The position numbers and the translations under genes are program-made. A DNA stretch of 64,000 nt from Octopus sinensis (taxonomy: Eukaryota): NCBI RefSeq assembly GCF_006345805.1, contig NC_043001.1:123876001-123940000 (forward strand). Direction: 5' to 3'. Below the pieces are notes generated by a model. The model searched no databases. It was not told the origin of the DNA and was given only the letters and a program-made list of their open reading frames with translations. Shown in pieces: positions 1-64,000 of the stretch (position 1 is the stretch's first letter; the number at the start of each line of letters is the position of its first letter).

Positions 1-256
1 TTAACGCTCGACTATGACCGTTATTTGAAAGGACCAATCAAACAAGTCCATTTTTAAAGGTGTAGCGTTTATACTAGTCTTGATAGAATTGTCATATCGG
101 TTCTATTTTAACAAAAATGTCCGACGAACGGGAACGTGAAACTCCGAGTAACAGGTTTTGTGGAATTTCTGCTGCTTTTAAATAAAGCATATTACTCTAC
201 CCTTGGTATTTGAGTACTCCTTTTTCCATCTTGTTTCACATGTATGTGTTTACTCC

Positions 257-290
<34 letters not shown>

Positions 291-292
<2 letters not shown>

Positions 293-440
293 GGGATTCT
301 TTCAATTTCCTCTTACCAAATCCGCACACCGGGCTTTGGTCGGCCCGTGGCCATAGTAGAAGACACATATCCAAGGTGCCACACAGTGAGACTGAACGTA
401 GAACCATACGGTTGGAAAGCAAACTTCTTACCACACACTC
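291..440 (-). mobile_element. tRNA-derived SINE family A, 5' half
   Basis: Reverse complement reads GTGTGGTAAGAAGTTTGCTTTCCAACCGTATGGTTCTACGTTCAGTCTCACTG..., matching copies at 43885 and 53553; abuts a (TA)n linker. Confidence 0.8.
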
Positions 441-1183
441 ATTAACAGGTATATGTGAATTTCTATGTATATAAATGCACAGACGTAGACACACATGCAC
501 AAACACAGATACACACACAAACTCATGTGTGTGTATTTGTATGATATATGTATATTGCTTTTTTGTCGTTTTCCCAAATAATTAATATAAGTAGAGACTA
601 CCACCTGTCACTTTGGATTCTACTTTTTTAAGATATATGTATATGTGTGTGGGGAAATATGTGTTTGTGTGATCCGTGTGGATGGGGTTTGAGTGCATAT
701 ATATGTATGTATGTCTCTGTGTATGAATATGGTTGTGTGTGTATGTGATTCCGTGTGTTCTTGTGTGTATCTCTGTGTAACATTTTGCATACTTTTCTTC
801 CTCGGAATTTAAGTGAATAGAAGAAAGAAAAGGAGAAAAAAGACGAGGAAATGGGGAAAGTAGATAGCAATAGGTAATAAATACAATATAACGATAAAAA
901 ACAAAAAAATTGCAGGTGAAATTGGTTGCAATATTTGTTTCTTTAACATGGTTTTACTAATGGATAGATTTATCAAAATATCACAGTAAAACACACATAT
1001 ATATGTGAAATATGTGAGTGTATATACACATATATATACACAGACACATGCTGAAAATTCCAGCCAGGATCTAAACCATATGGCACATGGAATTAAGAAG
1101 CGGGCATTTTAAACTGGTCATGATGCATACGTGCTGTATTTTATGTATATTATATATATATATATATTATATATATATATATA

Positions 1184-1218
<35 letters not shown>

Positions 1219-1270
1219 TGTGTCTGTGTATGCGTGTGTGTATGTGTGTTTATGTTCCTCTCTACGTATA

Positions 1271-1327
1271 TTCCACTGATGAGGCAAAGCACGTCTAAAT
1301 GCAAAGTCAGAAATCCAGGATCTTGAA
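1271..1327 (+). ncRNA. Degenerate type I hammerhead ribozyme motif
   Basis: TTCCA-CTGATGA-...-GAAA-TCC-A-GGA-TC-TTGAA. Core and palindromic stem III are present, but the first stem II pair and one stem I pair are mismatched. Confidence 0.35.
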
Positions 1328-1584
1328 TTATCCAATAATGTTTTACTAGTTTTATTTTTGTCTTTTTGTCTTCTCTCCTTGTGCTATATTTAACACTTAA
1401 GGTGGTTTTAGAGTCAGATCGTGGCTGCTATTCTACGCATGGCTGTATCTCGTAGATACCCTAAGTTATAACTTTAATAATAATTATTACCTTTGAAGGT
1501 TCTTATTTCCATGCTGGCCACTTGATAAGATCGTTATTTAATTTAAATAACGATATTATCCTTATATATATATAAGGATTTTAT

Positions 1585-1627
<43 letters not shown>

Positions 1628-2080
1628 GCGTGTGTGTGTGTGTGGTTGTGTGTTTATTGTGTGTGTATGTGTGTTGGTGTATGTACTGGTCCGGTGGATG
1701 AAAAATAGGAATGGCTAGATGTCTAATCTATAATCATCTGTGACATTTATGTATATATTCGTATTTGTATTTTATGGAATAAGCCGGTTATGTCTAGCTA
1801 GCTGTGTGCCAAAACATAATGCTGTGGTTTTGGGCGAAGCTGATTTGGTGCAGGTCAAATTCCATAGGCAATATGTGGTCGACCAGTAATTAAGCATTTA
1901 TTTCTCTTCATCGAACAGGATTTAAATTTGTGTTTTCCGCAGTCATTGCAGGTATACGGTGAAGAATCTGTATTCTTGCCTTGAGTACAGAGGTTTTTCT
2001 GATGAACGCCGAGAGGGTATTGCCTAACTTTTGTGTGTAAAGCCGGTTCCTGAATTTCGGTCAAATGGCTCTATAATATT

Positions 2081-2311
2081 TATTTCTTTATTACTCACAG
2101 GGGATAAACAAAGAGGAGACAATCAAGGACAGACAAACGGATTAAGTAGTTTACATTGACCCAGTGCGTAACTGGTACTCTTAATTTATCGACCCCGAAA
2201 GGGTGAAAGGTAAGTCGACCTCGCGGAATTTGAACTCAGAACGTAACGGCAGACGAAATACGGCTACGCATTTCGCCCGGCGTTCTAACGTTTCTGCCAG
2301 CTCGCCGCCTT
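2081..2311 (-). mobile_element. tRNA-derived SINE family B, full length, 17-bp TSD
   Basis: Head AAGGCGGCGAGCTGGCAGAAACG, B-box-like GAGTTCAAATTCC, tail AATAAAGAAATA; TSD AATGGCTCTATAATATT at 2064-2080 and 2312-2328. Confidence 0.9.
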
Positions 2312-3167
2312 AATGGCTCTATAATATTGCTATGTATATGTTCATGTTCACCCCCCCCCCCGCAACATACACACGCACATACAAACAAACGCACATACAT
2401 GCACAGCTATACATAGATACAGAGATATATGTGTGTGTGACTGTATGTGTATATGTATGTATGCATATGCATGTACATGTACACGTTCGGGAATGGATAA
2501 ACATATTGTTGCTATGTATGCGTAACACCTGGCTTCAATGAATTTGCTGTGTTTTGAGATTCGTTACTATCAATATGGATATTGTGCTTATACAATTTTC
2601 ATTTTCAATCTGTAAGAATGAAAAAAAAAACGAGTTAGTAAGAAAGAACAAAAAAACTAGCGCGCGGAAGGCACGNNNNNNNNNNNNNNNNNNNNNNNNN
2701 NNNNNNNNNNNNNNNNNNNNNNNNNNNNNNNNNNNNNNNNNNNNNNNNNNNNNNNNNNNNNNNNNNNNNNNNNNNCTGGTCCGGTGGATGAAAATAGGAA
2801 TGGCTAGATGTCTAATCTTATAATCATCTGTGGACATTTAGTATATATTCGTATTTGTATTTTATGGAATAAGCCGGTTATGTCTAGCTTTGTGCCAAAA
2901 CATAATGCTGTGGTTTTGGGCGAAGCTGATTGTGCAGGATCAAATTCCATAGGCAATATGTGGTCGACCAGTAATTAAGCATTTATTTCTCTTCATCTGA
3001 ACAGGATTAAATTTGTGTTTTCCGCAGTCATTGCAGGTATACGGGTGAAGAATCTGTATTCTGCCTTGGAGTACAGAGTTTTTCTGATGAACGCCGAGAC
3101 AGGGTATTGCCTAACTTTTGTGTGTAAAGCCGGTTCCTGAATTTCGGTCAAATGGCTCTATAATATT

Positions 3168-3399
3168 TATTTCTTTATTACTCACAGGGGGATAAACAAA
3201 GAGGAGACAATCAAGGACAGACAAACGGATTAAGTAGTTTACATTGACCCAGTGCGTAACTGGTACTTAATTTATCGACCCCGAAAGGGTGAAAGGTAAA
3301 GTCGACCTCGGCGGAATTTGAACTCAGAACGTAACGGCAGACGAAATACGGCTACGCATTTCGCCCGGCGTTCTAACGTTTCTGCCAGCTCGCCGCCTT
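3168..3399 (-). mobile_element. SINE family B (second copy within the gap-flanking duplication)
   Basis: Same element and same TSD as 2081-2311. Confidence 0.9.
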
Positions 3400-3759
3400 A
3401 ATGGCTCTATAATATTGCTATGTATATGTTCATGTTCACCCCCCCCCGCAACATACACACGCACATACAAACAAACGCACATACATGCACAGCTATACAT
3501 AGATACAGAGATATATGTGTGTGTGACTGTATGTGTATATGTATGTATGCATATGCATGTACATGTACACGTTCGGGAATGGATAAACATATTGTTGCTA
3601 TGTATGCGTAACACCTGGCTTCAATGAATTTGCTGTGTTTTGAGATTCGTTACTATCAATATGGATATTGTGCTTATACAATTTTCATTTCAATCTGTAA
3701 GAATGAAAAAAAAAACGAGTTAGTAAGAAAAAACGGGCTAGTAAGAAAGAAAGAAAAAA

Positions 3760-4030
3760 ACTAGCGAGCGCGGAAGGCACGTGCGACGAGGCCGACCGGG
3801 CTGCATGAGTAAAGGTATGTGGGCGCACGGCAGCGACGACGTCGTGTAGGCGCAGGCGAAGAAGGAACCGAACGTTTGATGGTGAGAGGACGAACGAACG
3901 GAACGGCGGCGGATGCCGGCAGGCGAGCGAGTGAAGCTGCCGAAGCATAAGGCGTAGAACGACGGCAACAGCAGGGACGAGAGCGCTCACTTTAGGGCGG
4001 GTGTGGCGGCCTTAGGTATGTTCTGTCAAG
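3760..4030. other. GC/CpG-rich island of unknown nature
   Basis: Abrupt GC- and CpG-rich non-repetitive block in AT-rich background; two AG|GTATGT donor-like motifs on the + strand. Confidence 0.5.
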
Positions 4031-4163
4031 GTGGTCATAGATGAACTGCAGAGGGAGGCATAAGTACATGTATATATTATTATATACATATAATATACAT
4101 ATTATATATATATATATATATATATACATATATATTCACACACAACGAACACACACACACACC

Positions 4164-4201
<38 letters not shown>

Positions 4202-5025
4202 TGGAGTTAACGCAGGTGTAAACAAATTATTTTCCGTTTTAAATTGTTAACAAGGTAAAATACACTCATCATTTGTATAATATATATAATAATATATAAT
4301 TATATATATATATTATATATTATTATATATATATATTATATATATATTTGAAATGCTGTGAGTCTCGTATGATACCTCACTCGCGGTACTAAAATGAAAT
4401 GAACTAGTGAGCGACCCTTTGCAACCTATAGCTAAGGAATTTGTTCTACACCAGATTTGTCATTACCATCTATCGCCAACTGGTAAAAAAATTGGACGCT
4501 GACACATTCCTTTTCCTCTCATCTGAAATATAAATCAAGCTTTTGTAAGCAACGTTATGTGGAGAAATATGTTCATTTTTTTTTATTGCTAGTTTCCACT
4601 ATCTTCATATGAATTCTTGACACTGGTAACATTTTGTTGGACCAGTCGATCGATATTTGTCAATGGCTTCATCGTTCGTTTCTTGGTAGTTTATCGCAAA
4701 TATAGTGCTGCAAACTTCACATAACCTTGCCATGCGTAAGACAACGATGTTCGAAGAGCTGGAGATGGTAAGAAGAAGCTGAATAACAAGAAATAGTAAT
4801 TCAAACTCGCCTAAGTTTATTTGGAAGCCTAAAAAAAAAAAAAACAAATTATTTACCAACCAAGACCTCAGCCCTAACATAACAACTAAATTTGTTCCAA
4901 TTAACTTTTATTCCATTCTTTATTTAGTTTCTGAATACATCAATATCTGGCAAAGTTACAAGACAAAATATTTTGGATTCAAAGCAAGAATAATGTGATC
5001 GCAATTTAAGTTATTATCCATTTAC

Positions 5026-5077
<52 letters not shown>

Positions 5078-5115
5078 ATTATTATTATTATTATTATTAT
5101 ATTATTATTATTATT
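5026..5115. repeat. (ATT)n microsatellite
   Basis: Near-perfect ATT run of about 90 bp. Confidence 0.98.
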
Positions 5116-5939
5116 AATATGTTGGTAGAGGAACATTGAGAAATATATAATTCTTCCTCTTTGTATTTTATACTTATGGAAACAAAAATTTGCTTAGCTT
5201 TGTCTTCCAATTAATATTTGTTCATTCTTAGCTTATTTGCTATTTGCAAAGCAAACAAAATTACTGAATAGACAGATCTGTATTGCCCAGATATATCATT
5301 GGAGTCGTATTTTGTATTTTTGTGACTCTAATGGAAATAATGCTGATAGAAATCCATTGAAAATTGCCAAACAATTCTTTGTAGATTAATCCAATCTATC
5401 TAACTATATATAAAGGATTTAATGATGGAGATTGACTGCCAGGAATTGTAAAACTTACATGAATAATGCTGATGCAAAGTGCAATACAGAAGAAAAAATC
5501 GGTAGCGAAAAGATGTCACAAAATATTTTTATCCTCGGTAGTGGGAAAAAATTTGGTTGGCCCCATTCTGTCATTTCTTTCTTCGTTCTAAGTTCAAACT
5601 CCACCGATGTCAGTTTTGCCTTTCATTCTTTCGATAAAACCATTTGCCTTCTACTTGTTTCAAAAATGAATTATATTGGTCGATAATAATTCAATCGAAT
5701 TCTGAAGTTGACCGGATCGACTATTACATAGTCACCCACATTTGTAACCGTGCTACAAATCAGTATGGATACTAAAGGTAAAGTTTTAAATCACTCTGAA
5801 ATAAAAGTTATTAAATGCATATTCTCCCGGATATTATGGGATGCGGGGAGTTTATATCCCACCAAATATATTACAAAAGAACGAACGAAAGGAAAACATT
5901 GCGAGGCGTACTGCATAGTATTTTAAAATATTGGTTTCA

Positions 5940-6025
5940 AATTGTGGCACAAGGGCAACAATTTCAGGGGAGGGGTTCAGTCGCTAAATATTTTGCCCGA
6001 CGTGCCAAGGATTCTGCCAGCTCAA
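5940..6025 (-). mobile_element. Degraded, internally deleted SINE B-related fragment
   Basis: TTTTGCCCGACGTGCCAAGGATTCTGCCAGCTC matches the family B head. Confidence 0.6.
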
Positions 6026-9000
6026 TGCCTAGTATTTTAGAATATTGAGAGAAGATGACGTTAGCAATTCAAAATTTCACAAAGTAAGTAAGAAAAAAAA
6101 AAAAGAAAATTATAATCCTCGGTAACTCTAGTCCAACTTTCTGAAATTTTCTTTACAAATCGATAATATTATAACGATTTTCTTTGTATGAAAAATGACT
6201 TTTGAGCAAGGATTTTGCGATTTAAAAGAACTAGGTTGATAACTCGACTTATCTTTCCTTCTGATAATAACCTTACTTAGAATGTATCGCAGGTTTTTTT
6301 ACATTGCAGATCAGATGCAATTCAGCTAACAAGCATGCATATTTGAAAATGTTTTGAATATTTATGGGCCAGGAGAATGAAATATGTGCTGGGGCCTATC
6401 TCATCTTTTTGAACATTAATTGACAAAAATCTAATTTCGTGAATAATAAAACGTTTCTGACAAAGTACTTGCTTTGAATAGCAAAGTGAGCAATAATGTA
6501 ACGCAATGTCTCTGCAATTCTTTGCGTTACATTTTATAGATTTATTGCAAGGTGGACAGAACATCAAAACAAGCGCTTTTACAGTGGTTCCTTGATTAAC
6601 GGCAATTATAACAAACACACAGGTAACTTTGTTTTTATAGTTTTATCTAAAGAACTCCAAGATCTTGTATTACATGGTACTGTTTCACCTTGGATTTCTA
6701 AAAACATAAAATATATACATTTCCAGTTACCAGGGTACGAAGTGTTACATAATTTTCCACGACGGAACAATAAAATAAGATAAAATAAATAAAAAAGAAA
6801 AAGAAAAAATAGAAATAAGTAAATAAATAAATAAATAAATAATAAATAAATTATTGTTGCTGTTATACGTGTGAAAAAGAATGCCTTTTCTAAAGATTTA
6901 TCAAAAAGTAGCGACAAAAGATGGAACGGAAAGAGAAAGAGAAAAGGGAGAAAGAGAGAAGGGGAGAGGTAGAAGAAAGCTAGAGACAGACAGAGAGAAG
7001 GAGAAAAAAGAGAAAGGGTTAAAGAGAGAAAGAAAGAGGGAGAAATGAGACAAACCCACAGAAGCGGAGGAGAGCGGTTGATGGTAGTGAGTCATTCAAG
7101 TTATGTATGATCGATGTAGTTTGGTGAATGCTGTAGAAATAGTGAGAGAAACGGTATAGAAATAAGGATTCTGCTGAATGCCGAATCTTCAGTAGATTTA
7201 AATTATTAATTTAATAAATGTGGCTATTCAACAACAGATCAAAGACAATAAATTGAGTAGAAATACCACATTGCTTTATGGAACTTCTTGTATCTTAAGT
7301 ACGACCAATATTTCGCCCTCAGTATTGAATAATAAAAATAGACGGTCAATTAGTAGAATTGTTAGATGCCAGACAAATGTCTCGTAGTAATTGCTTCGGC
7401 GCCTAATGTTCTGAGGTCAAATCCCGTCGAGGTCACACATAAGTCTTTCATCCCATTGTAGCTGTCTCAATATATAAGTCCTCTACTGAAGCGGATTCTT
7501 ATAACTCGCAGTTTCGGTTTCGTTTACGTTACATTCTAAGAAGCGCGTGCAGATGATGCATAATATCTCCTGTAGTGTTGTCAATGGTGAAGAATTAAAA
7601 TCTGGCAACCTCTTCTCCTCCATGATATTACAATACAAGAACTCTGTAAAGATGCGACTAATCGCGACCGCCTTTGACGGACTGACTGGTTGTATAGCAT
7701 TTGAATGGAACGGTTAGTTGATATTCTTATTCGGAAGTCTGATATATACCGTTAATCACTTCATTTTTATTCCCTTTCTGTTTTTATATAATCAAAAAAG
7801 GGGCTTCCCGAAACATAAGCTTATATGGTCGGTTTCCTGGATTCTGTGCTGTATGTATTCCTTACTGGACGGGACACCGGTCCGTCGCAGGATTACTCAG
7901 GTTTTCCAGCTGAGTGGACTGGAGCAAGGTGAAATAAAGCGTTTTGCTCAATAACTCAATGAATCGCCCTGTCCATGAATACCTGAATCAAAATCTGTTG
8001 AACATGAGTGTAACACGCTAATCACAAAAGCACGCGTACCACGTCTTTATAGAATACACACACACAAAAATACTTGACCCTCTCTGCACTCACACACACA
8101 AGCACACATACACACAGATGGATTCGGGTCAAGATTTTCGTTTATGAGTGTTTGGTTGTTCAATCAGCTAACCTATCCGGCTTGACTTGTAGGCAGCTAA
8201 GTAATTAAAAGACTGTACATTCTCAGGCAAAATAAGCGCGATCGTCGACTTAGATTCACTTACAAGATATGGATCACACAGAGACTATATAGAATATGGA
8301 TTATCGATTCAGCCAATCAACAGATTCGAAACTAGAACATAAATTAATGTGTAGCGAACTACCGAGCCATTCGGCCATACTGCGCTTATGCACACACACA
8401 GACACACAGACATACACACACACGTATACGCACATACACACACATACGCACACACATTCACAAAGACATTTACTTACATGCATACGCATACGCATACACA
8501 TACACACAATGCACAAATATGTGTATGTATCTATGGGTGTATATGTGTGTGTCGCTGCATTTTGTTTGCATCTTTATATATAAATATAGTTTACCCACAA
8601 AATATTACCAAACACGTTTGAAGCTCTTGCCTCAGTTTCCAAATCCTGTAGATTTGTTGAATTTTGTAGTGACTTAATTTGAACAATATATAAAACCTTT
8701 TGAACCTATTGTGCGTGAGCTATCAAAGAAGAAATAAAAAAGGAAACGTCTTGATATATTATACAGAATTTTAACCTTACATGTACGAAGTTTAACCTTA
8801 CATGTACGAATTCAATTGTCACTAGGTTCGTTTGCTGAACAAAGAGAATTTGATGAACTGGCTTAGATGCACACAATGGAACGTATATCCTTCGTGGGCC
8901 ACAGGCAACATAACCCACCCAAGGTGAAGCTGGGTACTAAACTTGATAACCTCACTACTTAAACCGAGTACTACATTTTATGACTCCACTGCTTATTTTC

Positions 9001-10084
9001 CTCTTCTAGTTATGGATGAGATAAATGTTTCTTTAAATTAATTAAAGAAGAATTTTATTGGAAAAACCAATTGAATTGGAAATTACGAGCGCACGAACGG
9101 CAGAACTGGCCAAAAAGAATAACTGATATTTATCACATCTACATAGCACCAAGTTAACATTCTATTATCTAAGCCAGCACGATCCCCATGGAAATGCGAA
9201 GATATTTATGTAAGATATGAAAAAGCGTAAATATATTTCCGATGGTGAAAATTCACATTAAGTTGTTACGCTAAGACATGGTAAAGGAAATATTATGCTG
9301 GACGTTGAGAAGATATTTCTAATATTTATGCATTCTTCGTGTTCTTGCACATTTGCAACTAATTCTTAGATGCTTCATAAGAAGATGTATCATCTTCCTT
9401 TACGATGCTGCATTCTAAATTACGATACTGCATTTTAAATCTCAGGCATTTCCATATTGCCAATGTTTAAGAACGCATCATAATACATTATAAAATATAA
9501 TATGGCATTTCTATAGATTCTCTTGATTGCTGAACTCTGATGAATACCTTTACAACCTATCGACTATATTATCATTGAGGTTCATGTTCATACGGATATT
9601 CCTCATATAAATGCAGTCAGAATAGAAAGTTTCCATTTTTCAAACCACATCTAAGCAGTAATATCTTGGATGGATCATCTTTCACTGTTTCAATGATTCT
9701 CTGGTTTCAATGACTGCAGCTTTGCTTGAGCAAAGCTGTTGAAGAATTTTCCAGTATATATTCTAGTTTCATAGTCTATTTTATCATGAAGCTATGTGAT
9801 ATAAAGGAGCGTATCGTTAACATAAACACTGGTTAATTGGCGCAAAGAAAAACACGTAACCACATTGTTACACTTGCGTCTATATAATCTATCTGTTTTG
9901 CGGAACAGCAAAATATATTACAAGACACCAAAAGAAGTACGAAGAATTAGAATATATTTTAACAACACCTTATGACAAATTACTTTCTAATGAACACACG
10001 TACAAACAACTGATAGCTTAATAAAACATCGTATATGTTGGTTAGACTGATTCAAAGCACATCTGTCCAATGATGGATGCAATA

Positions 10085-10316
10085 TATTTCTTTATTACCC
10101 ACAAGGGGCTAAACATAGAGGGGACAAACAAGGACAGACGAAGGGATTAAATCGATTACATCGACCCCAGTGCGTTAGTGGTACTTAATTTATCGACCCT
10201 GAAAGGATAAAAGGCAAAGTCGACCTGGGCGGAATTTGAACTCACGACGTAACGGCAGACGAAATACCGCTAAGCATTTCGCCCGACGTGCTAACGTTTC
10301 TGCCAGCTCGCCGCCA
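10085..10316 (-). mobile_element. SINE family B, full length, 13-bp TSD
   Basis: Matches family B; TSD AATGATGGATGCA at 10069-10081 and 10317-10329. Confidence 0.9.
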
Positions 10317-10964
10317 AATGATGGATGCAGTAGTCCTGCTCTTAAATCTGTCGTACGCCCATTTTATACCACTGCTGGAATTCACCAATACGATGGCGTC
10401 AAGTCATCTAACACTTCCATAAGTAGTTCTTAATTTTCGAGTGGTACTTCTACATGATGCTCGATCTACTAAGAATAGCAACCAAATACACTCAATTAGT
10501 GTAAAAATACAAAAGAGACATTGTGTAACATACTCCTAGATAGAACTGTCTGAAATATAGGCAGGATGATTACAAATGTAATGCTTTTGTTCAGTCAGAG
10601 CTCATCTGGTGATACGCAGCAACAAAAGCAATTGTTTTTCTAGTAGCGGATCATCATCCTGCTGGAATCAACGAATGATAAGTGTCTTGTAACTGTTTAT
10701 CTCCTTTAAATCCTTCCTCACGTTTCAACACAAACACACACACACGAGCATGAAGTTCATGCTTGCCCTTTACTCCATCAGTCATACATGCATAGTGTTG
10801 CTTCCACATGCGCCTAAACATAAGACTCCACTAACAATCCACTCGCACACATTATATGTCGCCATTATTTGCAGCAATATATTCTATTCACTCACTCAGT
10901 CATACAATCTAGCACATGCCTCTATTATCCACTTCTTTCCTCTTTCTCTTTCGGCCATGACCGA

Positions 10965-11952
10965 CAGTCGAGAACCGTTCACCTACACTATTTCCTCTCT
11001 TTCACTAGGAAGAGTACTGTTCACCTCCACTATTTAATTTCCTCCACTAGAAACAGTACAGCTCACATTTACTATATACTTTTTTTCACTAGAAAGAGTA
11101 CTGTTCACCTCCACTATTTACTCCTCTCCACTAGAAGGAGCACCATCCACCTACACTATTCACTCTCCTTAACGAGAAAGAGTACCGTTCATCTCCACTA
11201 TTTACTTTCCTCCACTAGAAAGAGTACCACTTACCTCCACTATTCCTGCTCCTTCAAAAGGAAGAGTATCGTTCACCTTCACTCACCTCCACTAGGAAGA
11301 GGACCGTTCGTTTCCACTGTGCACTCTCCTCCACTAGAAAGAGTACAGTTCAACTCCACTATTTGCTCCTATCCACTAGAAGGAGTACCGTTTACCACCA
11401 CTATTCAATCCGCTCCGCCGAGAAGAGTACCGTTCACCTCCAGTATTTACTCTCCTCCACTAGAAAGAGAACCGTTCCCCTCCGCAATTCATTCTGCTTC
11501 ACTAGAAAGGCTACATTGCCTCTTCACTATTTACTCTCCTTCACTAGAAAGAGTACTGTTCATCTCCACTATTCACTCTCCTTCACTAGAAAGAGTACGG
11601 TTTACCTTCACTATTCACTCTCCTTCACAAGAAAGAGTATCGTTAACCTCCACTATTCCCGCTCGTCTATGTAAGAGTACCGTTCACCTCCACTATTCAC
11701 TCTCCTTCCCTAGAAAGAGTACCGTTTACCTCCATTATTCACTCTCTTCCATTAGAAAGAGTACTGCACACCTCCATTAGAAAGAGAACCATTCATGTCT
11801 ACTATACACTCTCCTCCACTAGAAAGAGTACCGTTCAACCCCACTATTCACATTCCTTTACTAGAAGTAACAGTACCGTTCGCCTCCTCTATTCACTCTC
11901 CTCCACTAGAAAGAGTATCGTTCGCCTCCACAATTCACTCTCCTCCACTGAA
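10965..11952. repeat. 42-bp minisatellite, about 23 diverged units
   Basis: Consensus CCACTAGAAAGAGTACCGTTCACCTCCACTATTCACTCTCCT; produces the 303-aa repetitive ORF 10869-11780. Confidence 0.95.
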
Positions 11953-12750
11953 AACTATAATCCCACTACACACTTCCACATGTTTTCAATCATGACTTCT
12001 GAATAATATCTGTGTAATTTTTGGCTTGACTCTTTTCGAATTTCCTAACTACTTTATCTGCGCCTTGTAAAAAGGCTTTGCTCAAAAAATCTTAACTGAT
12101 ATTCTTTACTGTGATACATCAATATGAAGTTTAAATAATATCATATTGAAAACCTCAATGACTCAGCACTATGAAACAAATTTTTAAAATGTGCTAATTT
12201 CCATTTAGATAAACTAAACATAGCATTACCTGATACAACTTTTCTTAACAAAATCGTTATTATTTTGATACAGTCCTAACGTAATTTAGTGTAAAATGTT
12301 CTTGCTAAAACATCTATTCGCTAATCAACGACCTATGAACGATGAATGAATTTTAAACAGGTGCTTAATCTTGTGGAAAATATTTTCCCCAGTTTTTTTA
12401 CTAGCTCGTTAATGGTGTTCAGTCGAATGAATTAATATAAAAGTGTTCTCTAAATTCATATCATCATGATAAATACGAAGGATTCTGTTTTCCTGGCGAA
12501 GGGCGTATTAAATCGACGTTGAGTAAATTAAAGAAAGTTACTTTTATTACTTAATTAATACATATTGCATTTCCAGAATGCAAAGAAACTTAACATTTTG
12601 ATTATGTGTTGTTTTGCTCTCAGACTATGTTTGGATATTTGTGTGTGTTTGTGTGTGCGTGCGTGTGTGCAACCGTGCATGTATATTTGTTTCTACATAC
12701 ACACACACACACACAAACACACATATTATATATATACACACATACGATTG

Positions 12751-13132
12751 TTGGAAGCACTCCGTCGGTTCCGACGACGAGGGTTCCGGTTGATCCGATC
12801 AATGGAACAGCCTGCTCGTGAGATTAACGTGTAAGTGGCTGAGCGATCCACAGACACGTGTACCCTTAACGTAGTTCTCGGGGATATTCAGCGTGACACA
12901 GAGAGTGACAAGGCCGGCCCTTTGAAATACAGGTACAACAGAAACAGGAAGTAAGAGTGAGAGGAAGTTGTGGTGAATGAGTACAGCAGGGATCACCACC
13001 ACCCCCTGCTGGAGCCTCGTGGAGCTTTAGGTGTTTTCGCTCAATAAACACTCACAACGCCCGGTCTGGGAATCGAAACCGAGATCCTATGACCGCGAGT
13101 CCGCTGCCCTAACCACTGGGCCATTGCGCCTC
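12751..13132 (-). mobile_element. tRNA-derived SINE family C, full length, 32-bp TSD
   Basis: Head GAGGCGCAATGGCCCAGTGGTTAGGG (A box) and GGTTTCGATTCCC (B box); identical 32-bp flanks at 12719-12750 and 13133-13164. Confidence 0.92.
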
Positions 13133-13325
13133 ACACATATTATATATATACACACATACGATTGAGTGGACAAGTGAAAGAAAGGTACTTGACACATTTA
13201 ATAAGAGACATATAAGTTAAAGCCAATTGATTTGGCCCTATGCAAATTAATGTTTCATTTGCATATTACAGGAACCTAGTTCACCTGCCTCAGGCGGCCA
13301 AATGGGAGCGAATCACGGTGTTTTA

Positions 13326-13371
<46 letters not shown>

Positions 13372-13380
13372 GTAATAATA
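13326..13380. repeat. (AAT)n microsatellite abutting the R4/Dong remnant
   Basis: About 18 AAT units. Confidence 0.97.
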
Positions 13381-14810
13381 TTTGACGGAAGTACACCAAC
13401 ATTTTGCTGAATCCCTAACTGGTGTCATCCAGAACTCAGAGCAACTACTTGCCTGGCTGACCGAAGGAACAACATACCTTCTACCAAAAGCTATCTCAAC
13501 ACCACCTACAAGATCCTCACATCCTATACTAACTGAAAGAATATACACTTTCCTTGAACAAAACTTTAATCATTTCACAAGCTCAGAAAGGTTGTAAAAG
13601 GAATTCTTATGGTTGCAAAGATCAATTACTCATAAATAAAATGATTGTTGAGAATTGCCAGAGCATGGTATGGATAAAGTACAGGAAAGCGTTTCGTAGT
13701 GTATCATGTAATTAACTACTCAAGGTCCTTGAGATATATAAAATCTCGCCTGTCGTTTCCAAATTCTTACAAGGTAGCATGGCCAAGTGGAATATACGCC
13801 TCCTTTTACACCATAGTAATTGGATGAGCCAATGTAGCAACATCAACATCAAACGAGGCATATTTTTTAGGTGACTCCTTTTCCCTCATTACTCTTTTCA
13901 TGGCACTGATCCCACTCTCAAACGAACTGAGTAACACCAGGTATGGGTAAAAAATATAATATTATAGTAAACCATCTGTTTTATATAGATGATCTGAATC
14001 TGTTTCCTAGAATTGACTAAGAGCGAGTAGGCCTGTTAACAACTGAGTAAGACTCATACTAAAAACTGAACTCAACTCCAAAACTTGCATCGGACGGGCC
14101 ACTTTGAGTAGTCAAATACGGTTTTAACATCATTTACTGGAATCTTACAGAGCTCCAACGCCTGGGCAGGAATACAAAAGAAAACAACTAATGTCTAAGA
14201 ACAGGCACCACCCTAAAGCAGATGTTGATCATCTGTACCTACCTAGAAGTGATAGGGGAAGAGGAATGATGCAGGTAGAACTGTGCTATAAAACCTCCAC
14301 AACAGCAATGAACAAGTACTTATCTAGTACAGAGGACTTGATGCTACGGCTTTTGTGCAAACACGAAAGCAGCAAAAAATCACATTCTATTGTCAAGGAA
14401 GTTTGCAAATTCTCAAGGAAACTCGGCATTAAACCTGAATTAAATGGAGTAACTGAAACCACTGCCACTAAACATGCAAAATAGATGAAACTGCAAAAAA
14501 AGAGTGGGCAGAAACAAATTGAGGAGCGGCGGAACCAGAAGGCTCTGCATGCACAGTATATACTTCAAAGGCGAAATGCTGAGGCATAACAAACAACATC
14601 TCATCAGTGTCTGTCGAGCTCAGGACTGAAAAAAGAGAGTGAAAGTTTCCAAGCTGACATTGTTTAAAACCGTTCTGACGCTAAATGCAGATTCTGCTAT
14701 GAATTTGATGAAACAATACATCATCTCATCTGGGGATGCCCTCTGCTGACACCAAATGAATACAAAAATCGCCACGATAAGGTAGGACGGTATTTATATT
14801 GGAAGTGGAC
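13381..14810 (+). pseudogene. Decayed R4/Dong-clade non-LTR retrotransposon (RT to CCHC region)
   Basis: Motifs WLTEGTTYLLPK, QKGCKRNSYGCKDQLLINK, YRKAF, NIKRGIF, NHLFYIDDL, RHHPKADVDHLYLPRSDRGRG, CRFCYEFDETIHHLIWGC and RHDKV, with stops and frameshifts; endonuclease end missing. Confidence 0.88.
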
Positions 14811-14828
14811 AGCTGACTCTTTCCCGCT

Positions 14829-15151
14829 GAAGAGAAGAAGAAGAAGAAGAGCAGAGAAAAAGAAGAAGTAGAAGATAAAGAAGAAGAAAAAGAAAGAGAG
14901 GAAGAAGAAGAAAGAAAGAAAGAAGTCGAAGAAGAAGAAGAAGAAGAAGAAGAAGAAGGAGAAAAAGAAAAAGGAGAAGAAGAAAGAAAGAAAGAAAGAA
15001 GAAGAGAAGAAGAAGAAGAAGAAGAAGAAGAAGAAGAACGAAAGAAAGAGAGAAGAAGGAGGAGAAAAAGAAGAAGGAGAAGAAGAAGAAGAAAGAACAA
15101 GAGAGAAGAAGAAGAAGAAGAATCGAAGAAGAAAGAAGAAGAAAGAAAGAA

Positions 15152-15182
<31 letters not shown>

Positions 15183-15594
15183 AGAAGAAGAAGGAGAAAA
15201 CGAAGAAGGAGAAGAAGAACAAGAAGGAGGAGAAAGAAAGAAAGAAGAAGTCGAAGAAGAAAAGAAGAAAGAAAGAAAGAAAGAGAGAAGAAGAAGAAAG
15301 AAGAAGAAGAAGGAGAAGAAGAAGAAGGAGAAAACGAAGAAGGAGAAGAAGAACAAGAAGAAGAAGAAGAAGAAGAAGAAAAGAAGAAAGAAGAGAAAGA
15401 GAAGAAGAAGAAGAAGGAGAAAACGAAGAAGGAGAAGAAGAAGAAGAAAGAAGAAGAAGAAGAAAGAAAGAAAGAAAGAAAGAAAGAAGACGAAGACGAA
15501 GTCGAAGAAGAAAAGAAGAAGAAAGAAAGAAAGAAAGAAGAATTATAAGAAGAAGGAGGAGAGGGAAGAAGAAGAAGAAGAAGAAAAAGAAGAA
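14829..15594. repeat. Polypurine (GAA)-based compound repeat, about 765 bp
   Basis: Almost only A/G on +, with recurring sub-blocks such as GAAGTCGAAGAAG and GGAGAAAACGAAGAAGG. Confidence 0.97.
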
Positions 15595-16699
15595 TGATTT
15601 TATATATTCTCCTAAATGAATTTCGTTTAGATAGTATAGTAGTATACAGATATCTCTACCTATTTATCTATCTATCATTCTTTATATATATATATATATA
15701 TATATATGATTTTAAAATCCTCCATTTTAACTGAGAATGTTTTAGATTTCTAATAATTCATTCATAATAGAACTTTCATGTTTGTTTAATTTTATCAACA
15801 TTTGTAGCAGTATATGATTAGACATTATATATGTATGTTTACGTCGGCATTGTTCATATTTGATACTCTGTAATATTATGATTTGCATATTAACTGCTTC
15901 GTAGATTAGCTACACAATTGCTAATAGCTTGTTGAACGAACTTCATTAAAAATTGCCAACTAATTAATTACTATGCAATTGTAAACTTATATGTGATTTA
16001 ATGTGGATAGTCGAAATGTTACACTTTCGCATATAATTTTCCACTCTCACCAACTCTATGAAATATGGATTTGTCGTTCTTGATATGTTTGCCTGGTCGT
16101 TGTTTCATCATATATCACAATTTATGCTTCTTCTATATCAAAGTAATGATCAGTGAAAACGAAGAAGGAAAATATTCATAATAAATTAGATACATTTATT
16201 GTGTCTTGTTTATTGTATCCAATTATACTGAGTAATAGATTCTGTTTTCTAAAAACAGTTGAATAATTTGGTTTGTTAATTGTTGTTGTTGTAACTGTAT
16301 ACAGACGCAGTTGTAGACGTAAATACTAATTTACATCAAATGTCAAAATGTTACAAGGTCAATGTCGCATGAAAACATGAATGTCTTATCACCTATAAAA
16401 TTTGTTGTAGCGAAAATCTGTTTTTTCACAAGATTTTAAAGTATTCTTTAAAATTGATATTCCCATGATATGACAATGTGTGATCCTTTTCTATTAACTT
16501 AATGATCGTCTTCCACGGAATTACAATCATAATTAAATGACAAAATTCCTTATCAGGGAGTCTTCAAGTGTATTGTATCAAACCATGCAGGACAAGAATA
16601 CTTTTATTGAAAATAATTGGAGAAATTTGGTTGGACGTTGAAATCCATTGTTAGGGAATATTCATATTTGTAATATCAAGCTATTCTCAACATATCTTT

Positions 16700-16893
16700 T
16701 ATCTTTCACTTGTTTCAGTAATTGCACTGCAACCAGTCTAGGGTAATAACTTGAAATGTTTTGCTGAACAAATCGATTCTAAGAATTGTTTTCAAGTCTG
16801 GTACTTATTTTGTCGTACTGTTTTGCCGAACCGCTTGTCAAGCGGTAGGGGGACAAACACGGTTACAAAGGCTCAGATACAGGTACGTGCACA

Positions 16894-16929
<36 letters not shown>

Positions 16930-17095
16930 TATATGAATATATACACGAGGGGCTTTACACAGTTTCTGTTTACCAAATTCACTCAAGAGCAATTGGTTGG
17001 TCTGGGGCTATAGTGGCCACACAATTGCTGCAAGTCGCTGTACAATGGAACTGAACTCGAAATCATGAGATTGCGAAGTAATCTTCTTAATTATA
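16700..17095 (-). mobile_element. Degraded SINE family A with internal (CA)n
   Basis: Contains TTTTGCCGAACCGC, GGGGACAAACAC, ACCAAATTCACTC and GGAACTGAAC modules in family A order. Confidence 0.65.
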
Positions 17096-17461
17096 CCTGT
17101 ACACACTTTTAAAGATATTAAATAAATGTTTGTCTCCCGATTTCGTTGTTACAGTAGTAGAATGGGAGTGTGAAACGAATAACGATATAGGCTTTGTTAT
17201 TTCGTAAATTATTCACTGTTTTCTTCAGTAATCTGCAGTATGGAGATTTTTGTCTGCGTACGATGTGAAACAGTTGAATATGCAAACGGATATCCGCCGC
17301 TCACAATATTCATCACAAAAATTTCTTTAATTGTCTTGGGATCAACATTTTATAATACAAATTTTAAAATTTCCTTATATTTATTTTATTCTTTCTTTTG
17401 TGATTAGAGTTCTATAACATTGGGTGGAAGTGTATCAGTAGTGTATGTTTCATATATATCT

Positions 17462-17640
17462 GTTTCCTCTGTCTTCCCTTCTCTGGATCTTTCCTTCTCC
17501 TATGTTTCCGACGAAAAGCCCCGCTCGAAACGTTATAGCCTCCTTCTTTCCTTCTTTCCTGAGCGTCCAATAATGTTATATTTGTTCCACGTCCTCGCGT
17601 TGTTGTGTTTTTTTTGTGCTTTCATGTTTGTATTAACCTG
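17462..17640 (+). mobile_element. Short interspersed repeat with hammerhead-like core (copy 1 of 3)
   Basis: Similar to 27268-27466 and 29285-29410; carries GTTT-CCGACGA-A-AAGCCCCGCTC-GAAACGTT. Confidence 0.75.
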
Positions 17641-17659
17641 ATATATATATATATATAAT

Positions 17660-17697
<38 letters not shown>

Positions 17698-19944
17698 TAG
17701 ATAGATAGATAGATAAATACATACATACATACATACATACATACATACATACATACATACATACATTCACACATACATACATACACATATACGGACGCAT
17801 ATTTATATATATATATATATATATATAAAACTGATTTGTGTCTTGGACTCTAATGAAGCGCTAGCATAATATATTACACTTTGTAACAAGGATTCCAAGA
17901 ACTGTTTTAAGGCAAAATGCCGTTAAAAGAATCCCTTTACCATCTTTAGCCATTGATAATGTTTTGAAGTAACTATTCAACTGAACAGCCTTCTCCAAAG
18001 ACCTTGACATGTGATAAAACTTCTAAGACTACACAATATAAAGGTAATGAAAGTATTGCAAATAGTGCTCTTGTTGATTGCTAGAGTGTGAAGCTGGTTT
18101 TAGAGTTCAAGCAGAAATATGGTTTACCTTTTATCAACAGGAAACACGTTTGTGAATGATGTGCCAAATTTGTGTCCATAACCATTAAGTGGATGCATAT
18201 ATCAAAAGAAAACAGAAGTTACAGTGCTGAAGCATCGAGAAAGAATAAAGTCGTTCTGAAAACATCTCTTAGAAAAAGATGAACTATGTATTTTTTTGTT
18301 TTATCAAAGGCATTCAGTATGTGATGGAACTGAAAGAATGGAAAGGTTGCAGTCATGAAAACTATAGATAAAAATAAACAAAACTATTAAGCTCCATACG
18401 TAAATTTTTAATGTCTACATTGTAGCAAAACGAAACAAGCCAATTTCCCTGATATTGTTGAAAGTGATGTGCAAATATTATAACAGATTGGATATGAAAA
18501 TGAACTCCTTAAATAGAAAACGTCTACTAAAATAACTGAAAATATGAAAGAAATTAATAATGAAATATTTGTTAAAATAACTCCATAGAAATTGTAACGT
18601 TGTCAATAATGTATCTTCAACGATATTTATTCAAAACGTTATTTTTGTTAAAGATGACAACAGCAATTTTTTTTTTCAATCAACATTTTAGGTGGGTGTG
18701 CTGGGTGGGGAGAGATGAAATGGTATGGTCCTGAATAGACTTGCACTTGTTTAGTCAAAACTTTACATTTTGCAACGTTTGGTAACACATTGTGATGACA
18801 TATTCTTTCGTTGGAGTAAGTGTAAATAAGACGTTACCGTTTGTGTCATTATCTGCAACTCTATCTGAATGTTTTTGACAAATATAGTTATCATTTTAAA
18901 CAAATTAATCGATTTAAATTATTTTGTGTATGAAACATACAGGAGTTTTCACAAAAGAAATAGAATCAAAAGGAAATTTCAGTATTTAAATCGATACAAT
19001 TAGCACCCTCTGCTGGTCGCCTTGGATTTACATTTCAGTATTAAATGCTTCTTGAGTATTGTTTAAATATAGTCTTATATAGGAAATATTTTACAGGAAT
19101 AGAAAACGATCTTTACCGCAATTGTTTTTCTGATAACTTACAATTTCAATAAAAAAAAAAACTACAATCACACACACGCACATGCAGGCGCGCATGTACA
19201 TACACACACGAACACGCACACACAAACTCACATACACTAACACACATATCGATTAAAATATTCAAACGTACAAACACACAGAGGCACACACACACAGAGG
19301 CACACACACACACACAGGCATATATAATACTACACAGACATATATACATGTATATATATTAAAAGGAAGGAACAATAGTCTAAGCTACGTCTTCGTGAAG
19401 CACATCTGCGTATTGTAATAATTCAATGAATGCATGAAGATGTTTACTTAAAATGAGTGAATCTTAGATGAAGTTGAGATTCCTGGGGAATTCTAACATT
19501 TAGAAAGTTTCTATGTTTAAACAAAGATTGGAATATGAGATACCATTTTAATATTTGTAATTCAGAGTTACACAAGTTTCACTGCAATATTGGGTATTCA
19601 TTTTATGAATATAAATATTAATACTCATAATAGTGTAAATGTAAATTCATAACGGGTATACACATTCAAGATATAAATATGGAATATTATCGAAGCAATG
19701 TTCAAACGGATACAATTAAACACTTGAAAAGTTCCTTATATATAAAATACATATAGAAATTACCTAGAGGGAGAGAGAGAGGAGACGGATAGAAAGAAGG
19801 AGGAGGAGAGAGATGAAAGGAGAGGGAGAGAGAGAGGAGGACAGACAGAGAGCGTGACGGGATCAGTAGAAGGGGAAGGAAAGAGATACAGGAAAAATCT
19901 AAGTTAGGAGGATGTACAAGATAGGTTATCTCATACATGTGGGA

Positions 19945-20490
19945 AGAAGCCAGTGAAATCTGGAGGAGGCAGTGTGATAGTATGGAAAGTGATCTCTGCT
20001 GCTGGTCCTGGTACACCCATTCGCCTTCAATCGACTCTCAATGCCGAAATCTACAAGCAGATTCTTAGCATGCCTTTCCACATCTCCGATTCTCGTCACT
20101 TCAACCTCCTATCTTCGTGCAGGACAACGCTACCTGTCACACTGCAAAGAGAATAAAAAATATTTTGAATGTTCAAGGGGTTGATCGCATGTGATGGACA
20201 CCGCAAAGTCCCGATCTGAATGCTACAGAAAATGGTTAGAAAATTAATGGAGATGGGGTGTGAAGGAGAAATACAAAGAAACAAGTTGAATTCTGGGAAA
20301 TATTGAAAATCAAATGGAACAATATTACTCCATCATTTTGCAAGACATTAATTCAGTCCTGTGGTAACAGATGTCAAGAGATTATTGATAGTAAAGGGAT
20401 GTTCACAAAATATTATTGCAAGGGTTTCTTTTTTGTTCTTGGTCCCTTTTCCATTGTTTTCTAAGTGACCCTTAACTTTTGGCCGTTGCA
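19945..20490 (+). mobile_element. Tc1-family DNA transposon, 3' fragment
   Basis: KSGGGSVIVW, IFVQDNATCHTAK and QSPDLN motifs across frameshifts; Tc1-like TIR end AACTTTTGGCCGTTG. Confidence 0.85.
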
Positions 20491-20709
20491 TTTTGGAAGC
20501 TTATTTGTTTATTTCCTCGTAACGTACGAAATATTTATTCCATTGACTTGAAATTTTTTTTTATGAAAGATAGATATGGGATATATCCAAATATGTGTAA
20601 AATATATAGTCTCAGTGTTTTCTTAATCTATAATAAATATTTCAATACATTTGTTCTTACTAACCCTTATATTATGGTTGCTACTGCATATATACACATC
20701 TCTCTTTCT

Positions 20710-21030
20710 CTTTTCTCTCTTTTACTTGTTTCAGTCATCTGACTGTGGCCATGCTGGAGCACCGCTTTTTAGTCGAGCAAATCGACACCAGGACTTATTC
20801 TTTGTAAGCCTAGTACTTATTCTATCGGACTCTCTTTTGCCGAACCGCTAAGTTACGGCGACGTAAAAACACCAACATCGGTTGTCAAGCGATGTTTGGG
20901 GGACAAACACAGACGCACAAATATATACACAAGGCTTTGATCAGCCCGAAGCTATAGTAGAAGACACTTGCCCAAGGTGAAACGCAGTGGGACTGAAGCC
21001 GGAACCATGTGGTTGCTAAGCAAGCTACTT
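20710..21030 (-). mobile_element. SINE family A body, interrupted by the Tx1 element
   Basis: Family A sequence up to AGCAAGCTACTT; the head resumes at 26475. Confidence 0.88.
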
Positions 21031-21258
21031 TACTTCATATAATTTGCCATTTAGGCATTTACAAAGAGGGGACAAACAAGGACAGACAAATATAAAGAGT
21101 GAAGTAGCTTAACACAGTCACAATTTTCGAATGAAATTACGGATAAGATTATAAACAATGAATTTTACGAAGGCAATGTTTAAAAATATTAATGATCATG
21201 TCGAAGGACGGACACCCAGCCATCCGGGTAGAACCTTTACTTTCTGATCCGGTCACAC

Positions 21259-24200
21259 TTACCTGGTGCCAAACATACCCATCTTGTATGCCACAGGCTT
21301 CCATCTTTTCACAAACATATCTCGTGACAGACACCTCTTCTCCAGCCTGATTTTGCCACTGAGGTGGTAACTAAAAAAGTTAATCAACCCCTGGCCGGAG
21401 ACAAAGGTGCCTGTCACTATACCTTTCGTACGCGTCTTCCATACTGTTTCTTTCAGTATGGCTACTACACAGAAAAAACAAGCCTTTCTTTCCCTGTTAA
21501 GGAAAGGGGGCGGCACAATCTCGATGATAGACTCAGCCGATAGCTGTACTCTTCCCATCACTGACAACAGTTGTTCAACAAAAGCTATCAGTCCCCATAA
21601 CTCCGGACATTCCACGAATGCGTGCAAGACGGTCTCCCTATCCTGCTCACATCGCGGGCATGTCGGCGAGACGGCACTACCGTGCCTTGACAGCTTGTCG
21701 CGAACAGGTAAAGCCGCACGGAAACACTGCCAGGCCAGGGATTTCTGGTAATTATCCAGATACCCCGCCCGAACGTCCTCCGGAACAGGTTGACCAACTG
21801 ATTTTCATCGTAGCCCAGGGTCTCCCCCAAGGCGTCTTCGGACTTAATCTCCACTAACCCGCTGTAGAAATCCGTGGTGGAACTCCTGTTGCCGGCGTTG
21901 CCCACCCGAGATAGTAGCTGGAGCGCCTGACGGCACTCCAAATGCCATTCACTCAGTTTAGGTCTCCGCTTGATCCATGCACCGATGTCCGTTAGGGATG
22001 TTAACTGGGGAAGGTAGAACCGGACGTGCGGCGACCACACCTGCTCTCCATCCAGGTAAAGCCAGAGGTGCCTCAACCTTAACGCGAGTTTTCGCATCCT
22101 CAGCCAAGGCATCCCTAGCCCACCCTTTAGCGGTTTCTGGCAGCAGACAGAGCGCTTTACAAGTGGCTTTCCTCCTTTCCACAAAAATCGGAAAAGGATT
22201 CTCTCCAACTTGTTCAGCCACAAATCGGGGCAAGGCACCACGGTCAGACGGTAGGTGATTACTGATGCTATAAACATCTGCACCACCTCCGCCTTCCCTA
22301 GCAGGGATAACGCCCGCCCAGACCAGGTCTGGGTTAGAGCGGTCACCTTGTTGGCCACCTCACTCCAATTTTTCTCAATCTGGAGGTCTGGCCCGAACCA
22401 GACTCCGAGCAGCTTAACAGGACCTTCCGTCCAACGTCCTACGACGTTATTGGACTGCATCGGCTTGCCCCTCCAGGTGCCGAGTTGCAAACCGACCGAC
22501 TTGTCCTTGTTAACCTTTGCTCCTGCCACCGCCTCGTAGCTTTTGATGGCCTCTTCCACCACTGGAAGCTGGCCTTCGTCTGCCACGATGATGGAGGTGT
22601 CATCCGCATACGCCGTAGCTCCTCTTCCACACCATAGATCATGCGGCGCGCCCCCTAGTGCCTCCAACTTCCGCAGCAAAGGCTCAAGAGCCAATACGTA
22701 TAGGAGCGAGGACAGGGGACACCCTTGACGAACTGAACGCTCGATCCTGAACGGCTTCGAAAAGGAACCGTTCACCTTGACTACAGACTCGATGTCGCTA
22801 TACAAAGCAGCGATCCAACCTCGAAAGGTCGGGCCTAGGCCAGCCTCTCCGAGGTCCGCCGCCAGGTACCGATGGTCGACCCTATCAAATGCTTTGGACT
22901 GGTCTAAATGTACCAGTGCTCCCCCTGCGCCAGAAAGCTTCCCCACCCTCTCTAAGGAGTAGCGTATAAGGTGGAGATTGTCGTGGATCGTTCTGCCGGG
23001 GATAGCGCACGTTTGCGCTTCCCCGACAAGTTTGTCCACGACCCGCGCCAACCTTTTTGCTAGCACCTTGGCCAGAATCTTTAACTCTGTGTTTAACAGA
23101 GTTATGGGCCTGAAGTTCCCTATCTCGTCCCCCTTGTTCGGGTCCTTCCTGATCAACGTCACCGCCCCCCGGCTCGCAGACTTGGGAATTCTCCCATTCT
23201 GCTGCCAGTTGGCGTAGACGCTAGCCAGCAGGTGCCCGAACAAGTCTGGCATACTTCTATAAAATTCATAGGGCAGACCATCGAGACCCGGCGACTTCTC
23301 CCCGGGGCACTTGCCCAACACCTCGATTACTTCCTCGGCTGTGATTGGCCCCTCACAGCACTCAGCCTCTCGTGTCGAGAGGCGCGGGCCACCAGACAGG
23401 AAGTCCCTAAGGGCCTCACCATGATCCAGCGTCCCGCACCTCCCGAACAACTCGGCGAAGTGCTTGTGAAGTGCATCACGCATCTCGTCCCGGTTCTTGA
23501 TCGTGCATCCGTTTTCATCAACAAGAGACCCAATTGTGGCATCGTTTCCACGCTGTGTTTCTATCGTACGGGCCCATCCGGCAACATTAATTGCCTCACG
23601 GCCCAATGCTCGTACTTTAGCCCGGACTCTACATCCCTCATGTTTGGTTTTGAGGTGACGGTCTAATGCCGTTCTCGCCGCTAAAATGTGAGATGCAGAG
23701 CCCAACCTCAACGCCTCCTCTAAGTTCTTAACTAGTTGCCCTTCTATTCTAGCCCTATCTAGTCTTAGTTGTTTACTAAATCTAATGGACTCGAATCGAA
23801 TGGCTCTTTTGAGTGTGAACCACCACCGGTTATTAACCACGGCTCCGTCTAACGCCCTCTGCACTAACACCTTAATCCGGCTACGGTATGCCTCGCGTGT
23901 CAAAATAGACTTGTTCAGCTTCCAGTAGCCGGTTCCTATCTTAAGTGTGCTATCTATGTCCAGTCTACACGTGACCATTCTATGGTCAGTATAGGGCACC
24001 TGGACGAGCTGTGGACAACTAAAACTAGACTTATCTCTAGTTCTTATCACTATCCTGTCTAGATAAGACTTGAACCTTCCGTCGCCACTCATCCAGGTCC
24101 ACTCTGGGACGTTCGGATGGTCAAGTCTGTAACGATCTGCTAAATGAAACCGCTTAAGCAGATCCACGAGACGTGAGTTCACTTTCCGATAGATCGAGCC

Positions 24201-24659
24201 AACGCTATCGATGTGTACGTCAACGATAGCATTAAAGTCCCCTAATACCACTAAAGTCTTCGACGTCACGAGAAAGCCCTCTAGGCGCCGATAAAAATCA
24301 GTTTGGAAACCTCTAGCACAAGGTGCATAGAGTCCGATCAACCTGAAGGCCTTACTGCTGTATGTCACATCAAGGACGACCAGCCCACCTTCTGGGTCTA
24401 CATAGACTGTACTTGTCTGTAGAGCCAAGTCTTTACGGATCAGTACCACTACGCCCCCTCGCCCTCCGGTCTGGCCAGGAGACATGATTTTCTCGTAGCC
24501 ATTCAGGAGAGGCGAGAAGGTTTGTAGGCTGTCCAGCTTGGTCTCTGTAGCAACCATCACATGTATATCATGTGATCTGAGGTCGTCGAGGAAACAAGCC
24601 TGCTTCCACTTCGAACTCAGACCACGCACATTTAAACAACCAAGGTTAAGCGAAGCCAT
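21259..24659 (-). CDS. Tx1 ORF2: APE endonuclease-reverse transcriptase, one frameshift near 21762-21770
   Basis: LNVRGL, ATET, LGDFNA, SYLDR and TDH (APE); DQSKAFDRV, SVRQGCPLS and YADD (RT); in the shifted frame CPRCEQDRETVLHAFVEC, continuing into track ORF 21259-21627. Confidence 0.93.
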
Positions 24660-24676
24660 TACAAAAAGTAAAAGTT

Positions 24677-26105
24677 CTACTTACATTTCGTTGGAGAAGT
24701 GGGGGCCGACCTCACCACACGTTTGTGGGCCCCTTCTTTCTCCTCTTTCTTCAGATAGTCCGGTAAGTTCGCGATATGCCGGATGGCGTTTGGGTGTCTG
24801 TCTTTTAATTGTTTGAACGTTGTTTCCGCAATCCACGCGTGTCTATTTCGATCTTTGTATTTGTTGTACAGTCTTGCTGACTGATGCTGAACCACAATAT
24901 CGTTTATGTATTTGTCTTGTGTGTCGAATTCAATTAATATGAGTTCATTTTCTTTTTTGTCTTCTTTTTCTGGGCCAGTTGAGCGGGATTTTTTTTATCC
25001 GTGTCTGTGGTGTGTCTTTGTTTTTATTATTTTTTGTAGGGGATGTGGACGGGGATGCTGCACGAATTCTTTTATGAACTGGTGTAAATCCCCCCTCTGA
25101 TACCTCCATGGTATCGTCTGGAGTAGCAATAGTTTATTCGGTAGGCGCCGCAGTTTTTAGGGGGGTGGGAGGTTTTAATAGTGTAGGGGTTTGTGAGTGC
25201 GAGGGCTGGGTTTTTTCTTCAGTCTGTTTTGGGGTTGGCACCGTAACAGCAGGAATGGGATTTTTTGTTTTTGTAGGGGTAGGTGTGTTTGCAAGGGTAG
25301 GGACTTTTTTATTATCTGAGGGGCCTGGTGTCTGCGGTTTCTTTTGCTTGTCTGGACAGTCTACACGAATGTGGCCCTTTTTGCCGCAGGCGTAACAGGT
25401 GGGTTTTCGGCCTTCGACCTGTACCCTGAGGGCTACGTTCTCGCCCACGAGCACCCTCTCAGGAAGGAGCTGCAGGTCCTCCGCTGTTCCTTGAATTAAT
25501 ATATTAATGTTACGCCCGAGCCAAAATAGAGGGGTAGAGCATGTTACTTGAAGTATTTTTATTTTGTCCGCCCTTTTATATAACAGGGCGGCCACTACCT
25601 CTACCGGATCTACTTCCGGCGGGGCTTCTACAATCCTGACCCGGGACGACCTGCGTCCCCTATAGCTTGGGAAAAGTACCACCTCCTTGGTTTTTAGGGG
25701 GTTCAAAGAATGCCCGCGGGCCATTTCTTCCCCCGAGAAGCGGACATCCACAGTGCCATATGCCCGTCCCCTGGCGACGTACACGATGTCCTTCCAAATC
25801 GGGGACAGGCATTTCTCGATGGTGCTTTTTTCAAAGTGTTTGAAACTTCTGCTTTGTGGACAGAAAGTTTTAAACACTACAGTCCGCTTCTCGGTCTCCA
25901 CGATACTGGCGGAGGGTGATATTTTAACATCACCACCCTCCTCTTGCATTCTTTTAAATAGCTCGACGAGCTGGTTGACATCGATGTCAATGTTCTCGGT
26001 AGCCACTGCGGCTACCGCAGAAAATCTTTTAACATTGCTCTCCTCAAGAGCACTACTTTCGTGGATAATTTCAACAGGCATTATTCTGTTGAAATTAGAC
26101 AACAC
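24677..26105 (-). CDS. Tx1 ORF1 (gag-like), with premature TAA at 25134-25136 and a frameshift in the T8 run at 24989-24996
   Basis: VEGRKPTCYACGKKGHIRVDC knuckle and Pro/Thr-rich linker; reading continues past the stop (GGFTPVHKRIR) and joins track ORF 24677-24895; 17 nt to the ORF2 ATG. Confidence 0.85.
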
Positions 26106-26474
26106 AAAAATTACGAATATTGGTTTCCCACAAAACTGGGAAACCTATAGAAAGTTTTACTTCCAAAGTAGTTCAAAAAAGCAGTTCAAAAATTCCAATT
26201 CCCACCCCCATTCGGGGGAGGGGCACGAAAATAGTCTGGCAGGACTATATATAGTCACGTAAATAAAAAGCCACAATGGCTAACAGTTCAACGGTAAGAA
26301 ATTATTCTATTATTTCCCGGTAAAACCGGAGAACAAGACAGTTCAGCGACGTTTAAAGGCAAATTTTCAGTAGTAGGAATTCAACAATTAACAACACAGC
26401 AAAACTCTTACCGGGAAGAAAACGCGTCCAAACCGTAGTACGGTAAGCAAAGTCACTCTTCTGTCAGTGAGGTT

Positions 26475-26512
26475 AGCAAGCTACTTACCACACAGCCACT
26501 CATGCACCTATG
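26475..26512 (-). mobile_element. 5' head of the split family A SINE
   Basis: AGCAAGCTACTTACCACACAGCCACTCATGCACCTAT matches the family A head (compare 53518-53553). Confidence 0.85.
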
Positions 26513-27267
26513 TGAATAAGTATACATATTTATTTGTTTACACACCCACTCACCCATACATACATGCATATGATTGAGTTTGTGCGTTTTCATATATAAG
26601 GATATGTATAGATATGTATATGTATAGATATGTATATGCATATATACACAGGTATATATAATGTAGGTATTTATATGTATATATTCATATATTATTTCTT
26701 TGTACCTATGTATAAATCATGTTAAATTTTAAATCACGTTAACATATTAAGTAAATTTTTGAGAAAATTAAATTTTATTCAATAACTTACAATTATGAAT
26801 AATTTTATTAAATGATTTCTATGTTATCCTAAATAAACTAGAATATGATAACAAATGTTTATAAATTGCCCATTCTATCTTGTGTATCCTGCACATTAAT
26901 TTTTTCCTCTATCTCTGTCTCCCCTTTCTTTCTCTTTCTATATTTATCTATCTATTATTTTCTTCTCTGTTCTTTTCTTTCTCTAGCTCTCTATACTCAA
27001 AGTAAATTCTATAAGCTGTATATAAATAATTTTTCCAAGTATTTGACAGCATTATATTGAATGTACATTTAAAGATTAGGACTTGCAACATTTTCTACAT
27101 GTTTATATATTTATATATCTATTATGAATTTATCATATTTATAGTATAATTACTATTTATATTTTTATTTATGAAATTTAATTCTCCTATGGTAATACAA
27201 GGCGAGTAGCACAGAGTTAAAATACTAACAAATATTCCATCCATATATATATATATATATTTTCAAA

Positions 27268-27466
27268 TGTGACCTCGTGTGTACCGTTGGCGATTTTTTT
27301 CCTCTGTCTACCTTTCTCTGGATCTTTCCTTCTCCTATGTTTCCGATGAAGAGCTCCGCTCGAAACGTTAAACCCTCCTTCTTTCCTGAGCGTCTAATAA
27401 TACTATATTTGTTCCACGTCCACGCGTTGTTGTGTTTTTTTTGTGCTTTCTTGTTTGGATTAAGCA
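27268..27466 (+). mobile_element. Short interspersed repeat with hammerhead-like core (copy 2 of 3)
   Basis: GTTT-CCGATGA-A-GAGC-TCC-GCTC-GAAA-CGTT-AAAC at 27339-27373. Confidence 0.75.
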
Positions 27467-28325
27467 TATATATATATATATATCACCTACTGTAATTTCG
27501 GAAGGACCGTCGTAGTTAGACTCTCAGTTCGATAATAGCACGAGTCGAGAGTCTAATGCGGATCTTGTATGAGCACGTATGTGTTAAATAAAATGAGATA
27601 ACAAACCAAGGCTGTGTGGAATTTTTAGAACATTTATAAAGAGAATGTTAGTGATACAGCTATTTCTGGGATATTAGGATTATCCCTTTATCAGAGAGGA
27701 TATGAGAGAGTTAAATAGAGGGATATAATAAAGTTCAATGTAAGGGGCTATTTTGGAAAATGCATGCATATAGGAAGTAAAAAGGAAAATATGAGAATAA
27801 AAGTAAAAATAAAAATATATGGAGGGTGTTACAGTTGAAGTTATACCACAAGACCCATTTGAATGAACAGTACTTGTAATAACAAAATATGAACGTCTAT
27901 CGGAATTTACATACTATGGACAAGAAGCATTTCTACCCATTCTACACACCACTTTCCTTGGATGACAGTTTCCGAATGACAGTTCCGAGAGTCAAAGCGA
28001 AAGATCGCCATTCACTAGAAAATTAAAAAAGAAATATTAATATATTGTGCTTAACGAAAGATAAAATATAAACAACTTACATTTTTGAAATTACATTGAG
28101 TTAAAAATATTTCTAAAAGATTAAAATATTGTGAACATCAAAATGTCGACGTTTTTGTTTTTCTTAGATAGCGGGCGTGTATTTGTGTTCATTGACACGC
28201 CATTACATTCCTTATATGTGTGTGTATTCTGTATGTGTGTATGTGTGGTAACGTCACGGAAGCCATGTTTTTTGTCGTCAAGAAATAACAAAGAAAAATT
28301 ATGTTTAATCATTTTTATTAATAAA

Positions 28326-29270
28326 CTAGCTTAAGGTGACCCGCTCTACGCGCGGGTAAAAGTGTGGTTGTTACTTTCTGTTGCTTCCTTTCTACTTTTT
28401 ATCACCACATTCTCCCTCTTTGTTTCTCTCTCCTTTCTTTCTCACTTTCCCAGTCTCTTACTCTTCATTTCTCTCGGACTCTCCCTCACTTTCTCTTACT
28501 CTCTATCTTTCTCTATCTATATCTCTCCCATTTATAAACAACAAAAGATATTGAGTAAGTTGAGAAAGGAAATATTTTGAAAGATCAATCATAAATATCA
28601 GGCAGTGACGACGGAAAGGTAAGCTTCAAGGCAGACAGCAAAACACTAACATTTAAAAGGGACAGACGAACTTGCGAGCTGAATAAAAATTTTTTTTAAA
28701 TATTGGAAACCAAAGTTTGAAGGGATAGAATCTGAGGATCTGAGGATAGTAGAGTCACCATGGCTGGCATTTCTTAACGACGGAGAGCAACGTAGTGGCA
28801 GATTAATGGCTGGCGTAAAATTTTGAACTTGATGTAAAAGAAAATTCCTAAACACCAAGTTTTGAAGTGATTCTTTCTCAGGACAGTAGATTCACCATGG
28901 CAAGCATTCAAAACTTCTTCATGATGGACGGCAACACATTGAAGATTTAAAGGCTGGCGAAAATTTTTTATCTTGATATAACAGAGAATTCCTAAACACA
29001 AGCTCCTTTAAATTTTAATCCTCTTCCAGCCCCATTTGGACCCCTTTTCACATTTTGGTTAATATAATCCGATTTCTTTCGGGTCTAATCAGGTCACATT
29101 TTATAAGATGAGGAATTTTGTCCTAGAGGTCACGCCTTTCATTTGAGGAAAAAAATAGTTGCCATGCAAACTCACCAGCACTTTTAACATAGGTGTGCAT
29201 ATTTTCAGCTGAACCGAACACATAATGCACACATTATATATTTATATATATATGTGCATATATATATGTA
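28326..29270 (-). mobile_element. Non-autonomous Helitron-like element (3' end clear, 5' end uncertain)
   Basis: Minus strand ACCCGC-GCGTAGA-GCGGGT hairpin (28339-28357), 9 nt, then CTAG|T; internal CT-rich tract and two ~137-bp repeats (28744-28880, 28881-29003). Confidence 0.65.
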
Positions 29271-29284
29271 CATATATATATGCA

Positions 29285-29410
29285 CATGTGACCTCGTGTG
29301 TACCGTTGGCGATTTCTTTTCCTCTGTCTTCCCTTCTCTGGATCTTTCCTTCTCCTATGTTTCCGACGAAGAGCTCCGCTCGAAACGTTAAATTCTCCTT
29401 CTATCCTTAT
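29285..29410 (+). mobile_element. Short interspersed repeat with hammerhead-like core (copy 3 of 3, truncated)
   Basis: GTTT-CCGACGA-A-GAGCTCCGCTC-GAAACGTT-AAAT at 29359-29393. Confidence 0.75.
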
Positions 29411-29542
29411 ATGCGCATTATATATATATGTGTGTGTGTACCCATTATATATACAAATAATATATATATATATAAATACAGATATATACACTTTGTATAT
29501 ATACATTATATATACATATTTATATATAGAACACACACACGC

Positions 29543-29573
<31 letters not shown>

Positions 29574-32284
29574 AATTAACCCAATAAATATCTGATTCAT
29601 AATATTTGTTCTCATGTTTGAGTGGTGGTGGAGGCGATAATAATTCTCTCTATGAATGCAGACAGACGTAGAAAGAGAGAGGTGATATGGAAGAAAGAGT
29701 GAAGGCGGAGGGGGAAAGATAGTAGACGTTGTCAAAGGACGTTATAAAGAGAATGTGAAAGGAAGGGAGGAAAGAGAGAGACACGGAGAAAGACATGCAG
29801 ATAAGAGAATGAGCGTAGACTTGTCAAAGTGTGCGTTTTATACCCTAGTAATGACACCTTTTAAGATAGGGATTTCTAAATTAGCTCAATCACATCCTCA
29901 CCTCATTATAAATAACCTTGCCCGCACTTGTGCCTCGGAGGCGACCTTCCTAGGTGCAATCCCATGGTCATGTATGACAGAAGGCGGTCTTTATACTTTA
30001 CTCCACACATCCTACCTAATCTTCCTGATCCATGTCTGCAGATATATCCATGTCTGCTTTTCAGATATGACACGCATTGAACTCAAATCTGTGTATGTGT
30101 GTATGTTTGTATGTGTGTGTGTATGTGTGTGTGTGTGAGAGAGAGAGAGAGAAAGAGAGTGTGTGTGTATTTGTATGTGTCGGTGTATGTGTATGAGTAA
30201 ATGCATGTGTAGAATATGGTACTCTTGTAAATAAAGTATAGAACTGTCTCTTGTGTGAATGAAGACGGTTTGAAATTCTCTAGTGTCGCTCGACCCCACA
30301 AAGTCTGTGTCCTTTTTAAGGTTATCTTTACATATCTTTCATCGAATTTATACCCAGCATCGATTTTACTACGATGTTTCGTATTAGATTAGGCGTCTCT
30401 GATTCGAAACGTCGTAACAAAATCTGTGCTGGCTATAATTGCCAAAGAAGATCTGTTGAGAGAACCTGAATAAGTGATGCAAAGTGCACTGCTAACACAG
30501 TAGAATACAGTATTATAAAAACATTTAATATACTTATAAAAACGTTTAATATGCTCTGTAGTACATTATAGTTGCATAAAGAAATATAGTCTCCCTACAG
30601 ATCCTTAATACTGTTTCCTATTCTACGTTCCCCTTTGACATGATTTCAAGAACGGTCACGCTATGTTGTGTCGCTCTTTCGGCTAGAAATAGCTATTTTA
30701 CCTCAAATCAGTCAATAGCATTTTTTTTTTAAAAAGGACAAGTTGTAAAATATCGTTCAGGGTTTTCTGTTCATAGAGAAGTTAAAGGATGATTGTTGCT
30801 AGAGTGCCTTTGATAATGGTTAAATAGATTTTAGTTGCTGGATTTGGGTTGCTTTCGGGACAAGTAAGAAAACATCTATCAACAACTGCAAAAATATCTA
30901 CATGTCATCAAACGCGAGAATTGTATTCCTGATGTTCCAGCTGTGACCATCCATTCTTATTCATATATATCTATATTACACAATGTGTCTTTCTTCTCTT
31001 AATACGAAAGTTTAGGAATTCAGGGAGATCTGACTACTATTTCTGCAATAAAGGCAGCCTCGTTGATTCATTTCTGATCTGGTTGTTATATCTGTAATTT
31101 TGAACTGAACTCTGAAAGTTTATTGCTGTATTTCAGCCCCAGATCAGCTTTAAACTAGCAGACCTATTGTCAAAGGTATTCTTCTTGTGACTGTTACGTA
31201 CCTTTTGTATATTTGAGATTAAACTGCAAACTTCTAATCGCTGTTTTATTAAAAAGAATTGTTGCTAGTGATTCAGACAGATTTGGCTACTACCCCTACC
31301 TGGTCGACGGAAATGTTATCTCCTTTTATGGGAGGTAACTCGAGGCAGTAGCCGGTCAATGTATTTGTTAATCATCAAAATTCTATGAATGTAAATCTGT
31401 CTCCAGTCAATATATTCCTTAAGTTGAAGCTTATCTTGATCTGCAAAACATTTAGCCCACTGAAATACATGACTTCTGCGTGGCATAGTTTATTCTCTTT
31501 ATTTGTAGGTATGTATCTTCGATTTGGGAATCGAAGACAGATATCTAACGATCATAAATACTCTCCAACAAACCACTCATTATGCTACGCGAATTGTCAT
31601 TGACAGCACACAAATCTATTGTTCTTTATTCCGTAATTAGATGATGTTCATTTGACCGACAGTAATCGTAGGAGTAACAATTTTAAAATGCAGTACATAA
31701 AGCAAAGAGACAAAAATAATTAACAGCCAGGTATGTGAATTAATACGGCTGTGATCGCCAATGGACAGAAAGCAGTTTCTCTGTCTAGGAAACAGTTGCC
31801 TTGGTAACTATGCTTCTACTGATATAAGCGATCGATTCAACAATATTTCAAAATCATAGCGACTTGGTATTTCTATGACTACGTAAACAAGACAGTGCAA
31901 CATTATGTAGTCCGTATAATGTTCTGACCTATTCTATACACATGAGGTAAGCACACGTATGTGTATGTGTTGGTGCATGTGTTTCTGCGAGCTTGCATGA
32001 GTATGTGTGTATGTGTGTGTGTGTGTGTGTGTGCCAATAGATGTAGGTATACGTCTGTGCATATATACATATATGCATACATACAAAGATACATACATAC
32101 AAACACACGCATATGCAAACATACATACATACATACATGCAGAAGAAAATATATACACTTAAGTGGATGTGCTTACATGTATTAATCTATGTGTGTCTTT
32201 TGTCTTTCTGTCTGTCATTTGTCTGTCTGTCTGTGTGTAAATATATATATATATATATATATGTATGTATTCATATATATATAT

Positions 32285-32550
32285 ATCACGTGATCACGTG
32301 ACCGACCAGACCATCAGATGCACTTCGCATTGTTTTAGCCTTCGAATGACGTCACCCCGCTGGTTAGACGAGCAGGGCAACAGAAGAAAGAGTGAAGGAA
32401 AGAGTGGTGAAAGAGTACAGCAGGGATCACCACCCGCTGCCGGAGCCTCGTGGAACTTTAAGGTGCTTTCGCTCAATAAACACTCACAACGCCCGGTCTG
32501 GGAATCGAAACCGCGAGTCCGCTGCCCTAACCAGTGGGCCATTGCACCTC

Positions 32551-32553
<3 letters not shown>
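32285..32553 (-). mobile_element. SINE family C head with an alternative tail (C')
   Basis: Head matches the 12751-13132 element; ends in GGTCGGTCACGTGATCACGTGA. Confidence 0.88.
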
Positions 32554-32609
<56 letters not shown>

Positions 32610-32815
32610 CCAATAGATGTAGGTATACGTCTGTGCATATATACATATATGCATACATACAAAGATACATACATACAAACACACGCATATGCAAACATAC
32701 ATACATACATACATGCAGAAGAAAATATATACACTTAAGTGGATGTGCTTACATGTATTAATCTATGTGTGTCTTTTGTCTTTCTGTCTGTCATTTGTCT
32801 GTCTGTCTGTGTGTA

Positions 32816-32848
<33 letters not shown>

Positions 32849-32862
32849 TCATATATATATAT

Positions 32863-33128
32863 ATCACGTGATCACGTGACCGACCAGACCATCAGATGCA
32901 CTTCGCATTGTTTTAGCCTTCGAATGACGTCACCCCGCTGGTTAGACGAGCAGGGCAACAGAAGAAAGAGTGAAGGAAAGAGTGGTGAAAGAGTACAGCA
33001 GGGATCACCACCCGCTGCCGGAGCCTCGTGGAACTTTAAGGTGCTTTCGCTCAATAAACACTCACAACGCCCGGTCTGGGAATCGAAACCGCGAGTCCGC
33101 TGCCCTAACCAGTGGGCCATTGCACCTC

Positions 33129-33131
<3 letters not shown>
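32863..33131 (-). mobile_element. SINE C' (duplicated copy)
   Basis: No differences seen from 32285-32553. Confidence 0.88.
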
Positions 33132-33201
<70 letters not shown>

Positions 33202-33239
33202 TCAACAATTCCTATTCATAAAGCAAAGGCAACCTTGAT

Positions 33240-33440
33240 TTACTGAATGCATTTGGGGTTCAAGCCATGTCATGGTCAGCAAGAAGTCCCGACCTTAATC
33301 TTATAGAGAATGCCTGTGGGTATCACACAAATGTTGTGTTCAGTGAAAGTAAGGAGTATTCATCTGTTGATGAAATTCAAGTGGCAATAAAGGAGGCCTG
33401 GGAAGAGCTTCTGCTTGATCAGTTGCATAAGTTGATATGC
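33240..33440 (+). mobile_element. Tc1-family transposase C-terminal fragment
   Basis: MSWSARSPDLNLIEN...YSSVDEIQVAIKEAWEE, the SPDLNxIE signature. Confidence 0.8.
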
Positions 33441-34061
33441 ATGCATGCATGTATGTATGTATGTATGCATATGCGTGTGTATGTATGTATGTTTGTATGT
33501 ATGCATATATTTATGTATGTATAAGAAGCATAAAATGGAGAAACTGACATATAGACACCAAGTTATTAGAACGTAATACAATTCTGAACAATATCTAGCT
33601 CAATTTCATCTACAGCCGTTTCCATGTCCAAGTGAATCAATTTGAGAAATTAAATTGAAGTAAATTAAATTAAATATCGTTAATTGGTTATTTCATCAGG
33701 GGAAGAATTTAATGGAATAGAATTACATTCCGATGTGTTTTTTGATCCTTGATAGACTCAATATGTACGTTTCAGCAACCAATGTATTTAAAAATCCACT
33801 ACTAATGTATATGTAAATAGAAACTAGTTTAATGCTTTTGCGCGCGTGCGGCTTAATGTGTTGTAAAAAACAAAAACAAAATATCCGTTAGTTAGCTTAA
33901 ACGATATTTCGATACGATTACTTTAAACTAGAAGCTAAAATACATTATTATCAATTATACTATCACTTATGATAGACCAAAATGTCGTTAACGTATTTAA
34001 TCGCTTAAAAGATTTAATTATAAGTCACCCAGTTGCGATCTAGATATTATAGTTAATTAGT

Positions 34062-34387
34062 GAGGGCGCGTGGCTTAGTGGTTAGGGCATTCGGCTCATG
34101 ATCGTAAGGTTGTGAGTTCGATTCCCGGCGACGCGTTGTGTCCTTGAGCAAGACACTTTATTTCACGTTGCTCCAGTCCACTCAGCTGGCAAAAGTGAGT
34201 TGTACTTGTATTTCAAAGGGTCAGCCTTGTCACTCTCTGTGTCACGCTGATTATCCCCGAGAACTACGTTAAGGGTACACGTGTCTGTGGAATGCTCAGC
34301 CATTTGCACGTTAATTTCACGAGCAAGCTGTTCCGTTGATCGTATCAGCTGGGACCCTCGTCGTCGTAACCGGCGGAGTCTTATTTA
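34062..34387 (+). mobile_element. tRNA-derived SINE family D, full length
   Basis: A box TGGCTTAGTGG, B box GAGTTCGATTCCC, central GTGTCCTTGAGCAAGACACTT, tail shared with family C; possible TSD AGTTAATTA at 34051-34059 and 34388-34396. Confidence 0.9.
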
Positions 34388-34393
34388 AGTTAA

Positions 34394-34460
34394 TTATCAT
34401 TATATTATATTATTATTATTATTATTTTATTATTATTATTATTATATTATATTATTATTA

Positions 34461-34539
<79 letters not shown>

Positions 34540-34553
34540 CATTATTATTATTG
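34394..34553. repeat. Imperfect (ATT)n microsatellite
   Basis: About 160 bp of interrupted ATT directly after the SINE. Confidence 0.95.
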
Positions 34554-35079
34554 TTAATTTTTATTTTAAGATCATAGTTACGTATATGTAATATTAACAT
34601 TATCTATTTGTGCGCGTGGGTGTTAATGCGTTGGAAGCTACTAGACTATAACGAATCATAACTGCTTACTAATGACCAGAATTGAATATTACGACATCAG
34701 TACTTGTACACAATGTATTTACATATAATGTGGACAGATATACACAACCCTGACAGAGGAAAGCGCTAACGTTAACAAATGAAAATTAGTTAAATTAATA
34801 AATTAATAAAAATGAAATCATTATTGAATCAATACGCAGCATCTTTAACTTAAGATTACCAATTATTTTTTTAAATATATTAATCAGATTCTTAAGATAC
34901 GTATTTAGGTTAAAATACCATTAATCTTTATATAATACAGTTAACTGTAAATAAAGCCATATATTAATACTTAATTTATATTTTACGATTATGATATCTA
35001 ATAAGAATTATCTAATATTTAGTTACATTTGTTAGTATATTAATCCTGAGACACCGCTTAAATATATAGTCCTGCTAAC

Positions 35080-36690
35080 TTTAACATTGTATTGGATGGT
35101 AGGCTTTGAAAACAGGTTTATAGACGCGAACACCTTTGCTCTTTGAGTTAAGGAGTCTACATTTCAAATTTAAGATTTGGTATAATTCTTCAATGCAAAG
35201 AAAGCAAAAGGTATTGCCAATTTTATAGGCATTGGGCATGCTTACTTACTCCCATTCCACAGTAATCATTTTTTCTTGTCCTTTACATCCCAAATAAACT
35301 TACTGAGACTAGCCTAAGACGAAGTATTATAATTATTATTAAATGTATAATTGGGACTAGCGGTGTGCTTTCATATAGTTTTTCGTAGCACCGATGTAAA
35401 AGAAATTCTTAACTCCAGAATTCACTTTACGTCTATACACTACGCTGTTTTGATAACAACAACTATTAAACAAACATTTATTTCTATCTTTGCAATCACA
35501 ATATATATTTTCCTTTTTATTCATATTACTATTAGGATTCATATGATTTTATTCAGTATAAGTATTATTTACATCATTACTTCTATTCTTCAGGTTAAGA
35601 TGGGATTTAAAGGGGGTTTAAGAGAATTATTTTTACATTTTTCAGTAACATTATTTCTTAGATTATAATCGTTGCATTTAGTCGGATAATTATTGTTAAA
35701 AAAATTGATAATTTCCTCTCCATACAGGAAGAAAAATCTGGAACATATTCTTAGAAACAAAAAAAAAAACACTCGGAAAAAAAACTGGCGTTAATTACAT
35801 CATAATATCTATTTTCTTTGATAAAATACTTAGAAAAAGTTTGTATAAAGATCAAACTAGATTGCTCGTAATTTGTTAAGCGAATGGAACAATGAGCTAA
35901 ATAAAATTATTCTTATCAGAAATTACATTATAATTCTCAAAATTTTTAATTCTATTTTTATACAGAGTGGAGTGTGTCTTTTAATTCCATTATTCCTATT
36001 ACTAATTTCATGAGCATTATCCGATGTACGATGCAATAAATTGGTTTTCATATTTTATCTATATGGCGTTTATTTTTAATTACTTCGTTTTTGTCCTTAC
36101 TTCTATTACTATAGGTTTCTTAAAAATTATAGCTATCGTGAGTGACTTCCATGTTATTATAGCCACTACTGTCATCATTTTGTGCACAATACTTTAAATT
36201 CTGGTTATAGGCAGCTTTGTTGAGGGCCATATTATAATAGGCAATATTTTTGCTAAAAATATTGCAGTTGGATGATGAATTAGACATTCTTATAGATATA
36301 TTGTAAACGAAGAATTTATTTTTACAGAACAAGGATAATTATTTCCAATATTGATATATTTAACATTGGAGTTAAATATATCAATCGTAATGAAGTTTAG
36401 GTTAACATCTAGGACGTTAACCGACTTATGTTCATTTTCAATTGTTATGAAGAGCCCTTGTTTTTTTAAACCCGGTAAAAAGGGCATTGATCCGATATAA
36501 ACCTCTCGCAAGCTCAGGAAAATCCATTCCTAAAATATAGGAAATATAAATATCTACTAAATCAGTAACTTGATCAGAATCTGAGGAACCCATAGCAATA
36601 TCAAAACCGTCACAACTATTTTCCTTAATCCAATGCCTATTTTCAAACTCTATAACCATTCTTCTGGTAACTAAATAACGTTAATTTCTT
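35080..36690 (-). pseudogene. Decayed Penelope-like element (RT and GIY-YIG)
   Basis: WIKENSCDGFDIAMGS..GLYR, GLFITIE..VNVLDVNLN, CDCKDRNKCLFNSCCYQNSVVY..FYIGAT and LSKFIWDVK..FCFLC..LLNSK, in order across frameshifts. Confidence 0.85.
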
Positions 36691-36699
36691 CCATGTTTA

Positions 36700-38405
36700 G
36701 ATTGTAGTTATGATAGTAGTAGGACGTTACTATTATCATACCATTACTCCACTCGAGATACAGAAAATGCCGACAAAAACAGACACAATCACTACCATAA
36801 ATGAAGGAATACTGAAAGAACTCAACAAAATCAACACAAATCTGTTAACGTTTTTGAACAAATTCAACTCGACACATGAACCCAATCGAGAAAACAATGA
36901 GATAGACGATGCGAAAAATACAACCTCCGAAATCGTCGAAAACCTTGGAAACTTATGCAAAACAGAACACTCTTCTCTGACAACGCGAACCAAGGACCTC
37001 CAAACGAGACAGCATATGGGATCAATACTCTGACAGCATACCAAAGGAAATACCACATAGTACCACAATGGAACAAATCACTCAGAGATAGAAAGTGCGC
37101 CTTTTGGAAGATGATCCAAAACAACAAAGCGGATGTATACGAAAAATGGCTCAATCGGAAACCGTTAATTCTCCAGATCAAACCCATTACAGATGAACCG
37201 CAAACACGAAGAGGCCTTAGAGAAAGAATGGCACTGGAAAAAATGAAAATGGAAATAGAACTTTCAAAATTGAGGATCCAGACAAATGAAGGTAAAGTAA
37301 AATCTATCGATGAAGAGACCGACCAAGAAATTAGAAAAATGACCTAAGAGAAGATCTACAAAGTATGCAAAGAGGATTGAGATAAATAAGAACTGAAATG
37401 TCTCCAGCGCTGGGAGAAAAGCGCCTCTTGGTTCTCAAACTATGAAACCACCCTTCAAACCGAGCACTCTTCCAACAACCCTTTCCTGAAAATTTCAAAA
37501 TCAAAACAACACTCAAACACTGCTTCATACCTATCTAAAAAACGGCCCATCACCCCTACCAAAAAATAATTCAGGACCTCACCCTAACTTTGTAAGCCAC
37601 CAGCGATACAATAACGAGAGTATCTCAAATTCAAATAGAGAAAAGAAAAATCACTACCCGCCTGATAGACATTGCAAACTCCTCGCCACCATAAGGAGTT
37701 ACCAACGAAATTTTCGTTCCAACAATCTCCTAAACAACCATGCACAACAAACCCGTACTACACGCAATAATTACCAACGACGGCTCCCTAAAATACCACA
37801 TTCGAACATGAGATATCGGGACAAACCTTTCAATACCGTTCTGAGAACCCACACCATAAATCACAACACAGCACCCCGCAACAATAAGGAACAACTACAT
37901 AACGTCTACTGTCCCAACCACCGCAATAATTTTTTAGATACAATACGCAAACACGAGACAATACGGGACACAAGATAACACCAAACAGACAAGAGGAACC
38001 CAAAATGAAAAAAAAATATCAATCTACCTCAAAGAAATAAGAGCAAACCAAATCAATATACTCTCCAAAGGGATCAAGTTTACACCCACTCCACAACGCC
38101 CCAACTACAACGAAATGAAACAAGACATTGCGGAATTTTGTAGAAAATTACAACTTGCTGAGGATATATACGACAAATACGACGAGGACGAACGTTGGTC
38201 CGAAATAGAAGTAACGACACCACCCTCAAAAGGTAAGAACGAAACTCTTGATCATTTCTGTGAACACATCTCGAATTACCCAAACACCATATGAACAAAC
38301 AAAAACACAAACGAAACTTCAGCAAAAAAGAATGGGTTGAGCTGAACAAATTAAAAAGGACAAAACAATAACAATCAAAGAGGCTGATCAAGGGAGTGCA
38401 ATGAA
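36700..38405 (+). pseudogene. Penelope-like element, 5' portion (long N-terminal region, truncated at the start of RT)
   Basis: ORF pieces from MPTKTD; near 38050-38400 ILSKGIKFTPTP..MKQDIAEFCRKLQL and TIKEADQGSA, matching the PLE pre-RT LSKGLKF and IKxADKG motifs. Confidence 0.7.
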
Positions 38406-38620
38406 ACATCCATCCAGGTATCTCTTCCAGTTATTTTCTATGTAGAGGGAGAATGGCCTGCCGTATTTTTGTAGAACCTTACGATAAAGCCTAATCTCAT
38501 GACTAGGTTAGTTGAAAAAGTCTCCATGACCGGAACCGGCACTAAAAGGATTTTTTATAAGATTATTGTAGAGTTTTCTACCTTAATGTTCTTTCTTATA
38601 TATACACACATATACATACC

Positions 38621-38660
<40 letters not shown>

Positions 38661-38787
38661 TATAGATATATATATACCGACATATACATATGTAGTTCTT
38701 AAAGAGGACAACAAACAGTAATCCGTTACCGCACTTACCTAGCTTACCTAGTCTTCCAGATGACCTATGAACTAAATCCACATATCT

Positions 38788-38869
<82 letters not shown>

Positions 38870-38870
<1 letters not shown>

Positions 38871-40077
38871 GAGGGGCGTTCAATAAGTAATGCCTCTGAC
38901 CCACTTGCCGTTGATTGATCTAGCTGAGATTTTGCATGTGTAATTATTTATATCTCTATAGATTAAGTGGCAAATTACAGCTCCGAACTAATAGTGGTTT
39001 CTGATTTACATGTGTTTGAAATGAGTCAAGTGGGAAATGGAGCCTGTTGAGTGTCGAGAAGTGATCCGGTTTTTGTATTTGAAATGACGCACACCACAGG
39101 AGACTTTTGATGAAATGAAAATAACTTATGGTGATGATGCCCCATCATATGACCTTGTAAAACGCTGGCATCGTGAATTCAAACATGGTCGGAACTCTGT
39201 GGAAATAGCTCCCAGATCTGGTCGCACCCCTTCTGCCATTGATGAGGCATATGTCCGTCAAGTTGAGGCTGCCATTTTGGAAGATGGACGCATAACTATT
39301 CGCCAAATAGCCCATGAGGTCAAGATTAGTACCGGGTCTGTGGAAACTATCATTCATGAAGCAAGACGCGTCGAGTGCTCGAGGATGAATTTAGGGATGT
39401 GCCAAGAAGATGAGTCAAAATTTTTCAAAAGACTGATTACACAGGATGAGACCTGGGTCCTTCACCATGATCCAGAGACCAAAGCCCAGTCAATGCAGTG
39501 GAAGCACCATGCCTCACTTCCTCCAAAGAAGGCAAGAGTGCAGCCCTCCGCTGGCAAGGTCATGCTCACAGTCTTCTGGGACCAGGACGGAGTAGTGATG
39601 ACAGATTTCCTGGCAAAGGGTACCACAATTACAGGAGCCTATCATGCTTCACTGTTGAGGAAATTAAGAGAAGCTATCAAAACCAAGAGGCGGGGCAAGA
39701 TCAGCAAAGGCATCCTCCTCCTGCAGGACAACGCTCCGGTCCACAACTCGCGTGTCGCCAGATCAGAACACTTCCCCCATCCCCCTACTCTCCTGACATT
39801 GCACCCTCAAATTTTCACCTCTTCCCAGCCATGAAGTTGTTTTTGAAAGGAAAGCGTTTCCCAGATGATGCAGCCTTGGTTTCTGAAGTCACGTCGTGGC
39901 TGGAGGACCAAGCTGGGGTCTTCTATGAAAACGGTCTCCAGAGCTGTATCAAACGATGGGAGCAATGCGTAACTCTGGGTTGTTCCTATGCTGAAAAGGA
40001 CTAATACCTGTGCCAAGTTTCGTTGCTCTACTGCTATGGGAAGTGGGTCAGGGGCATTATTTATTGAACGCCCCTCG
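38870..40077 (+). mobile_element. mariner (DD34D) element, defective copy 1
   Basis: TIRs CGAGGGGCGTTCAATAA, TA TSD; ITQDETW, QDNAP and YSPD motifs; early TGA and two internal deletions. Confidence 0.95.
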
Positions 40078-40097
40078 TATGTATGTATGTATGTATG

Positions 40098-40128
<31 letters not shown>

Positions 40129-40291
40129 TGGATGGATGGATGGATGGATGCATACATGCATGTATGTGTGTGTCTGTGTGTAAAAGTGTAAAACCCAACT
40201 TCGGTCACAAATGACAATGGGATAGCATCTACAACATCCCCTCTGTGGCACAAGTCTGGGCAAGGACGTTTATGGAAGAGCAGCAGTCAAC

Positions 40292-40343
40292 TATGCATAC
40301 CAGCATTGCCTTTCCACGTGGAAAGGCAATGCTGGTATGCATA
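40292..40343. repeat. Perfect spacerless 52-bp palindrome
   Basis: TATGCATACCAGCATTGCCTTTCCAC|GTGGAAAGGCAATGCTGGTATGCATA. Confidence 0.97.
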
Positions 40344-40473
40344 TATATATATATAAACTTACTTGGAGAAGAGAAATAACGCGTGAGTTCGGTCTTATAA
40401 ATAAAATATATGCATATATACATACATAAATGTACATACTTACATCTACATGTATATATACATGCATATATAT

Positions 40474-40548
<75 letters not shown>

Positions 40549-41091
40549 GAGTACAGGACACCACAAATAAACGTAGAACACAACAAGAAACGAAAACATA
40601 AATCAAACAAAGAAATTGACTTTTTTTAACAACGAAAAAACAAGGAAACGGACTTTCTTAAAACAACGAATAAACAGAGTACAGCACAAACAATACAAGG
40701 AAAATTCCCCTTCATCAGCTGCCCCTGGTTCGACTTAATGCGTGTTTCGAAGGTAAGGGCAGAACACGGCCAGCCCGCAGAAGTCCTTCCTGTAAAAGGA
40801 ATTAAGTAACATTCTTTTGCAGAGGGGTAAAACAAGTGACAAGAACAGGACGTAAAAGCAATACAAATGAAGAACAAACAGTAGAAAAAACAGTAGAAAA
40901 AACAGTACAAATGAAGAAACAGGACAGGGAACCAACAATAAGGGCTTTTTTTGCCTAGACGATGGAAAAATTAGTTAGAACGCATGTGAAAAATCGGCTT
41001 GCGAAGGACAGGGAAGTCGATCCATACTTGTTGAAGCACGAATCTGAAAGAAAGTTTTAATGGCCCTCTGGTCAGGAGGAGGAGGATATAA

Positions 41092-41122
<31 letters not shown>

Positions 41123-42229
41123 TATATAATTAGATACATACATGCAAACATATACATACATAAATGTACATACTTACATCTACATGTATATATACATGCA
41201 TATATATATATATATGTATATAATTAGATACATACATGCAAACATATATACATATATACATTCATACAAATATACATACATACATACACACATACATACA
41301 TACATACATACATACATACATACATACATACATACATACATACATACATAAATACATACATACATACATGCATACATACATGCGTTCATACAAGATTACT
41401 TTCCTTCTAAGCTAGGAACAGCAACTTTATCCTTTAGTGAAGAATTCAGAAAATGAAAACAAAAAAGAAACAAAAAGCCAATACGAGGACACAAGCATAT
41501 TCATACATACACACACACTCACACTCTCACACACATATATATATTTAAATAAACGCCTACAACCACATATATATATATATATATATGCAAACAGTCACAC
41601 CAATATATAACCAGAGTAATAAAGTGAAATGAAGTCCAATTCTCACCAAAAGAAATATTTTATACGTAGTATAATCAATCAACGTTTAGTTATCAACATA
41701 GGATATCAACATGTCTGCCAACAATAGACATACATAACCAAAAGAAACGTCTGACTCATTACACTTAACTGTCTGATAGAATTTATAACCTCTCTCTCTC
41801 TCTTTCCATCATCGCCTTCAGTGCGCTCTCTTTCACGTTCTCTCTTGATAGTGCGGCTTTCTAAAGTTTGTGTTCTAATTTACTTCACTGAATTGATGAG
41901 GGATTTGCCAAAGTACGATTCACTTAGACACAAAAAAAAATCTGTATTTTTACTTTTCTTTCATTTTGTTTTTAATTTTTTTATACCAGTTTTTTTTAAA
42001 TTTTTTATCAAATGCCATCCGATATCGAAATTAATCTCAGAAGAGTAAATATATATTGTGCAAGCACGTGCGCGTGTGTGCATGTGTGCGTGTATGCACT
42101 TTATGTATGTATGGTATGTATGTATGTATGTATGTGCGTGTATATATAACTACATACGCTCACATATATAAATGTATATGTACACACAGAGGCATACATA
42201 CAGACATACATGCAAATACATTCCTAGAC

Positions 42230-42390
42230 ATGAGCGCAGTATCGGGTTTACAATCATGAGGTAGTAAGTTCGATTCCCAATGTGTGTGTTGGGTTCTTGA
42301 GCAAGACACCTTAGTTCACATTGCTCCAGTTCACTTAGCTGTTGACATGAGTTGCGACGTCACTGTTACCAAACTATATCGATGCCAACC
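42230..42390 (+). mobile_element. Degraded SINE D-like head and central region
   Basis: AAGTTCGATTCCC...TCTTGAGCAAGACACC...GCTCCAGTTCAC. Confidence 0.65.
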
Positions 42391-42399
42391 TTTCCCTTG

Positions 42400-43290
42400 A
42401 ATTCTAGGTATTACTCTATTATCAATTCACATACGGTTAGGATTGGTTTTTCTAACAAAAATCTCTTACAAATTATCTCTTCACATAATAACAACCTGAT
42501 AAATATTAATACATTTACTAAAACTAACATTAATTTAGTTAATACCTCTAGAAATAATTATAACAAGGTTATTGTATCTTAAGTCAATTCCAACAGAATT
42601 AAGTTAATGTCAAGTAACTCTAAAATTAAAAATTCTATATACCAGTGTAAAATCAGTACTCAGAATAAAGTACGATTCTACATTGGAAGCACGTCGATAC
42701 AGTTAACATGACGAATTTCTATCCATTACTCAACATTTAGGGATAGGAATAAACGTAACAGTGCAGGGCTCAAAAGATTAATTTGGGATCTATGAACAAT
42801 TTGATTTAGAATGGTTGATTCTGTCAATCTCGATACCTTATGACAAAGGCAATGAATTCTGTCTTCTCTGTAATGCTGAACTATTTTCCATTATTTTTTC
42901 TAAAAAAAATCCCCTAGTAAACACAGTTATAGAGCATGCATACCGATGTAAACATTGGCAAAAACACACCATTAGTTCATGTAAGTAATCTCGATCATCA
43001 TATATAATTTAAACATTAATTTTCTTTTTATATTTAACATTCACTAAAAAATATTCCTCCTCTTTCTATAGGCTACTTCTGACGTTACATCATATAACGT
43101 TTTTTCAGACAATATTAATAGCGTTCAGTAAATCACTATACATATCCATCATTTTCTGTTAGAATGTCTTATTGACGAGTTCCATTTCTTCACTTCCCTG
43201 AAGAGAAGATTATGTTGTTTTACACCATTTATTCCTTTGGAATAATATCAGTGAAATCTTCGAAACATGTGTCGGAAGTAAAAGTATTTG
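42400..43290 (+). pseudogene. Penelope-like element 3' end (GIY-YIG remnant and pseudo-LTR)
   Basis: NSIYQC..FYIGST, IWDL, EWLIL..PYDKGNEFCLLCNAE and RCKHWQK, followed by a hammerhead motif. Confidence 0.85.
43192..43279 (+). ncRNA. Type I hammerhead ribozyme (intact core)
   Basis: Stem I ACTTCC/GGAAGT, CTGAAGA, stem II GAAGATT/AATCTTC, GAAA, stem III C-ATGT-G, GTC cleavage triplet (predicted cut after 43273). Confidence 0.85.
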
Positions 43291-43539
43291 AATCATACTT
43301 GCGTTAAACTCCATTTATATACATATATATATAAATGAATGCATGTATGTATATATAATAAGATGAGAAAACAGAGAGGTAATTAATAAATTATTATTTA
43401 TTAATTAAAACTTGACAAACATCCCTTAGGAACTGAAAACCTATTTTGTAATTCTTTAACTACCTCTGAAGAGATTCAACTTTCAAATAAATATTTGAAC
43501 ATCATAGCCTAGAATATTACTAGGCTTACGAAAAATTAG

Positions 43540-43830
43540 TACTGGGGTCGATTTGTTAGACTAAAAACGGTGCTCCAGCATAGCCGCAGTCAAATGTCTG
43601 AAACAAATAAAAGGATAAAAGAATAAAATAATATATATATGGTATACGTATGTATGTATACATATATGTTGTGTGTCTTTGTGTCTGTGTTTTTCACCCT
43701 CATCCCTGTTTTAGACAACCGGCTTAAGAATATTAGGCTTAAGAAGTCCTCGTGTCGATTTCTTTGACTAAAACTCTCTAAAGGTCGTACTCCAGCATGG
43801 TCAAAGTCAAATGACTGAAACAAGTAAAAA
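43540..43830 (+). mobile_element. Two 5'-truncated SINE A tail fragments
   Basis: CTCCAGCAT(A/G)G(C/T)C..AGTCAAATG(T/A)CTGAAACAA occurs near 43570 and 43790. Confidence 0.7.
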
Positions 43831-43884
43831 TATGTGTGTGTGTATGTGTGCGTTTGTGTGTGTATGTACCTATGTATACATATA

Positions 43885-44056
43885 TGGGCGCTGGCGTGGT
43901 AAGTAGCTTGCTAACCAACCACATGGTTCCGGGTTCAGTCCCACTGCGTGGCATCTTGGGCAAGTGTCTTCTGCTATAGCCTCGGGCCGACCAAAAGCCT
44001 TGTGAGTGGATTTGGTAGACGGAAACTGAAAGAAGCCTGTCGTATATATATATATA

Positions 44057-44142
<86 letters not shown>

Positions 44143-44358
44143 ATATGTATGTATGTGTGAGTATATGTTTGTGGGTGGGTGTTTGTCCCTCTAGCATTGC
44201 TTGACAACCGATGCTGGTGTGTTTACGTCCCCGTCACTTAGCGGTTCGGCAAAAGAGACCAATAGAATAAGTACTGGGCTTATCGATTTGCTCGACTATA
44301 GGCGGTACTCCAGCATGGCCGCAGTCAAATGACTGAAACAAGTAAAAGAGTAAAGAGT
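43885..44358 (+). mobile_element. SINE family A, near full length, with internal (TA)n
   Basis: GGCGTGGTAAGTAGCTTGCTAACC, B box GGTTCAGTCCC, ~100-bp TA linker, tail GACTGAAACAAGTAAAAGAGTA. Confidence 0.92.
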
Positions 44359-44370
44359 ATATGTATGTTA

Positions 44371-45665
44371 CGAGGGGCGTTCAATAAGTAATGCCTCTGA
44401 CCCACTTGCCGTTGATTGATCTAGCTGAGATTTTGCATGTGTAATTATTTATATCTCTATAGATTAAGTGGCAATTACGCTCCGAACTAATAGTGGTTTC
44501 TGATTTACATGTATTTGAAATGAGTCAAGTGGGAAATGGAGCCTGTTGAGTGTCGAGAAGTGATCCGGTTTTTGTATTTGAAATGACGCACACCACAGGA
44601 GACTTTTGATGAAATGAAAATAACTTATGGTGATGATGCCCCATCATATGACCTTGTAAAACGCTGGCATCGTGAATTCAAACATGGTCGGAACTCTGTG
44701 GAAATAGCTCCCAGATCTGGTCGCACCCCTTCTACCATTGATGAGGCATCTGTCCGTCAAGTTGAGGCTGCCATTTTGGAAGATGGACGCATAACTATTC
44801 GCCAAATAGCCCATGAGGTCAAGATTAGTACCGGGTCTGTGGAAACTATCATTCATGACCATTTGCATATGCAAAAGGTGTCTGCCAGAGGGATTCCCAG
44901 GTTGCTCACACTTTTTCCTGAAGCAAGAACGCGTCGAGTGCTCGAGGATGAATTTAGGGATGTGCCAAGAAGATGAGTCAAAATTTTTCAAAAGACAAAA
45001 TGATTACACAGGATGAGACCTGGGTCCTTCACCATGATCCAGAGACCAAAGCCCAGTCAATGCAGTGGAAGCACCATGACTTACCTCCTCCAAAGAAGGC
45101 AAGGGTGCAGCCCTCCGCTGGCAAGGTCATACTCACAGTCTTCTGGGACCAGGACGGAGTAGTGATGACAGATTTCCTGGCAAAGGGTACCACAATTACA
45201 GGAGCCTATCATGCTTCACTTTTGAGGAAATTAAGAGAAGCTATCAAAACCAAGAGGCGGGGCAAGATCAGCAAAGGCATCCTCCTCCTGCAGGACAACG
45301 CTCCGGTCCACAACTCGCGTGTCGCCAGATCAGAAGCACAGGCGTGCGGCTATGAACACTTCCCCCATCCCCCTACTCTCCTGACATTGCACACTCTGAT
45401 TTTCACCTCTTCCCAGCCATGAAGTTGTTTTTGAAAGGAAAGCGTTTCCCAGACGATGCAGCCTTGATTTCTGAAGTAACGTCGTGGTTGGAGGATCAAG
45501 CTGGGGTCTTCTATGAAAACGGTCTCCAGAGCTGTATCAAACGATGGGAGAAATGCGTAACTCTGGGTTGTTCCTATGCTGAAAAAGACTAATACCTGTG
45601 CCAAGTTTCGTTGCTCTACTTCTATGGGAAGTGGGTCAGGGGCATTACTTATTGAACGCCCCTCG
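44371..45665 (+). mobile_element. mariner (DD34D) element, defective copy 2, 1295 bp
   Basis: Same TIRs, TA TSD at 44369-44370 and 45666-45667; transposase broken by a stop and frameshifts. Confidence 0.95.
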
Positions 45666-45994
45666 TACATCAGATCTCTCTTAGTGCTACTTGCGTCATG
45701 TAACCCGTTACAATTGGTCACGTAGTTTTTTCACAACCACTGGAATTTCAGTCTTCCTCAGCACACTAACTTGAGAGTACATGCTTCTAGGATTTTAGAT
45801 TGAATTCTGCACAGGAACTTTTTACCTTATCAAGACCTTAATACTACACATACATACATGAACATACACATGACGTACACGCACACACATATGTATGCAT
45901 TTCTGCATGTGTATAGACCCATGGGGTTAATACGTTTGCTGTGTCTATAGCTTTTGTTGTATAGTAGTGTTAGTAGCATAAGTAGCAGCAGCAG

Positions 45995-46015
45995 CAGCAG
46001 TAGTAGTAGTAGTTA

Positions 46016-46069
<54 letters not shown>

Positions 46070-46075
46070 AAGTAG
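45995..46075. repeat. (AGT)n microsatellite
   Basis: Run of AGT units preceded by (AGC)n. Confidence 0.95.
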
Positions 46076-46544
46076 TTGTTGTTGTAGTAAGCACGTACCT
46101 TAGTGATTAAGTTGTTCTTATGGAAGTAAGCTCAAGGTCCCAATACGGGACTGGGAGCTGGTGTGCTATGTCCTTGTCACACACAATTGCACGTTATTTA
46201 CAACTGTAAATAAGCACCACCCGGTTGCTATTGCAATTCTCTCTGTCTGTTTTTCTTACTTTCTTTCATTCTTTCTTTCTTTCTTTCTTTCTGTCACTCT
46301 CTCTTCTCTCCCTCTCATCTCACTCCTTGCTCATTCCTCTCTCGCACTCGCTTTCTCTTTCCAGTAAAGAGCATAAGTAGAAATGGAGGAAAATACCGAA
46401 ATGATGTATATAAAATATATATTGTTTTAAAGTAATAGATTTATGAAAGATGTCCTTTTAGCTTCACAATACTTACACACATCGTCAGTATCGTATCCTT
46501 GGATGGTTATAACCGTACATCCTCATCTAAATGACCAGATTTGG

Positions 46545-46865
46545 TTTGGTCTATTCCTGGATGACCGTCGGTTACGACGAGTGTCCCAGATGATTCGGTC
46601 GACGGAACAACCTGCTCGTGTAATTAACGTGCAAGTGGGTAACTACGCCAGAGACATGTGTGCCTTTAACGTAGTTTCAGAGTCACACAGAATGTGACAA
46701 CTCTAGCCCCTTTGAATTACTGATACAACTCATATTTTCCAGCCGAATGGATCAGAGTAACGTAAAATATATTGGCTTGCTCAAGGACACATTGCACTGC
46801 CTAGAATCGCACTCAGGACTTTACAATCGTGAGCTGAATACCTTAGCCACTAAACCACATAACTT
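46545..46865 (-). mobile_element. Degraded SINE family D
   Basis: CCGTCGGTTACGACGAG tail, TTGCTCAAGGACAC central block and TAGCCACTAAACCAC head on the minus strand. Confidence 0.75.
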
Positions 46866-47421
46866 CACTAAACAACATTCCAGTGATCCACCGATTACTC
46901 CTTTTAGCCAGATCTGGCTGTATGCTTTGACAATAGTTTCTGTGTTTTTCCTGTTGGCTCTACGTCTGTTCCTTTCTTTAGTGCCTGGGATTCCATCAAC
47001 CATACCAGGGTACGATTTGTCAATACTTTCCTTGAATAAACTACCACTCCAGTTATGGATTCTATAAAATCGAGCACATCATCTATCTCTAAATTATATG
47101 TTCCTTTGTGTCTATACTAAATATCATTTTGAAAACCTATTGGCTTCATTTTATCTGGCTCTAAGTCGGTAACCATGTGATGCCTCAAACATTAATCTAT
47201 TAAAAAGAACGAATTGGTCTCCCAGCTGCTGTTAAAGATGACGATGCAAAGTAGCATAATTAATAAGAAAGACAGAAACAACACAAACACAAACAATATA
47301 TATTATACATGCATACACATTCATACACACATATACACATTTACGTATCATAGCGTATGCTCTGTAGCTGTATACCTAAACTGATATATATAGTGTATGT
47401 ATATATATATATATATATATA

Positions 47422-47457
<36 letters not shown>

Positions 47458-47480
47458 TATATGTATGTATAAATATATAC

Positions 47481-47520
<40 letters not shown>

Positions 47521-47701
47521 CTTTGTATGTATGTATGTATTGTAAATATGTATAGATATGCGTGTGTTGATGTATGTATTTGTATATTTATGTAGAATAC
47601 TTAATTCGCAGATGCAATATATGCATATACATGTGTGTGTACGTATATATCTACACACAGACACACATAGACACACCTATGTGTATGTGTGTGTACATGT
47701 A

Positions 47702-47740
<39 letters not shown>

Positions 47741-48187
47741 ATATATATATATATATATATAATATATATATATAATATATATTATATGTAAATATATATA
47801 TATATATATATATGTAAATATATTATATATATATATATATATATACATTATATATATATGCATATGCATATATATGTATTTGTGTGTGTGTATATATATA
47901 AAGTGAGAGGGAGAGAGAGAGAGGGAAGGAGAAGAGAAAAGAGAGAGAAGAAAAGAAAGAGGAAGAAAGAGGGAAAATATCATTGCAATTCTGTATATAT
48001 AAAATTCTCTTGATTCATTTTGCTCAATCGAGATATTTGCTACGTCAATTATTTCTAGAATTTGTTTACGATTCTATTGTAAATTCTGTTCACATTATTA
48101 TAGTTCAATAATCGCAATGGTAATTAAAATTTTAATTTAAATTTTGGCGGCACGTTGTTTGATTTGTTTTGTAATTGGATTTACTCC

Positions 48188-48225
<38 letters not shown>

Positions 48226-48268
48226 TGTGTTTGTGCTTGTAAGTATGTAAGAATGAAATGTACAAACG

Positions 48269-48305
<37 letters not shown>

Positions 48306-48316
48306 GTATGTATATG

Positions 48317-48356
<40 letters not shown>

Positions 48357-48399
48357 TACATGTATATACATATATACATACATATACATTTACACACAC

Positions 48400-48471
<72 letters not shown>

Positions 48472-48500
48472 CAATATTATGTGAATAGAGTCGGTGAGAA

Positions 48501-48541
<41 letters not shown>

Positions 48542-48872
48542 TAAAGAGATAGATTGAAAAATAGATATACAGACAGATAAATTAGCAGCTGGTTAGCTTG
48601 ATAAGTAGATAATATATGAAATGGAAAACGATTATGTGTTTCATCGTATCACTGTCACTGAACTACGTCGAATATCTGAAGAATAATCAACTACTCTCTA
48701 GGCTAACGTAACTCTAGAAACTTCAAATGATTGTATTGCATCTACCAACCAAGTAATATCAATGTCAGCGTGTCTTTTTCGAATAAAATGACTTTCTAAG
48801 CATTTTAGAAGCAATGTCAACCTTGAAAATATATCTAACTCGCTTAATCAATTATTCGGTCTGTATACGAGA

Positions 48873-49664
48873 TTATCGTATTCCCAGCCTCAAAATAGAC
48901 ATATCTGATATAGTTCCGTTTTGTCTATGGAAATGTATCTTTCTCAATTCCCGTTTCAGCGTTTTCATTCCAGAAGCACTACACATTCCCAAACAAAGCT
49001 CGGCTCCTTTCTTCCGAAGAATATCATCACAAAGGGACACAAATGAATATTCGGTCCTTATATCATTAAACAGTCGTTTAGTAGTTTCAGCCATCTGATT
49101 ATCTACTAAATTTTTATCAGCTTGTAGTAAAATTGAGAAATTCTCAGTATACAAATAAAAGACTCGACTGACATTTAATTCATTCCATAAAGTAAGCGTT
49201 ACTATTTTAGTTCTTCTTCCAAATATATAATTGTGAATGTATAATTTCCTCAGAATATATTTGAGATTTGATGTATTGTTTTCATGGGTCACATGGAACT
49301 GAATAATTAACAAGAATGTGTTAAAAGTAATCAACATATACTATCCATTTAGCTACGTTTAAAGTCATGACTAACTGTGATTTCAGATTCTTTTATGTCT
49401 CATCCTCAAAATTTACCAAGCATACATTCCCATTTTAGGGAATATTTCAATAGCTGAAAGTATCCACTTATCCTTTCCGTTGTTCATTTTGGCTGACAGT
49501 ATTATACATTGCATTGTAGTTTCCTTCACATGTAAACTCAAATAAAGAAAGGCTTGATAATGTTTTATTGAAACCTTCGTTTAAAAACTTTAAAACATTC
49601 TGGGTCTCTCTCGATTTTTCTCCACAAATATTGCTTGCTTTTACAATGCATACTAGCACTCTTA
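48873..49664 (-). other. Candidate two-exon coding segment (49664 or 49652 to 49473; 49120 to 48873), product unknown
   Basis: Two adjacent high-complexity open frames joined by a phase-1 intron; donor reads AAG|GATAAGT; no recognisable domain. Confidence 0.25.
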
Positions 49665-51019
49665 CTAGCACATCAATGATAAATCAAAATGTTGATTGCG
49701 AATTTGTGTTTGCGTAGCAATAAAACCCCCACAAATCTGCATTTACATCAAACGTTTGTCGACTCTACGAGCACGTAAAATAGCTTTTCATTTGTGTTTG
49801 GTAGATCAAAATAATAATATTAGATACAAGTTTTCAAACAACGTTTTACTTAAAATTATAAACTTGACAAGTTAAATCAATTTAACTATTTCCTCATTGA
49901 AACTCAAAAAATAAAACTTCCATAACTATAGTATCAAATATGATCCATCATGTAAATTGACCGTTAAAACACAGTATAACGATTCTGATATCGTAAACCC
50001 GCTGGCTAGTTGCGAAATCAGTGACAGGAATAACACTGAAATCGTATATATATATAGTGACAGCGAGATGTGTTTAGTTTGTGGTCACCAGAAGCCCATT
50101 GGGGACGAAGTCCAGTGCACACAAATTAAGAGATCCTGATCTACTATGATATATATGTATGCTTTTATACTCCACCGCAATATCCAGCCTTCTAACAAAA
50201 CATACTCGTGAATTTGGATATAAAGATTGCCTTTTTGTACTAATACTGCTTCAATCACTAATAATCATTTTACTATTTATTCCAGAAAAAGAAAAGAATC
50301 TTGTTTCACAATAATTGTTAATCGCAATCGAAATATGATTTGACACTTTAAGAAATTAAACAAATTACTATCGAAATGGTTTTCAGAATTCTGATTATAA
50401 TCTATACATTTCCCACCTGTAATGTCGATATTATCACTTCACACCTGAACCAATTTAATCCTAAAAACACTTTCCCGTATATAAAAAGAAGACAATTCAG
50501 GTTTTAAAGGTTAAATAATAGACTAAAACAAGTATTAGAAGTATGATTATAACACTTTATAAAAGAAACTAACTACTTACTTTCTGCTAATATTTATAAT
50601 GCATACAAACCGAATATCAAATAATAAGAGTATTCTATATTTTACATATTATTCAAGTGCTGTAAACAAATATGAAATAGCCGTTTTATCGTTTTCGAAA
50701 ATTACTAATCATCAAAATGTTTTTTTTTCTTTTACCTGTTGATACTTCAATATTTTCTAATTATCCTTCATATTCTTGAGTATGTTCTGTGTAGTCACTT
50801 GGCATAAAGTGTTTCAATACTATAATTTCCTATTCTTTTTATAGAAAATGTGTGCGATATATTTACATACATATATGTATTTATGTATTTATGTATGTAT
50901 GTATGCATGCAGAAATTAATTAAACGGATATGTATTTATGTATTGAGCTATTTCTTCTATCAAGCTTATACATAGACGTACATATACATATTTACACACA
51001 CACATGCATATACATATCC

Positions 51020-51230
51020 ACATACATACGTACATACATACATACATACATACATACATACATACATACATACATACATACATGCATGCATGCATACATA
51101 CGTACATACATACATACATACATACATACATACATACCTACATACATACATACATACATACATACATGCATGCATGCATACATACGTACATACATACATA
51201 CATACATACATACATACATACATACATACA

Positions 51231-51260
<30 letters not shown>
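51020..51260. repeat. (TACA)n tetranucleotide tract with repeated interruptions
   Basis: About 240 bp; the TGCATGCATGCA..CGTACA block recurs. Confidence 0.95.
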
Positions 51261-51261
<1 letters not shown>

Positions 51262-51659
51262 GCACACATATATACAAACACGCAACAAGAAATACTCATA
51301 TATTCGAAAGATTAGCTATAAAATAGATATATCTATAAAATTAACGATTCGAATCGCAAATTATATTTACAACACGCAGCCATAATTGTTACATATAATA
51401 ATGATCAACCTAGCACCGCCAACAAGGTACATAGCAGCCATTTTAATGTTTCTATGACATTGTCTTTACGCTGATAGTATGTGTGTGCGTGCGTGTGTGT
51501 GTATCTGCAATGTTCGGCTTCGGTGAACATTTCAGTGATGTAGAGTCGTGCTGATCTGATATTAAACACAAACACTCCCACACACACTCACATAAACACA
51601 CTCACACACACGCGCCCATACACACACACTCACACACAAACAAACATATTCGTATATAA

Positions 51660-51851
51660 ATACTCTTTACTCTTTTACTTGTTTCGATCATTTGACTGCG
51701 GCCATGCTGGAGCCCCGCCTTTAGTTGAGCAAATCGACCCCGGGACTTATTCTATCGGTCTCTTTTTTGCCGAACCGCTAAGTGACGGAGACGTAAACCC
51801 ACCAGCATCGGTTGTCAAGCAATGCTAGGTGGACAAGCACAGACACACAAG

Positions 51852-51880
<29 letters not shown>
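51660..51880 (-). mobile_element. SINE family A, 3' half (5' half at 53380-53553)
   Basis: Family A tail and body ending at the CA/TA linker. Confidence 0.85.
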
Positions 51881-51883
<3 letters not shown>

Positions 51884-51920
51884 AATGAAAGAATGGAGTC
51901 GAACGACGATTTAACAAAAT

Positions 51921-52020
51921 TCCTTTATTCTCGACATACGTTTCGAAGACTGCATATTCTTAATTCCGAAGGAATAAAGGGTGCATTATGCCGCCTTCTC
52001 ATCAGGAAAGACAAGGAACT
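51921..52020 (-). ncRNA. Type I hammerhead ribozyme (left arm)
   Basis: CTTTC-CTGATGA-GAAGGCGGCATA...TATGCAGTCTTC-GAAA-C-GTAT-GTC-GAGA on the minus strand. Confidence 0.82.
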
Positions 52021-52954
52021 TATGTCAGCATCATAACGAACAATAACTTTTAGTTGACTGCCCACACGGAGTCCATAGTGATAATGAGTGTTTCTTAAAA
52101 TATTCCGTTATAAGCAGTGACCTCAAAATTGGTTGGATGGAGAATATTCTAAAAAGTTCAAGAGTTCAAAAATGGATGGAAGGGGAAAGTTCTAAGATTA
52201 GGAAGGTGACAGAGTGCAAGTCGTATGTATGGGGGTGCGTTGTTGTTTGCTTTTGCTAATGAGATTGAGTGCCTATATGTGTGTATGTATATATACTGCA
52301 TTCGTGTCTATGTGTGTGTTTGTGTGTGCCTGATTGAGTGTGTGAGGGGATAAATGCCAAATACATATAGTGGTGAAGTGACAGGTTTGTGTCTGTGTGT
52401 TTGATTGTACTTATGATAGAGAGAGGGAGACAGAGAGAGGAGGAGAGGTAGAGAGACAAAGGTAAAACATATCCCAACGAAATTTGGTAGTAGGCCTTCA
52501 TGTAACGGGGTATAAAAAATGTGTCTATGGTGCTGTTGTAGGAGTGGAACCAAATTATTAAATTCAAGGAGGTTATCTATATTAATCCTCATTCAAATGA
52601 GTGGAAGGTGTGATTCTGCCAGTGCATGCGCCTATAGGATTTTTCTGCCATTGTGTTTACCAAAGGGAATTTGGTGAAAAGTATATAGAAAAGCTCGGAA
52701 TTACAGACGCCACAATGTTTTCTGCTCTTATCAAAAGGAAAGGATACAGACAATATGGACCATTCCAGCTTGAAAGTTATATTGCTGTCCTTTTTTTAAC
52801 CTTTTTGAACTCTTGAACTTTTTAGAATATTCTCCATCCAACCAATTTTGAGGTCACTGCTTATAACGGAATATTTTAAAGAAACACTCATTATCACTAT
52901 AGACTCCGTGTGGGCAGTCATCTAAAAGTTTTTGTTCGTCATGATGCTGACATA

Positions 52955-53057
52955 AGTTCCTTGTCTTTCCTGATGAGAAGGCGGCATAATGCATCCTTTA
53001 TTCCTTCGGAATTAAGAATATGCAGTCTTCGAAACATATGTCGAGAATAAAGGAATT
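52955..53057 (+). ncRNA. Type I hammerhead ribozyme (right arm)
   Basis: Core CTGATGA 52970-52976; stem II 11 of 12 pairs; GAAA 53031-53034; palindromic ACATATGT stem III; GTC cut predicted after 53042; distal stem I TTCCTT/AAGGAA. Confidence 0.85.
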
Positions 53058-53226
53058 TTGTTAAATCGTCGTTCGACTCCATTCTCTCATTTATTTATAG
53101 TAAAAAAACACACAAATTTCCACACGAAAGCATGTGATTTCTGCCCCTGGCATGTAGCTTCAACCGTGTTTTCCGACGTAAATATGCTACCCGGGTATCG
53201 GTTAACCGAATTATCCATACTAGGAC

Positions 53227-53274
53227 AATTCACTCAACTACTTATATATATATGTATATATATACTATATATAT

Positions 53275-53306
<32 letters not shown>

Positions 53307-53353
53307 ATATATATATATATATATACATATATATATAAGTAGTTGAGTGAATT
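53227..53353. repeat. ~127-bp near-palindrome centred on (TA)n
   Basis: AATTCACTCAACTACT and AGTAGTTGAGTGAATT arms; the G interruption in the TA tract is mirrored. Confidence 0.92.
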
Positions 53354-53379
53354 ATATATGTGTGTGTGTGTGTGTGTAT

Positions 53380-53553
53380 ATATATACGACAGGCTTCTTT
53401 CAGTTTCCGTCTACCAAATCCACTCACAAGGTATTGGTCGGCCCGGGCCTATAGCAGAATGCACTTGCCCAAGATGCCACGCAGTGGGACTGAACCCGGA
53501 ACCATGTGGTTGGTTAGCAAGCTACTTACCACACGGTTACTCCTGCGCCTATA
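53380..53553 (-). mobile_element. SINE family A, 5' half
   Basis: Head ATAGGCGCAGGAGTAACCGTGTGGTAAGTAGCTTGCTAACC. Confidence 0.9.
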
Positions 53554-53759
53554 AATGTGCACATTTATAAACACAAAAGTGTGAAAAACTTTGTATGTTT
53601 GCGATTGTGTAACTTCATATTAAATCAATGTACTCTGCAAAGCAACTACAAAACATATCTCGCTGTCGACACACGATTTCACATAAAGAATGAAGTATAC
53701 CTACATACATGTCGATATCCAGATATATTCTATAGTTCTCTCTTTCTGTCGCTCTCTCC

Positions 53760-53806
<47 letters not shown>

Positions 53807-54461
53807 GAGAGAGAGAGAGAACAATAAAACATATTTGCATGTGCACATGTATGTGCATATGCACACACACACACATATATATATACATATATGTATGGGG
53901 CCACTACTATTTTCGTGGTCCTCTCAGACATGCCCTTCGCAGTAAAGACATGCTCTTCGAAGTGTGTGTGTGTGTTTTTGTATGTATGCATATGATAATA
54001 GAACATATGAATCAATTGATAAACAAGGTGTTGTGGCGCTCCATTCCACAACACTGGTGTTAACTTTACCTTCTCCACTCGTCTGCCCATTTTATCTATT
54101 TTACCGCAGTTCATTCCTCCTATGTCATAGAAATGCAACCCATCTCCCCAGGTTTTGCTTTTATTCTTCTTACTCTTATTCATCAAATTTTAAAACTCTG
54201 AGGCTATTATATGAACTGTTTTCGTCAATTTTCTTTTGGTGAAGGATGCCGGACTAATGATAAGATCTCCACGCAACAGTTTACTGGTTGCATACCCAAA
54301 ACCGTTTGCACCATCTAGCTACAAATTATGAGGAAAATCTGAGCTACGTGAAACAACTGTCGAGTTAAAAAATTATGTATTTCTTTCTTAGTATTCTGTA
54401 CATTATATTTCCTATGCAAATATGTTTGCGAGTGTATATACATTTGTATATACATATATGC

Positions 54462-54517
<56 letters not shown>

Positions 54518-54559
54518 GTATGTTTGTATGTATGTATGTATGTATGTACATATGTGCGT

Positions 54560-54590
<31 letters not shown>

Positions 54591-54732
54591 TGTATGAATG
54601 AATATGATTAAATCATTTGTGTACAACTTTTGACTTGCAATATCTCATATAGTGTAGATTTATCATTTTGAACACACACACACAAGCACACGCATACACG
54701 CACACACACATGCACGCACACTCACACACCCG

Positions 54733-54763
<31 letters not shown>

Positions 54764-55944
54764 TATATATACATACATGTATTTATACATATATATACTA
54801 CATACACTCACACACATATATGAAGAGGGCGAGTAATATATTGTTACCAATATGCTAGGCTTGAATAGAGATTATTACATTGTAATGTAAGGTCATAAAG
54901 GAAATGATATCGTTAACAAGGAATCATTAACAAAGCATAAATATATATAGACTTACGTACACACACACACATACATATATCATGTGTGCATATCATATGT
55001 ATGCACACATGATGTATTTGTGAGTGTGTTGGTGTAAGGGGAGTTGTCCTAACACCAGTAAAAGTGTGAACTTTGGCCATTTAACCAATATATATCATTG
55101 TTCCTACTGATACACTTTGATCGCACTTAATAAAGTACCGGAAATTCTTCGAAATTCAATATCACTTGTCACGTCTTCACCGTATTAAATCAACTTGCGA
55201 AACACCTGTTACTATCAAGTATTCCTTCACACACCTATGTTTCTGCCTGTAGATAATATCGCATCCACTCTTGGCCATTCTTAATTATTAATTCCTAATT
55301 ACGTTTCCGTAATATACGATGTTGAAAATCTTCGTATTTAATCGTAATATTGTATTTTGTTATTGTCTCCTACTAATCATGGAGGAAAGCCGCATAACAT
55401 ATTTCTGTTCTATGCCCCACTAATATTCTTCGACCAACTCAAGATGCATCCCCCATCAGTCAAAACTGACCGTATTTCTGTCCATGAAAGTGCAAGATTA
55501 TTCTAAGAAGACTGGCAGTATTCTATAGATGCAAGGTTCACTTCTCCACATCACCTCTGTTTCTGTGAAGAAAAAAACCGCCGTCATGCAACTATACAGC
55601 TTCATACCTGCGTCATCATAGCCTTTACCGTGAGAATGCAAAAACCAGGGCACATCCGGCAAGATTTCCTACTTCGCCTTCTCAAAGTTCCGGCAATCCA
55701 CAGCCTTGGATTTGTGCATTTTATCCATTCTGAAATGATGAAATTGAGCCCGGTGGTATTTGAACTCATAGCGTAGAGAGTTGAAGGATTCTACCCGATT
55801 CTCTTAAAATTATACCAGTTAAATGTGTTTATATGCAATCCAATGATAGGTCTCTGAGGCCGGCCAATCAGCAAGAAATACTAGACTATGTCTTTCATTT
55901 CACTCTCTAGTGCCTAAAAATAAAATAAATGAATAAATAAATAA

Positions 55945-56150
55945 ATGGCACTACGTCGGTTACGACGACGAGGGTTTTAGTTAATCCGATCAACGGTACA
56001 GCCTGCACGTGAAATTAACGTTCTTGTGGCTGAGCACTCCACAAACACGTGTGCCCTTAGTGTCTTGTTGAAGGAGACAACGTGTCGCCAGGAACTGAAC
56101 TCACGATCTTGCAATGGTGAGTCGAATATCCTAAGTACTAAGCCATTCGT
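55945..56150 (-). mobile_element. Internally deleted SINE D-like copy
   Basis: CGTCGGTTACGACGACGAGGG tail plus a degraded head. Confidence 0.75.
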
Positions 56151-56838
56151 TTTCACTAAAGAAAAAAACATAATGTTGTCAAATAAGATTGAGTAATGGG
56201 GTTCGTATTAATGCAATTGGGATTATTTTTACTTAAATATGGCAGATTTAAGAGTAAGCATTAACAGCAACAATAACATCAAAATCAACAAGATTGTGTT
56301 TACACTAATTGAATGACACAGCTTGCTGTGTTAAATTGCCAGTTGAAGGAAAGAGTCAAACGCAATGGCGCCATCTACATTTCTGTTTTTATGAAAATAC
56401 TCCTAGCAAGATATGGATCACACACACTCTCCCACAAAAAGAAAAAACACTTAAAAATATGTACCTCTGCCCTCACACAGTGCTGCAAGACAAATGATGG
56501 AACAAGTAGTGCTGTAACGCCTTAAGTTATATATCTCTTAATCAAGCCTGAGCTAGGGCTAAACATTAATAAAAACAATGGCTGTTGACAGAAGCAACAT
56601 TGCACTATTTCGTACACAGTCTCCGTTCACTTCTTTATACAAATTAGTCATATTTCTTCTTACAAGTACTTTCTGTGCTCGTCTTCCAATTGAAAATGAT
56701 GTGATGAAACGTATATTTCCTGGTCACTCCATCGCAGTTTGTATTGTGATACGAGGTGGACATTAGAATAAATTAATTATGTCAGCAAAGGAAAACATTT
56801 CAGTAAATTTCAGCATCGCACGTAATGTGTAGGCACTC

Positions 56839-57072
56839 GAAGGCGGCGAGCTGGCAGAATCGTTAGCACGCCGGGCGAAATGCGTAGCCGTATTTCGTCT
56901 GCCGCTACGGTCTGAGTTCAAATTCCGCCGAGGTGGACTTTGCCTTTCATCCTTTCGGGATCGATAAATTAAGTACCAGTTACGCACTGGGGTCGATATA
57001 ATCGACTTAATCCCTTTGTCTGTCCTTGTTTGTCCCCTCTATGTTTAGCTCCTTGTGGGCAATAAAGAAATA
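56839..57072 (+). mobile_element. SINE family B, full length
   Basis: GAAGGCGGCGAGCTGGCAG...AATAAAGAAATA. Confidence 0.93.
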
Positions 57073-57275
57073 AGAATCGTTAGCACAGTGGTCAAAATGT
57101 TTAGCTGCATTTCGTCCATCTTTACGTTCTGAGTTCGAATTCTGCCGAGTTCAACTTTACCTTACACGCTTTCAGGATCGCTAAAATAAGCATCAGTTGA
57201 GCACGGGTCGATGTAATCGACTTACCCACTCTCCCGAAATTACTGGCCCTGTGCCAAAATTTGAAACCGATATTT
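57073..57275 (+). mobile_element. SINE B-related subfamily copy with a different tail
   Basis: GAATCGTTAGCAC...GAGTTCGAATTCTGCC...GTGCCAAAATTTGAAACC. Confidence 0.7.
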
Positions 57276-57332
57276 AGGCATTCATAAATTGGACAATTAT
57301 ATTTTCCCGTTGTTGCCAAATAAATTTATATA

Positions 57333-57748
57333 TATTTCTTTACTACCCACAATGGGCTAAACACAGAGGGGACAAACAAGGACAGACAAACGGATTAAGT
57401 CGATTACATCGACCTCAGTGCGTAACAGGTACTTAATTTATCGACCCCGAAAGGATGAAAGGCAAAGTCGACCTCGGCGGAAATTGAACTCAGAACGTAA
57501 CGGCAGACGAAATACCAATTTCTTTATTACCCACAAAGGGCTAAACACAGAGAGGACAAACAAGGACAGACATAGGTATTAAGTCGATTACATCGACCCC
57601 AGTGCGTAACTGGCACTTAATTTATCGACCCCGAAGGATGAAAGGCAAAGCCGACCTCGGCGGAATTTGAACTCAGAACGTAACGGCAGACGAAATACGG
57701 CTACTCATTTCGCCCGGCGTGCTAATTTTTCTGCCAGCTCGCCGCCTT
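57333..57748 (-). mobile_element. Tandem dimer of SINE family B (full copy 57517-57748 plus 5'-truncated copy 57333-57516)
   Basis: Two family B tails in tandem; flanks TTGCCAAATAAAT (57313-57325) and TTGCCAAAGAAAT (57749-57761). Confidence 0.9.
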
Positions 57749-60231
57749 TTGCCAAAGAAATGTATACAGTCGTTAGAGTGTCGGATAGAATACATCGCGG
57801 TATTCATTCTGAGTCACTGCTTTGTGAGTTCAAATCTCACCGAGGCGAAATTTGACTTTCATCGTTTCGAGAACGTTAAAATATTACCTATTCTAAATTT
57901 ATCGTACAATCTACATTTAGTCTTTGCATTCTGACTTCAAATATTCCCATTGTCCACATGGGTGGTAGACATAATCTCTAATGCAGTATAACACAACCAT
58001 CTGAGACCTTGAATTCGTTTGGAAGAATCCACTGTCTGTAAGCACTTGAGCAAAATCTCTCGTTTGAATATACCGTCATCCCACAGGAGGTTCTGCAAAT
58101 TGTTATGCTCATTGTCTTTCCTTCTTGACAGCATGATTAAAACCCACAACTGAATTTTGTAGCTATGGTATAGAAAATGATTTTGATTTCTTTGAAAATG
58201 GATTACATATTGCTGCAGAACCCTTACAAAGTTTTCCAAAAATTTCACAGAATCCTATTAAAAGTAATAAAAATTATTTCAAAGAAAGATTTTATTAATA
58301 TTGAAACAATATATTATTTTAAGAAAGGTGAACACTATATTTCATTAAATAAATGTTAATGGAATTTTAATAAAAGAACTGCATAATATTCTCACTGAAC
58401 CCAGTTTTAGAAAGCTTGCGTATAGGAAAATATGTAATCCATAATATAATTTATGATAATACGTGGTTTTGTTTGTAAGTAAGCTGAATTGTGTTGGCTT
58501 TTAGCGATTGTTTTAATTTTTTTTTATACGCACTCACATTATAAAGATTTTTACCCTGGAACCTAATTGGCATTTGTATTCCAATCAGAGAAACATTGAA
58601 TATCACGCACCTCATTAGACTGTACTGAAGGATTTGTTTCGCCTTTGTTTGCAAGATGCTGTTTCTGATTTGTCATGTACTGGAGGGTTTAATAAAGCTG
58701 AGATTCTTTTATATTTACATTTCCAATTGGAGATATAATTAATCTATACAAAACGACATGTCGTTTCGCTGCTTTGCACTATCCATGTATTTGTGGAAAC
58801 CAAGATTATAAACCAATATGAACTATCTAATTAGTTTCTCAGAATTCTTTGTGGCAGACAGAACTCACATTAGTAAGTTCATGCTGGTGAAAAGCGTATG
58901 TATATGTGTCAGAATTTTGTGAACGGATGTCGTAAAATATATGTGCGTATTCTTTAGAATCATTACATGTCTCCCATAGACAAACGATTCTGTCGGGAAA
59001 ATCAGCTATATTTTTATGGGCTTTATATATTTATTGCATTCGTGTAATATAAGTAACATTTCATTGATTAATTGACTGTTAAAATATTCAATGGAATACG
59101 AGATGGATTCCATTTTGATAACTAAATTGTCCTTATGATTCTGTGGGGTTAATTCTGAAAACAGTTTACAGCTTTATCGATATAATCTAAATAGGATCCA
59201 GCTAACCATTGTTTTTGAAATCTGCGAATCACGTATTTCTGCGTGTGATTATTTTGGTCTATTTCCCAGCACAATAAAAGTAGTATTGTTTCCAATCACT
59301 CGACAAATAAGATTTTCGACGGTGCAGTTCGTTCGTCATGTCTTAATTAATGATAGAGAAACACTGAAATAGTTCCTAGTATTAAACCTGTTTTTGTGTG
59401 TGTTTTCATATGAAAGAATAAGTTATATATGACGTCTTATATAAACGAACGACTGCAAACATTGGGTAAATGTGAGAAAATTATTTAGGAATTGGGCTAG
59501 CACTTGTAATGTAAAAGCAGTAATCTCTGTATAATGAATAGCCGATATAAATGTTAGCTGGTCGCTTTCTCCAGTCACGCTTTACATCGTATTGAGTGAG
59601 AAAGATAACGAGGAAAATAGGGATACAGAAAGAGTTAACGTCAGAAATTAAAGAAATTAAAGCAATGCTCAAATTGAAGGCATCTAAAGAGTTCATAAAG
59701 ATGAGACAAGCTACGTAGTTGACACACACTAAATAGGTGATGACGCATACAAGCACACGCTTACATAGGAGACATATTTAGAAAGCAAAGGGGATATACA
59801 GAAATAATTAATACATGAGACGCACGATGCGTGTCATGTAACTTTATGAAGAATACACATTTGTATATGCAAAGCAGGAATAGAAGGTTGCGATTATATT
59901 AATAAAAATTAGAGAAAAAAAACTATGTTTATAGCGAATATACAAATTAGAAATTTTTTCTATTAATTGTATTTAAGGCAATAAAAATTTTCGTTTTGAA
60001 AATTAATGTCCATTTCAACATTTTGTACAAGTCAGTGAGAAACTTGGTAAAATTCAAATCATAATTTATGCATGTAGGCCATATTTTCTGATACCACTCA
60101 TGGAAGGAAAACTATACTTCAAATTTTACCCGTCATATGACGTAAGGATAACGTATTTTCTATATTTCATGTACGGGTGTAGATTATATATTCATATTAT
60201 TACGTGTACATAAACACACACGCATATAGAT

Positions 60232-60273
<42 letters not shown>

Positions 60274-60410
60274 ATATATATGTGTGTGTGTGTGTGTACT
60301 CGCATCAACAAACAGAAACACACATGTATTCACCCACTTCATATTCATACATACATACATTCATACACACATACATACATACATACATAGATACAAACAT
60401 ATATACATAC

Positions 60411-60478
<68 letters not shown>

Positions 60479-60490
60479 GATAGATAGATA

Positions 60491-60521
<31 letters not shown>

Positions 60522-61483
60522 TAGATATAGATATAGATATATATACATACATAATTAAGATTCAGTTGAATTAGGTACTTAAATCGAGGCACCAACCCAG
60601 TTCGGTATAGTCCACGCAACTCGAAGTTAGATTTAGAAAAGCAAATAAGTAACAATGATGTCCAGTTATCAATGCATTACGGCCGTTTCAAGTGCCTTCG
60701 TTTAATCGATCATTGCAAAATTTACATAAATTTGAAAGCAACCATTCTTCTCAAGTGCAGACGACCATATAGAATTCCAATATAAAGGATAAACCATTTT
60801 TAGCAAAATTTACATCAGTACTAGAAGCCAAAACACTTACATCTCTTTGCTTTGCTATGCTTGTGGCAGCATGAAATTATGGGAAAATATATTTCTAAAG
60901 CCTGTTATCATTTAGAGAGGAGCAGAGAAGAATATTGGGGATCAAAAAAAAAAAGAAAAAAAAGGAATGGTCTCATAGTTAATTTATATTTATCTTTATT
61001 TTATTTATAAGATTTTATGCAGCATAAATTCTAAAACCTTTTAGAGTTAAATCAATTGGGTGTTGACAGTTAAGTTGCAGTTGTTGGTGATGAATTAATT
61101 AATGTCAGATGCTCTCCTCGGCCATTATTTTACTGACTACATAGTTTATATTAAATCAAAACCAGGATTATTTTCCTCATTACAAGACTGTAAGTATAAG
61201 ATATCTAAATATAGAATGGACTGTAAGGGGTAATTAAATTAGAGGTGTGCTAACTCTATAATATAGTACAAGCGGAGGCAAAAATTAAGCCGATGTGGGC
61301 ATGTAGCTACTTCTTGAATATTACAAGCTAAAAAAATGAAAATAGTATTTTTTATCGAGTAATCTGATATAAAAGAACATTGAAAATATTTTTTTTATAT
61401 GAAATATTACCATCGTTATGAAGAAATCATGAAAGGATATAAAAATGTATGAAAATACCAAAAACACACACACACACACACAT

Positions 61484-61520
<37 letters not shown>

Positions 61521-61538
61521 AACATACACACCCACACA

Positions 61539-61581
<43 letters not shown>

Positions 61582-62313
61582 CACATATATATACATAAGA
61601 ACATTTTATAAAGTTTATCAAACATATAGTGCAATTATAAATATATATAAATACCATATTGTATTATATTTTACAGTGAGTTTTACGAAATAATAAAACA
61701 CTCTACAATCTGTAATATGTATGTATGTATGTATGTAGTATGTATGTATGTATGTATGTATGTATGTATGTATGTATGCATAGTTTTCGTTCTGTTCTCT
61801 TAGAAACAATTACTAGAGCACAGAATGAAATGTGATTTGTCGGTGATACAAATATAATTAAACGGATTGAATAAAGAATGCACTAAATAAATGCATTAAA
61901 TTAAATTGTGACCTGTTTTATGTTCTTGCATAGTATAAAAGATATAAATGTGTGTGCCTGAATGTGTGCACGTATCTGTAATTCAATGTGTGTAGCTGTA
62001 TCCACACTGGGAAGATGTTGGGTATAAAGATATGTAGAGAAGAAAATAGCGTATTTGAGAGGAAGGAAAGGATGAACAATAGGGTAAGATTAGCAGTTCA
62101 AAGAGTTCGCGACATAAAAATAAACAGTTTTAATATATAAATATGGGTAATAATTTCGAAGAAGTTAGTCAAATAGAAGCTCTCAAATCGTTTAGACTAA
62201 TAATTTAAGGATAAAAATTATATATACATACGTTTATGAATTTGTGTTACAAGACTCAATGTGAAATCGTGTCTTGAAACAGATATTGTTTTATTTCGGG
62301 ATGTTGGTCATTA

Positions 62314-62656
62314 TTTTTTTGCCAAATAAACACACGCGGTATATATTCGTTCTTCACTCGTTTATTTCTGTGCTTATTCTAACTCATGTCCATTGCCCAG
62401 AAATCTTTCGTCACACATATATGACCTCTTCAGCGACACACACTTTCCGTTTTCGTGTGTGCTCTTGCCCCACTTATTTCATTTTCATATTTCATGAAAT
62501 GACTGGAGCAAGAGCACTCACGAAGATAGAAAGTGTCGCTGAAGCGGTTACAGATATGTGACAAAAGATTTCCGGAGGATGGACACGAGTTAGAATAAGA
62601 ACAGTAATAAACGAGTAAAGAACGAAGATATAGTGTATGTTTATTTGGCAAAAAAA
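62314..62656. mobile_element. Fold-back MITE-like element
   Basis: The whole ~340 bp is an imperfect palindrome, from T7-GCCAAATAAAC to GTTTATTTGGC-An, centre near 62488. Confidence 0.8.
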
Positions 62657-63519
62657 AAAAAAAAAAACGAATACACACACAGACACACATTGCATACGCA
62701 CATAATTATTATTTGGATGAAAATGAACCTGTATCTAGTTAAATGAGTTATCATATATTAAAGATTAGACAAAATGATACAAGAAAACGTGTATATGATA
62801 AGATTTATATATCAGAAATATCTTAAAATTAATGATAGAACAAAGATGTCTTAATTACGGAGCGGTTGTTTACATGCAAATGTTTTTGTCTGGTCATTGG
62901 TTTAAAGGTAATATAGTTATGTTATGAAAGTCGTAAAAGATGAGAATGTAGTAGAAATCATTACATTAAGTGAAAGTGAATTTAGCTCCGCTATATATTG
63001 TAAATCACTTAGTGTGGTTAGAAAGCAATGCAATTGTAAAATGGAAATAATGAAAATAATTCCAGAAACTATGTGGAGAAAGGATAATAATTATCGTATG
63101 TACTAGTTCTTAGGAAGTAAACATTTATAAAATATAAATATTTTAGTATTTAAGATGACTACGAGTAAAGGAATCGGTTTAGATCTATGAAATAAGTAAA
63201 GTAAAGTGCAAAATAAGTGAATATAAAATGAATATATATAAAAGATATAAATTATTTAAAGTGTTTCTATTTATAAATCGATCTAAATGTTTTCATTAAA
63301 TACTAAAACAATGTTATATATCAGGTTTAAATTTGATTATGGTATTACGCAATATAAGAGTGTTACAATACATTTAAGTACAGTGCTGGAGAAAAAAAAA
63401 AATGTTCTAGTATATTTGTCGTTAATTGCGTGATCCACAAACGATTCCTAGGTTGAAATGGATGATAAATATCATTGGCAAAATTACGCGGTTAAGAAAT
63501 TAACATATCTGAAATATTG

Positions 63520-63718
63520 GTATAAGGCCAACATTTTCGCAGAAGGGATGAGTCGATTACATCGACCCCAGTCTTCGACTAGTACTTATTATGTTGACCT
63601 CAAAAGGAGGACAGGCAAAGTCGACCTCGTTCGGATTTTGTTCTCAGAACATGGAGAAGGTCGAAATGTCGTTAAGCGCCCGAACTGCCATGCTAACGAT
63701 TCTGCTAGCTCGCCGACT
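63520..63718 (-). mobile_element. Degraded SINE B-related copy
   Basis: GTCGATTACATCGACCCCAG, GGCAAAGTCGACCTCG and TTCTGCTAGCTCGCC. Confidence 0.75.
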
Positions 63719-64000
63719 TATAAGCAGGTCTTTTACATTGATGAGTAATTCTAATGAAACTAATAATAAAAAAGGACTAAAAAGAGCTGGAAGTATATTT
63801 TATAGATTTCAGAGGTACAAATTAGACATGGATTCAATGTTCGTTTCTGTAACTTTTATTATATGTAAGCGCGGATATAGTTTTTGGTAGATATTATGTT
63901 TGATTTCACAGAATCCTGAGTGATCACATAAATCTATCTTCCTAATCACTAGGATATTAATATGTATACATATACATACATCAACACACACACACACACA

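Follow-up and report, generated by a model that had tools for sequence, protein, structure and literature searches.

Mammalian L1 elements recognize the RNA that they copy in a relaxed manner, and a particular tail is not needed. Stringent pairs, in which a SINE carries the 3' tail of its partner LINE, have been described in eel (UnaL2/UnaSINE1, L2 clade), tortoise (CR1/PolIII-SINE) and tobacco (TS/RTE) (Ohshima and Okada; PMC3747384). Tail-sharing SINEs are rare in the L1 clade (3 SINEs among >800 L1-clade LINEs; PMC3747384), and tails of the stringent type were reported there for a maize/sorghum L1 lineage with ZmSINE-type SINEs and for the Chlamydomonas pair L1-1_CR/SINEX-3_CR (PMC3472496, PMC3747384). 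The link between crocodilian Tx1-Mar and SINEU is of another kind and consists of target preference and of U1/U2 heads in common, SINEU having poly(A) tails (Kojima 2015, PMC4494074). Many Tx1 elements have a specific target: Tx1L inserts in Tx1D of Xenopus, Keno in U2 snRNA genes and Kibi/Koshi in microsatellites (cited in PMC4494074). SINEs belong to the largest repeat classes in Octopus genomes; in Octopus vulgaris they make up 11.6% of the assembly and almost all active families are unclassified (PMC13282606); the LINE that copies Octopus SINEs is unnamed in the papers that we searched. Here we analysed a stretch of 64,000 nucleotides from Octopus sinensis (contig NC_043001.1, positions 123,876,001 to 123,940,000), referred to as the window. 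That a 3' tail is shared by an L1/Tx1-type LINE lineage, represented in the window by one nearly intact copy, and by the abundant SINE family that we call SINE B is well supported by the sequences compared. This common structured tail makes the LINE lineage a candidate engine for Octopus SINEs and provides a testable recognition element.

The features of the locus are collected in Table 1. ORF2 of the window LINE ended with a stop codon at 21259-21261 and was open save for one frameshift in a G run around 21763-21770, located by comparison with the related sequence P0001. Pfam detected the domains Exo_endo_phos, RVT_1 and zf-CCHC, and the layout found was that of Tx1-type elements, with an APE endonuclease, a reverse transcriptase and a C-terminal zinc finger in ORF2 and a CCHC knuckle in ORF1. 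Residues 6-870 of ORF2 aligned with human L1 ORF2p at an E value of 3e-68, compared with about 1e-20 for R2 proteins, and relatives of the LINE carried zf-RVT (PF13966). Judged by these sequence features (the ORF2 match to human L1 ORF2p, the zf-RVT domain of the relatives and the ORF1 CCHC knuckle), the window LINE belongs to the L1 superclade. Since L1-Tx1 is the sole L1-like group in the Octopus annotation (PMC13282606), membership in Tx1 is likely, by elimination rather than by phylogeny. An exact-protein look-up with the window ORF2 returned no record, and the public protein collection held no close copies of it, the best being 60% identical. The entry 'MAG: zinc-binding domain-containing protein [Herbaspirillum sp.]' (P0019) was 55% identical to the C-terminus of the LINE ORF2 over 98% of the query; its most likely source is animal DNA that was binned with a bacterial genome. 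Several contigs from JGI and ENA metagenomes (P0015-P0018, P0021, P0022) proved to be LINEs of the same kind. Neither a second copy of the LINE nor another LINE-like ORF was found among the larger ORFs of the window, which held mariner-type transposase remnants only. These DNA transposon remnants (Transposase_1, PF01359, E about 1e-23) lay in the ORFs at 39115-39834 and 44973-45422.

Table 1. Positions in the window of the LINE, of the SINE A copy around it and of the SINE B copies
Feature	Position	Strand	Basis or remark
Full-length L1/Tx1-type LINE (5'UTR, ORF1, ORF2, 3'UTR)	21031-26474	-	ORFs, Pfam, ends set by the target site duplication (TSD)
ORF1, about 315 aa from ATG at 26081, CCHC zinc knuckle	25134-26081	-	ORFs, Pfam
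ORF2: APE endonuclease, reverse transcriptase, C-terminal CPRC...H...C zinc finger	21259-24659	-	ORFs, Pfam
LINE 3'UTR, 228 nt	21031-21258	-	Homologous along its whole length to the 3'UTRs of L080 and L081
26-nt pyrimidine-rich block TTTGTCTGTCCTTGTTTGTCCCCTCT	21065-21090	-	Same 26 letters in the SINE B consensus and in two SINE B copies
Hairpin UGCC-UAAAU-GGCA	21045-21057	-	Counterpart GCCC-CUUGU-GGGU in SINE B, GGCC-CUUGU-GGCU in Argonauta LINEs and SINEs
A-rich 3' terminus AATTATATGAAGTA, target copy AAGTAGCTTGCT directly after	21031-21044	-	Flank comparison
5' TSD copy AAGTAGCTTGCT, end of the SINE A head fragment	26475-26486	-	Flank comparison
3' TSD copy AAGTAGCTTGCT, start of the remaining SINE A	21019-21030	-	Flank comparison
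SINE A body and tail, split by the LINE; head at 26475-26512	20712-21030	-	Joined flanks restore an uninterrupted SINE A head
SINE B, full length, 96.5% identical to the working consensus, block at 57015-57040	56842-57072	+	Consensus alignment
SINE B, 5'-truncated at consensus position 49, block at 57365-57390, fused tail-to-head to the next copy	57333-57515	-	
SINE B, block with 2 mismatches at 57549-57574	57518-57746	-	
SINE B with 13-bp TSD TGCATCCATCATT	10085-10315	-	
SINE B with 17-bp TSD AATATTATAGAGCCATT	2081-2309	-	Same insertion event as 3168-3397
SINE B, duplicate of the 2081-2309 locus	3168-3397	-	

A reading of the window made from its letters only (below, the sequence-only reading) had claimed that the end of the LINE is identical to SINE B tails at 26 of 26 positions. 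The pattern AGAGGGGACAAACAAGGACAGACAAA was indeed present without mismatch at all three sites, 21065-21090 (+), 57365-57390 (+) and 57015-57040 (-); the LINE lies on the minus strand, and coordinates of the plus strand therefore give the reverse complement of the block, which reads TTTGTCTGTCCTTGTTTGTCCCCTCT on the sense strand of both the LINE and SINE B. Near-exact copies with 1-2 mismatches occurred at 2112, 3200, 10117 and 57549. This made 7 matches in the window, compared with 0.00 expected from 100 dinucleotide shuffles, and all of them except the one at 21065 fell inside SINE B copies. On the sense strand the LINE ends with …TTTGTCTGTCCTTGTTTGTCCCCTCT-TTGTAAA-TGCC-TAAAT-GGCA-AATTATATGAAGTA, and the tail of SINE B reads TTTGTCTGTCCTTGTTTGTCCCCTCT-ATGTTTA-GCCC-CTTGT-GGGT-AATAAAGAAATA. 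Local alignment of the two reached 29/30 positions (the block plus TGT) and went no further; the distal 34 nt were about 56% identical, which is weakly above shuffles (44/2000 scored equally well). Upstream of the block there was no homology between the UTR of the LINE and the body of SINE B (729/2000 shuffles scored equally well). In the 64-kb window a covariance model of the tail, built from 20 tails, picked out only the end of the LINE and the six copies of SINE B, and in 27 kb of Argonauta DNA it found about 25 tails, many of them outside the building set. At 32202-32251 and 32778-32827, 576 nt apart, this model gave two weak and identical matches (21 bits, E about 0.02), which adjoin two 157-aa ORFs of equal length at 32265-32738 and 32765-33238; the arrangement looks like a tandem duplication.

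The boundaries of the LINE were set by its insertion site. A perfect 12-bp target duplication, AAGTAGCTTGCT, flanks the element (a duplication of 16 bp, 2 of them mismatched, would place the 5' end at 26470 instead). On the minus strand, …GTGGCTGTGTGGTAAGTAGCTTGCT precedes the LINE and AAGTAGCTTGCTTAGCAACCACATGGTTCC… comes after it; these are the two halves of one SINE A copy, and the joined flanks gave a SINE A head collinear with the intact SINE A copies in the window. The terminal GAAGTA directly abuts the target duplication. Since it does so, and since the empty site is restored, the block, the hairpin and the end are the true 3' terminus of the inserted LINE. The module at 21031-21090 is therefore part of the LINE and not an adjoining SINE B fragment. 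The insertion is young, given the perfect duplication and the nearly intact ORFs. These observations bear on the explanation that the similarity at 21031-21090 is due to chance, or that a 5'-truncated fragment of SINE B type happens to lie there beside the LINE. The match past the block is weak, as such an origin would allow, and elements of the SINE B type do insert at other tail ends in the window. Against this, no match is expected by chance, the duplication of the LINE itself abuts GAAGTA and removal of the whole unit restores the empty site, two relatives of the LINE (L080 and L081, see below) show the same continuity from UTR to tail, and the distal tail of the LINE is unlike any SINE in the window. 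We consider this explanation very improbable. The SINE A copy also contains an internal segment, 20899-20925 (TGTGCGTCTGTGTTTGTCCCCC), that resembles the block (85% over 27 nt) and may be an old copy of the tail module that became internal to SINE A.

The hairpin described by the sequence-only reading, 8 nt 3' of the block and with stems that differ between the LINE (GCC/GGC) and the SINE (CCC/GGG), was present in the sequence as (T)GCC-TAAAT-GGC(A) in the LINE and (G)CCC-CTTGT-GGG(T) in SINE B. Its further description, 13-15 nt ending with GAA(G/A)TA, also agreed with our counts: from the 3-bp stem there were 15 nt to the end with GAAGTA in the LINE and 13 nt to the end with GAAATA in SINE B. 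The stems extend to 4 bp, with UGCC/GGCA in the window LINE, GCCC/GGGU in Octopus SINE B and GGCC/GGCU in the LINEs and SINEs of Argonauta. In a further relative, L084, the stem is GACC/GGUC with a 6-nt loop (one extra base), and its second pair is A-U once the loop is allowed for. When the 20 tails were folded together, RNAalifold predicted exactly the 4-bp stem and nothing else. Pairing was possible in 87.5% of the stem cells, compared with 10-46% when the 3' partner was slid by 1-3 columns. The second pair was found as G-C (13), C-G (4) and U-G (1), and the outer pair as G-U (12), G-C (3), A-U (1) and U-A (1). Covariation of the hairpin had been proposed as a check, and compensatory changes were detected: there were 6 cells with double changes, in 2/4 pairs, compared with 1.9 ± 1.1 in shuffles (0/500), counts that overstate the significance because the tails are related by descent. 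Folding of single sequences gave weak z-scores, from -1.4 to +0.15. The support for conservation of the hairpin by compensatory changes is thus real but modest, as the stem is short and the sequences are related. An extended 11-bp stem, pairing CUCU.UGU with A.AAGA, was compatible with the tails (84.6% paired) and showed no covariation, and we do not claim it.

The SINE B family is about 231 bp long and has 6 copies in the window, which are 92-96.5% identical to the working consensus; its canonical tail ends with …GTCCCCTCTATGTTTAGCCCCTTGTGGGTAATAAAGAAATA. The TSDs of 13 and 17 bp that had been assigned to the family were both recovered. The 17-bp duplication represents one event that was later copied, since the copies at 2081-2309 and 3168-3397 have identical flanks and the same TSD and lie about 1.09 kb apart, indicating a local duplication and not two insertions. 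The TSDs of 13 and 17 bp are compatible with an endonuclease-dependent partner. In the head of the SINE a B-box-like motif, GAGTTCAAATTCC, was seen by eye, and a tRNA was recognised neither by ARAGORN nor by Rfam; at E<=1 Rfam reported no family, known LINE 3' elements and tRNA included, for the LINE end and the SINE B cluster. Within this cluster, at 57333-57746 (-), a tail-to-head fusion joins a full SINE B to one that is truncated at position 49, and the pair as a whole is flanked by ATTTCTTTGGCAA / ATTTATTTGGCAA, which look like one TSD. A single insertion, during which template switching led from one SINE B RNA onto the tail of a second, would fit this arrangement. A different SINE, with another 3' part, occupies 57073-57224 and starts right after the last base of a SINE B tail (57072). 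With a head that resembles positions 15-168 of SINE B at 79%, it represents a second insertion at a SINE B tail end. Elsewhere in the window, at 10970-11776, there is a tandem array of 19 copies of a 42-nt unit (73% matches), which underlies a 303-aa ORF (10869-11780) with no Pfam match.

Relatives of the window LINE were sought with the C-terminus of ORF2 and then with a profile of this C-terminus, and fragments with 3' ends were kept. The 3' ends recovered came from contigs of sequencing runs (L080, L081 and L084, the last duplicated by L085) and from the genome of Argonauta hians, with one locus each for L082 and L083. Left out of the set were L001, whose contig stops 113 nt past the stop codon, and L086, L087/L088 and L089, which end before the tail. 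L080 and L081 were the nearest relatives with a 3' end (79% and 67% nucleotide identity to the window LINE in the ORF2 C-terminus). The tail module was present in 6/6 LINE 3' ends, those of the window LINE and of L080, L081, L082, L083 and L084, in a diverged form in the five relatives. The 3'UTRs of the window LINE, L080 and L081 aligned from the stop codon to the end, with a mean column identity of 71% (3 sequences), and a decayed block was found in L080 (22/27) and in L081 (22/29). The possibility that other copies of the family lack the block, and that the block of the window copy is a captured SINE fragment, did not hold, as the module lies inside a LINE bounded by its TSD and is present at the ends of all five relatives.

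The Argonauta elements extended the match to the terminus. The LINE L083 ends with …GTCCCCTCTATGTTTTTGCCCTTGTGGCTAATAAAAGAAATA, which matched the tail of Octopus SINE B at 45/54 positions up to the last base, with an alignment score of 59 compared with 21 for the best of 500 shuffles. The LINE L082 ends with …CTGTGTCGGCCCTTGTGGCTAATAAAGAAATCTAT, and SINE B-like elements in the flanks of the two Argonauta loci end with …CTGTGTTCGGCCCTTGTGGCTAATAGAGAAATCTAT. L082 and the Argonauta SINE tails agreed at 44/52 positions, including the species-specific GGCC/GGCT stem and the end …GAAATCTAT. The end of L084 was …CTATATTGGACCCTGTGTGGTCAATAAAAGAAAT. Another LINE clade with a better match to the SINE B tail was to count against the partnership; matches to the distal tail better than that of the window copy exist (L083, 45/54), and they belong to siblings of the same lineage. 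This tail comparison covered LINEs of the same lineage, with RTE, CR1 and Dong-R4 elements of the genome outside it. From the genome of the window itself, searches with the ORF2 C-terminus and with its profile retrieved no LINE that ends in the complete canonical tail of SINE B. Two distant relatives, L002 and L003 (about 40% amino acid identity), showed neither SINE B nor a match to the tail; L003 has a mariner-type Transposase_1 remnant beside its LINE. In L082, at 8020-8560, the first ~130 nt of the 3'UTR recur in a diverged form after about 280 nt of AT-rich DNA; this UTR is therefore 636 nt long, compared with about 220 nt in the other LINEs. The LINE-specific junction GTCCCCTCTTTGTAAATG gave 76 matches in metagenomes, many of them in contigs labelled human gut metagenome; all consisted of one common 21-mer with no other LINE sequence, and were discarded as chance matches.

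Taken together, we consider it probable that the tail module was inherited in the octopod LINE lineage and is held in common with SINE B, and that a sibling subfamily with the canonical tail drives SINE B. In this view, the last ~60 nt of the LINE constitute a 3'-terminal module composed of the 26-nt block, the 4-bp hairpin with its 5-nt loop and an A-rich GAARTA end. This module is inherited within the octopod L1/Tx1-type lineage and serves as the tail of SINE B and of the SINE B-like families of Argonauta. By analogy with the described stringent pairs, the ORF2 protein of the lineage may bind the module on RNA and begin target-primed reverse transcription there, and SINE RNAs that end in the module would then be copied in trans by this protein. 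We infer both the recognition of the module by the protein and the trans-mobilisation of SINE B from this analogy. The sequence-only reading had named 'this Tx1 family or a relative' as a possible driver of SINE B. Our results support the proposal for the lineage, and 'relative' is probably its correct half; the mobilisation itself is inferred.

The subfamily of the window LINE could itself be the driver of SINE B, if the block and a hairpin of the right shape suffice and the distal sequence is not needed. Within one genome, 26/26 positions agree between the SINE B consensus and a LINE that is nearly intact, the spacing to a hairpin of the same size is equal and the GAARTA ends are similar; the LINE is also young, as seen from its perfect TSD and its one frameshift. 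We nevertheless regard this as unlikely. The distal tail of the window LINE has diverged, whereas siblings match SINE B to the last base; the window LINE, L080 and L081 lie at one SINE A position, whereas SINE B with a readable TSD was never found in SINE A. In the one described Tx1/SINE case, moreover, the target preference is common to LINE and SINE (PMC4494074). Because the distal tail of the window copy is diverged and its sub-lineage sits at one SINE A site, the sequences make a sibling subfamily with the canonical distal tail the more likely driver.

Alternatively, the common tail could be a matter of history: SINE B or an ancestral SINE would have taken its tail from the LINE lineage, or template switching would have brought the tail of a SINE to the LINE, and SINE B would now be copied by another LINE clade or by relaxed recognition in which the tail is unneeded. 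LINEs of the L1 clade are mostly relaxed, and other LINE clades are active in Octopus (PMC13282606), both of which would suit such a history. It is less likely still than mobilisation by the window subfamily, as two octopod genera have kept the tail at the extreme 3' end of their LINEs as well as their SINEs, and a poly(A) tail, on which a relaxed L1 could act, is absent from the elements. The species-matched details and the compensated stem, too, are predicted by ongoing selection on both partners and not by a relic. Mobilisation by a sibling subfamily that has kept the canonical tail is the explanation that we prefer.

The position of the window LINE within SINE A was repeated in its nearest relatives. 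All 3/3 copies of the window's sub-lineage join SINE A immediately before AAG(T/A)AGCTTGCTT, in the same orientation, both junctions being visible in the window only. The window LINE ends with …GAAGTA followed by AAGTAGCTTGCTT; L080 ends with …GAAATA(AAG) followed by AAGAAGCTTGCTT, with SINE A at 1335-1369 of its contig, and L081 with …AAAGCA followed by AAGGAACTTGTTT, with SINE A at 1300-1391. As the window copy is young and L080 and L081 are decayed, at least two of the insertion events were independent. L082, L083 and L084 had no SINE A after the LINE end, and the SINE B copies were dispersed, with no copy that has a readable TSD in SINE A. The 3' end of the LINE (AAGTA) repeats the first bases of the SINE A target (AAGTAGC). 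We tentatively suggest, with somewhat more doubt than conviction, that the Tx1 sub-lineage of the window homes into the head of the abundant SINE A with a 3' end that mimics its target, and that SINEs of the SINE B type are driven throughout Octopoda by siblings that have kept the canonical tail. If the endonuclease of the window LINE is site-specific, the window subfamily cannot drive SINE B. If this suggestion is true, one LINE lineage feeds one SINE family and lands in another. No description of a SINE head as a dedicated LINE target was found in the papers searched, and such homing, if confirmed, would be an addition to the target specificities known for Tx1. With the known target-specific Tx1 elements the window LINE, L080 and L081 have in common that they abut a repeated target at one and the same nucleotide and in one orientation; unlike in the known cases, the target here would be a SINE head, and it is represented by n=3 copies, one of them with both junctions.

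No published octopod SINE/LINE tail pair came up in a literature search that used words and the sequence of the block, the repeat libraries Repbase and Dfam lying outside the scope of that search. Compared with Tx1-Mar/SINEU, the octopod elements are alike in that a Tx1-type LINE is proposed as the driver of a SINE and apparently inserts in another transposon at a preferred position. They differ in that the octopod link is a common 3' tail, the heads being unrelated, and in that SINE B does not have the apparent target of the LINE: it lies outside SINE A and ends with GAAATA rather than with poly(A). The resemblance to the stringent pairs is closer. The last ~60 nt of the SINE are homologous to the 3' end of the LINE up to the terminus, this tail is constant within the LINE family, a short terminal stem-loop carries compensatory changes, and the insertions are flanked by TSDs. 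In contrast to the stringent pairs, the octopod LINE belongs to the L1/Tx1 superclade and not to L2, CR1 or RTE, it has no clear terminal microsatellite (octopod ends are GAAATA(TA)n or GAAATCTAT), its stem is 4 bp long, and the pair is known from sequence alone. With the L1 lineages of maize/sorghum and Chlamydomonas the octopod elements share a conserved 3' hairpin that has compensatory mutations and is common to SINEs; the plant and algal cases end in poly(A), whereas the octopod elements have an animal host, no poly(A) and a Tx1-like ORF1 with a CCHC knuckle. The octopod pair is thus a known type of partnership in a clade where tail-sharing SINEs are rare, and it adds a candidate animal example to the few LINEs of the L1 superclade with stringent, tail-specific recognition.
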